From Squalus acanthias (Eukaryota), in contig JASTWF010000051.1 of NCBI GenBank assembly GCA_030390025.1, positions 1,674,001-1,738,000 of the forward strand: a stretch of DNA of 64,000 bases, written 5' to 3'. The notes under the pieces were generated by a model. The model saw only the letters and a program-made list of their open reading frames with translations, made no database searches and had not been told where the DNA came from. Every line of letters starts with the position of its first letter. Within the stretch, counting starts at the first letter, position 1. Position numbers and translations under genes: made by a program. Shown piece after piece: positions 1 through 64,000 of the stretch.

Positions 1-3000
1 CTTGAGGTGGTGAGCCGCCACTTTAACCGCTGCAGTCCTTGTGGTGAAGGTACTCCCACAGTGCTGTTAGGGAGGGAGTTCCAAGATTTTGACCCAGCGA
101 CGATGAAGGAACGGCGATATATTTCCAAGTCAGGATGGTGTGTGACTTGGAGGGGAACTTGGAGGTGGTGGTGTTCCCATGCACCTGCTGCCCTTGTCCT
201 TCTAGGTGGTATAGGTCCCAGGTTTGGGAGGTGCTGCCGAAGAAGCCTTGGTGAGTTGCAGCAGTGCATCTTATAGATGGTATACACTGCAGCCACGGTG
301 CATCGGTGGTGGAGGGAGTGAATGTTTAAGGTGGTGGATGGGGTGCCAATCAAGCAGGCTGCTTTTTCCTGGATGGTGTCAAGCTTCTTGAATGTTGTTG
401 GAGCTGCACTCATCCAAGCAAGTGGAGAATATTCCATCACACTCCTGACTTGTGCCTTGTAGATGGTGGAAAGGCTTTGGGGAGTCAGGAGGTGAGACAC
501 TCACCGCAGAATACCTAGCCTCTGACCTGCTCTTGTTGCCACAGTATTTATGTGGCTGGTCCAGTTAAGTTTCTGGTCAATGGTGACCCCCCAGGATGTT
601 GATGGTGGGGGATTTGGCGATGGTAATGACGTTGAATGTCAAGGGGCGATGGTTAGACTCTCGTTTGTTGGAGTTAGTCATTGCCGGGCACTTGTGTGGC
701 ACGAATGTTACCTGCCACTTATCAGCCCAAGCCTGAATGTCATCCAGGTCTTGCTACATGCAGGCATGGACTGCTTCATTTTCTGAGGAGTTGCGAATGG
801 AACTGAACACTGTGCAATCATCAGCGAACATCCCCACTTCTGACATTATGATGGAGCAAAGATCATTGATGAAGCAGCTGAAGATGGTTGGGCCTAGGAC
901 AGTGCCCTGAGGAACTCCTGCAGCGATGTCCTGGAGCTGAGATGATTCACGTCCAACAACCACAACCATCTTCCTTTGTGCTAGGTATGACTCCAGCCAG
1001 TGGAGAGTTTTCCCCCTGATTCCCATTTACTTCAATTTTGCTAGGGCTCCTTGATGCCACACTCGGTCAAATGCTGCCTTGATATCAAGGGCAGTCACTC
1101 TCACCTCACGTCTGAAATTCAGCTCTGTTGTCCATGTTTGGACCAAGGCAGTAATGCGGTCTGGAGCCGAGTGGTCCTGGCATAACCCAAACTGAGTGTC
1201 GGTGAGCAGTTTATTGGTGAGTAAGTGCCACTTGATAGCACTGTCGATGACACCTTCAACCACATTGCTGATGATTGAGAGTAGACTGATGGGGCAGTAA
1301 TTGGCCAGATTGGATTTGTCCTGCTTTTTGTGGACAGGATAATCCTGTGCAGTTTTCCACATTGACGGATAGATGCCAGTGTTGTAGCTGTACTGGAACA
1401 GCTTGGCTAGAGGCGCAGCTAGTTCTGGAGCACAAGTCTTCAGCACGATAGCCAGGATGTTGTCAGGGCCCATAGCCTTTGCTGTATCCAGTGCGCTCAG
1501 CCGTTTCTTGATATCATGTGGAGTGAATCAAATTGGCAGAAGACTGGCTTAAGTGATGGTGGGGACCTCAGGAGGAGGTCGATATGGATCATCCACTCGG
1601 CACTTCTGGCTGAAGATGGTTGCAAACGCTTCAGCCTTGTCTTTTGCACTCCGCCATCATTGAGGATGGGGATATTCATGAAGCCTCCTCCTCCCGTTAG
1701 TTGTTTAATTGTCCACCACCATACATGACTGGATGTGGCAGGACTGCAGAGCTTTGTTCTGATCCGTTGATTGTGGGATCGCTTAGCCCTGTCTATAGCA
1801 TGCTGCTTCCATTGTTTAGCATGTTTGTAGTCCTGTGTTGCAGCTTCCCCGGGTTGGCACCTCATTTTTAGGTACGCCTGGTGCTGCCCCTGGCATGCTC
1901 TTCTGCACTCTTTATTGAACCATGCTTGGTCCCCTGGCTTGATGGTAATGGTAGAGTGAGGGATATGCCGGGCCATGAGATTACAGGTTGTGGTGGAATA
2001 CAATTCTGCTGCTGCTGATGGTCCACAGTTCCTCATGGATGCCCAGTTTTGAGCTGCTAGATCTGTTCTGAATCTATCCTATTTAGCACGGTGGTAGTCC
2101 CACACAACATGATGGAGGGTGTCCTCAGTATGAAGATAGGACTTCATCTCCACAAGGACTGTGCCGTGGTTACTGCTACCAATGCTGTCATGGACAGATG
2201 CATCTGCGACAGGCAGATTGGTGAGGATGAGGTCAAGTAGGTTTTTCCCTCGTGTTGGTTCTCTCATCACCTGCCGCAGGCCCAGTCTGGCAACTATGTC
2301 CTTTAGGGCTCGGTCAGTATTGGTGCTACTGAGCCACCCTTGGTGATGAACATTGAAGTCCCCCACCCAGAATACAGTCTATGCCCTTGCTACTCTCAGT
2401 GCTTCTTCCAAGTGGTGTTCAACATGGAGGAGTACTGATTCATCAGCTGAGGGAGGGCGGTAGGTGGTAATCAGCAGGAGGTTTCCTTGCCCATGCTTGA
2501 CCTGAAGCCATGAGACTTCATGGGGTCAATGTTGAGGACTCCTGGGGCCACTCCCTCCCGACTGTATGCCACTGTGCCGTCACGTCTGGTGGGTCTGTTC
2601 TGCTGGTGGGACAGGACATACCCAGGGATGGTGATGGATGAGTCTGGGACATTGGCTGAAAGATATGATTCTGTGAGTATGATTATGTCCGGCTGTTGCT
2701 TGACTAGTCTGTGGGACAGTTCTCCCAATTTTGGCACAAGTCCCCAGATGTTCGTGAGGAGGACTTTGCAGGGTCGACTAGGCCGATGCCTGGTGGTCCG
2801 TCCGGTTTTATTCTTATTATTGTTTTTCACAGCAGTTTGTTACAACTGAGTGGCTTGCTAGGCCATTTCAGAGGGCAGTTCAGAGTCAACCACATTGCTG
2901 TGGGACTGGAGTTACATATAGGCCAGACCAGGTAAGGACGGCAGATTTCCTTCCCTTAAGGACATTAGTGAACCAGATGGGTTTTTACGACATTATTAGT

Positions 3001-3031
3001 CCAGTAACATAACCACTATGCTACCATTCCC
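1..3031 (-). mobile_element. Non-LTR retrotransposon family A (CR1/L2-group, APE endonuclease + RT), near full-length, frameshifted, with SINE-like 5' head
   Basis: Minus ORF fragments give EN motifs (LLTNIWGL, DIIILTES, GDFN, LDLILTN, S-H) and RT motifs (LDIKAAFDRV, GVPQGTVLGP, FADD). The same sequence recurs at 17977, 34990, 45243 and 53995. Confidence 0.93.
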
Positions 3032-4019
3032 TCATTGGTATTGACATCAAAACGAATGCTAATGCTGTCAGAGTTTGTGGGGTCAGTGGGAAGGCACTTC
3101 ATCTGCATGGGCCACTTAGGGTGCATCTTCAGCACCTGCTCACCCATTCCGGCCGGAAACCCCTCCTATCTAGTGCGGCTGCCAATGCGGCTGTCATGCA
3201 GTTGATAAAACTCCCAAGTGTAAATGATCTGAACTACCTTGTTCCAACAGAGACTCACTTTTTCATGGGTCTCCTATTTGCCATCTCAAATCATGATCTC
3301 TGCCAAAATAGCCTCCAAAGGGTATGCAAGAGATCAGCAGCAGAATTCAAATACAATGATTTTGGTGTTGGTTTCCCAGTACCCGCACTTCACCAAACAG
3401 TAACACTTTCACCTACAGCAGTATGTTTGTAACTGCAGCAACCTGTGCTGTAGGCTGTCCATAATGCTGCCTCTTCACCTATTCACCCTCAAAATCGTCA
3501 GTGCCACAGAAAGTGCTTCTGCAATCAAAGCTAAGTTTGGAGTGGCTTTCATGCTTCTTGCAAACTTTAACATTTGTCTCACATAGAATTCTTTTTGTAA
3601 CTTTTCCAAACTATTTTTATTTGTTGAGGCATTGTTAAAGTCATCGATTCAAGTATTATTCCTCAGTTGCTCTGTTGAATCTAACAGCAAGTCTTTTACC
3701 ATACCTGGCGTTAGTGAGGTGAATGAACAGGAAGATTTTCAAGTATCACCACAGTAGTGAATGAAATTATTATTGTGACTGTTTCTCTTTTCAGCTATTC
3801 TCATCCAGGTTCTATGACATGCCGAGATAATAATTAACTACGTATTAACACTTCTGTTCTCCAGATCACAGGATGCTTATGGATTGAAGTCAATGGAAAA
3901 GAAAATTGGACAGGGGGTATAATGGGTGGCCAATCCGATACCGCCAGTTTCACCGCCCCCCCACCATTTTGAAGGTACCCTCCGTGATACTAGTTGGGAC
4001 TAATTGAATGTACAACAAG

Positions 4020-4655
4020 GGGAGAGGCCTTTTATCTAAGCTTTGTGTTGCCCTGAGGATAAAGGTATTGGATGGGTGAATACAATCATACTTCCGTAAA
4101 GACTGTGAGAGTGACAATTGGAGGTCTGTGATTTTTGAATGTCAGCATGCTCCAAGTGGGGATGTTTCCATTTGAACCGAGGGTTTAAATGTTGATTTGA
4201 TAGAAGGTATTTAAAATTATGAAAGGATGTGGCAGAGTAGATCGAAGCAGGCTGTCTGCAGTGATTGAGGGTTCCAGAACGATGGGATTTAGATATAAGA
4301 TTAAATAGAAGAGATTTGGAACAAGAGAGCAGGAGAAATTTTTTGTTATACAGAGCCTTGTGACCCTTAGAATGCACTGCACAAGTTCATAATTGAAGCA
4401 AAGAAATTAGATTGAAAATTCCTTGAAGCTACTTCCGCTCCACTGCCATAACTTTGCCATAACTGTGGTGGAAACCCCGTTTATGCATGTAAATGGGTTT
4501 TCCACCGCATTTCTGGTGACGTTATAGTGGTGAAGTAGGAGCAGCTCGGAGCAAAGTCCTGATGTAAGTTAACATTTAACAATAGATTAGATAGGTGATT
4601 GAAGTAAAGTGGAATAAAGGGATATAGGGACAGAGCGGTGAATGAGATTGGGAAA
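4020..4655 (+). mobile_element. Old degenerate CR1-like 3' fragment, interrupted by a ~150-bp foldback element at ~4410-4565; its tail resumes at ~6128-6200
   Basis: CR1-like relics 'aggagaaattttttgttatacagag' and 'aagggatataggga'. The insert has inverted arms gtggtggaaacccc / gggttttccaccgc. Confidence 0.55.
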
Positions 4656-5379
4656 AAGAGAAAAAAGAAAGACTTGCATTTATATTCCCTCGTTCACAAC
4701 CTCAGGACATCCCAAAGCGCTTTACAACCAATTAGGTATTTTTGAAAGGTAGTCACTGTTGTAATGTAGGAAACACGGCAGCCAATTTGCGCACAGCAAG
4801 GTCCCACAAACAGCAATATGACGATGACCAGATAGTCTGTTATAATGATGTTGCTTGAGGGATAAATATTGGCCAGAACACCGGGAGAACTCCGCTGCTC
4901 TTCTTTGAAATAGTGCCATAGGTCTTGTACGTTCACCTGAGAGGACAGACAGGGCTTGGTTTAACTCCCTCAGTACTGCGCTGAAGTGTCAGCCTAGACC
5001 ACATACTCCAGGTCCTGGAGTGGGACTTTGATAGCGGATTGTTTACCGTGGTTACTGTCGCAACAAAGGATTGTTAGTCCTTCAACAATAACTTCCACAT
5101 GATTCAGGCCTGAATGGGTTATTCAACAACAAGTTTTAATATATATTGACTCAACAGTGTTATAATACAACTATCTTCAGATTACATTAAATGACAAGCA
5201 AGTAATACAACCTGGCTCCTTGGTCCAGAGTGATCAATTCAGGCTCTCTGGGCTGCCTGCTGTGGACTTCAGACCATCCTGAGAGCACTGTAACTCTTGG
5301 GAGGGAACAGGCTCTATCTTTATACTATTTGGCTACCTTGGGCTGCACAGACACATCTCTGTTCCTATATCTTAGTCAT

Positions 5380-5694
5380 GATGTGGAGATGTCGGTGTTG
5401 GACTGGGGTGGACAAAAGTGAGAAGTCGCACAACACCAGGTTATAGTCCAACAACTTTATTTGAAATCACAAGCTTTCGGAGCGCTGTCCTCGCATCCTG
5501 CCTCTAAGTCTTAGTTTCCCAGCTTTTTAAGTAGCTGGGTCTCTTAGCAAACAACACTCTTATCTATTCTCTGTCTTTGAGTTCCCAAACTGTCTTTTGT
5601 TCACACTTCACCTGACGAAGGAGCAGTGCTCCGAAAGCTTGTGAATTCAAATAAAGCTGTTGGACTATAACCTGGTGTTGTGCGACTTCTCACT
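5380..5694. mobile_element. PLE-derived foldback element with 14-bp TSD; centre replaced by a 122-bp templated insert
   Basis: TSD TATATCTTAGTCAT at 5366-5379 and 5695-5708. The inverted arms match the 46991-47209 copy. Confidence 0.85.
5607..5645 (+). ncRNA. Minimal type I hammerhead ribozyme motif
   Basis: TTCAC-CTGACGA-A-GGAGC agt GCTCC-GAAA-GC-TT-GTGAA: both core boxes, stems I and II, and palindromic AAGCTT stem III. Confidence 0.75.
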
Positions 5695-6499
5695 TATATC
5701 TTAGTCATTGATCCCACCCCCATGCTGACTTTGTGTTAGCTGACTTCACAGGGGTCATTACTGCAGCTGCTTCATCCACTATCTGCTTGTATAACAGTTT
5801 GTTCCTCTCAGGAATGTGTGAGCTTCTGTTATCAGAATACTGTCCTCGCATCCTGCCTCTAAGTCTTAGTTTCCCAGCTTTTTAGGTAGCTGGGTCTCTT
5901 AGCAACCAACACTCTTACCTATTCTCTGTCTTTGAGTTCCCAAACTGTCTTTTGTTCACACACAGATACAACTCAGTTTCTCCCCTTTCCACTGCTGGCG
6001 CAACGCGAGCTGGGATGCTTGACTACTTTCTTAGATTCAAGCCAATGTTAAAACATTCTAACAGGCGCGAACCCACAACCTCCTGATTCAGAGGTAAGAG
6101 TGCTACCACTGAGCCACGGCTGACACCTGCTGCTCATGTCAAGAATAAACACCAACACGGACTGGTTGGGCCAAATGCCTGTTTTCATGTTGCCTTAGCT
6201 TTGTAATTCTGTGTGGAACGCCATCAATTGCTTTTGGAAAGTCTAAGTACACAACATCATAGGGTTTATCGCAGTCAACTCGGATTGTTGCTTCCTCAAA
6301 GAAGTCAAGGATCTTTCTGATCAGACATTTGCACAGCCGTTTTTCTGAAAGTCCTGCGCCATGTCTAGGTTTAATCTTATGTTGGTTTCACCATAGCAGG
6401 GACATGACAGCATGAGTTGGGGAATAAACTGTTACTAAAATATTCAAAAAGTCATAGCTGACTCTGATAGTATGACATGATTTCTTATTCTCACTTTCT

Positions 6500-6905
6500 C
6501 ACCAGTTTGGCTCCCCCGCCTCCCCTGAAGGTGTTGGCTCCTTGCTGATAAGGTGCCAATCACTGCCCAGTACCTTTTCCAAGTGGCCATTCTTTATATG
6601 TGAACCTTGACGGTGATTGTTGGCAGACAGTTTGGCTGCAGAAATGTGGCCAATGAGTCTAAGTGTAAAATCACCTGATGTACAAACACAAACACTTCTA
6701 GCAGGGTTTGCTGAATAACAATCAGGCATGGGCAACCCTAACTGATTTTCCTTTGCCTAATGCCGGGTGCTGAGGCCTATTGTTGCATGGATACCACTGC
6801 CTGGGCTGAGATCAACCAACACCAATAGACTAGAGATCAAATTTGAGACCTTCTTGACCTGTATAGCTCAGCTACTTACTGAATGAATTCTATGAGCCAT
6901 TCGAG
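6500..6905 (-). mobile_element. Old tRNA-head SINE, unclassified family (related pieces at 31330-31490 -, 32900-33145 -, 46185-46550 +)
   Basis: Shared motifs 'aagtggccatt' and 'ggctgagatca(g/a)c' and a degenerate A/B-box-like head. Confidence 0.55.
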
Positions 6906-7163
6906 AAAACCCAGAGAGGGAAATGATAAAGGCTTCACTCTGGACAGTATTGCTATTATAGCCACTCACACTAATTAATCAATTAGTATTCCTACGAGAT
7001 GATCAATCACAAGTAAGAATATCTGGAGAATACACATTTGTGAAGCGACCACATGAGATCACTTTCATTGTCTCATGCATTCGTACCAGTTCAAAGAAGA
7101 CAGAATGTGTTTTGATTGCTAATTACATTAACGTGATAAATCAATTAAGACAATTATCTTTTC

Positions 7164-7286
7164 TTAAGAAACAGAAAGCTGATTAATCGTTGTCTGTTGT
7201 CTAATGATTAAACTGGGTGAACCATGATCCAGGTCTTTAAAACGATGCAAGGCATAGTCGACCATGCTGTTAGCTGGATATTTAAC
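7164..7286 (-). CDS. Candidate terminal coding exon of the FNDC4/5-like gene (VKYPANSMVDYALHRFKDLDHGSPSLIIRQQTTINQLSVS*)
   Basis: Pyrimidine-rich acceptor (...tcttctccactgcttacacctcag|), phase 0, open to TAA, on the same strand and downstream of the TM exon. The C-terminus only weakly resembles the FNDC4 end (SPSINTIDV, from memory). Confidence 0.33.
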   Translation of the reverse strand, partial: VKYPANSMVDYALHRFKDLDHGSPSLIIRQQTTINQLSVS

Positions 7287-7341
7287 CTGAGGTGTAAGCA
7301 GTGGAGAAGACAACACTGTACAATTTATTTTCTGAGTCAAA

Positions 7342-7431
7342 AGTGAGAAGTCGCACAACACCAGGTTATAGTCCAACAGTTTTATTTGAAATCACAAGCT
7401 TTCGGAGCTGCTGCCCCTTCGTCAGGTGAAG
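7342..7431 (-). mobile_element. Single-arm PLE terminal repeat with hammerhead motif on the minus strand (7392-7429)
   Basis: Minus strand reads TCAC-CTGACGA-A-GGGGC agca GCTCC-GAAA-GCTT-GTGA. Confidence 0.8.
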
Positions 7432-8139
7432 TAAAGGAATACGAATCGACAAAGCATATATAGATAGAGAACAATGCATGTGTAGCGTACAATGTCAGAC
7501 GACTACATTTAATCCTCCTGACTGCCTTTCGTCACACCTCGGCAGAGAAACAATCAGGTCAGCCAGGAAGGCACCACATCAAAGACATAGCAAGATACAA
7601 CTGAGACAATGAGGTGGGGTTACAGGGGGTCTAATGTGTCAAATGCTGCAGTCTGTATGGAAAACCATAAACTTTAAAAATGTTACTTTTTTTTTACTGG
7701 AAATCACTTTCTTAGTCAGTCAGGTGTCCAACACTCGGAAATCCATCACCATATATAAAAGTCTCCAAATAAGCTAATGAAAAGGCACTGCCTGTACTGT
7801 TTCTGTTTACTGGATGCGGAATGCACATTTTCACTCAGCAGTGACACTCCTCCCTTACCTACGTCCAGATAGCTTAGGCTTAGATCAGCAGAACCAAGTC
7901 TTAGGCACTCCCAAATGTGTGGACGGGTACTGCTGGAGATTATCCAGCTAAAACTGCAGAGATCAACACTTCAGAGCACTGTGAAGCTGCCTGCTGTTTA
8001 ATTCAGCTAGAAACACACTATCTGTTAGGGTATTGGTTTACAAGGCAGAGTGGGAAGAATTCCAGCCCCCAGTGACAGGTTTACTCCCCAAGTTTCTACT
8101 CGTGAGCCAAGCTGGCAGGTCAATCATTAACGGTGCCTT

Positions 8140-8392
8140 GTACAACAACAACATCAGCTCGCATCTAAATAGCGCCTTTACCATAGTAAAACCTCGCAAG
8201 GCATTTCACAGGAGCGTAATCAGACAAAAATTGACACAGTCAAAAAAGGAGACATTAGGACAGGTGACCAAAAGCTTGATCAAAGGGGTAGGCTTTAAGG
8301 AGTGTCATAAAGGAGGAAAGAGAGGAGGAGAGGTGGAGAAGTTTTTGGAGGGAATTCTAGAGCTTAGGGCATAGATGGCTGAAGGTACGGCA
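8140..8392 (-). mobile_element. L2-type LINE 3' fragment
   Basis: Reverse complement of the copy at 49820-50140 and similar to 63100-63410; has a (CAA)n tail. Confidence 0.7.
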
Positions 8393-8859
8393 TCACTGTA
8401 AACCGTCATACAAGCACAAGCCCACCGATTACAGCTCTGGTGGCAATAGTGAAGAGAATAGACATAAACCTGCAAAGAGACTTCCAGATCATAGCAACCA
8501 CGATGCATGCTGCTGTCTCTCAGGACTTTCAGGATAGATACCATTAGACCAGTCATCCTGCTGATGAGTAGGGACATGGATCCACAGCCCAGTGGAATGG
8601 CAATGGCCGAAGTCGACCTGCCTGATACTGCCGTCTCTCAGGACAGCATCACATGTCAGGCCTCCGGCCTTTCCTTTCAGAGCACCACATCAGTAGAATG
8701 TGGGAGGCAACACCAGGCTGCCCAGGAACAAGCTCCAGAGGTGCATCCAGCAGCTTCTCCCTGCCAGGAACCAACTGCCATGAGTGGAGTATAAATCAGG
8801 AAATTAGAGGCACATGTAACAAGAATAATACAGTAATTATGGGGGACTTTAATCTACAT

Positions 8860-8932
8860 CGAGCCCGGCACGGACTCGATGGGCCGAATGGCCTCCTTCT
8901 ATGCCGTTATGACTCTATGACTTATGACTCTA
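8860..8932 (+). mobile_element. Short CR1/HE1-type 3' tail inserted in the CR1
   Basis: gggccgaatggcctccttct followed by (TATGACTC)n, interrupting the GDFNLH-IDW coding sequence. Confidence 0.7.
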
Positions 8933-9682
8933 TCTAGACTGGGCAAACCAAATTTGCAGTAATAGTGTGGAGGACGAATTCATAGAATGTATGCAAGATA
9001 GTTTTCGAGATCAGTATGTTGAGGAGCCAACTAGGGAACAGGTTATTTTAGATCTAGTTTTGTGCAATGAGAAAGGGTTAATTAATAACCTTGTAGTAAA
9101 GGGGCCTTTACGGAAGAGTGACCAAAATATGATAGAATTTTATATTGAGTTTGAAAGTGATTTAGTTAAATCCAAAACTAAGGTCTTAAATCTAAACAAA
9201 GCAAACTATGTAGGTATGAGGGGCGAGTTGGCTAAGGTAGATTGGGAAACTACATTAAAAGGTATGATGGTAGAGAAGCAATGGCTAGCATTTAAAGAAT
9301 TAATACATAATTTACAACAAATATACATTCCTTTAAGGTGCAAAAACCCCACAGGAAAAGTAGTCCAACCGTGGCTAACAAGAGAAGTTAAAGATAGTAT
9401 TCGATCAAAGGAAGAGGCTTATAATGTTGCCAAAAGAGTAGTAAGCCTGAGGATTGGGAGGATTTTAGAATTCAGCAAAGGAGGACCAAGAAATTGATAA
9501 AGAAAGGGAAAATAGAATATGAGAGTAAACTAGTGAGAGACATAAAAACAGACTGTAAACGCTTCTATAGGTATGTAAAAAGGAAAAGATGAGCAAAAGT
9601 ATATGTGGGTCCCTTACAGACTGAGACTGGAGAAATTATAATGGGGAATGAGGAAATGGTTTAGAAATTAAACAAATACATT

Positions 9683-10431
9683 GGCCCAAAATTTGCGATG
9701 GGAGGCTTCCCACGGGCGGATGCCTCCAACCTGTAAAAAATCTATGCATTCACCTGGTGGTCTGGGAGGTATGGAGACTTGCGATCCTGGGCCTCTTCAG
9801 GTACACGCGAGCAGGGGCGCATGCGGTTCGCAAGCACCCCTGGGATCACGTGGGCCGGCCCAACCAATAAAAGAAGCGGAACCCCATTCTTACTTATGGA
9901 AGTTCCGTACGTACGGAAACCCCATAAGTGTTAACGGGGAATCGCTTAAAAAATACACAAACGCATGAAATAAATAAATAAATTACATATTTAAAATTAA
10001 TTAAAATGCCATTTAATTAAATCTTTTAAACGAAAATTTAATTGTCTGAAAAAAAAATTGTATGTTTTAATGGGGCTAAAAATAAACTTACCTTATTTGT
10101 CAAGGTTTTTAATGTATAAATGAGTGATAAAATTTTATTTTTCTATTATTTAAAACTCTTATGCTGGTAAAAGCAGGCCTTACACCTGCTTTTACCAGGC
10201 TTAAGAATTTCACAGGCATTCAGCGGGCGGAAGTTGGGCAAACAGCGCAACTCTCCACCCGCAGAGGCCCATCTCCCGGGGATGCGGAGGATCTGTCAAG
10301 AAGATTCTTGACAAATTGCAAGTTCCAGGTTTTAGCACATGCGCTTCACATGCCTAAACCCAGAACTTGCGCAGCCCCTACGGGCTCGTACACATCTCGT
10401 ACGCATCCGTAGGGGTCGCTAAATATGACCC
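9683..10431. mobile_element. Harbinger-type MITE, family 1 (AT-rich core)
   Basis: Imperfect TIRs GGCCCAAAATTTGCGA / TCGCTAAATATGACCC. It interrupts the CR1 and is homologous to 23621-24375 and 37919-38659. Confidence 0.75.
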
Positions 10432-10443
10432 TTTCTGTCTGTC

Positions 10444-11658
10444 ATAGAAACATAGACATAGAAGATAGGAGCAGGAGTAGGCCATTCGGCCCCTCGAGCC
10501 TGCTCTTTCATTCGATGAGATCATGGCTGATCATCCAAACTCAGTACCCTGTACCTGCCTTCTCCCCATATCCCTTGATACCTTTAGCTTTAAGAAATAT
10601 ATCTAACTCATTCTTGAATATATTTAATGACTTGGCCTCAACTACCTTCTGTGGTAGAGAATTCCACAGGTTCACCACTCTCTGGGTGAAGAAATTCTTC
10701 CTCATTTCTGTCCTAAATGGCTTACCCGTTATCCTTAGATTATGACCCCTGGTTCTGGACTCTCCGACCATCGGGAACATTCTTCCTGCATCTAGTTTGT
10801 CCAGACCTGTCAGAATTTTATATGTTTCGATGAGATCCCCTCTCATTCTTCTATACTCCAGCGAGTATAAGCCCAATCGGCCCAATCTCTCCTCATATGT
10901 CATTCCTGCCATCCCAGGTATCAGCCTTGTGAATCTTCGCTGAACTCCTTCCATGGCAAGAACATCCTTCCTCAGATAAGGCGACCAAAACTGCACACAG
11001 TACTCAAGGTGTGGTCTCACCAAGGCCCTGTACAACTGCAGCAGGACCTCCCTGTTCCTATACTCAAACCATTTCACTATGAAGGCCAACATACCATTTG
11101 CCTTCTTCACCGCCTGCTGCACCTGCATGCTTACTTTCAGCGACTGGTGCACAAGGACACCCAGGTCTCGTTGCACTTCCCCTTCTCCCAATCTATTGCC
11201 ATTCAGATAATAGTCTGCCTTTCTGTTTTTGACACCAAAGTGGATAACCTCGCATTTATCCACGTTATATTGCATCTGCCATGCTTCTGCCCACTCACCC
11301 AACCTGTCCAAATCATCCTGGAGTTTCTCGGTATCCTCCTCGCAGCACACACTCAAACCCAGCTTTGTGTCATCTGCAAACTTGGAGATATTACATTTAG
11401 TTCCCTTATCTAGATCATTAATGTATATTGTGAATAGCTGGGGTCCAAGGACCGATCCCTGCGGTACCCCACTAGTCACTGCTTGCCACTCGGAAAAAGA
11501 CCCATTAATTCCTACTCTCTGCTTTCTGTCCGCCAACCAGTTCTCTATCCAAGTCAATACCTTGCCCCCAATCCCATGTGCCTTAACTTTACACACTAAT
11601 CTCTTATGCGGGACCTTATCGAAAGCCTTTTGAAAGTCCAAATACACCACATCTACTG
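10444..11658 (-). mobile_element. Young 5'-truncated CR1 inserted antisense into the older CR1
   Basis: Intact 369-aa RT/C-terminal ORF (10541-11650), tail microsatellite, and GTC on both flanks. Nearly identical to 19373-21210. Confidence 0.95.
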
Positions 11659-13213
11659 GTCTTCATGGAAGAAGATGCAAAAAATTTCCCAGAGATAGTG
11701 GAGAAATAGAATGAGGAACTGAAAGAAATTAGCATTAGTAAAAAAATAGTACTGGAGAAATTAATGGGACTGAAAGCCAATAAATCCCCTGGACCTGATG
11801 GCCTACATTCTCGGGTGTTGAAAGAGTTGTCTATAGAGATAGTGGATGCATTGGTTGTCATTTTCCAAAATTCCATTGATTCTAGAATGGTTCCTGCAGA
11901 TTGGAAGGTAGCAAATGTAACCCCACTATTTAAGAAAGGAGGAAGAGAGAAAATGGGGAACTATAGACCAGTTAGTCTGACATCAGGAGTAGGGAAAATG
12001 CTAGAATCTATTAATAAGGATGTGGTAACAGGGCACTTCGAAAATAATAATAGGATTGGGCAGAGTCAACATGGATTTATGAAAGGGAAATCATGTTTGA
12101 CGAATCTGTTAGAGTTTCTTGAGGTTGTAACTAACAGAATAGGTAATGGGGAACCAGTGGATGTGGTGTATTTGGATTTTCAGAAGGCATTTGATAAGGT
12201 GCCACACAGGAGGTTATTAAACAAAATTAGGGCTCCTGGGATTGGGGGTAATATATTAGCATGGATTGAGGATTGGTTAACGGATAGAAAACAGAAAGTA
12301 GGAATAAACGGGTCATTTTCGGGTTGGCAGGCTGTAACTAGTGGGGTACCGCAAGGATCAGTGCTTGGGCCTCAGCTATTCACAATCTATATCAATGATT
12401 TGGATGAGGGGACTAAATGTAATATATCCAAGTTTGCTGATGATACAAAGCTGGGTGGGAATCTAAGTTGTGAGGAGGATGCAAAGAGGCTCAAAGGGGA
12501 TATAGACAAGCTAAGTGAGTGGGCAAGAACAAGGCAAATGGAATATAATGTGGAGAAATGTGAAGTTATCCACTTTGGTAGGAAAAACAGAAAAGCAGAG
12601 TATTTTTTAAATTGTGAGAGATTGGAAAATTGTTGGTGTTCAGAGGGACCTGGGTGTCCTTATACACGAATCATTGAAAGTTAACATGCAGTTACAGCAA
12701 GTAATTAGGAAAACAAATGGTATGTTGGCCTTTATTACAAGAGGATTTGAGTATAAGAATAAAGACATTTTACTGCAATTATATAGGGCCCTGGTGAGAC
12801 CACACCTGGAGTATTGTGTACAGTTTTGGTCTCCTTACCTTGCCATAGAGGGAGTGCAACAAAGGTTCACCAGACTGATTCCTGGGATGGGGGGATTGTC
12901 CTATGAGGAGATATTGAGTAAACTAGGCTAATATTCTCTAGAGTTTAGAAGAATGAGACGTGATCTCATTGAAACATACAAAATTCTTACAGGGTTTGAC
13001 AGGGTAGATGCAGGGAGGATGTTTCCTCTGGCTGGGGAGCCTAGAACCAGGGGTCACAGTCTCAGGATAATGGGTCGGCCATTTAGGACTAAGATGAGGA
13101 GAAATTTCTTCACTCAGAGGGTGGTGAATCTTTGGAATTCTCTACCACAGAGGGCAGTGGAGTATATTCAAGACCGAGATCGATAGATTTTTGGATATTA
13201 AGCGAATCAAGGG

Positions 13214-14868
13214 TGTAGGGGATGGTGGTTTGTGTCAGCTTTGCCTCTGACTTCTGAGCGGTTCGAATCGCTCCCACTCCCTTGGTTCTAGACCTTGGAC
13301 TTATTTGGGGTTGTGACAAAAGGTGCAGCAGACAACTGGTTTTGATGAAAAAAACTTCAATCTTTATTCAAAAGGTAAAACACAAATGACAACACTCTTA
13401 ACACTCTAAAGGTGGGGAACACTTCGGTACAAGCGAGGGAAATGACAGTAGAACAATACTTCACCCCTCCCAACCCCACTTTACTAGCTAAGTTAGGTTT
13501 TGAAGGACCAGGGATAATGCTCACCAATCCTTTGACAGTTGGTCTAAATCGCGGTTTTGGTGTTCGCTGTTTATGGCGGTTAGTGTCTGCCGTACCCCGT
13601 ACGCGGTAGAGGACTTCACCTGCATCTCTGGTCAGTCTTCGCGAGTCCGCTGATGCGGTAGGGTGCGTTTTGGATCTATCAGGTGAGTACCCAATTTCCT
13701 TTGGTTAGGAGTAGGGTTTAGAGTCTTTTGGTAGAAATCTTACCCAGGGGTAAGTCAGGAGTAGTTTGTAGTGTGGAAACTTTGCAATTCTTCGGTGTTT
13801 CTTTCCTTGAGTTGGTCTTTGTTGGTCGCGGTGGCCTGCTATTACCCGGTCAGTTGGGGGTAATGTGCGGTTGTTGGTTTCGTGAGGCCTTTGGTTCCGC
13901 AATGGCTTTAGGCCTGGTCTAGTGTGTCGGTCGACCTTGTGGAGCTGTCGATGTCTTCTTGGCTTGTTGCTCCGGGTGACTGTGTTGGGACCGTTGTTGG
14001 AGGTCCATCGAGGTGGTATCTTCACGGGCTGGACTCAGGTGTGTCTGAGTGGTGAGCGATGCCAACTCGCTTCCAGCTCGGTTTATCTTCTTACTGGTTT
14101 CTTCTTCTTCTGATGACCACCGACTGCGACTGACTGCTCACTTGAACTGCTTAACGGGCCTTCAATTATACTAAATTGAAGTGGCCTTATCTACCCGCCA
14201 AATCTACTCAGTTCATTGTCTGGTTTTTGGCGGGCTCATAAATCGGTAACGACTTACTAGCGCGTTAACTGGTTTTTAACAGGCCTTCAATCTCACCCAT
14301 TGAACATGGCCTTATCTACCCGCCAAATCTACTCAGTTCATTGTCTGATTTTTGGTGGGCCTGTTACCAGTAACTGCTCTAAATGTCAAATGGGTTTTGG
14401 GATGGTTTGCATCCTGTCGATCTCCTTGGCTGATCACTGGTGATTGGTTTCGTGTTTTGGGTTTCTAGGCTGGACTCGGTCTTTTCTATAGAATGGTCCT
14501 GAGTGATTTGTATTATGCATGTTTTCTGATGGGCCCTGTAATCGGTTTGATGGGGCCTGTTATTTTGGGTGGGACTGTCTTCTCCCAGGGTCTATTGTTC
14601 AAATGTTAATGTCTGCTGGGCTTCAGTGGGGTCATCCCGGTTCCCCAGACAGTGCAATTAACTGCAATAACCAAAACTGCTTTTACAGAGGTCGAGCCCA
14701 GCTCCTTGTCCCTTTACAAGCCCAGACATAGTTTTAAAATGCCAAAACTTGATTTTTGGTCTTAAATTCCTTAGGTTAGGCCCAAATGCATGTTTATCAC
14801 TCTGAGGTAGTTCCAAAGTCCTTTTTCCCTTAGGTTTTTGGGGATCTGCAAATTTTGGAAACCTTACA
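13214..14868 (-). mobile_element. 1655-bp solo LTR (ERV or Gypsy type)
   Basis: TGTAGGG...CCTTACA termini and 4-bp TSD AGGG (13210-13213, 14869-14872) splitting the CR1 'aatcaaggg|atatgggg'. Minus-strand AATAAA at ~13363 and TATA-like motif at ~14167. Confidence 0.85.
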
Positions 14869-15379
14869 AGGGATATGGGGATAATGCAGGAAAGTGGAGT
14901 TGAGGTAGAAGATCAGCCATGATCTTATTGAATGGCGGAGCAGGCTCAAGGGGCTTAAATTGGCCTACTTCTGCTCCTATTTCTTATTTTCTTATGTTCT
15001 TATGAGGGCCACTTCAGTCCCATGACACATTTGTAGAGGTTGAGCAGCCGAACATCTCTCATGATATTGACCTTCAGTTGTATCTGGGAGAAGTATGGTA
15101 TTAGGAAAGAATATGTTTTCTTGTATTCACTTTAGACTTTATTGTAATAAAATAGAATGTGTACTAACATCACGTTTTGTTATTGATGGAGGTTAGAGTC
15201 ATACAGGAAATGGTGCAATTATTTGGTACTAGCATTCAATCAGGTGATGATATGGACATGTAAGGGCAAAGAAGGCTGATGTGTTGTACTGTTATAAGAT
15301 GGCTAGTGGATTTAGGGAAGGTTCCTTTATTTGAAAGTGGGGGAGAAGCAGGTAAGGCTCTGGTGTCAAAGGTAAACTG

Positions 15380-16260
15380 TGTTACACAGAAGACTTAAGT
15401 AATGAAATGTGTCGGATGCCCCTTTTCATAGTCACTGAGGACTCCTCTGACTGCAGGTCATCATGCAACTCTCTTCCATGTAGATTGAGCTCCAATGAAG
15501 CTAGGGTCTCCATGCCAGCAATGTCAAAGTCCAGCCCTTTCTGTATGGCAAAGTTATACAGGACATAGCAGGCTACAACTATCTCATGATACATGATCTG
15601 GAGCATATGGTAGAGCCCCTCCTGACCTATCTATGCAGCGAAAGCATGCGTTTAAGACCCGATGGTCTCAATGACTAATCTTGTAGAGGCATGTGCCTCA
15701 TTGCAGTGCACCTCTGTTGCTGTTTGGCCCACTCTTAATGGATAATTATCCATGCAAGAAGGGAGTAGGCTTTGTCACCCAGAAGCCATCTGTTGACCTG
15801 ATTTTCTTCCTTGAATAGGTCTGATAGGGTTGATTTTGAAGAATGAAAGCATGATGACAACTAACATATCTGGCATTAACATTTAGGATTCTTTCCATGT
15901 TGTCATGAACAATCGGTACACTGAGGGAGTGGAAGCCCTTCCTGTTGACGGAGATGAGGGGGTCTTCCGTTAGAGCTTCAAAAGGAACCTGGGTGTCATC
16001 AATTGCATTCTGGACCTTGGGTAAGATCATCAACCCCAGGATACTGGATGGAAAGAAAAGTATTTCTCTCTTCAAAAAACTTTCTCCGAGATATTCAAAA
16101 GCTGAAGAATGGAGATTTTGGCAAAAGCCACCTGCTCTTCTTTCACCACTGTGGCAAAATGTCTTCCACAGTTTCAGTAAGAGAGCCTTGCTGAAACTGT
16201 CTTCTTGCTTCTGCATGCAGTCTGCATTGACCATTCATAGCTCACATAACTTCTTCTACA
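15380..16260 (-). pseudogene. Degenerate PIF/Harbinger (HARBI1-like) DDE transposase
   Basis: PKVQNAIDDTQV...VNRKGFHSLSV...ILNVNARY...HHAFILQN, then in other frames GWLLGDKAY, EAHASTR and CYVLYNFA. Confidence 0.85.
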
Positions 16261-17029
16261 AACTTACTGATTTTAATGAATTGCAAATTGATGATTGATG
16301 CAGACATTGAGTAAGAGCTTTTTTCAGCTTCTATTTTATGTTTATGCAAACAGGATATTGGAAGCAGTTTGTTAAGTACAGTACCTCATCAGTTATTTAA
16401 GTTGATTGATTACCCGAATGCTGTATTTTTTACTTTGCAGGAGTGATTTTTGTTTTCCTGTTCACCGTTTTTTCTTGATAATTTTCTTTCATTTTCATTT
16501 TAAGTAATGAAATTCAAATAACTTTTTTAAAGGATGGTCAGAAGAAAGGTCACAAAATATTTCGAAGGAGAAAGACTATTCTTAATTCATCGAAGCGGAG
16601 CCAGCCTGGCTTGGATCTACCAGCTTCCCTCTGCCAATCTGGCTGGAGGATCGGAGGCAGGCGGGTGCAGGAAATCGCACAACACGTCCTCCACCGCTTC
16701 CCCGCCAGTGTGACACCCATCTGATTTCCCACTACATGTGATGGGTGAGGTTCAATACGCACAAATTGTAAGGATATAGAAGTAACAGAAATAAGTCATC
16801 TAACACATTTTATGTTCTTTGACCGGCAGCAATGTCAAACGTAAGGGATGTGGAGAGATGATTTAAATTTTAAACGTCAATACTGCAACAGCAAGACAGC
16901 AGGCAGAGAAGAGGTGAAAAACATAAAAAGTTGCAAATGGACTTGAAACTGAAGATGCGCATAAAATAGTAATATTCAGAATGACTACTTCCTCCAAGTA
17001 TTCACAAGCGAAGACATAAACAACATGCT

Positions 17030-17668
17030 GGCCTAGAAATTCAACTCGCAGCGCCTGTGTTTTTGCGCAAAGAGCGGGCACTGCGGGGCCCAATATGGTG
17101 GGAAGCTTGCACGCGCTCAGTCCGCACTGGAGTGTGCTGCATGCCATATTGGTGAGGGCTCCCCTGTAATCACCCAGCATATCAGGATGAAATGGCCGTT
17201 ATGCCCATTGCTTATGCAAACCGGGGGCCTAACTCCCTTTTGTAAAATTGGGTCCTAACTGACCACAGTTCCTACTTTCCCCACCCCCCGCACCGCACTC
17301 CCCCTGCCGCACTCCGCCCTACTCCACCCCCCCCGCACTCCCTCCACCCGCCGCACACCCCCCTACTCCCCACCCCCCCCGCACTCCCCCCGCCGCACTC
17401 CCCCCTACTCCCACCCCCCCGCACTCTCCCCACCCGCCACACTCCATCCCTACTCCCACCCCCCGCACTCCCCCCCACCCCCCTGCACTCCCCCTACCAC
17501 TCCCACCACTGAGCTGCCTCTGGGTCTGCGACTGGCACCCACCGCTCGCCAGTAACATACAAATGAGACTGGCGGACCATTTTGCTGTGGTCCTGTCACC
17601 AGCCTCTTTAGACTCGTGTGCTGCACTCGGATCACGACCTATTTCAGACGTGATCCAATTTCTAGGCC
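17030..17668. mobile_element. Harbinger-type MITE with internal C-rich tandem array (~17270-17510)
   Basis: Perfect 12-bp TIRs GGCCTAGAAATT / AATTTCTAGGCC. No clear TSD. Confidence 0.75.
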
Positions 17669-18036
17669 ACACTCTCCAAACAAAGATATCCCAAGTAAAA
17701 TCCATGACTTCATTAGAAATTAGATGGTTAAATGGGCTGAAAACAAATAAACTCCCAGGGATAGATGATGTTTACCACAGAATGCTGTGAGAGACTAGGG
17801 AGGTGACCTGTGAGACACTGCCCATCATTATGAGAGAGGCAATGGACATTATAGAAGCATTGTTCTGCCCACTTACATATTTTGTAATATAATGGTAGAG
17901 AAAAATGAGTTAATTTGCTGTCCATATTGAAAAAGGTAACAAGCAGACACAGACAAATATAGATCCATTAATCCTTTGACTGCCCTTGACAGCAAGGCAG
18001 CAGTTGACCGAGTGTGGCATCAAGGAGCCCTAGTAA

Positions 18037-18467
18037 GCAACACGGTGGCATAGTGGTTAGCACTGGTGCCTCACAGCGGCCAGGGACCCGGGTTCGAATC
18101 TGACCTCGGGTGACTGTCTGTGTGGAGTTTGCACATTCCTCCCCTTGTCTGCGTGGGTTTCCTCCGGGTGCTCCGGTTTCCTCCCACAGTCCAAAAATGT
18201 TGCAGGTTAGGTTGAATTGGCTATGATAATTGACCCTTAGTGTTAGGGGGGTATTAATATGTGGGGTTATGGGGATGGATGGGATATGTTAGGGGGAATT
18301 AAATAACGTGGGTTACGGGGGTAGGGTGGGATATGTGTACTGTGGGGATTAAGCAGGGACAGGGTACTGGATTTGGATGATCAGCCATGATCGTATTGAA
18401 TGGTGGAGCAGGCTCGACGGGCCGAATGGCCTACTCCTGCTCCTAGATTCTATGTTTCTAGTTTCTA
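18037..18467 (+). mobile_element. HE1-like V-SINE (tRNA head, V domain, CR1-derived tail)
   Basis: A box tggcatagtgg, B box ggttcgaatct, V core gtgtggagtttgcacatt...gcgtgggtttcctccgggtgctccggtttcctcccaca, and a CR1 tail with TTCTATGT. Confidence 0.88.
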
Positions 18468-19372
18468 ATGGGAATCGGGGGGAAAATGCTCCACTGGCTG
18501 GAGTCATACCTAGCACAAAGGAACATGGTTGTGGTGGTCGAAGGTCAATTATCACAGCCCCAGGACTTCGCTGCAGGAGTTCCTCAGGGCAGTGTCCTGG
18601 GCCCCAACCATCTTCAGCTGCTTCATCAATGACCCTTCTCTCCAACATAAGGTCAGAAATGGGGATGTTCGCTGATGACGGCACAGTGTTCAGCGCCTTT
18701 CACAACTCCTCAGATAATGAAGCAGTTCAGTGCCTGCATGCAACAAGACCAGGACGACGTTCAGGCTTGGGCTGATATGTGGCCGGTAACATTCGCGCCA
18801 CACAAGTGCCAGGCAATGACAATCTCCAACAAGCGAGAGTCTAACCACCTCCCCTTGACATTCAACGCATTTTCATCACCGAATCCCCCACTATCAACAT
18901 CCTTGGGGTCACCATTAGACCAGAAACTTAACTGGACCAGCCACATAAATATGGCAACAAGAGCAGGGTCAGAGGCTAGGTATTCTGCGGCGAGTGTCTC
19001 AACTTCCTGACTCCCCAAAGCCTTTCCACCATCTACAAGCACAAGTAAGGAATGTGATGGAATACTCTCCACTTGCCTGATGAGTGCAGCTCCAACAACA
19101 CTCAAGAAGCTCGACACCATCCAGGACAAAGCAGCCGCGCTTGATTGGCACCCATCAAACATCTTAAACATTCACTCCTCCCCCACCACAGCGTACCGTG
19201 GCTGCAGTGTGTACCATCTAAAAAGTGCACTGCTGCATACATCGCCAAGGCTTCTTCGGCAGAACCCCCCAAATCCGCGGACCTCTTGCACTTAGAAGGA
19301 CAAGGGCAGCAGGGCACATGGGAGCACCACCACCTCCAAGTTCCCCTCCAAGTCACACATCATCCTGACTTA

Positions 19373-21210
19373 CATAGAAACATAGAAACATAGAAGATAG
19401 GAGCAGGAGTAGGCCATTCGGCCCTCGAGCCTGCTCCACCATTCGATGAGATAATGGCTGATCATCTAAACTCAGTACCCTGTACCTGCCTTCTCCCCAT
19501 ATCCCTTGATACCTTTAGCTTTAAGAAATATATCTAACTCAACCTTGAATATATTTAATGACTTCGCCTCAACTACCTACTGTGGTAGAGAATTCCACAG
19601 GTTCACCACTCTTCTGGGTGAAGAAATTCTCCTCATATTCTGTCCTAAATGGTTTACCCGTTATCCGTAGATTATGACCCCTGGTTCTGGACTCTCCGAC
19701 CATCGGGAACATTCTTCCTCCATCTAGTTTGTCCAGACCTGTCAGAATTTTATATGTTTCGATGAGATCCCCTCTCATTCTTCTATACTCCAGTGAGTAT
19801 AAGCCCAATCGACCCAATCTCTCCTCATATGTCATCCCTGCCATCCCAGGTATCAGCCTTGTGAATCTTCGCTGAACTCCTTCCATGGCAAGAACATCCT
19901 TCCTCAGATAAGGCGACCAAAACTGCACACAGTACTCAAGGTGTGGTCTCACCAAGGCCCTGTAACAACTGCAGCAGGACATCCCTGTTCCTATACTCAA
20001 ACCCTTTCGCTATGAAGGCCAACATACCATTTGCCTTCTTCACCGCCTGCTGAACCTGCATGCTTACTTTCAGCGACTGGTGCACAAGGACACCCAGGTC
20101 TCGTTGCACTTCCCCTTCTCCCAATCTATTGCCATTCAGATAATAGTCTGCCTTTCTGTTTTGACACAAAGTGGATAACCTCGCACTTATCCACGTTATA
20201 TTGCATCTGCACGCTTCTGCCCACTCACCCAACCTGTCCAGATCATCCTGGAGTTCTTCTCGTTATCCTCCTCGCAGCACACACTCCCACCCACTTTGTG
20301 TCATCTGCAAACTTGGAGATATTACATTTAATTCCCTTATCTAGATCATTAATGTATATTGTGAATAGCTGGGGTCCAAGGACCGATCCCTGCGGTACTC
20401 CCACTAAGTCACTGCTTGCCACTCGGAAAAGACCCATTATTCCTACTCTCTGCTTTCTGTCCGCCAACCAGTTCTCTATCCAAGTCAATACCTTGCCCCC
20501 AATCCCATGTGCCTTAACTTTAACCCGCTAATCTCTTATGCGGGACTTATCGAAAGCCTTTTGAAAGTCCAAATACACCACATCTACTGGTTCTCCCTTA
20601 TCTATTTTCCCTGTTACATCCTCAAAAAATTCCAGTAGATTAGTCAAGCACGATTTACCTTTGTAAATCCATGTTGACTTTGTCCGATCCTGTCACTGTT
20701 TTTCAAAGGCTCAGCTATTACATCCTTTATAAATGGACTCTAGCATTTTCCCCACTACTGATGTAATTCCCACTTTCTCTCTACCACCCTTTTTGAATAG
20801 TGGGGTAACATTAGCTACCCTCCAATCCATGGGTACAGTTCCAGATTTCATCGAATGTTGGAAGATGATCAGCAATGCATCTACTATTTCTAGGGCCACT
20901 TCCTTAAGTACCCTAGGATGTAGGATTATCAGGCCCTGGGATTTATCGGCCTTCAATACCGTCAATTTCCCTAACACCATTTCCCTGCAAATACTTTCAG
21001 TTCCTCCTTTCATCAGACCGTATGTTCTCCAAACATCTCTGGGAGCTTATTTGTGTCCTCCTTTGTGAAGACAGAACCAAAATATGCATTTAATTGGGCT
21101 GCCATTTCTTTGTTCCCCTTTATAACTTCCCCCGCTTCTGACTGCAAGGGTCCTACACTTGATTTCACTAATCTTTTTCTCTCACATATCTATAAAAGCT
21201 CTTACAGTCA
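19373..21210 (-). mobile_element. Young CR1, 5'-truncated, many small indels, TSD GACTTA
   Basis: RT ORF fragments at 19569-21013. GACTTA at 19367-19372 and 21211-21216. Confidence 0.92.
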
Positions 21211-21617
21211 GACTTAGAAGTTATACCACCGATCCTTCATCATCGCTGGATCAAAATCCTGGAACTCCTCCCTAAGAGCACTGTGGGAGTACCTGCACCA
21301 CACGGACTGCAGCGGTTCAAGAAGGCAGCTCACACCAACCCTTCTCAAGGGCAATTAGGGATGAGCAATAAATGCTGGCCTTGCCTGCGACGCCCACGTC
21401 CCACAAACGAATAAAAAAAACTTCCATTCCATGTAAAATAGTGGAATTAATTATCAGGAGTAAACCTGAGGATTATCAGTATAACAATAACATAGGCCGC
21501 GATCTTGCCTCTGGAGAGTGCTGGAGGCAGGATTCTGGTTTCTGGGTTTCAGTCCCACCAGCAGCGTCGTCTGATGAACCTATGCTATTTTCCCTTGATT
21601 GGCCTTGTTAAGCCCGC

Positions 21618-22117
21618 NNNNNNNNNNNNNNNNNNNNNNNNNNNNNNNNNNNNNNNNNNNNNNNNNNNNNNNNNNNNNNNNNNNNNNNNNNNNNNNNNNN
21701 NNNNNNNNNNNNNNNNNNNNNNNNNNNNNNNNNNNNNNNNNNNNNNNNNNNNNNNNNNNNNNNNNNNNNNNNNNNNNNNNNNNNNNNNNNNNNNNNNNNN
21801 NNNNNNNNNNNNNNNNNNNNNNNNNNNNNNNNNNNNNNNNNNNNNNNNNNNNNNNNNNNNNNNNNNNNNNNNNNNNNNNNNNNNNNNNNNNNNNNNNNNN
21901 NNNNNNNNNNNNNNNNNNNNNNNNNNNNNNNNNNNNNNNNNNNNNNNNNNNNNNNNNNNNNNNNNNNNNNNNNNNNNNNNNNNNNNNNNNNNNNNNNNNN
22001 NNNNNNNNNNNNNNNNNNNNNNNNNNNNNNNNNNNNNNNNNNNNNNNNNNNNNNNNNNNNNNNNNNNNNNNNNNNNNNNNNNNNNNNNNNNNNNNNNNNN
22101 NNNNNNNNNNNNNNNNN
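21618..22117. other. Assembly gap (500 N)
   Basis: Run of exactly 500 N, probably a placeholder length. Confidence 0.99.
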
Positions 22118-22749
22118 CCAAAAGGTGTGGATCTCGTAAATGAGATGGAATGGGTGTTTCAGGTCCTCCCATTCATTTTGCTCGGTTTCATTGGTGGTGC
22201 GCCCATTTTGTGGGGCGTCCAAAAGAATTAGGTAGTAGCCCCGATACCTAGGCATCTCCAAATAGGGGATTAAAGAGGGCTAGACAGGATCCAAAGCTAA
22301 GTTGCTCTCTTCTGTACAGAGATGTCAGGCCAGGGATCAGTGCTGCAGACCTTCTGGATGTTATTTTCTCAGGCCTAAGGTAGCATTGGACTTTCCTCCC
22401 TATGTCCAGGTGCCAGGCTGTGCCAGAAGGTGAGCCTCTACCGGAAGAGCTTCTGGAGCATGCAAATGATCTGAACCTGCAAATCCACTTGGGTTCAGTA
22501 CTTCGGATGAGCGGGCCTAACTACTGTTCAGTCACAGGGCCCACGAGAAAATCGGCCCCAATATTTCCATGACAGCATAAATCTTGTCCATTTATTACAT
22601 GAGCTAAATTTTCCACTTGGAAGTTGACAAATTGGTAGATTAAACCAAATGTTTGGTAATAGACGATCAAAAGGAAAACTGAGTCTGAATAATTGACAGA
22701 GCTAGATCTGCCATCATGTGCTTTTAAGGATGTCAGCAAATAAGGCTTA

Positions 22750-23413
22750 GGGGGAAAAATTGGGTGGCGCCCCAGGCTAACGTCGCCGGGGGGCAAATTT
22801 TAATGCCCAAAAAAGTTAGCGCCCCTTCGCCGGAAATTCAGTTGTAGCGCCCCAAGCTGGAAGCGCTCCACCTCCTTCTCGGGGCGCTACAACTGAAGAT
22901 CGTGCGTTACATGCAACAGCACCTTGCGAGTCGGCACGTAGCGCTGCGTCATTGCAGGCCTCCCTCCCCTGATTAAAGGGGCGGGGTCTAACGCTGCACG
23001 CACTGGGGCCATGCTAGACCAGCGGGGAGCGGGGTGCCATGAAAACAGCCCGGCACCCGAGAAAGAAAGGGGAAGGCGGCAGGTGCTGGCAGTCGGCCAA
23101 AAAAAATGGCCGCCTGACACCTGCCCCTTTTACTAGTGCCGCCGCCGCTGCAAAAAACGCCCCCTGACCCTGTTGGACACATCGTCCAGCGATAGGTCAG
23201 GGGGCGCAAGGGAAGTTTGCGGCCGGGGCGCAAGCAGGGCGCTGCGCATGGCGATGATGTCATCGGCTGCGGCGCAGCTATGCAGGGCGCTACTGGCTAC
23301 CGCCGCCGCTAACCTCCTGCTGAATTTCTTGGGGATTTGCGTCCCGTTAAACCCCCCCCCCCCCCCAAACCAGGGGCGAGAACGAGAGGCGCAAATCAAC
23401 CAATTTTTCCCCC
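22750..23413. mobile_element. Harbinger-type MITE, family 2 (GC-rich, GCGCC-rich)
   Basis: Perfect 14-bp TIR GGGGGAAAAATTGG with TTA TSD on both sides. Confidence 0.9.
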
Positions 23414-23620
23414 TTAGAATCTAATGTGGCTCAATACTATCAGGTTTGCATAATAAATGTACACATCATCTGCGGATGTCAGGCAGGAATAACTATAAAC
23501 AGTGTCAGAAGTGGAAATCTTTCCCTTGAGCATTTGTTTATCCCCTTTTTATTTTTCTGCACAAAGGAAAACCTCAAACAGCTCAATTCACAAGCACTTG
23601 CTTTCTTCAAGGAAAACACT

Positions 23621-24375
23621 GACCCGTAATTTCTGATAGGAGGCTTCCTGCGTGCGGATGCCACCTATCGGAAAAAAATCTACGCCCTTACCTGAGGGCT
23701 CCCGAGGTCCGGCCATTTCCGATCCTGGGCCTCTCCATAGTCGAAATGCTCAGGGCCCACTTATCCCAGAGGCGCAGGCAGTTCGCAAGCGTCCCAGGGA
23801 TCACGTGGGCCAGGCAAGCCAATGAAAGAAGGGAATCCCCCTTCATACTTTTGACAGATAGACCTGTCAAAAATATGAATGGGGATCACTGAAAAAAGAC
23901 ACTAAAACATTAAATACATTTTTAAAAACCATCATGTTTTTAAAATGTGTTAAAATTACATAAATTAAATACTTAAAACAAAAGTTTAATATTTTGAAAA
24001 AAACAATTGAATTATTTTACGGGGCTAAAAATAAACTTACCTTTTTTAAAAGTATTTTAAAATTATAAATGAGTGAAATTTTTTTTTTACTTTTTTCAAC
24101 TCTTATGCTGGTAAATGCAGGACTTATGCCTGCTTTTACCAGGCGTAAGATTTTTAAGTGATTTCAGCGGGTGGAGGTTCTGCAGAAAGCGGAACTCTCC
24201 ACCCGCAGAGGCCCTTCTCCAGGGCAAGCGTCCGATCTGTCAAGAGGATTCCTGACAGATCGGAAATGCCGGTTTTCAGCGCATGCGCTTCGCTGGCCTG
24301 AAACCGGCATTTCCAATGTCCCTATGGGCGTGTACACGGCGCGTACTCACCCGTAGAGATCGGAAAATACGGGTT
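23621..24375. mobile_element. Harbinger-type MITE, family 1
   Basis: TIRs GACCCGTAATTTCTGAT / ATCGGAAAATACGGGTT; collinear with 9683-10431. Confidence 0.8.
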
Positions 24376-24584
24376 TCTGCATTTTCTTATTTTAAACAGC
24401 CATTTGAGAGTGTGCTTTCATTTTCATGAAAGCTCAGCAGGTTCACAGTCCTCAAACGGAAATATGTAAGAAAAGTATCCACTTTATGTCCCTAAAATAA
24501 TTCTCTGAAAGCCTGTGAATTATTTTGGACCAGGATTCTCCCTATAACATGCTCCTTATTAAGGGGTAAGAATTCCTCTGGACG

Positions 24585-25203
24585 GGTCTCGATTTTAACT
24601 TCCCCCTCACGACAAACACAAATCAGCCTTTTGATGAGGCTCCTGAAAAAGGCCGTCGAGGGCCTAATTAACATTCAAAAGTCATGGCCCGATGACATCA
24701 TCGACGCTGCGACTTAAATTTAACAGTAAGTGAAGGGGGAGGCCTGGCAGCAGATCAGAGGTGGGAGGTGCCGACTGGCCAAGGTAAGTGCTGAAGATCA
24801 GCTCCTTTTAGCACTTCTTGTAGGTCAGGAGGAGTAGCAGTGTTCCCCACAGGCCTCACAAGGAAACCTTCGGCCTCCGCTAGCCCCGATGTCCTCGCTC
24901 CCCCACCCCTCGATGGCAGCCCCCATGCCCCGATCAAGGCCCGGAGTCTTCAGCATCTACTGACTGCCGGGGACCATCCACATGGGTCCCCGAGTGCTGC
25001 AGCCTCCTGTCGCTTGCTTGTGCTTCCACCCGCCGGCCAGGCTGTCCATTTGGCCAGCTGTCGGGTGGGAGGCTACAGCACGTTATTTAAATGAGGCCCT
25101 GCCATCAAGGTCAGCTGGGCCTCCAGGACCCCGGTTTGGTCGGGTGTTCCCCAAGCTACCGTGCTCCCTGCACCCTCCCAGCTTTCCCGTTAATATCAGG
25201 GCC
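24585..25203. mobile_element. Harbinger-type MITE, family 3
   Basis: TIRs GGTCTCGATTTTAAC / GTTAATATCAGGGCC; homologous to 47340-47938. Confidence 0.75.
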
Positions 25204-25300
25204 AATGTGTAGCAGGATCATCATTGCACTTGTGAAGATTCCCTTTGTATGGTATGAGCTAAAGAAACTGTAAGCATGTTCAGCTGCAGCCTGAAACTTA

Positions 25301-25952
25301 GGGGTGATTTTTAACTTCTGCCCAAAACGGAGGTAAAGTCGGTGGAGGGTCTTGTACTGCCATCGAAGCCAGCATCGGAAGGCTCAAACCATTTTCAGGG
25401 TCGGGCCTCATCGGCATAATTTTGACGAGCTACTGAGCGTTCAGTGAGCACTAGCAGGAAGCTCACCACACCAGGGGCTGAGGGGTGGGGGCAAGAAATT
25501 AGTGGCTCCATGGGCAAGCTGAGGCAGACCGTGATTAGTCAAGGAGCTGGAGGAGGGGAGGTGTCTGAGGCAGTATTTTTGTGGGATCACGGGAAGCACT
25601 CCTGTTAGTTTTGGAGTGGCCTCCAGCGGCCCCTTTAAGAACCACCAGTTAGGCTGCCCACCACCTGCTACAAATGGGCGAAGCATACACGGTGCATGAT
25701 CTGCCTATTAGTACCTGAAATTGCAAATGGGGTCCTACTACTGGCATTGGACCCCAATTTGCATATGTAAGCAGGCCTCCTGCCTATTTTGGGTGGGTGT
25801 GTTGTGTGTCCTTTTACATGCCCACCTTAAAATTGCCTCAGGTGGACCTTGGACGTCCAAGGAGCAGCCAAGATGCCCCTCCTCCCATTTTCCACTCCTG
25901 CCCGCTCATTTTTCAGGCGAGAAATGGGCAGGAAGTAGTTGAAAATTACTCC
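25301..25952. mobile_element. Harbinger-type MITE
   Basis: TIRs GGGGTGATTTTTAAC / GTTGAAAATTACTCC, with TTA on the left flank. Confidence 0.65.
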
Positions 25953-26914
25953 TACAGAGTAGAAGAAAACTTCACAAAAGCATTACAATGACAATATGCA
26001 ACCAGAGGATCATTTACCCTGATATTTGACTCCAGGATGTACCTTAAAGCTGCATTATACTTCGTGGCTTGGTCATGTAATCAGCTGAGAGATTTTATAT
26101 ATCATTTACACCTTGTCTCATAAACCTGGGCCTTACTTCAGCAAAGCATTAGTTAACATTTTCTTCTAATTTATTAATCTAGTCAGTAACAATGAGCTTT
26201 TCGATTGTGACTTTGTTCAAAAACTGTTCCTTATGTTTCATGTGTGATTGTGACCATTATCTCCCTGTAATTAGATGATTTCATCTTTGGCACCATATAG
26301 TTATAACATATTTAAACATAATCACAAAATAGTTTCATAGTTAGACCATTGTAGAACATTATGAAAATAACTTACTTAGTGAAAAATAATGATATCTGGG
26401 TTCACCAATGAAGTACCACATTGCTATACTTTCAGTCTGTGTACCCTAGGTGACATAGTGGCACAGTACGCTAGTGATCTAACACACTGTTGGATGTATT
26501 TTCCTCCAGTTGTTAAGTTCACTATAGAAGTTTGGTTTCCCCAGTTTATAGCTGGACTGATGATTTTTGCTTATGTTAACAACCAGAGAAGAATAGATCA
26601 GTGCATCACAGAGCGAACGGATACGGACTTGGTGACGACTGTTCCCCACATGGTGGATACCTGATCTTGGTCATCGCTGGAAGGTGTTGCTTGGAGCCCA
26701 TGGAGTTTCCCCACAGGCAGAGAGAGAAGTTAAAGCAGTAGAGGAGTGATGTGGGGGCATTGGTGACACAACAACATCACTCAGACCCAAAGGACATTGC
26801 CAGCTAGTCAGTACTCATCAATTTTAGCTTAAATAAATCAATAAATATATACTCTGCACAAATAAATAACTTAGTTAGCAGAAGTGTGACAGACAGAACA
26901 CAGGAGCTAATTAC

Positions 26915-27004
26915 CTGCCCACATGATCAGAACTGTCACGATAATGATCATCTCTCCTGTCTGCAATGGCATGTTCCTATTCATTTCCTGCACTGTTGGG
27001 TCAT
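26915..27004 (-). CDS. FNDC4/FNDC5: FNDC4/FNDC5 (irisin precursor family) juxtamembrane-transmembrane exon, 90 bp, phase 1-1
   Basis: Acceptor ctttgcttttccttgtctgcag| and donor CAG|gtaatt. Encodes (D)DPTVQEMNRNMPLQTGEMIIIVTVLIMWA, which aligns without gaps to FNDC5 DEVTMKEMGRNQQLRTGEVLIIVVVLFMWA and FNDC4 ...PLQTGEVVIIVVVLLMWA (reference sequences from memory). Confidence 0.88.
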
Positions 27005-27299
27005 CTGCAGACAAGGAAAAGCAAAGTGCTTAGGACACAAAATCCAGTGACAAGTATAACGAGCAAGGCTAATTTCATATGGATTTCAACACAATAGACA
27101 ATTGAGCATATTGTTACATATGAACATTCTTGGAAACAATGCTCCCAAAATTTATCGGTTCCAAAAGGCACGACTAAATTCCTCCGTCAATGATGGGCAC
27201 TGCCTGGGGGGTTTTCATCCATATCGTCAATAAAACAGGCGTGGCGGAGTCGACAGCGCTTACAAGCAGCATATCCTAGCACATTCTACGGAGCATCAG

Positions 27300-27960
27300 T
27301 GTTCCCCCTCCCCTTCCCTCCAACTTTTTCTCTCTAGTTTTTCCAAAATTATAAAACTGTTTGCTTATGTTTTCGGGTGCAGTTCTGACAAAGAGTATAC
27401 ACTTGAAACATGAATTTGCTTTTCGCTTTACAGATGCTGACTAATCATTTGTGTATTCCTGCATTTACTGTTTTGTATTTCAGATTTCCAACATTTACAG
27501 TGTTTTTTTATTTGCTGTAGCCTGCTGCCTTATTGAGTCTTTTCAATTCGCTCCTAAATCCCTGCGCCCTCTATTTCTCTCTCTCATTTAAAAATCTTCT
27601 TAAAACTCAATTTTGTGGAACTTGTTACCACATGGAGTCGTTGAGGTGAATAGTATTTAAGGGGAAGCTAGACAAATACTTGATGGAGATAGGAATACAA
27701 GGATATGCTGATAGGGTTAGATGAAGATGAGTGGGAGGAGGCTCGTGTGGAGCATAAACACCGGCATAGACCAGTTGGCTGGACTGCCTGGTTCTGTGCT
27801 GTAAATTCTATGTAAATTTGACCAAGCTTTTGGCTATCCCTCCTAATCTCGCCCACCATTTTTTGCCACCATTCCCCCCCACCACCTATTCTCCATTTGA
27901 AAAGCACTCTGGAATTATTTTTTTACAGTAAAGGTGCTACATAAATACAACTTCTTGTTG
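27300..27960 (+). mobile_element. Cluster of old fragments: degenerate PLE terminal repeat (~27300-27515) and an L2 3' end interrupted by a CR1-like tail (~27620-27815)
   Basis: 'acagatgctgact...cagatttcca' PLE end, 'aaacaccggcatagaccagttgg' tail, and 'aaggtgctacataaata' L2 end. Confidence 0.55.
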
Positions 27961-29604
27961 CTGAATGGTGTGCAAATCGAAGCTTAGTTACAACAATCAC
28001 GTGTCTACTGCAGTTTGCAGTGACATTACTTGTTTTCACATGGTCAGGGCTGTTTTTCAGTCAGCAGCTCAAAGGTTTTGTCAGCTTTTGCTAGTTTCCA
28101 AGTTGGCATGTATGATCCAGAGTCAAATTACATGCTGACCATCACCATCTATGCTGTCAGATGAAGCCCGACCATCTAGGGTTAGATACCCCATCATAAG
28201 TCAGTACATTTGGCAGAAATGGAAGAAAACTAGAAATAAAAAGCTCGCCCGTTTGCATCAGGCTGTCGATCCAGCTAGTGATATAACATGTCGATATCAT
28301 CATTCCATCCACCCATTTGTGTGTCGTTCCTAGTTTTAAAGGGGTGTTGTTGTCAGGAATGTCTGGTTTGCAAACTAAAAATCATGATTTGCAACATTTT
28401 TACAATAAAAGCATTTGTGAATAGTTCCAAAGTAAAAGTAGTCATTAGATTTGATACTTTGAGCTGGAATTAATTTATACCACGTATTTTCTGGCTTGCA
28501 TGGTAAACATTTCTAATACTGCACCTTTAACTTACAACTGAAATAATAAATTGCACCTGAAAACACTCGGTGAGGTCTTCCCTCTCAATGCCATGACTTC
28601 ATCAGGAAAGCTTCTGTTTATACCTACGTCCTTTGGTGACAAATCTGGCTTACAAAGGCAAAGAATCGTTGGAAACAATCCGACTTTTATCTGAAGACTC
28701 ATATGGTGCAGATTGAACTGTTTGTTGAGATTTTCCATTTGTGATGCACTTGCCAGAATAGCAGGTTTGTGTCTTAGACATTTTGTCGCCTACACCTACA
28801 CACCCAATTTTATTCTGGAACCTTGCTGACTGAGAATCTTTGTTCACTCACTTGTACTTCTTATCAATAGTATTTCAAATTCTCTCTCAATAGCTATGAC
28901 TCACTGTAAACCCTGTTATATTGAATAACTTGTCAAAAGGAACTATAATCAAAATCCAAAATGGTTGCATTGTGAATCCTTACTTTGTTAAAACAGTGTC
29001 CCGTCATGCCTCTTTTTGTCTTCGGATCTCCAGATATTATATTTTCATATTAAAAGGAGTGTTATTACATTTCTGCATGGCTCCGCTGGTAATTGTAGGA
29101 CTAACAGTGGAGACATCTTAGGTAAAAGGTGCTAGTTACTTATATCACTAATATGTACTTATTCACAATTGCCCCCTCTAGTTGTGCATTAGGTTTTTTA
29201 TTAAGTTATAGGTCAGAATCATCCTACGGAGGTTACTTTGGTGATAAACTGCACAGTAATTCTTCATAGTTACTTTTGAACCAAGCCATAAAGTAATTCT
29301 GCAGTTACTGCTAAACCATTGGAATTCCTTCCGAATCATTTTTGTACTGAGACCACAATGGGACACAAACTATGTTAGATAAATATTTAATCAGAAATCT
29401 GTCATTTTTATTCAGCTGCATATGAAACTGCTGTAATTTGTAGAAATACTAGGATTCATCATGACTGAATATGGAATCATAAAAGAACTTTTAGCACTTG
29501 TCAGCAATATTAAAATTATTTCTAGTTTTGAATGTCCCCTTAAATATGACATGCACCAGTTTGGTTGCCCACCAATTTCTTGCATTTACTGCCAAACATT
29601 AACA

Positions 29605-29935
29605 CATGGCAGCTGTGATGATTCAACCAATGCCATTTACACTTCATCTAGAGTCATCTTTTGTTCTTAACTTGTTCCATTACCATCTCCTTTTGTCTTG
29701 CACCATCATCCTTTGTCTCTTAATCTCTTTTGCCTTCCATCCTATCACAGACCTTCCTTCGTTCTTTCCTCCCCTCCCCCCTTTCCCTGTCCCTACACTT
29801 GCTTAAAAACCTGTTCCATCTCCAACTTTTTCCAGCTCTGACGCAGGGTCATCGACCTGAAACGTTAACTCTGTTTCTCTCTCCACAGATGCTGCCTGAC
29901 CTGCTGAGTATTCCCAGCATTTTCTGTTTTTATTA
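29605..29935 (+). mobile_element. PLE terminal repeat of the same family as 55630-56880; hammerhead core mutated (CTGACGC)
   Basis: Close match to 56508-56845. Confidence 0.85.
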
Positions 29936-32051
29936 ACATATGAACATTGCATTCCAACATACAATGAGAACGGTGGGGAGAAACCATCAGGCCTCTCAAG
30001 CCTCCCCTGTCCAGACATGGTGCAATATTGACCCATCCGCTATCCCTGTAACTTCCTGGGGAAAAAAATCCAGAGAAAGTAACTTGTGGCCGATTCAGGA
30101 AAAACTCTGAAGTTCCTCTCTGACTCCCTAAGTCAATCAAGCAAAGATCCAGAAGACCAAGGGAGCCCATAACTCCTTGTAATCACAGCGAACTAGCAAC
30201 TCACTCTCTAGAACAGAAAACATCCTTTTCACTCAGGAACTTTCAAATTCCCATTAAAGGACTGTAGCAGGTCCAGAACCACTGCTTATTTAGGCAGACG
30301 GGCCAATGACTTGCTGTGAAAATAAATACTTCCTGGCACCCAACCTATTAATAATAACACTACTTTTTATGGGGTGAATTACCGTGGGGGTTCTCCCACT
30401 CGTTCGCCATAACTGTGGCAGAAAACTCACCCGCTATGTATGCATGTGCTCTAGTATTATCATCCTTATTCATCTTAAATAACTTAACCAGCTTAGGTCC
30501 AATCCCTTACTGTTTTAAAAACCACAATAAAATTCTCTCTAAATGTGAATTTCTCTGAAGTAAATAGCCCTAACTAATGGAGCTTTCCTCATTACTAACA
30601 GCTCTTAGACTAGGCATCATTGTGGCCTCCCACCTCTGGATCTTCTCTGGAATCTGGTTATGTTTCACCATGGTGTTGTGATCAATAAACTGCACACCAA
30701 ACTTCAAGTATGAACATACCAAGTCTTATACAGCCCAAGTAGTGCTTTTCATTTATATTATCTTCATTTGCATTGTTCTCTGATGAATTCTGCAAACCTC
30801 CATTTTGATGCAGCCTCATCGGAACAGAGGCAGTGGACTGACAAGAACGTCTCCTTTAGCACACCTGCTTCATAGTGTGCTGGCATCCTTTTATACCAGA
30901 AGGTCAGCTTCTCTGTTTTTTTCCTTAGTTTTACCTGGCATTAGTTTATACTCATTAGAGGCTTGGATAATTTAATAATCATTCAACCTCAGGCTCTGGA
31001 AGTTTAGACTTCCTGGATCTTTTAGCTAAGAATTTCACTTTGTTGCATTGTTGCAGAGGAACCCATAGAAGCAAGGGTTTCATTTCAGGTTATTAGGTGC
31101 TTAAGGTTAATTAGTGGAAACGGGCTTTCATTTGGTGGCTTGGTGATGAATCAATGCATGAAGGAGGGGAAAATGCCATTCTAAAGCTCTTAAGGTTTTG
31201 TGGGCATTTTTTTCCCATGCTGGGGTACTGTTCCACAAAGTTTAGTCACAATACGGTACCTTGCAGAAGATGCTATTCACATATAATCCTGACAGTGAGC
31301 GTTAGCAATTATTTGACTGTGGGACATACCAGTTATGCCCAATCCTGTCCTCAATTGACATCCGATTTTCCCCTCCCTAACCAGGAACATAACACCAATT
31401 ATAGCACCCTCATGGTCTCCTTGGCCTGAGGTCAGCGAATCAACCTGGAATCTTTCTGTCTATATGGCCAATTGTTTGCTGGATAAATTCATTGCTTCAC
31501 TGTGGAGGCTGAAAAATGGATTTCTAATGATTTCACACTATCTGAACTATTCTGTAGTTACTTCAAAACAGCCTGAAATGCACACAGAAAAATCTATCCA
31601 GAGAGACGAGAAGAGAGTACTTATTAGTCACGTAATTTGTCTGTTGAGTATAGTCTCTTTCAATTTCATTAGCGTTTATAAAAACAACATTTTTCCTTTC
31701 ACTCTGGCGGAGGACACTGAAGAGTGATTGTACTTTACACAAAAGTCATCTATTGTCACATTAGTATACAAAAAACATTTGCTTCATAAGCCTGAATTCA
31801 TCTACTAGAGAAATAGTATCTTGCACAAAAGTAATAATTGTCTGTATAAAATTCTGAATACTGGAAATTGGAAATAATACAGAAATGTTGGAAATCCACA
31901 ACGGGTTGATCAGCATCTGAAAATTGGTTAATGTTTTAAGTTCTGTGAAAGGTCATACCCAAAACATTAAACCATCTTTTCCTTCAGTTACTGAGGCAAC
32001 CTTTCAGAATTTACTTTTGCCAATTGTTTCCTCTCCTCTCCTGAAAATGTG

Positions 32052-32812
32052 ATTCCTGCTGGGTACGGTTCCAGAATCCTGCTGGGGGTATGGTTCCAGA
32101 TCGTGCTGGGGTACGGTTTCCAGAATTCTGCTGGAGGTACGGTTCCAGAATCGTGCAGGGGTACGGTCCAGAATCCAGCTGGGGTACGGTTCCAGAATCC
32201 TGCTGGAATACGGTTCCAGAATCCTGCTGGAGTACGATTCCAGAATCCAGCTGGCTACAGTTCCAGAATCCTGCTGGAGTACGGTTCCAGAATCCTGCTG
32301 GGGTACGGTTCCACAATCCAGCTGGGTACAGTTCCAGATCCTGCTGGGGTACAGTTTCCAGAATCCTGCTGGGGTACAGTTCCAGAATCCTGCTGGGGTA
32401 CAGTTCCAGAATCCTGCTGGAGTACGGTTCCAGAATCCTGCTGGAGTACAGTTCAGAATCCAGCTGGGCTACGGTTCAGAATTCCTGCTGGGGAAAGGTT
32501 CCAGAATCCAGCTGGGGTACAGTTCCAGAATCCAGCTGGGGTACAGTTCCAGAATCCTGCTGGGGTACGGTTCCAGAATCTGCTGGGGTAAGGTTCCAGA
32601 ATCCAGCTGGGTACGGTTCCAGAATCCTGCTGGGGTACGGTTCCAGAATCCTGCTGGGGTACGGTTCCAGAATCCTGCTGGGGTACGGTCCAGAATCCTG
32701 CTGGGTACGGTTCCAGAATCAGCTGGGGTACTGTTCCAGAATCTGCTGGTGTACGGTTCCAGAATCCTGCTGGAATACGGTTCCAGAATCCAGCTGGTGT
32801 ATGGGTTCCAGA
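32052..32812. repeat. Minisatellite, ~24-bp unit GGGGTACGGTTCCAGAATCCTGCT, about 30 copies
   Basis: Direct tandem repeats with 1-bp indels and CCTGCT/CCAGCT variants. Confidence 0.95.
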
Positions 32813-34429
32813 CACTGGACACCTTTTGGTTTCAAATGAACAATTTTCATGTGCGACCCCAGAGAGTTTTTTTTTCTAATTTTGATCACTAAGGAGCATC
32901 ACAGATGAGTCCTTGACTGATATCCACACAAGGCACTTGCTAACAGAGTTTTTCGGGATAGCGATCAGGAGCTGAAATGCTAACTGAGTTCCCCTTTCCC
33001 AACCCAGGGCCACTGAGGCAAGTGTAGCACTCCTGCTGCTCCATGTGGCTGAGATCAGCTAGCTCAACAAGACTGAGATTGATCCTGGGACTCTCTGATC
33101 TTTGTAGCTCAGCTAATGCTGGCGTTAACAACTGAGCCTTCGGGAGATACATTTCTATATTTAACAAAAATGAAAGTTTAAACAACCATAAAATTCTCTG
33201 CAATTGTGCTGATTTTGTTTTAAAGCCATATTTGTTAGAAAAACATTGGTTGTCAGTTTTTTAATGTGGAATGATTCACAGCACCAGCCAGACATTTCTA
33301 ATTAACCATATCATTGTAGACAATCAAAAAAACATTTTCAACTGATCAAAGAAATTATTTATTCATTTCCTAGGATATTCATCATCTCATATCTGCTTCA
33401 ATCTCCCCTTCACCAACCTTCTTCATCCGCTTCCATTAATGAATCAAATAAAGAGGCTAACAAATAATCTTCGATTAATCTTCTCAAATTATTAATCTAC
33501 CTATTATTTCTAGAGAATACTTCAATTGACAAAGAGAATGGCATAATACTCGAACAATTGATCCAAAGACAACCTAATATCAACCAATATCTTGCAAATG
33601 TCTTACTCTCCAAAATATAACACATTATTAATGACTCTCCAGATTAAACAGTTGTGACCAAATTAGGTCAACCTCAATTTTCACAATTGTTAAAACACTA
33701 TAAATGTTTATACATTATAATCAATCACCCACACCCCTAATTTTTAATTTATCTCAAATAATAAGCTTTTAGAATTGGGGTGGGGTAGGGCACTAGAAAT
33801 TCACCTTAATAAAAACTGAGCCCATCTTTCCACATCACGACCATTTCTTTTGTTGTCTGTTTATGGAACATGCAACAGCAAGATAAATCATTGAACATTT
33901 TCGAGCCATTCTTTTCTCTTTCTCTTTAGGCAATGCAATGCAGGCGAAGGGGCCAGATATAAAATGTAAATGCACTAAAGTACAATACTGCATTTGGCAT
34001 CAACTATTATTGATCTTAATTATTTCACTGCAAAGATCTGCAGCATTCTGCAGCATAGTATCAATTTAAAGCTTTTCTCAGCATGCTGCTGCTGCAGTGA
34101 GCCTGCGCTTGCATGTCAATATTTATTGCTACTAAATTGTGTCATTCCTTACATTGTCTGTGAAGTCAATGTGTAAGCTGTCTTGGCGCTGACTGTATGT
34201 AGCTTGTGAGCAATGTTGGTGGCAGGGTAGTACAATGTGTGGTGTGAGTGTATGTGTATCGTTAGAGGAGTGGTGTGAAGAGGCATAGGTCTGAATTTCT
34301 TACAACAGTTGTGCTGTGGAGGAAAGTGCTGCCCTATAGAGACAGGGAATAATCACAGGGCAGTCATCCTAGGTCCGTTCTCATACACCTTCTAGTGATT
34401 GGCTAGGCTTGCATTGAAAGAGGCCTGAA

Positions 34430-34935
34430 AACATTCACTATCACTAGAGAAAAAGTACTAGGCAAACTAATGGGACTGAAGGCTGACAAGTCCCCTGGAC
34501 CTGATAAGAAATAGGAGCAGGAGTAGGCCATTTGGCCCCTCGAGTCTGCTCCGCCATTCAATAAGATCATGGCTGATCTGGTCTTGGCCTCAACTCCACT
34601 TCCCTGCCCGCTCCCCATAACCCTTGACTCCCTTATCGTTCAAAAATCTGTCTATCTCCACCTTAAATATATTCAATGACCCAGCCTCCACAGCTCTCTG
34701 GGGTAGAGATTCCACAGATTCATGACTCCTCTGAGAGAAGAAATTCCTTCATTTTAAATGGTCAGAGAGTTGCAGATCCAAGTTTGTAGATGACATTAAA
34801 TTAGGAGGAACAGTAATTAGTGCAGGTAGCAGCAGAGATGAAAAGGGACAAAGATAGATTAAGTGAGTGGGCAAAACTATGGCAGATGGAGTTCAATGTG
34901 AGCAAGTATGAGGTTATCCTACTTTGGACCTAAGA
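34430..34935. mobile_element. CR1 fragments: + (34430-34505), antisense 3' tail (34505-34760), + (34770-34935)
   Basis: GLKADKSPGPD-coding segment, reversed tail 'ataggagcaggagtaggcc', and KFVDD segment. Confidence 0.8.
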
Positions 34936-34989
34936 GTGACAATCATCTTTGCATGGCACCTGCGCTGCTGCACCCCCACTGCTCTGTGA

Positions 34990-35476
34990 GGAAGGTGGTG
35001 GTGAGCTGCCTTCTTGAACCATTGCAATCCGTGTGGTGAGGTTACTCCACAGTGCTGTTAGGGAGGGAGTTCAGGATTTTGGACTCACAGCGACGATGAA
35101 GGAACGGCGATATATTTCCAAGTCAGGATGGTGTGTGACTTGGAGGGGACTTGGAGGTGGTGATGTTCCCATGCGCCATGCCTGCCCCCTTGTCCTTCTA
35201 GGTGGTAGAGGTCGCGGGTTTGGGAGGTGCTGTCGAAGAAGCCTTGGCGAGTTTTGCAGTGCATCTTGTAGATGGTACACACTGCAGCCACGTTGCACTG
35301 GTGGTGGAGGGAGGGAATGTTTAAGGTAGTGGATGGGGTGTCAATCACGTGAGCTGCTTTGTCCTGGATGGTGTCGAGCTTCTTGAGTGCTGGAGCTGCA
35401 CTCATCCAGGCAAGTGGAGAGTATTCCATCAGAATCTTGATGGTTGAAAGGCTTTGGGGAGTAAGGAGGTGAGTCA
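34990..35476 (-). mobile_element. Family A LINE 3' fragment
   Basis: ORF 35085-35429 MEYSPLAWMSAAP...; matches 1-500. Confidence 0.9.
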
Positions 35477-35479
35477 GTT

Positions 35480-36900
35480 TACAAGTCTCTATCCATGCTT
35501 TCCTTCATGCTTAGCAAGCTGGAGGAGATGGTGGAACCACTACCTGAGTGGCAGCAGCCTGAGCTTTCATCAGAGCTGTCGCCACAGGCTCCATAACTGA
35601 GGGGCCTGCTGCAGTATACATAGAGGTGACCATATGCTTCCTAGTTGACTACAGTGATTCAATGCCATGTGTGATGACCGCACATAAGTTGGAGGTGAAC
35701 CCCTCCACACTGTCTGACATTATGCACAGGCTCCCTGGCAGGCAGTCCAATGCATCGAGCAGTTGCTGGTGCATGGCTATCCAGTCTTCTTTTATAAACT
35801 AGGCCCTGGCAGTTTTCATCTGTGCCCTCTAACCAGGGCTGTCTTTTCCACTGCAGTTGCTCCTACTCACTTCGATGTTCGGTGATTCATGCTATGCAGG
35901 CCCCTCTAACCCACTATCTATAGTACACGAGGTGCTAATTTCTGAGCTGGTGTTTGTTGAGGTCAGAGCAGTGATGGGGCACTTTGGGAGAGTTCCCTTC
36001 CTAACATTTGGCGCAGCTTGGCCTGGGACTTCTGATGGACCCTGAGAAAGAGGTGAGAGGACACAAGGGTTAGCGAGAAGTGGAAAGGGTAAGCAGTAGC
36101 AGATGAGAGCTAGTGATATGCACCACCAGATTGTCATGCAGAGTGTGTTCGGGAGAGAGTCAATATAAGAAAGGAAGGAGGGGAGGTGCTGCACAGGTTC
36201 TCCAGCCCTGCCATGATTCGTGCCCTCCATCTGCCAATGATGTCGATGGTGGCCTCCTCCATTGACGTGAGCACTTGTACAGATGCCAAACTCCTCCTGA
36301 TCTTGCCATTTCCATCCTGTGGAGTGTGTTACTATTTACCCTGTTGCAGGGTTGTGTAGATGAGTGAGGGCAGCTTAACTTAGTTCGCTGTGGAGAGTAA
36401 GAAACAACAGATGTGGGAAGTCATTGTGAAGGCAATAGCAAATCCTGAGTGTACGAGGGGAAGTAGAAGGTGGTGCAGTGAAGTTTGCTGCTGTGATTAC
36501 AGGAGTATGATGGGAAGTGGGGAGGAAAGGATTAGTAGTGCTGGAGCTAAAGTATGGTGGTGTAGGGCTAAGCAGAGAGTAAGAGAGATGTGAAGGGCGT
36601 CATACCATAGCAGCTCTGGTGAGGTCATTGAATTTTTTTCCAGCATTGCTTTCTGGTCCTGGGGAGCAATACCGCTTGCATTAACATTAGCAGCTACCTT
36701 TCTCCACTGCTGCTGCATTATTTGCCTGGGCATTGGTGCCCAACACTGGGGAAAAGACTGCCATTCTGCTGTTGAACTGCTCACCAAGGCTGCAGTCATC
36801 TTCTCCACCTATTTGAAAAACAGCTGCAACTGTTCTCCATACACAAAGTGCCCCTCTCTTTTAAGAGGCGCAGCTGTCTTTAAATTGCAACAGTCGCCCC
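35480..36900 (-). pseudogene. Degenerate Harbinger accessory Myb/SANT-like gene
   Basis: ORF 36497-36808 QQWRKVAANVNASGIAP, then a frameshifted segment resembling QC.KKFNDLTR, typical of the Myb_DNA-bind_5 domain. Confidence 0.6.
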
Positions 36901-37918
36901 ATTAATTCTCCCCAGCCCCTCCATGGGTGAGCTGCCTATTGGGAGCACAAACACTGTGGCAGCATGCGTGACTATTAAAAAGAGGCCTGACCCCGCTCGA
37001 TATACACATAACATGAAAATTGCACCTCTTTCTATCAACTTTCCAGAGACTCAAAACAAGAACAGTATTTTCTTTCATGACAATTAGAGCAGTGAGATAC
37101 ATTCCAAATCTTCTAGGTGTCAGTTGACACATCTTTTCTCGATTGCTCATACTGCAGCTTAATACTATATAGCATCAGCTATCAATGACCAAAAATAAAT
37201 ACATGTGCTCTCTCATTCTGTGCCCTTTGAACAGTCAGCTATCCTGGAACATGGCCTGGGGAAATAACAGGTGTTCCCTCCTGATCAGTGGGCACTTAGA
37301 TCCAGAATCCAGCACAATTGTCATGGCTACAATCTGCCTTCACGATGCTATCCTCTCTCACAATGACAGTTCACGTGACTTTTTTAGCCTGCCCCCTCTG
37401 ATGCCTGCTCATATAGGTGTTAAAATACAGAACCAGGTTGCCCAAGCACCTGCAGTGGTGATGCAGCCTGTTGAAGAGAACTCCTAGGCTCAGAATCCCT
37501 GTGACACCTTGATCCCAAGATGCTCACGATACCAGAACACAGCCAACTACCAGTGACATCACCTCGGCACTGCAACAGGATAGATTTAAGAACAGCATAT
37601 AGAGGCACCAGGTATAGGCACAGTGGTATTAAGAAGCTCACTGTTAACATATGTGGGCACAAAAAAAACGCTTTGTGTTATGAAGTCCAGTATTTGGAAC
37701 AAAGTCTGTTCTTTGTTTTTTAGAGGTTTGTTTGGAGGTCAGTTTGCAATGGGAGATAGAGCTCCTCCTACATCTTCGTAGTAAACCATTCTCTCTTTTA
37801 GCAGACCTCTTGTGAGTCATCATTGAGGGAGCGGCACGGTCTATAGACTCTAATGGAAGGATAGCTCCTAGTTGGTCTTCTCCTTCAGTGCAGCCTCATC
37901 CTGTGTTCCTCTGTCAAT

Positions 37919-38659
37919 GGCCCAGAAATTAAAGACGGAGCCTTCCTGTGGGGGTAAGGCTTCCCTGCGATATCTCACTGCGCGCCTGCCTTTTCCTTCC
38001 GAGCTCGCACGAACTTGAGTTTCTAGACAGCAGCTGGGCAGTGTGTGCGTATCCCACAGACGCAGTTAGTTCGTGCAAGCTGTGGGATCACGTGATTCAG
38101 TTAGAGCCAATGGCAGCACACCATCTTTCATTCATAGTTTTCACAGCAAGGGCTGTGAAAGCTATGAATACTATACCCCCCCAAAAGAACAGCTGAACCT
38201 CAATTAAATTTAAAAAAAACCCATCACATTAATAAAATAAGTATAGTTAAATAAATTAACCACTTTAAACAAAAAATTAAATTTTTGAAAAAATTTAAAA
38301 TCTTTTTAAAAGTTATAAAAATAAACTTACCTTTCTTTAAAGTCTCTAAAAAAGATATACCTGTTGAAAAAAATTCAAAATAATACTTAATTAACTACTT
38401 ACCTTGTTAAAAGAGGGTCTTACGCCTCCTTTATGTGCAAAATCTTCCATGCTTACCTGCGCGTTCAAAGCACTAAGTGCACTGCGTGCGCGTAGCCTGT
38501 AGCGCGCACGCGGTTCACTTAGGAACCTCCCCCTTTTGAAATCACCAAGTGCCGGTTTTCAGCACATGCGCAGTGCATGCAGAAAACCGGCAATTGGAGA
38601 CAGAATACGCAAGAGTACACAGTGCGTACTCTCGCGTAGTGAGACTAATTTTTTGGGCC
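37919..38659. mobile_element. Harbinger-type MITE, family 1 (divergent)
   Basis: TIRs GGCCCAGAAATTA / TAATTTTTTGGGCC. Shares 'gggatcacgtg', 'aaaataaacttacc' and the AT-rich core. Confidence 0.75.
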
Positions 38660-39124
38660 ATTATCTCTTCTTCCTGCTCCTGTTCTGCCTCCATCATTAG
38701 AACATATATGGGAATAGCTATAGTGAACTCCATGGTAAGGGCAAATAAAATAAAAGTTGATGAAGGTAACTGCCTGTTGTGGAAAGGGTTCACCAACAAC
38801 AGCAGCAGCAGATATCCTGAAGCTGGATTAGATTAGGTTTATGAAAGCTCATTGGCAGCCGTTGTGATAGTGCAGTAATGCTAATTCTCAGCTCCTGTCT
38901 GTTAACATGATAGTGTAACTTCCATATCGCAGCACATCAAAACAAAGAGCCACTATTGCAATTGTGTGTGACAAGTGTAAGATACTAGTTGTGTATACAT
39001 ATATATGTATAATTAGCATTTGGTTTATTCTCGTATGATTAAAGCTTTTGGTTTCTTTTTACTTAATGAAATGGTTAAAAGTTGTTCATTCCCAGGATGC
39101 TTTAGGGTTTGATTTGTCAGGGTA

Positions 39125-39525
39125 CAGGGACTTGAGCACATAAAGCTAGGCTGACACTCCAGTGCAGTGCTGAGGGAGGGCTGTACTGTCGGAGGTGCCG
39201 TCTTTCAGATGAGACATTAAACCGAGGCCCGTCTGCTCTCTCAGCTGGACGTAAAAGATCCCACAGCACTATTTCGAAGAAGAGCAGGGGAGTTATCGCT
39301 GGTGTCCTGGCCAATATTTATCCCTCAACCCACATAACAAAAACAGATTATCTGGTCTTTATCACATTGCTGTTTGTGGAAGTTTGCTGTGCGCAAATTG
39401 GCTGCCACGTTTCCCACATTACAACAGTGACTACACTTCAAAAAGTACTTCATTGGCTGTAAAGCGCTTTGAGACGTCCGGTGGTCGTGAAAGGTGCTAT
39501 ATAAATGCAAGTCTTTCTTTTCTTT
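39125..39525 (+). mobile_element. DeuSINE (SacSINE1-like), head truncated
   Basis: Deu domain ggaggtgccgtctttcagatgag...gtaaaagatccca...ggtgtcctggccaatatt and L2-like tail gctatataaatgcaag. Confidence 0.88.
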
Positions 39526-40632
39526 TTACAATTTAGCTGACATTGTGGTTTAGGTGTTTGCTGAAATGACAGGACGCATAAGATTCGTGTCCCTTGACTC
39601 ATTTTCATGGCCACATTGGGAAACAGTTAGCCAAGGCAGTTTTGAGATAAGAAATGAGACAATGGGAGAACAGGATGGACAAGTTGGCATCTGTTGTTTT
39701 GAAGGAAATACATCCTTTCTGGGGGTCGTGTTCACATCAACCCTTGTCATGCCATAATTAATTATCACAACAGAGTTTGTGAGAAACATACTATAAAGAT
39801 TTCAAGCTATTCTTATCAAGTTGTACAGAGAGTTGGTCCGGAAAGGAACAACGAAGGTTATGCTTCTACCCTGGGAAATTGGGGTAAAACCGTTAATTTC
39901 TCTGTATGTCTACTGCTTGTGTGTATCTGGACTTGGTCTAATACAATAAACAAGAGTAGTTGCAAACCATATTCTGGTGTCAGAATCGAACTGCTTACAA
40001 AGGGCAATGCTCGGAACAAATAGCTTTCTCACCCAAGTGGAGAGATAAGAATAAGAAACAAGTCTGCTTTTTAACCTGGCACAGCAGGGACACCCAGTGT
40101 GAGAACATCAAGACAAAGCTAACATGGGAAGGTGGAAAGAGAGCTGGGAACAGAGACTCTGGTGTCAAAAGTGATACACAATTAAGGAAGAGACTTCAGA
40201 GCAGTCAGGTTCCCAGTGACAGATGACTGACCATCTACACAAATGCACGTGCCAGTTGAAAAAGTGTTAGGATAAGAGATACAAGCCCTGACGTGTTAGG
40301 CTACAAGAAGAGAAACATCTAATTTGATACTTTCTGTGAATCAACGAGTGTGGGCACAGGAAAGGATGCAATTGATGAGAAATGCTGACAGTCACCTACC
40401 CATAAGAACATTGATAAGAAAAGGTATAAAATAGTGAGTTTCCACCTAGATGGTGAACTGTGGGAATTCTACATGAAAAGGCCTCCACTGGTGCAGTTTC
40501 CTGGACAGAGTGCATTATCGTGATTGCTGTGTCCTGTGCTACGTAAGGTTGCTTCATAGCAGAAAGTAATCTTCTTACTGTTAGGAAATGTTGCTGCTTT
40601 GTTGATTTTGAAGTCTGTCACAAATAAAGCTT

Positions 40633-43192
40633 ATAGATACATAGATACATAGATACATAGAAGATAGGAGCAGGAGTAGGCCATCCGGCCCTTCGAGCCT
40701 GCTCCGCCATTTAATGAGATCATGGCTGATCCTCCAATTCAGTATCCCGTCCCCACCTTCTCTCCGTAACCCTTAACCCCTTTTGCCTGTAGAAATATAT
40801 CTAATTCCCTCTTAAATATATTTAATGAGCTGGCGTACACTGCCCTCTGTGGCAATGAGTTCCACAGGTTCACCACCCTCTGAGTGAAGAAATTCCCCCT
40901 CATTTCTGTCCTAAATGGTTTAGCCCTTATCCTTAAATTATGTCCTCTAGTTCTGTTCTCACCTGCCAAGGGAAACATTCCTTCTGCATCTAGTCTGTCT
41001 AGACCTGTCAGAATTTTATACACTTCTATGAGGTCCCCTCTCAATCTTCTAAACTCCAGTGTGTACATCCCTAAACTACATAGTCTCTCCTCATAGGTCA
41101 ATCCCGCCATTCCTGGTATCAGCCTGGTGAATCGCCGCTGCACCCCCTCCATGGCAAGAACATCTTTCCTCAGATGAGGCGACCAAAACCGTACACAGTA
41201 CTCGAGGTGTGGTCTCACCAGTGCCCTGTACAGCTGCAGCAAGGTATCCCTGTTCCTGTATTCCAACCCTTTTGCTATGAAGGCCAGCATACCGTTTGCC
41301 TTCTTGATCGCCTGTTGCACCTGCATGCTCGCCTTCAGTGACTGGTGTACAAGAACACCCAGGTCTCTCTGTACTTCCCCCTCTCCCAATTTATTGCCAT
41401 TTAAATAATAATTTGCCCTCCCGTTCCTGCACCCAAGGTGGATAACTTCGCACTTGTCCACAATATAGTGCATCTGCCATTTATCCGCCCAATCACCCAG
41501 TCTGTCCAAATCGCTCTGGAGCTTCCTGGTCTCCTCCTCTGAGCCCACCCCTCCTCCTAGTTTAGTGTCGTCTGCAAATTTGGAAATGCTGCATCCGACT
41601 CCCTGATCCAGGTCATTAATGTAAATTGTGAACAGCTGGGGACCCAGGACAGATCCCTGTGGTACCCCACTTGTTACTGCCAGCCATTCAGAAAATGAGC
41701 CGTTTATTCCAACTCTCTGTTTTCTATCTGACAGCCAGTTCTCTATCCACGTCAATACTTTCCCCTTTATCCCATGAGCTTCAATTTTCCCTGCTAATCT
41801 TTTATGTGGGACCTTATCGAAGGCCTTTTGGAAGTCCAGGTACACCACATCTACTGGCTCTCCCCCATCTATTTTACCAGTTACTCCCTCAAAAAATTCC
41901 AATAGATTAGTCAAGCACGATTTACCCTTTGTAAATCCATGTTGACTCTGTCCTCTCCTGTCCCCATTTGCTAAGTGCTCCGCTATTTCATCCTTAATGA
42001 TGGACTCCAGCATTTTGCCCACAACTGATGTAAGGCTTACAGGTCTGTAATTACCTGCTTTTTCCCTACCCCCCTTTTTGAATAGTGGGGTAACGTTAGC
42101 TACCCTCCAATCCATGGGCACTGTTCCCGAGTCTAATGAATTCTGAAAAATCATACTTAGTGCATCCGCTATCTCTAGGGCCACCTCCTTCAGCACCCTA
42201 GGATGCATGTTATCAGGCCCTGGGGATTTGTCCGCCTTCAATCCCTTTAGCTTCCTTAACACCATATCCTTAGAGATATTGACTTGCGTCAGTTCCTCCT
42301 TTGCAAATGTCCCTATTTTTCCCGATATCCCAGGGAGGTTTTTTGTGTCTTCCTTCGTAAAGACTGACCCAAAGTATGCATTTAGTTGGTCTGCCATTTC
42401 TTTATTTCCCGTTATATATTCCCCCGTATCTGACTGCAATGGGCCAACTTTGGTTTTCACCAGTCTTTTCCTCTTGATATACTTATAAAAGCTTTTGGAG
42501 TTAGTTTTTATATTTTCCGCCAGCTTGCTTTCGTAAGCTATTTTGCCCCTCTTGATTAAGCCCTTTGTCCTCCTTTGCTCTATCTTAAACTGTTCCCAAT
42601 CTTCCGCTCTGGCGCTTTTTTTGGCTAATTTATACGCCCTATCTTTGGATTTTATGCTGTCTCTAATTTCCCCTGTTATCCACGGTTGAGTCACCTTTTT
42701 AGATTTCCTTTTATGCCAGATTGGTATAAACAATTTTTGCAATTTTGTCATTCTACCTTTAAATGCTTGCCATTGTTTATCTACCTCCAGTCCTCCCAGG
42801 AACGTTGTCCAATCAGACCTACTCAGTTCCCGTCTAATGGCATCATAATTCCCCTTGTTTAAATTCAGGACCTTAGTATCTGAGTCAATTTCTTCGCTCT
42901 CCATTTCGAGTGAGAAATCGATCATGTTATGATCGCTCTGACCCAAGGATCCCCGTACAACAAGATTACAAATTAGTCCCTTCTCATTGCACAGTACCCA
43001 GTCCAATATAGCCTGTTCCCGAGTTGGTTCCTCGACATATTGATCCAGATAACCATCCCTTAAACACTCAAGGAATTCCTCCTCCTCATTATTTTTACTG
43101 ATTAGGCTATTCCAATCTATATGTAAGTTAAAGTCACCTATGATGACAGCTGTGCTCTTATTGCACGCTTCTCTAATTTCCCTCTATATATA
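40633..43192 (-). mobile_element. Young CR1, 5'-truncated, uninterrupted ORF2
   Basis: 755-aa ORF at 40739-43006 and tail (TATGTATC)n. Confidence 0.96.
40739..43006 (-). CDS. CR1 ORF2 fragment (C-terminal EN + RT); the frame stays open upstream to ~43190
   Basis: SDHN, NYRPVSLTS, YLDFQKAFDKVPH, GVPQGSVLGP and FADD. The upstream in-frame sequence reads EIREACNKSTAVIIGDFNLHIDW. Confidence 0.9.
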   Translation of the reverse strand: MDWVLCNEKGLICNLVVRGSLGQSDHNMIDFSLEMESEEIDSDTKVLNLNKGNYDAIRRELSRSDWTTFLGGLEVDKQWQAFKGRMTKLQKLFIPIWHKRKSKKVTQPWITGEIRDSIKSKDRAYKLAKKSARAEDWEQFKIEQRRTKGLIKRGKIAYESKLAENIKTNSKSFYKYIKRKRLVKTKVGPLQSDTGEYITGNKEMADQLNAYFGSVFTKEDTKNLPGISGKIGTFAKEELTQVNISKDMVLRKLKGLKADKSPGPDNMHPRVLKEVALEIADALSMIFQNSLDSGTVPMDWRVANVTPLFKKGGREKAGNYRPVSLTSVVGKMLESIIKDEIAEHLANGDRRGQSQHGFTKGKSCLTNLLEFFEGVTGKIDGGEPVDVVYLDFQKAFDKVPHKRLAGKIEAHGIKGKVLTWIENWLSDRKQRVGINGSFSEWLAVTSGVPQGSVLGPQLFTIYINDLDQGVGCSISKFADDTKLGGGVGSEEETRKLQSDLDRLGDWADKWQMHYIVDKCEVIHLGCRNGRANYYLNGNKLGEGEVQRDLGVLVHQSLKASMQVQQAIKKANGMLAFIAKGLEYRNRDTLLQLYRALVRPHLEYCVRFWSPHLRKDVLAMEGVQRRFTRLIPGMAGLTYEERLCSLGMYTLEFRRLRGDLIEVYKILTGLDRLDAEGMFPLAGENRTRGHNLRIRAKPFRTEMRGNFFTQRVVNLWNSLPQRAVYASSLNIFKRELDIFLQAKGVKGYGEKVGTGY

Positions 43193-44645
43193 TTTCTCGA
43201 GACATGGTAACTACTATTTGGCCAACAGCTCCATGACAGAAGGGTGGGAGGCAAATGATTCCCCTGCCTAAAACTGCTGAAAGGCAGTTTGCAGAATCCA
43301 TTCTTAGTTCCACTGCTGAGAACAGATTTTTCTAATCGCTTCAGACAAAGATTGTGGACATTCAAAGCTGTGAACTCAACCACTTCTTTGTTTGATACTC
43401 ATGCAGGTAACATAGCCCTCGCTACAAGCTTAATTTGTCAGGTGCAATTCTGGTGTAAATGGAAGAATTTCTTGGACAGCAGTTTTTACCCTCGTGTATA
43501 CATGCACCACTTTGGGGCTGGGCACATCTTCTGCCAGCAGTCCATTCTATTGGGATTTATTTTAGAACAAATGTAACTCCGATGTATCTGAATTATGCCC
43601 CAAATTCCAGTCCCCTATGCCAGGATGGAATTTGTGGCCCTTTGGGTTTCAACATGCCCGTTTTTGTAATTAAATGATTTCTGCTATTTGCAGTGGCAGA
43701 AACCGTATTTCTGTGCAGGAGTGTCACCATTATCTGAATCCTGTCTCAAACGTTGCCTGGTTGTTAAGCAATCAGTTGCAATCGGTGTCAAATGTATTGC
43801 AACAGAGCCACAGTAACAAGTGCAGACAAAGACAACTTTTATCTGTTAAATTTGAATCCCTGTTAGAGGTGAGACATGGTATGTGGCCTCATGGTGGTGC
43901 TGCATTCTTTTTATTTCTGGTGTGTCTGATTTGGAGGGGATAGGTTGCCTTGGTAAGAATATCTCCAACTAATCCCTTCACTTTTTAGAAGCCCAGCGTG
44001 AGAAAAGGCCACTCTGCCCATCATGTTTCAATCCATCCAGAGTCTACATGTGATTATTCTATCATGCATTTCATTTCCCACACCTTCAGCACATAATCTG
44101 TTGATCCTCTTCTTTAAGGGACACTAAGCCCCTTTCTCTACTGAAACATAATCAATTCTCTTAATATCTGTACATCCTTCAATCCTCCTTCTCAACAGGA
44201 TTGATCCAACTCTCTTTCAAAGGTGTCCATTGACTCCAAATCAACGACTTTCCTGGGAATCTGTTCCACTATCCTGTGTGGGGTGGGAAAGCTATTCATT
44301 ACCTTGCTTGAAGCTTGGAAATGTTATACTTGTGTCCTAGGCACAAAGCCCAAGCTAAATTGCCAGCTTACTTCAACCTTATTTTTAGCCTTCATTAGAT
44401 GGTGTAGACGAAGCTGGTTGTTTAGAATGTGCATTACAGAAGTCACAATGATGACAGTTTTTATTAATCAAAAAACCAGTGCTTCTTACCCATGTTTCTT
44501 AGCCTAGATTAAACTAGTCTATAAGTTTATAGCTACATTTAAGATTGTGAGCAAGAACTACTGCCACTGTGACTTGTATTACAATTTATAGTGGAATTGA
44601 AAGGCTGAATTCACCCCAACACTTACCCCTGCATCTAATTTAATT

Positions 44646-44733
44646 GAGAGGTCGCACAACACCAGGTTATAGTCCAACAGTTTTATTTGAAATCACAAGC
44701 TTTCGGAACTATCGCTCCTTCCTCAGGTGAAGT
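44646..44733 (-). mobile_element. Single-arm PLE terminal repeat with hammerhead motif on the minus strand (44693-44730)
   Basis: Minus strand reads TCAC-CTGAGGA-A-GGAGC gata GTTCC-GAAA-GCTT-GTGA. Confidence 0.8.
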
Positions 44734-45239
44734 GATCTGTCTATTCAATTTAGAATATTAGGAAATGAATATCTTGACCTGGTATATATAGGGTATACAT
44801 TTGATTCCACTATGTACCATCCTTTTGTGAATTGAGGAAGGCTAGCATCTGTTTTTATCTTGTCTTGTTCACTGACCTAGATCCAAGCTTTTTGCAGTAC
44901 TTCTCAATGTATTTAGTTCAAGGTCACATGACTGGAAGTGAAGTTGTTATGACAACACAACTTGTTTCCATGCGATTTTGAAGGCTGAAAACCTAAATTA
45001 AATACGAGCACTTTGCACTTTATTATGTCTGTACTAAAGTTCTGTTCAATCTGCACAAGTTGTGATGTTGAAACAGCTCACGGGGGTTAAGATATTTTTA
45101 CAATATACTAATAGAAATTTAACAGTATTAACTATAGATTTGCTGAACAAATCTGCAAAGATAGCATGACAAGCTATTAATGCCCTTGAACAAATGCTAA
45201 GACATTACAACAATTTGGAATATGCTGTCAGAATTGGTA

Positions 45240-45626
45240 CCGGCGTACCATGGCTGCAGTGTGTACCATCTACAAGATGCACTGCAGGAACTCACCAAGG
45301 CTTCTTCGGCAGCACCTCCCAAACCCGCAACCTCTTCCACCTAGAAGGATAAGGGCAGCAGGCGCATGGGAACACCACCACCTCCAAGTTCCCCTCCAAG
45401 TCACACACCATCCTGACTGAGAAGTATATCGTTGATCCTTCATCGTCGCTGGGTCAAAATCCTGGAACTCCCTACCAAACAGCATTGTGGGAGTACCTTC
45501 ACCACACGGACTGTAGCGGTTCAAGAAGGCGGCTCACCACCACCTTCTCAAGGGCAATTAGGGATGGGCAATAAATGCTGGCCTTGTCAGCGATGCCCAC
45601 ATCTCATAAAAACGAATAAAAAAAAA
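45240..45626 (+). mobile_element. Family A LINE 3' end
   Basis: Matches 55058-55440 and ends in an A tail. Confidence 0.9.
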
Positions 45627-46651
45627 TCAATGCAGAAAAAACTGACTCCAAACAAGCAGGGGAACCTCTGTGAAAATTCACCTTTTATGTTACTTCCTTA
45701 ATCACTGGGGATGATTTTCCAAAGGTTCTCCTGCTCACTCATGGTAACTGCAAGGTTTTTATTTTGTTTGGAGTAAGTTTCTTCTGCAGCTATTACCAGT
45801 ACAAATTCTGACAGTAAATTCAAGTTGTCCACCGTAACTCCGGTGGAAGAGCCGAGGTAACCCTGGAAAATGGTGTAAACAGTGTTGCTCTTCCGTTGAA
45901 GTTACATCAGACGAGTGGGTGAACCTACGCCCTCTCCCCCCGTGTGTTTGTAGAGCATAAATTTTAGCAATTGAACAAATTAACTTTAAGGAGCTAACTT
46001 TTCCACTTGATGGGAAGTTGTCCTCAACAACAGATTGCTGAGATTTTTTTAAACCATCGGTCTCCCTTTATATGTAGCGGCAGACCTGGTCTCGGTGTGC
46101 CTGGACTCTGGATGGGTATTTAAAAGGCATTTAGGAGTGGGAGAGGAAAGGGTAGAATAACTTCAAATTTCTTCAGCATTGTTTCTTGGATGACTCAGTG
46201 GGTTTAGGGAGTGAGTTGTTGAGCCAACCAGACCAGAAGGGTCAAAGGTTTGATATCTGGTCAGTACCAAGTTAGCTGATTTCAGCCCTGGTAGCAGGAA
46301 GGTTGCAACAACCGGCCTGACTGTTCCTGGGTTAGGTAGGGTTCCTATTCCTGACCGGCAGCCAGTGGATCTGCTGGAAGTACATGTGTGACCAGTAGGT
46401 GAGCTCAGGATTGGGCCTGGCTCTGATGCTCCCTGCATGTGAATACCCTGCTCACCCTCATTGTTCAGACTTACTGGTGAATAATGGCCACTTGAACGAG
46501 GTACTGCAGGCGACAGAAGTCCATGGGCTAATCCCCCAGTAAAGAGCCAAATGAATTCCGGAGAATTTAACAGATAAAATAATAATAAATCTATTTTCTG
46601 GCCTGCATTTAGTAGTGAAGAACAGATTTGTCATCAGCTATAAATCCTTAC

Positions 46652-46685
46652 CGTTGCCCGCGGTGGAAGACTTATTTATTTTGAC
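46652..46685 (-). CDS. Candidate 34-bp micro-exon of the FNDC4/5-like gene (VKINKSSTAGN + G)
   Basis: Acceptor ttcctgcaccctcttccctgctag| and donor ACG|gtaagg. It ends in phase 1 with G, which makes GAT (Asp) with the 27004 exon. Confidence 0.45.
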
Positions 46686-46990
46686 CTAGCAGGGAAGAGG
46701 GTGCAGGAAATTGAATTCCTGTTGTCACACATTTTTTTCAAAGCAGTGGCAAACATAAATCTCTCTGTGATTGCAAAACTGCAACCTTTTTTATTTTAAA
46801 CATCAGAACAACAAGGTGCAGCCAGAGAAAACTTTTCAAGGGTGGCTATCTTGTGAATTTGATGCTGGTGAATGCTGGGAAACAGAAAGGTTTGTACATT
46901 GCACTAGAGTACCAGTGAGGAAGTTGCAGATTTCCACAGAACAGTGCTTGTTCCAGCAAGCCTGGATCGTCAAATGCCTTTTAAATCTGT

Positions 46991-47209
46991 GATGTGGAGA
47001 TGCCGGTGTTGGACTGGGGTGGACAAATGTGAGAAGTCGCACAACACCAGGTTATAGTCCAACAGCTTTATTTGAAATCACAAGCTTTCGGAGCGCTGCT
47101 CCTTCGTCAGGTGAAGTCTTCACCTGACGAAGGAGCAGCGCTCCGAAAGCTTGTGATTTCAAATAAAGCTGTTGGACTATAACCTGGTGTTGTGCGACTT
47201 CTCACATTT
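46991..47209. mobile_element. PLE-derived foldback element: perfect 92-bp inverted arms, 1-nt spacer, long TSD
   Basis: 47025-47116 is the exact reverse complement of 47118-47209. TTTTAAATCTGTGAT is repeated at 46979-46993 and 47208-47222. Confidence 0.92.
47120..47156 (+). ncRNA. Minimal hammerhead ribozyme motif (mirror copy on the minus strand, 47078-47114)
   Basis: TCAC-CTGACGA-A-GGAGC agc GCTCC-GAAA-GC-TT-GTGA. Confidence 0.78.
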
Positions 47210-47339
47210 TTAAATCTGTGATTACGGGAACATCAAAAACATCATAACATTAGTAGGGCAATCTGTACTCTCAACCTTATGATCGTTAAACCCTGAACAC
47301 TGAGGTACCATCAGATCCTGATGCTGACCAGAATTCAAA

Positions 47340-47938
47340 GACCTCGATTTTAATCCTCCGACAGATGGGAGAGGGTCAGCAGGGATGGAGGGGGGCAGGT
47401 GGGGGCTAATTAACATACCAAAGTCACGGTCTGATAACATCATCAGCGCCGCAACTTAAATTTAACAGCAAGAGAGGGAAAGGCCTGACCTGTGGGATTC
47501 CTGACAGCTGATCAGAGGCGGGAACTGCCGGCTCTCCAAGGTGAGCGACTCTTTTTGCACTCTTTGTGGGCCAGGAGAAGCAGGAGTGCTCCCCCCAGGT
47601 CCTTCAAGGAAGCCTTCGGCCTCCCCCCAGCCCAACTGATCTCCAGCCTCCCATCAAATCACAAACCTGCCCCCAGCCTTCCCGATTGCAGCCTTCCCTC
47701 CCAGTGCCGGGAACCGTCCTCACCGGTTCCCGGCTGCAGCCTCCTGCTGCGAGTGTTCCCTTCCGCTGGGCGGCTGGGCTGTCAATTTCCAGCTGCCATG
47801 CGGGAGGCGGTCCTACAATATGCTAACGAGATCCTGCCATTCTGATTGGCAAGGCCTCCACATCCCTGGCCTTGCTGGGTTTTTCCCGTGCTACCGTGCT
47901 CCCAGCACCCTCCCTGCCTCCCCGTAAATATCGGGGCC
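47340..47938. mobile_element. Harbinger-type MITE, family 3
   Basis: TIRs GACCTCGATTTTA / TAAATATCGGGGCC with AAA on both flanks; homologous to 24585-25203. Confidence 0.78.
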
Positions 47939-49819
47939 AAAGTATCACTAGATTTTTTTATTAGGCATCTGTCCAGAGCTGATTCAAGGGTCAATTTAAA
48001 CTCTCTCTTTTTATGCTGTTCATGTGGCTCCAACAGTCTCCTTGCAACCTCCTGGACAGCAGCACGATATGCACCTCTTTGGACTCTGCATGAGTCCAGT
48101 TACTGGTAGATTAAATGTCTTATTGCTTCGGGCATCCTGGATTAAATGTCCGTGAACCAGGGGACAATTCCGCTGTTTGGGAAGGAGCTCCACAAGGAGG
48201 AGAATCGATGTGTTAAACAGAGAGGAGAATCGGTGCGTCAAACTTTGCGCTGCTCTGTCCTTGGGGACATGTGATTTTGCCCTTGACACCCTGTATGCTT
48301 TCTCTGTAGCTGCCACTGGATTAAATTATACAGAGGCTTACATTAACATTCTACACACTTCCCCAATAATACCACCACGGATCATGAGGGAAAGGTTATT
48401 CATATTTATAGTTATGAACTACATCAGGGAAACACTCTGCATTTAACTCTTCTACCAATTTGCTGCTTATAGACTCACAAAATAATGTTCTGCAAATCAA
48501 TGTAGCCCATAATTTATATTTCTCCTCCCGCCTGCCAAATAAAAGCTGTTTCTAATACAGACAGAATGGGAGTAGTTAATAGTTCCTACATTGGCCATTG
48601 TAGAAAAGGTTGTTTTTTGGCTCATTAATCACAAGAGTGGATTGTAACATTTACGACATCTTTGTGTGATGTTGTACACCACAGAAACCCTGCTTCATGA
48701 AAGAAGGAGCTTTGTTGTGAATATCTACATACTCATTGCCTTTTCCAACACAGCATTTAACACTTTCTTTTGATGTCGCACACATTTGGATTCAGTTCAC
48801 ATTTTTTTTCTAGCATGCTTCCTGTCATAGAAAGAAAAAAATAAAATAATTCCTGCAGTCAGGTAGAGAGGGGAGTAACATTCTGAGTTTTGTTATGGCT
48901 TTCCAGCTAGTTCTAGCTGATAGTCTGCAGGGTTGGTGGCACAGGTATTTAGCAGTTTTTAAATTAATATTGTTTCTATTGACCTAAAAAAAAAGGATGA
49001 TTTCAAATCCATTTGTATTTTATAGAACTGTCATTTTGTTGGAGGTATTTTTGGAAATAGAGAGTAGAATTTTTCCCTGTTATGAGTGAAGGGGCAATTC
49101 TGCCCATAGTCCAGTCATGGCTCATGTTGTGCTCTCTCACAATATGAACAGGATTTGGTTAGCATTAATTGTCAACTCCGTTAAGGCAGGAAATAATGGA
49201 AAGGAATGTTTAAGCTATGAAGAGGCCATCATTTCTATATGTTTGAAACATAACTCTCACACAAATCTTCAGACGAGTGAAGCCCCACTATAATGTTATG
49301 GTACATTCTGTTGTACATGTAATTGTTCAATATTCTGGTGGTGTTTCACAGGGCATGTATGCCCTTTATGTTCTGGAGCTGTCACTGGTACAATTATGGA
49401 CTAAAGCACTCATTTTACTAATTAATTGGAATAATAGCAAAATTCACAGAAAGACCATGATTTCATGACAAACCTACAGCCTTAGTAATTACAAAATGAA
49501 ACGACATAATATCTAAGAATTATATTTAATTATATTTTAAACTCCTGAAGATGAGAAATATGCTGAAAATTGCTGGAAGGCTGGGAGTGTATGGCTGGCC
49601 AAACCAACTGTTTCAGGCTTTACTCGTCACTCTGGAAATTCAGTCCCGCTCCAGTACAAGAAAATCACCCACTGATGGATATCAACGTATACAGATACAA
49701 AACCAAGGATTCTGTTTGCATTTTTACTTATTTAATTCCCCTTAATTCCATGTGTCATTATTTTTGTCATCAGTCTCTTCCGTGATACTTTATCAATTGG
49801 ATGTCGAGTACAGTGACTT

Positions 49820-50140
49820 TCCTATCTCTGCAATCTCCTCCAGAGATATCTTCGCTCCTCCAATTCTGGCCTCTTGATTTTAATCGTTCCACCATTGGCG
49901 GCCATGCCGTCAGCTGCCAAGGCCCTAAGCTCTGGAATTCCCTCCCTAAACCTCTCCGCCTCTCTACCTCTCTTTCCTCCTTTAAGACGCTCCTTAAAAC
50001 TTACCTCTTTGACCAAGCATCTGCCTTAATATCTCCTTATGTGGTTCGATGTCAAATTTTGTTTTATAACGCTCCTGTGAAGTGCCTTGGGACGTTTTCC
50101 TACATTAAAGGCGCTATATAAATGCAAGCTGTTATTGTTC
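49820..50140 (+). mobile_element. L2-type LINE 3' end
   Basis: Encodes GPKLWNSLP...FKTLLKTYLF, with tail aaaggcgctatataaatgcaag shared with the DeuSINE. Confidence 0.8.
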
Positions 50141-50543
50141 CCCTCCGCACTATTCACGATAGCTAAACTAGCATGCAGAAATGCATGGTGAAGATGCACT
50201 GAAGAATGGCTCTCAGACATGCTCAGTTACTTGACAACAGCATGGCGTGAAATGGTTAATGTGGCACGGAAGAGTGAGAAAATGGTTTAATCAATACACT
50301 GACACATGCTCCATAGAGAACCCGAATTTTTAATCGAACAATGAGGATAGAGTTAAACACACTGGTACCTATCAGAGGGATTAAAATTAAAGTAAAGAGG
50401 GACATATAATTAACTAAACAGCAAGAAGCCAAAATTCCTGGTGGGTGGGAGGGCACAAAGTGGATAGCTCACTCATGGCGGACAGGAATTTGGAGCAGAA
50501 GTCGGATCCGCTGAGTTTCTGCCCCGTGCGACCTTGGCTCAAG

Positions 50544-51001
50544 GTGTCAGCCATGGCTCAGTTGGTAGCACTCATGCTTCTGAGTTAGAAGGTCATGGGT
50601 TCAAGTCCCAATCCAAAGATTTGAGCACAAAATCCAGGCTGTTACTCCAGTGCAGTACTGAAGGAGTGCTGCATGGCCTTTCGGATAAGATGTTAAACCG
50701 AGGCCCTGTTTGCCCTCTCAGGTTGATGTAAAAGATCCTATGGCAGTATTTCAAAGAAGAGCAGGGGAGTTATCCCCGGTGTCCCGGCCAATATTTATCC
50801 CTCAACCAACATCACTAAAACAGATTATCTGGTCATTATCACAGTGCTGTTTGTGGGAGCTTGCTGTGCGCAATTTGGCTGTCGCGTTTCCTACAAAACA
50901 ACAGTGACTACACTTCAAAAGTACTAGATTGGCTCTAAAGTGCTTTAGGATGTCCTTTGGTTGAGAAAGGTGCTATATAAATGCAAGTCCTTTCTTTCTT
51001 T
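50544..51001 (+). mobile_element. Full-length DeuSINE with tRNA-like head
   Basis: A box tggctcagttgg, B box ggttcaagtcc, Deu domain and L2 tail. Confidence 0.88.
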
Positions 51002-51344
51002 GGTTCAAATTCCAATCGCTCCAATTTTCCTGCACTTCTTTGGGGCAGATCCTGGAATTTCAAGCCCTGAAGCTGTAAGCTAGAGCATTTGATGTATGTT
51101 GAGGAGCACTTTGCTGCTGAGGGCACTCTAGGCTCACAGAAGCTCACATTATGACACTGCTTTAGTTGTTATGGAGTTGCCTATATGTTTAACTTGCAGG
51201 AACTCTGATGGCTATCACACATAACAGATTATATTAGCTTCACAAGCATACTTTTCACAGATTATAAAATGACATTGATTAGTTGCTTAAACAGTGATAA
51301 CACAGTAGTTAATGAAAGCATTTGACTCCCTGTCAGAAGACCAT

Positions 51345-52188
51345 GGGCTGGATTTTGATACTGGGGACGTGATGGAGTCGGGACTCCCACTTTTTGGGTT
51401 GTAGACCCGCCTCCATCGACTTGTGGCCAACCCACTGTATTTTCCCTTGATTGACCTTGTTGAGCCCGCCCAGTGAGCTCAGCAGGCCAATTAAGGGCCA
51501 CCCGGCAACAGGTGACGTCACAGATTGACATTTCATCTGTCAAGAGCTTTTGACAGATGAAATATCAGCGTTTGACAGCTCTGTGAAGCTGTCAAACACT
51601 GACAATTTGTCTTCTAACTTGAGTCCTTCCTCTCAGGCTGAGTTAGAAATCATTCCAGCACAGAAAACAGAGGCTGAAACTTTTGACAGCACCACGGCCT
51701 TTCTGCTTTCTGTGCCGGTGAGATTTCTGACTCCCGAGAACTGAAGGGCTGACACCTGCAGGAGGAAGTTAAGGTAAGTAAAACTTTTTCCCACACTTTA
51801 CACTTACCTTACACACTTACCTCTGCGCACATGCACCCATCACTCACCTGCCCACCGGACATATCGAACCCTCCAACCCCTGCAGACCCACGGTCCGCCT
51901 TGCTAACTTGGCGTGGTTGGCACCTGTCGGGAAGCTCACATTTCAGCTTTCAAAATAGGGATTAGGCAAAAAACTGCCTGTTAACTACCTGTTAACAGGC
52001 AGTTAATTGTCACTAATCCCCTTCCCGCCTCGGGGAGGCGGGTCCCAGCACAGGTCGGGTACCCGACGCCAGCGAAACTGGCATGGAGGCGGGTTGGGGG
52101 CGGGATGGGGTCGGGACCCCCGAATCTGCAACTTTAACCCCCCACACGCCTCCAAACCCGCCTCCATGGGTCAATGAAAATCCAGCCC
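51345..52188. mobile_element. Harbinger-type MITE, family 4
   Basis: Perfect 12-bp TIR GGGCTGGATTTT with CAT TSD on both sides. Confidence 0.88.
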
Positions 52189-52361
52189 CATGAGTTTAGG
52201 AGCTGCTTGTCTTTTGAGTACCGTCTCCTCAGGCATGATAGGGAGTGGCGGGCTTTCAGGTTCTGGTGCCTTTTCATTGTCTGTATTTCACTTCTTCCTT
52301 TCTGCAAACTGATCTCTGCTCTGCCAAGATCTTAACAGAAGCACATTCAAAAAAGCACAAT

Positions 52362-53249
52362 GGGGGAGAAATTTGGTATCGCCCCGTTTGGGGTGCAATT
52401 ATCGGCCGGGCGCAAAGTTTAGCGCCTGGCGCTAATTATCGCCTCCGACTGCAAACTTGGCTTCTATCGCCCCTGGAGGTGATTGGAGTACTAAATCAGG
52501 CGCTACACACCTCTCGTAAGACGCTAACGCCGAGGAGCGAGGCGCTACCTCAGAGCGCTGGCGAAGCTCATGTGATGTCAGTCAGCAATGGAACACAGAC
52601 ACACTGGCACCGGCCAGTTCTTAAAGGGGAGGGTCAATCTTGCTCTCCATCCACACTCTGCTCATTGCAGCCTTGAATCTCAGCCTGGAGAGACCTGTAC
52701 ATCAAATCTGCTGCAAAGAACAATGGAGAGGCCCAGGGAAAGAGCTCAGAGTGCAGCCCCAAAGTCTCTTCTAAATCGATGCAAGGAAGGTCAAATCAAA
52801 ATGAACCTCCAAAGTGCTGCTCAGTACTCAAAACTCCTTCACACAGCGTTGAATCTCTCCAGAAGTCTCTCTCTCTCAGAATGCATGGTGCAAAAATGTT
52901 GCCAACAAATAAAAGGCAGGAAGCGGTCGCCTTTAAATAGCACTTCCCCAGTCCCTTCCCGACAGCAAAACGCTCCCCTCACCCGGTCGTTGCTAGCGGC
53001 AGGTGGTAAGGCAGGAGGCGCCACTCAATATCCGGTCCGGGGCGCTACCGGGGCGTTGCACGCTTGACTTACGTCACGATCCGCGGGCGCAGGAGATCGT
53101 GGCGGTAGTGTTTAGCGCCGCCGCAAAATTTCTGGTCAATTTTGCGAGCGGCGCAAACATTGCCACGCCCGGGCGCTAGTTGCTTTACGCCCCATTAGCG
53201 CCCTCTTAGGGCGTTAACGGGAGGCGCAAAGCAACCGAATTTTTCTCCC
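52362..53249. mobile_element. Harbinger-type MITE, family 2-related
   Basis: TIRs GGGGGAGAAATTTGGT / ACCGAATTTTTCTCCC with AAT TSD; opposite orientation to 60453-61129. Confidence 0.82.
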
Positions 53250-53994
53250 AATCTCTGTGTAGGAAGGAAGCATTTTCCTTTCGGTGGTATAACTGACAAA
53301 GACTGAGGCTAGGACTGTCACTGAAGCCAATGTGATTGAACTAAGCATTGAATAAATAAAACTCTTTTCCAGCTCTATACTGAGACATGTAACAGGCACA
53401 ATTCAACAAAAATATTTCTTTGCCGCTATCAGCTGGCAGGAATATTTGTGACTGTGGAATTCATAAAGCACACTTTTTGACAGAAATGGGTTGCTTAAAC
53501 GTTTATAATCTAGCATAATATACTGCATCTCAGCCTACGGAATCAATCCTTCAGCTATGACCTACTGATCCAGACAATTTCCTCATTAACGATCATGGTT
53601 TTTGCAGTATGACAACCATTGACAGCTAATGATTGTGTATTTTATTCTAAAGTCTACAAATGAGCACATTTTACTGTATTTTAAAGAATGCAGCAGACAT
53701 AACTTTGAGCTGCAAAGAATCACAGTTTACAAAAGCAGAAAGATATCCATGTTAGTATTATTTACATGCTATACCGAGTAAAGCTATGCATTTTGTTGTT
53801 TTTTTAAATTATATCTTCAGGCTAAGAGATGTCAGTGCTGGGAATGAACGTTTTGTATTTTGGGGAGCCAGTGTCAGTATCAAACAACCCTATGTCAGTT
53901 AACAGGAATATTTGTGACTGTGGAATTCATAAAGCACACTTTATTTGTTGGGGTGGGGAGGAGCTGAAGATATTAGGTGGGATTGTCGGATAGA

Positions 53995-55443
53995 TACACT
54001 GGCATCTATCCGACAATGTGGAAAACTGCCCAGGTATGTCCTGTCCACAAAAAGCAGGACAAATCCAACCCGGCCAATTACCACCCCATCAGTCTACTCT
54101 CAATCATCAGTAAAGTGATGGAAGGTGTCATCGACAGTGCTATCAAGCGGCACTTACTCACCAATAACCTGCTCACTGATGCCCAGTTTGGGTTCCGCCA
54201 AGACCACTCGGCTCCCGACCTCATTACAGCCTTGGTCCAAACATGGACAAAGGAGCTGAATTCCAGAGGAGACGTGAGAGTGACTGCCCTTGACATCAAG
54301 GCAGCATTTGACCGAGTCTGGCATCAAGGAGCCCTAGTAAAACTGAAGTCAATGGGAATCAGGGGGAAAACGCTCCACTGGCTGGAGTCATACCTAGCAC
54401 AAAGGAAGATGGTTGTGGTGGTTGAAGGTCAATCATCACAGCCCCAGGAGTTCCTCAGGGCAGTGTCTTAGGCCCAACCATCTTCAGCTGCTTCATCAAT
54501 GACCTTCCCTCCAACATAAGGTCAGAAATGGGGATGTTCGCTGATGACTGCACAGTGTTCAGCGCCATTCGCAACTCCACAGATAATGAAGCAGTCCATG
54601 CCTGCATGCAACAAGACCTGGACGATGTTCAGGCTTGGGCTGAGAAGTGGCAGGTAACATTCGCGCCACAGAAGTGCCAGGCAATGACTATCTCCAACAA
54701 GCAAGAGTCTAACCACCTCCCCTTGACATTCAATGGCATTACCATCGCCGAATCCCCCACTATCAACATCCTGGGGGTCACCATTAACCAGAAACTTAAC
54801 TGGACCAGCCACATAAATACTGTGGCAACAAGAGCAGGTCAGAGGCTAGGTATTCTGCGGAGAGTGTCTCACCTCCTGACTCCCCAAAGCCTTTCCGCCA
54901 TCTACAAGGCACAAGTAAGGAGTGTGATGGAATACTCTCCACTTGCCTGGATGAGTGCAGCTCCAACAACACTCAAGAAGCTCGACACCATCCAGGACAA
55001 AGCAGCCCGCTTGATTGGCACCCCATCCACCACCTTAAACATTCACTCCCTCCACCACCGGCGTACCGTGGCTGCAGTGTGTACCATCTACAAGATGCAC
55101 TGCAGCAACTCGCCAAGGCTTCTTCGGCAGCACCTCCCAAACCCACGACCTCTTCCACCTAGTAGGACAAGGGCAGCAGGCGCATGGGAACACCACCACC
55201 TCCAAGTTCCCCTCCAAGTCACACACCATCCTAACTTAGAAGTATATCGCCGATCCTTCATCGTCGCTGGGTCAAAATCCTGGAACTCCCTACCTAACAG
55301 CACTGTGAGAGTACCATCACCGCACGGACTGCAGCGGTTCAAGAAGGCGGCTCACCACCACCTTCTCAAAGGCAACTAGGGATGGGCAATAAATGCTGGC
55401 ATTGCCAGTGACGCCCTGATCCCATAAACAAATTTAAATAAAA
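53995..55443 (+). mobile_element. Family A LINE, 5'-truncated (RT + C-terminus), one frameshifting deletion at ~54445
   Basis: ORFs 53977-54471 and 54528-55379, with A-rich tail. Confidence 0.94.
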
Positions 55444-55629
55444 TAGCCACTATTCAATGCAGAGAGTAGGTCCCTGTACTGTATCCCAATGAGCAGTCTT
55501 AACTACAGTCTTAGACCAGTACCCTATACTAATTCATGTTCACATATACTGAATTGTGAGCTTTTTTTTGCAGTGGACCCATGCCTACTGAGAAATAGGT
55601 GGCGATTATCCATGTAGGACAGCAAAAAG

Positions 55630-56880
55630 AATAAGGACTCTATTCCATTCTCCCAGTTTCTCTGTCTCCGCTGCATCTGCTCTGACGATGTCACCTTCCA
55701 TACTAGTGCTTCCGACATGTCTTCCTTTTTCCTCAACTGAGGATTCCCCTCTACCGTGGTTGACACGGCCCTTGACCGTGTCCGTTCTATTTCCCGCACT
55801 TCTGCGCTCACCCCTTCCCCTCCCTCCCGGAACCATGATAGGGTTCCCCTTGTCCTCACCTTTCACCCCACCAGCCTCCACATTCAACGGATCATCCTCC
55901 GCCATTCCCGCCATCACCAGCGTGATCCCACCACCAAACACATCTTCCCCTCACCTCCCCTTTCAGCATTCTGAAGGGACCACTCCCTCCGCGACACCCT
56001 GGTCCACTCCTCTATCACTCCCAACACCCCTTCCCCTTCGCCCGGCACCTTCCCGTGCAAGCGCAGGAGATGCAACACATGCCCTTTTACCTCCACCCTT
56101 CCCACTGTCCAGGGCCCCAAACACTCCTTCCAGGTGAAACAGCGATTTACTTGTACTTCTTGCAATTTAGTATACTGTATTCGCTGCTCACGATGCGGTC
56201 TCCTCTAAATTGGGGAGACCTAAATACAGATTGGGTGACCGCTTTGTGGAACACCTCCGTTTAGTTCGTAAGGGTGACCCCGAGCTTCCGGTCGCCTGTC
56301 ACTTTAATTCTCCGCTCCACTCCAACTCAGACCTCACCGTCCTCGGCCTCTTACACTGTTCCAATGAAGCTCAATGTAAGCTCAAGGAACAGCACCTCAT
56401 CTTTCGATTAGGCACTTTACAGCCTTCCGGACTCAACATAGAGTTCAACAATTTCAGACCATAACCTCTGTCCCTATCCTTTTTTTTCCATTTTTTTTCT
56501 CTCTCCCACATGGCAGCTGTCGTTCATTCTGCCAGTGCCATTTACACTTCATCTAGAGCCATCTTTTGTTTCTTAACTTGTCCCATTACCATCTCCTTTT
56601 GCCTTGCACCATCTCTTAATCTCTCTTAATGTCTCTTAATCTCTCCTGCCTTCCATCCTATCACAGACCTTCCCTTTTGTTCTTTCCTCCCCTCCCCCCT
56701 TTCCCTGCCCCTACACTTGCTTAAAATCTGTTACATCTCCAGCTTTTTCCAGTTCTGACGAAGGGTCATCGACTTGAAACGTTAACTCTGTTTCCACAGA
56801 TGCTGCCTGACCTGCTGACTATTTCCAGCATTTTCTGTTTTTCTTTCAGATTTCCAGCATCCGCAATATTTTGCTTTTGT
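55630..56880 (+). mobile_element. Penelope-like element 3' part: RT thumb, Cys-rich linker, GIY-YIG endonuclease, terminal repeat
   Basis: KDSIPFSQFL, RVPLVLTFHP, C..RRCNTC, NLVYCIRC..CGLL*IGET, RLGDRFVEHL, VACHFN and GTLQPSGLN, with stops and frameshifts. Confidence 0.92.
56751..56787 (+). ncRNA. Minimal hammerhead ribozyme motif in the PLE terminal repeat
   Basis: AGTT-CTGACGA-A-GGGTC atc GACTT-GAAA-CG-TT-AACT, with palindromic AACGTT stem III. Confidence 0.72.
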
Positions 56881-58523
56881 AAAAAGAATCTTTCATTGGG
56901 CTACCCTGGGCTGAATTTAAAAACCTAGGTTGCAGAGGTGAAAGGTCAGTGCACCAACTTACTACTCCACCTGATCCCCATAAAAGCCATGATTTTATAC
57001 TTCCCTATCCACATCCTGCAAACAATGTGGTGTGTGGCCAACCTGCTCCCAGCCCCGGTCAGAGCCGTTTTCAGCCAGTCACTACCAAGATTTTCCTTCT
57101 TTCCACACAGTATTTCTCTGCAATATTACAGCTGAAATCAGTGAAGGAGCTGAACTTATGTTCCCCACTGCCAAGGCATCATTAATTGCGACTGTAGCCA
57201 TGAGTCCCAGACCATGGAACACATCACATCAACCTTCCCACTAAGATCTGTTGCGGGAGGTACCGCATTTCTCCACTCGGCATCTCAGGAGGCCATCGAA
57301 TGGATAGCCAAACTAGACATTCCATAATAAGCTTTTCCCGTCATACGAAACAACAACTCCAACATATTGCTACTGCAGTGCCATGTTTATATCAAGGTGC
57401 AATTATACAACACATGCATGTATACAGTAGAAGACCCCTTCCACTCCCACCACATCTACCTTCCATTCTAGAGTCTCCATCGAAGTACAGTGAGAAAGCC
57501 CAAGGAGTTGCAGATCAGGAACACTCTGTCAAATCAATTTTATTTTCTGTTCTCATAAATATTTACTCTGATGCTACTTTGGAATCAATGCATCAAGTGC
57601 CATTTGTTAACACAGTAAGGGGGAGAAATTCCTGGCTCCACAAAAATACTGCAGGCCCCTGCTGGTCCTGGCTCAACCCCCTTGTCTTTGCCCTGGTCCC
57701 ATGATCTCCTATGAACCAGCTTGACATCCGAGTCGGACAGAATTCATCAGACCACGACCAGCGAGCTGCATCGAGACTCCTGTTTAGTGCCCACAGCTCG
57801 GTGCTTCTATTCAAATGAGACGCAATGCCAAATCTAGCTACATATTTTAATAGGGATATTTGGTTTAAGTCAAATTGGCTCAAGTACCAATATTCTTAAG
57901 TTTGTTTTTACAAAATATGTATCCTTCCCCATTATTAGCTATGCCGCTGGCTTTAGGACCTCCAAGCCATGCACTAGTCTTAGGTTGCCTCGAGCTTCTT
58001 CCTATGCTGCTCTTTGGAAGTTGTCCGAGAGGAGGCCGATCCAGCTTCCTCCTAATTGAAAATGTCTTGCTTGGATTCAGGGCCTCTCTGATGCCTCAGC
58101 CAAGCAGGAAGTCATTGTGTGGGACAGATGGGCAATGAAGCTGTGTTCTACCACTCAATGGTGCAATGAGCGGATGCACCAATCAGTGACACTACTGTAC
58201 TGAGCCACCAACAAGTGAAATATTCCAAATAAATAAGCCTACCTCAGTGAAAAACAAAATGCTCCCTTTATTCAATCATTTTATGTAAGAACATTAAGGA
58301 TTTTTAGTGGTAGGAAAAGAACTTTAGGCCCAACAAGTCTGTCCATTTTTGATAGCTCAAACCCATGTAATCATGATGGTGGGAAGATTTCCTCTGTGTG
58401 CTATTTACAGCAAAATTGCAAATTTATTTATAAAGAGCAGGTTTATAATTTTGCCACACATAGTACACAGAGAAATCGTTTCCCCATATCGCCCAATTCC
58501 TTCTCTCTCTAAAAATGCATCTA

Positions 58524-58855
58524 CAGGAAACTTTCGTTTATCCGGCACCGACGGGACCGGCGTGGTGCCGGTTGATCGAAAGTGCCGGATTACAGAGAGG
58601 TATACTTACCAAGGTACGAGAGCCCCGTACACGGCCACAGGCTGAACAATTGGGACCCGGAGAGGGAAGGTAAACGAGACTCCGGCTTTTTCCTCCGTGG
58701 CGGCGACAGGTCGGAGTCGGAAGAACGTTGACCCCCCTTTCGTGGGGGCGAAAGGTCAGAATCGGGGTCTTGTCTGTATAATAAAACTTACCTGATTTTT
58801 GCTGGTTAAGCGAGAATTCCGGATATTAGGGTGCCGGATAAACGAAAGTTTCCTG
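58524..58855. mobile_element. pogo/Tigger-type (Tc1/mariner) MITE, 332 bp
   Basis: Perfect 26-bp TIR CAGGAAACTTTCGTTTATCCGGCACC with TA TSD on both sides. Confidence 0.92.
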
Positions 58856-59825
58856 TAATTGCTTCTTAAAGCCATTTATGCTATTTCAACAACATACAGC
58901 AATAGAATTCACACTGAGCTAAACTGAATTAAACAAAGTAGCCCTGGTTCCAAACTAGCATCAGAGTAAATATTTATTGGGAGAACAGAGAAGCACTGTT
59001 GGTCAGGCAGAAGGTTTCCTAATCCACATGGTACAAGTCTAACCACCTCGTGTTGAGCCTCATTAAATCACAGCCTGAAGCACAATACATTGCTGATTCA
59101 TTGGACTGAAATATTTTACTTTTCCTTGTGTGCCTAACATTTACACATTGTAACAGTGATATTTCACTACAGAAATCCCTATTGGAAAATACAGCTGGGA
59201 TCAGTTGATCTAATTTTAAACAATTCTTTAGATAGCCTTAAATTGGATTATGCTCAGTTTAGTGTTGAACCAAATCCATGATATCACTGCAGCTTTCACT
59301 GGTCCAGCCACAAACTCCTGATAATAAAAAAGGTGATTTTTCAAATTCACACTCCCAGTTGGGAAATTCGCCCTCAGTTGTACACATCATAGATTCAGAC
59401 GCATGTTGTGTATGATTTTCTGACCAAAATGGTTGGTACGTCAAAAAAGTATGACCAAAAGTTTAATATATGCTACTGGCAGAGGAGACTCCCCAACAGA
59501 AGAGCAAAGTTCAAGATCACTGCCCAGGCACGTTTTTCAGTTGTAGCTATAAAAACCATAGCTACCATCTGACTGAGATTTTTCTTCATGAACTGTTTGA
59601 GTAAGCAGGGGCAGATTTCTCTCTTTTGCACTTTAATAAATGCATGAATGAAGCACATTGAGGAAAACTGGGGGGTAAGAGGAAGCGGATCGCATGCTCA
59701 CAACAGAAAATGAATGGATAGCAAACTCTGGGCACTGTGCCTGCTGGCAGTGTGAACTTAGAAAATCAGCAATTTGGAACTAGCTTTCACCGTAATAACA
59801 GAGATAAAGTCAGCTTTTAAAGTCA

Positions 59826-60220
59826 GGAGGTTGGAGAGGGGAAGAGGAAGGGGAAGGAAGAGAAAGGGGGTGAAGGGGAAAGGTGGAGGTGCAGGAGAAA
59901 GAGGCAGAACAGGAGAAAGGGGAAGGGAAGGAAGGGAGAAGGAGGGAAGGGAGGAGGAAAGGGGAAGGAGGAGTGGGGAAGGGGAGAAGGGGAAATGGGG
60001 AGGAGTGGAGGGGGAGTTGAGGGAGAAGGGGAAGGCCCTCAAAAAGTATTTTTTTAATTTTAAAAGGGGAAGGAATGGAAGTGAAAGGTGAGAAGGGGAA
60101 AAGGGGAAATGGAAGGGAACAGGGAGAGGAAGATGGCAGAGTGAAAGGAATGGAGCAGAAGAGAACAGAATGGGAGGTGGAGGGAAGGAGAGGGGGAGGA
60201 GTGGAGAAGCAAAGGAAGGC
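59826..60220. repeat. Polypurine (GA-rich) low-complexity tract in two blocks
   Basis: Almost pure G/A. Each block ends in GGAAGGCCCTYAAAAARTATTTT. Confidence 0.85.
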
Positions 60221-60452
60221 CCTTAAAAAATATTTTATAATTAAAAAAAATGCACAGACTACAAGTAACTGTCACAATTTTTTATTAAACAGAAATAAAG
60301 CAGAGGCAGGAGCATAATGTTTGCACCAATGATGATGTGGAGGAACAGGGATGTAATGCAGGAAGAAAGCACTAAGGTAGGCTGAGGAAGGATCTGGAGT
60401 AATTTAAAGACAGTGATGAGAATTTAGAACTCAACATGAAGAATGACACAAT

Positions 60453-61129
60453 GGGGGCAAAATTCGGTTCTTTTGCGCCTGCCGTTAGTGCCTCCGGGGG
60501 GCGCTAACGGGGCGCAAAGGGGGGCGATAATAGCGCCTCCCGAGAAATTCGGTGGGGTGCTGCTGAGGCACTAGCCGATAATGCCATGCCCCACCGGTAG
60601 CACCCCGGGCCGCTGTGCCACCGGCGATGATGTCATCACTGAGCGACGCGACCCCTTACCGCCCCGTGGCAGAAATTCGGCTGCGCCCCATGAGGCTGCC
60701 GTGGGCGATGTCAGCGCCAGCCTCGCGGCTGACCTCTGCTCACGGGGCGGTATTTAAAGGAGAGGTGCGGCTGTGACCCGCGCTGCCATTATCTTCTTTT
60801 GGCCGACCTCCAGGTCGGCCCTTTGTAGCGGCCCTTGGCGTGGTCCGTGGCCGCCATTGCGCAGCCTGGCATCGCGTCACGGTGCTGGGCTGCGGCCACA
60901 GTACCATGCCGCCCTGGTGGCCTAGTGTGAGCCATCGGAAGCCCTGCAGAGCTCGCAGTGTCCCTTACCTCTAACGGAAGGGGAAACACATCAGAGATAG
61001 CGCTCCACTTCCTCTCCAGGGCGGTAAGCCGAATTTAACGGTTGGGGCGGTATTTCCGCGTTGGGCACTAAATGTCCGGCGCTAATTCGGTTACCGCCCC
61101 CAAACGGGGTGTAACCGAATTTTGCGTCC
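60453..61129. mobile_element. Harbinger-type MITE, family 2-related
   Basis: TIRs GGGGGCAAAATTCGGTT / AACCGAATTTTGCGTCC with AAT TSD. Confidence 0.82.
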
Positions 61130-61239
61130 AATGGGTTGACATTTGGGTGAAAATTGATTTCAGGGCAATTATTGATCTTGCCATTAACTTTTTCACATTT
61201 GGTACTTTTGTCTCGCTGTGTAGTTTTATAGAAGGTTAA

Positions 61240-61810
61240 GGGGGCAATTTTAGGCCATCCCAAATGACTGGAATGGGGTGGCCGCACAATTAAAATCACC
61301 TCTGTCAAATTACCGTTCCGTTCGTTCCTGCTCCATTTCTGCTTGCCGCCACCTTAACTGGGCTCCTCTTCTAGGTGGTCTGGCCGATCACCTGACTCAG
61401 GCAGGAGCCTCATTAACACATGCAAATTGGGGTTTGATGGCGCCATTAGGACTCTGATGGGATTTTAACCTCCAACTAAGCCCGTCCCCCGCAGTAAAAC
61501 CTAGTCCACAGGAAGAAAGTAAGCCTGGGCCTCTGCTCTCCCACCCCACTTCTGACCCGCGAGACCCTATCAAATACCCCCTGCCATCCAGTGGGTAGCT
61601 GGATCTTTGCCTGCTGGCAGGCGGCCAGCTGCCTTCGTACACCCGTTTTGGTCAGACAGCTGACCACTGGGTTGTAAAGGAGGCCCGGGAGCTAAAGTAG
61701 CCTGGGCCTCAAAATGATGGCATGGGGTGTGGGGGGGCGGGGAGGCTGGATTTGGTGCTCATCCCACCCTACCACAGCCCAAAACTAGCTCCCAGTTAAA
61801 ATCCCTCCCC
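61240..61810. mobile_element. Harbinger-type MITE, degenerate
   Basis: TIRs GGGGGCAATTTTA / TAAAATCCCTCCCC with TAA/GAA flanks. Confidence 0.55.
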
Positions 61811-63101
61811 GAACGAGTCTGCATTGTCAGGATGTTATCCATATGATTGTTGGTTCAATGTTTTAATGTTCTTTATTGCAGGGTTGAGGGAGTGGTGAAG
61901 GAGGTAACAAGAAGTGTTAATGCAGAGGGAGATTGTGTAACATTTCAGGAAAATGAGAAGGTCAACCAAAGCGCTGAGCAATCAACTGATCCTTGGCATC
62001 TCTGGAACCCGAGCCGAGCTCCCTGCTGGCATTTACATGCAGCAAGTGGTGAAAGAGCAGCCAGTGGCAATCCTGGTAGGGATGGGGCAAGGGAACCTTA
62101 GCTCGGAGTTGGAACGCAGCAGTAAGCGTTACTGCCCAATTTTTCCCCCTGTTTGGCGCTTGCCCAATGACGATTTTGGATGGGATAGCAGAAAAAAATC
62201 CAGCCTATGCTGTCGACTTCGAAAAAATACCTTTTTGAATGAGATAATGCCCACTAGGAAGTATAGAAAATGTAATATTCTAACTTTGGTCCCACTATTT
62301 GAAACACAGAGTCACGATCACATCCTTTGAACTGTACACTGTGTGTTAGGAATTGCATCCAGACATTCTTTTTGCCTTATTGAAAGTGCATTATCAATTC
62401 AATGGGGAGTTATTATAATAGTGGGAAACGGCGTTCTCTGAAAACTCCACTGCTGTGTACCGCAGTTTGCCACAATGATTAGACTGACTTCTGTGGTGCA
62501 GACTTTTACATTTGGTTTTCATATTTTTATCCGTTTTAGTTTAATTAAAAAATAACAGTCAGTGGCAGCAGATGTGATGCATTGTTATGGTCGCCTATTA
62601 TAAATTCTCTGGCAAGACAAAATACCAGAAGAAAATTCTCATTTAATTGTCATCCATCTCCTGCTCTATTGGCTTCAAGGTATGAGCATTCACATTGTAC
62701 TTAAAGATAATGATACTCCTTTTTAATTAATCATTACTTTGCACTTATTCATAATATTCTCCACTGGCCAGTGACATGCCCAACTGTGGAGTTTCTCTAC
62801 GTCCCTTTGAATATTATTTGTGTACACTATGCATTTCCACATGCCGTGAAATGATATGTTGCTAGTAAATGCAGAAACCCTGCTTTTATACCTTGTCTGG
62901 ATTGTTTACAAAAGTTGCAAAAAGTACAGATCCAAGGAGTGGAGAACGCACCAGTCACTTCTTGCAGCATGAATGGTGACCATTTAGTATTAGGGGATCT
63001 CCCGTGGCATTGCTCAGGAGTGGTCTGGGGTCTGGAACATTGCTGTGATATTTAGCTGCCAACTTGGCTTATGCCTTTAAAGCCAGAGTTTTAAACAGGC
63101 A

Positions 63102-63412
63102 AAACAACAACAACTTGCATTTATATAGTGCCTTTAACGTAGTAAAATGTCCCAAGGTGCTTCACAGGAGTGTTATCCAACACCGAGCCACATAAGGAGA
63201 TATTAGGACAGGTGAAGAGGTAGGTTTTATGGAGTGTCTTAAAGGAGGAGAGAGGGGTAGAGAACTGGAGAGGTTCAGGGAGGGAATTCTAGAGTTTAGG
63301 GCCTCGGCAGCTGAAAGCACGGCCCCCAATGGTGCAGCGATTAAATTTGGAGGAGCGCTGAGATCTTGGAGGGTTATAGGACTGGAGGAGGTTGCAGAGA
63401 TTGAGAGGGGCG
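63102..63412 (-). mobile_element. L2-type LINE 3' end
   Basis: Reverse complement of 49820-50140, with a (CAA)n tail. Confidence 0.8.
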
Positions 63413-64000
63413 AATAACTAGGTAAATGTAGCTGGTTTTAAACTGCTTAAGTAATTCACAGAGCAATTATAAGTGCTTTGAAATTTGAGGTTCCCGGTCA
63501 AAGATTGTCTTTTGTTTTTTTTTTATCCTTTTCCGTATCTCCCCAAGTGTGACACTTTGAAATATGCCATGTAGCATGTGATGTCTGAAGTGCGCCATTG
63601 ATACAAAACCCCCTAAATGTTAGTGAACTGAAATCTTTATAACGCACACTTACAATCATCCTAAACTGCAGTGTATTCTGTATACACTAAGCAAAATTAA
63701 CTCACAATTACATCTGTCCCTGTCTCTGACCCCATGTCAGCCCAGAGGCAGATGTGGTATTTCATGAATGATTTTAAATAACCAACATTTTTTAAGTACC
63801 TTCAGAAAAGGGTCGGTTAGTATCACTGAAACAAAAACAGTAGAATTCAGTTCTAATGGGGAGTCGCACCCAAATATTAGCCTGCCTTTCCTCTTTTAGA
63901 TGCTGATTAATTTGCTGTGCCTTTCAAACATTTTGTAATGCATGAGGCTAGAAATTGCTGTTGGTAATAATCGTGGACAGATGCTTAAAGCACTGAATGA

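Follow-up and report, generated by a model that had tools for sequence, protein, structure and literature searches.

Organization of the window unit

The window analyzed here, a stretch of 64,000 nucleotides of Squalus acanthias DNA, contains an insertion of about 220 bases that consists of two head-to-head copies of the ribozyme-bearing pseudo-LTR (pLTR) end of a Penelope-like element (PLE). The two arms (47025-47116 and 47118-47209) are complementary at 92 of 92 positions around a single base, 47117, which we number +1 of the element; in this numbering the ATG of the element's open reading frame (ORF) is +128. Arm B (47025-47117, minus strand) is an inverted pLTR copy that runs from +93 to +1 and ends exactly at the inferred transcription start. 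Arm A (47118-47209, plus strand) is a direct pLTR copy covering +2 to +93; it has no tail and marks reverse transcription (RT) start site A. Only the left side carries 34 additional nucleotides (46991-47024, minus strand, element +127 to +94), which constitute the PLE tail, were missed by the first-pass annotation and mark RT start site B, in line with a bimodal distribution of 3' ends. In full-length copies this tail ends directly before the ORF ATG. A 15-bp direct repeat, visible in the sequence of the plus strand at 46979-46993 and 47208-47222, flanks the unit as a target-site duplication; the final three bases of its left copy are shared with the tail end and the first two of its right copy with arm A, leaving 10 bp unambiguous. 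The first-pass annotation's perfectly complementary 92-bp arms around one nucleotide and its flanking repeat of 12-15 bp are thus both borne out.

The same annotation had described a hammerhead motif in each arm (CUGACGA, stem II, GAAA, the palindrome AAGCUU and stem I). The motif is present, but only once per strand: a predicted minimal type I hammerhead lies in the right arm on the plus strand (47120-47156, core 47124-47130, predicted cut after 47152), and another in the left arm on the minus strand only (47078-47114, predicted cut between 47082 and 47081). An Rfam search of the window returned no hammerhead at E ≤ 1. An AATAAA at 47162-47167 (+46 to +51) comes just after the predicted cut and before either RT start site; were it used, the mRNA would have a 3' repeat that lacks the start sites.

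Three further insertions of the family lie in the window, at 5380, 7338 and 44642. The first (5366-5708, no strand assigned) had been taken for a second two-arm example. It does carry its own 14-bp duplication (5366-5379 and 5695-5708), but it is a different unit: its tailed arm B stops near 5487, before the catalytic core, so that no hammerhead core is present, its arm A starts from +1 (5605-5695), and the two are separated by a 122-bp filler (5485-5606), copied with 97.5% identity from host DNA about 350 bp away (5840-5961). The filler probably represents a templated insertion during joining. At both of its ends we noticed two to three bases of microhomology. The other two insertions, both on the minus strand, are single-armed and without tail: one (7338-7708, far end approximate) extends beyond +1 into 3' UTR sequence of the element, and an older one (44642-44735) ends at about +1.

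The source element

Searching the genome with sequence patterns, we found 205 places at which the tail continues into an ATG and further codons. Six long loci were retrieved, two of which contain open ORFs of 891 and 892 amino acids that begin right after the tail and lie between direct repeats about 3.1 kb apart. This partial tandem arrangement, pLTR-ORF-pLTR with direct pLTRs at about 3.1 kb spacing, is seen in five of the six loci; the sixth has no 5' pLTR. Both ORFs match RVT_1 above the cut-off (37 and 35 bits). A PDB sequence search gave no match, and neither did Pfam for the last 160 residues, for which the nearest Atlas clusters (0.95-0.96) carry PF01541 (GIY-YIG) on 18-31% of their members. 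In the translation, spaced IVY and WYIG motifs are visible, which may be GIY-YIG-like. The source is an autonomous Penelope-like retrotransposon present intact in the same genome. Because the 5' pLTRs of loci L076 and L077 are identical to the window's arm plus tail at 127 of 127 positions, the window unit is two copies of the pLTR end of this intact element. Identity to an intact source copy also makes it unnecessary to suppose, as had been done, that the arms were homogenized, and the arms of other copies often differ; the alternative suggestion of a very young insertion is consistent with the data.

Many subfamilies, represented by L117, L121, L151, L158, L172, L174 and others, differ in their 3' UTR and promoter sequence and have a very variable loop II; they have one downstream pLTR plus tail in common.

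Paired start sites and the template of the two arms

The 3' ends of 502 arms fall into two classes, at about +88-97 (A) and +127-139 (B). In the predicted fold of the source leader, the two sites fall on a second stem-loop and immediately behind it. The two classes agree with the pair of tail-delimiting RT start sites of the anole PLE (PMC11167929). Head-to-head pairs in an unbiased stretch, the first 5.6 Mb of contig C1, almost always combine the two: 43 of 45 are A+B, two are A+A, each more than 1 kb long, and none is B+B. This one-of-each pairing suggests that each nicked target strand seems to use a different start site. The anole PLE enzyme cleaves and extends both strands in vitro and starts at two tail-delimiting sites; that study found no start-site difference between strands in vitro, which speaks against such an asymmetry (PMC11167929). 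We favor the reading, at a probability of roughly 0.85, that the window unit is a minimal PLE insertion, likely built at insertion by priming on both nicked strands, from two start sites and on one RNA.

Allelic differences between arms bear on the number of templates. This comparison draws on the 69 pairs, among 111 young ones (174 pairs in all), in which both variable sites were readable. Site +52, which is about 50% heterozygous, differs between the arms of only six of the 69 pairs, where random pairing predicts 36, and the type of 3' stem I is concordant in 79 of 79. The concordance at +52 indicates that, for the most part, the two arms were copied from the same template or from closely related ones. 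A one-base allele in loop II behaves differently, with arms differing in 16 of the 69 pairs as compared to 26.5 under random pairing, a frequency for which one template copied without error does not account. In long arms the loop II alleles are linked to subfamily, and within the class that carries G at +52 loop II differs in six of 33 pairs, equal to random pairing. Either the reverse transcriptase adds a base at a pause, or the RNA is switched near the ribozyme.

The latter would fit a variant in which the insertion has the same origin but the arms derive from two RNAs, or from an RNA switch near the hammerhead, carried by a dimer of the enzyme or of the ribozyme. Subfamily-linked loop II alleles that nevertheless differ within pairs, at the random rate in the +52 G class, argue for this variant, as do the predicted dimeric state of the anole enzyme (PMC11167929) and the activity of minimal hammerheads as dimers (PMC4209133). 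We nonetheless consider it unlikely, though far from negligible, given the concordance at +52 in 63 of 69 pairs and of stem I type in every pair scored, and because the same loop II pattern would arise if the reverse transcriptase inserted one base while pausing.

A stop at +1 and a proposed insertion mechanism

We scored 5' ends with a 49-copy reference panel; for the 502-arm set, extension was counted to near -142. Arms end at +1 to +4 in 45 of 138 cases. At least 18 of the 138 run more than 115 nt past +1, and another template route therefore exists. Of 56 long copies, 47 have a TATA-like box 30 nt upstream of +1 and the other nine have it 31-32 nt upstream, a spacing for which the motif filter that these copies had passed itself selected. 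The +1 base stands in an initiator-like context. Junctions from the ORF back into the pLTR resume at +1 or -1 in ten of ten cases.

The base before +1 was counted by hand in the first 100 places of a list of 1,556, found with a pattern that allowed G, A or T and excluded C and some contexts: G occurs 70 times, A 21 and T nine. An A stands before the G in 47 of these 70, and many of the G can come from the mate arm; the count pools them with any untemplated G. At complete 5' ends of LINE-1, an extra G marks copying of the cap (PMC11702581). If the base before +1 came from a cap, the junction in the window would have a single base of microhomology. An older subfamily behaves otherwise: it shows few stops and no strong stop at its predicted +1, and only 15 places without a genomic base before that position (three of them mere substitutions), at which G, with five of 15, is not dominant; this argues against a universal rule. 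From these end patterns we lean slightly toward run-off at a putatively capped start of the RNA.

In the mechanism we propose, the PLE enzyme would use the nicks in both target strands to prime reverse transcription of a single RNA, entering it at two start sites separated by 34-40 nt. Both cDNAs would copy the same short leader, stop at or near the putatively capped 5' end of the RNA at the presumed transcription start, +1, and become joined head to head through short microhomology. The finished hairpin is predicted to bury its hammerheads, which would make it a dead end.

More tentatively, and at less than even odds in our judgment, the stubs could be trapped double 'strong-stop' products. 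Synthesis from one target strand would begin at site A and from its partner at site B, near the capped 5' end of the RNA; it would run off at the cap, and strand transfer would be needed for the rest of the element, as in retroviruses. If true, regeneration of the pseudo-LTR, the tail and the inverted repeat would be explained in one model, for which thousands of natural intermediates in the genome would provide test material. How inverted and tandem pLTRs form in PLEs is stated to be unresolved in two papers (PMC8557442, PMC2377424), and a literature search that covered few subscription papers found neither a strong-stop or twin-priming model for PLEs nor a paper on this shark family.

The hammerhead in the source element and in the foldback

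Across 36 hammerhead variants the core is kept, 95.7% of cells are paired and stem II is paired in all. A single stem I pair is C-G in some rows and U-A in others, a switch seen in 15 of the 36 and probably due to few events, and the outer stem I pair is broken in 14; related rows inflate these counts. In the source element, selection acts on the hammerhead motif. RNA folding of the source leader gives probabilities of 0.57 for stem I and 0.79 for stem II. In the foldback, by contrast, both stems are near zero, and on either strand the hammerhead fold lies 64 kcal/mol above the hairpin. The antisense arm, which is transcribed first, is predicted to sequester the hammerhead, and this also holds in models of co-transcriptional prefixes. 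Not one of 138 arms ends at +37, the predicted cut, and cleaved RNA thus does not seem to be the template. The unit is a common stub and likely no self-copying ribozyme element. A retrozyme would have direct tandem units and two hammerheads or more on a single strand; here each strand carries one motif.

Direct pLTR tandems of about 200 bp were considered separately as candidates for a true retrozyme and were rejected: ten exact matches with eight junctions do not make a family. In these loci (L047, L051, L053, L055, L057, L073 and L311-L320) a pLTR, the tail and the first 70-85 nt of the ORF are followed by a new pLTR from +1. With two hammerheads on one strand, theirs is the sole retrozyme-like layout seen. 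Their junctions suggest a favored jump site in the start of the ORF.

Recurrent formation across the genome

Exact matches to a 35-nt pLTR word number 65,792 in the genome, and at least 1,952 loci have two arms with no more than 30 bases between the cores. Chance is excluded as their origin, because a control pattern gave zero matches. A search for the tail found 3,708 places, of which 100 listed places were classified: 69 are two-armed, 29 are unpaired within 1.6 kb (wider pairs being counted as unpaired) or were dropped as duplicates (L021, a segmental duplicate of L020, was left out), and two have no scored arm. The 69 two-armed copies comprise 55 distinct junctions and range from 119 to 1,354 bp, with three 1,258-bp rows being neighboring copies of one event; 53 measure at most 260 bp, and lengths are concentrated at 200-235 bp. 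Of the 69, 38 have duplication-like matches 12-13 bp in length. The window's junction occurs in only two of the 69. Of 15 sampled copies with the window's centre, 12 fall on four tail-arm haplotypes (one partly unread), three have reverse polarity, and all are scattered across subfamilies. Identical insertions repeated by local segmental duplication were also observed, at G000:C1:20117210-20127500 (L180, L181) and at L020/L021.

An inverted, 5'-truncated copy with a one-sided tail and a target-site duplication describes the window unit, and its layout is that of 69 of the 100 tail-picked places. Of the two options raised by the first-pass annotation, the census supports the first, a recurrent extreme truncation of a PLE, since the centres are variable and form a continuum with longer PLE copies, the outcome which that annotation had named as the sign of mere truncation. 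Units of this kind form recurrently at favored junctions and trace to no single master copy, though some secondary copying may have occurred.

The second option was a retrozyme-like family, mobile on its own and cleaving from either strand. In this reading a non-autonomous foldback family, retrozyme- or MITE-like, would be mobilized as one piece: transcribed, then inserted anew by the PLE enzyme. Such a family could account for the recurrence of the window's exact centre in 224 of the at least 1,952 short two-arm loci and for the clustered lengths, and PLE cis-sequences can act in trans (PMC3846280). A discrete family should, however, keep its centre and length constant and share variants of its own, whereas the copies spread over 55 junctions, and the same centre stands on four haplotypes and in both polarities. 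The unit contains one hammerhead per strand and no tandem, and its hairpin outcompetes the hammerhead fold by the margin given above, in co-transcriptional prefixes too. We regard this option as very improbable.

A further possibility is that one cDNA snaps back on itself and is copied, or that the arms were homogenized after insertion. The 5' reach of the arms speaks to this directly: among 69 pairs, arm A extends further in 30, arm B in 29, and the two are equal in ten, and because A is the longer arm in 30 of 69, yet only B has a tail, neither arm can have been copied from the other alone. Although the window copy's arms are perfect and self-priming has been proposed for palindromic PLE junctions (PMC3846280), snap-back is most improbable here and is largely refuted for the family by this reach, by the loop II differences in 16 of 69 pairs and by the host-derived filler that splits the arms at 5485-5606, while it may apply to individual copies with equal ends.

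Relation to known elements

The layout of the window unit is published: insertions of endonuclease-bearing (EN+) PLEs consist of an inverted, 5'-truncated pLTR and a one-sided tail of 30-40 bp (PMC3846280, PMC8557442), and dual hammerhead motifs 100-700 bp apart on opposite strands have been noted (PMC4209133). The window unit is this layout at minimal size. As in Pen2a_Av (PMC3846280; scheme in PMC8557442), pLTRs stand head to head with a tail on one side and a target duplication; a single ORF combines RT with a C-terminal region that is putatively GIY-YIG-like in the source element here (PMC3846280, PMC8557442), and the pLTR has a TATA box and an initiator-like motif (PMC3846280). Unlike the EN+ insertions of those papers, 53 of the 69 two-arm insertions here are at most 260 bp long and without an ORF, and 5' ends are concentrated on a single base.

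PAc, a Poseidon element of Anolis carolinensis (PMC11167929), shares the two tail-delimiting RT start sites, the extension of both target strands, a hammerhead upstream of the start sites and the use of uncleaved RNA as template (compare 0 of 138 ends at +37 here). Its ORF starts inside the hammerhead, whereas here the ATG follows the tail, and in vitro the start sites are identical for both target strands, whereas here insertions pair A with B. With the minimal metazoan PLE hammerheads (PMC4209133) the motif shares the core boxes, an extra base before stem II, a short stem I and a palindromic helix III; stem II is 5 bp in the predicted motif here. Non-LTR retrozymes (PMC7229834; bioRxiv 10.64898/2026.07.22.740005) are likewise short, non-coding and PLE-related with a type I hammerhead, but form direct tandems in which a single strand carries two or more hammerheads, as opposed to one per strand in inverted orientation. 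In LINE-1 twin priming, as proposed here, the second target end primes a second cDNA, the target-site duplication is kept and joining proceeds by microhomology; LINE-1, however, copies adjacent parts of the RNA, whereas both cDNAs here cover the same 92 nt (PMC11702581).

What is new is the pairing of one A with one B arm, the mostly shared template and the pile-up of 5' ends, often preceded by G, at a base 30 nt below the TATA box. Together these features suggest two cDNAs running off a capped RNA. A single unit is ordinary, and its value is statistical, as a record of how PLEs insert. Three measurable regularities (A+B pairing, the stop at +1 and arm-specific loop II alleles) yield predictions for the existing in vitro PLE assay, and the genome offers 65,792 pLTR-word matches together with intact ORFs for studying PLE insertion. 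Thousands of near-perfect 90-bp hairpins could, if transcribed, feed RNA silencing or editing.

Other sequences in the window

LINE-type RT frames, which we presume to be CR1-like, occur at 40739-43183, 10541-11662 and 11710-12684, and one of them is open for 814 amino acids. A run of 500 N spans about 21620-22120. Another LINE family is present at 1027-2078 and 53977-55379, and a minisatellite with a 24-bp unit occupies 32051-32812.
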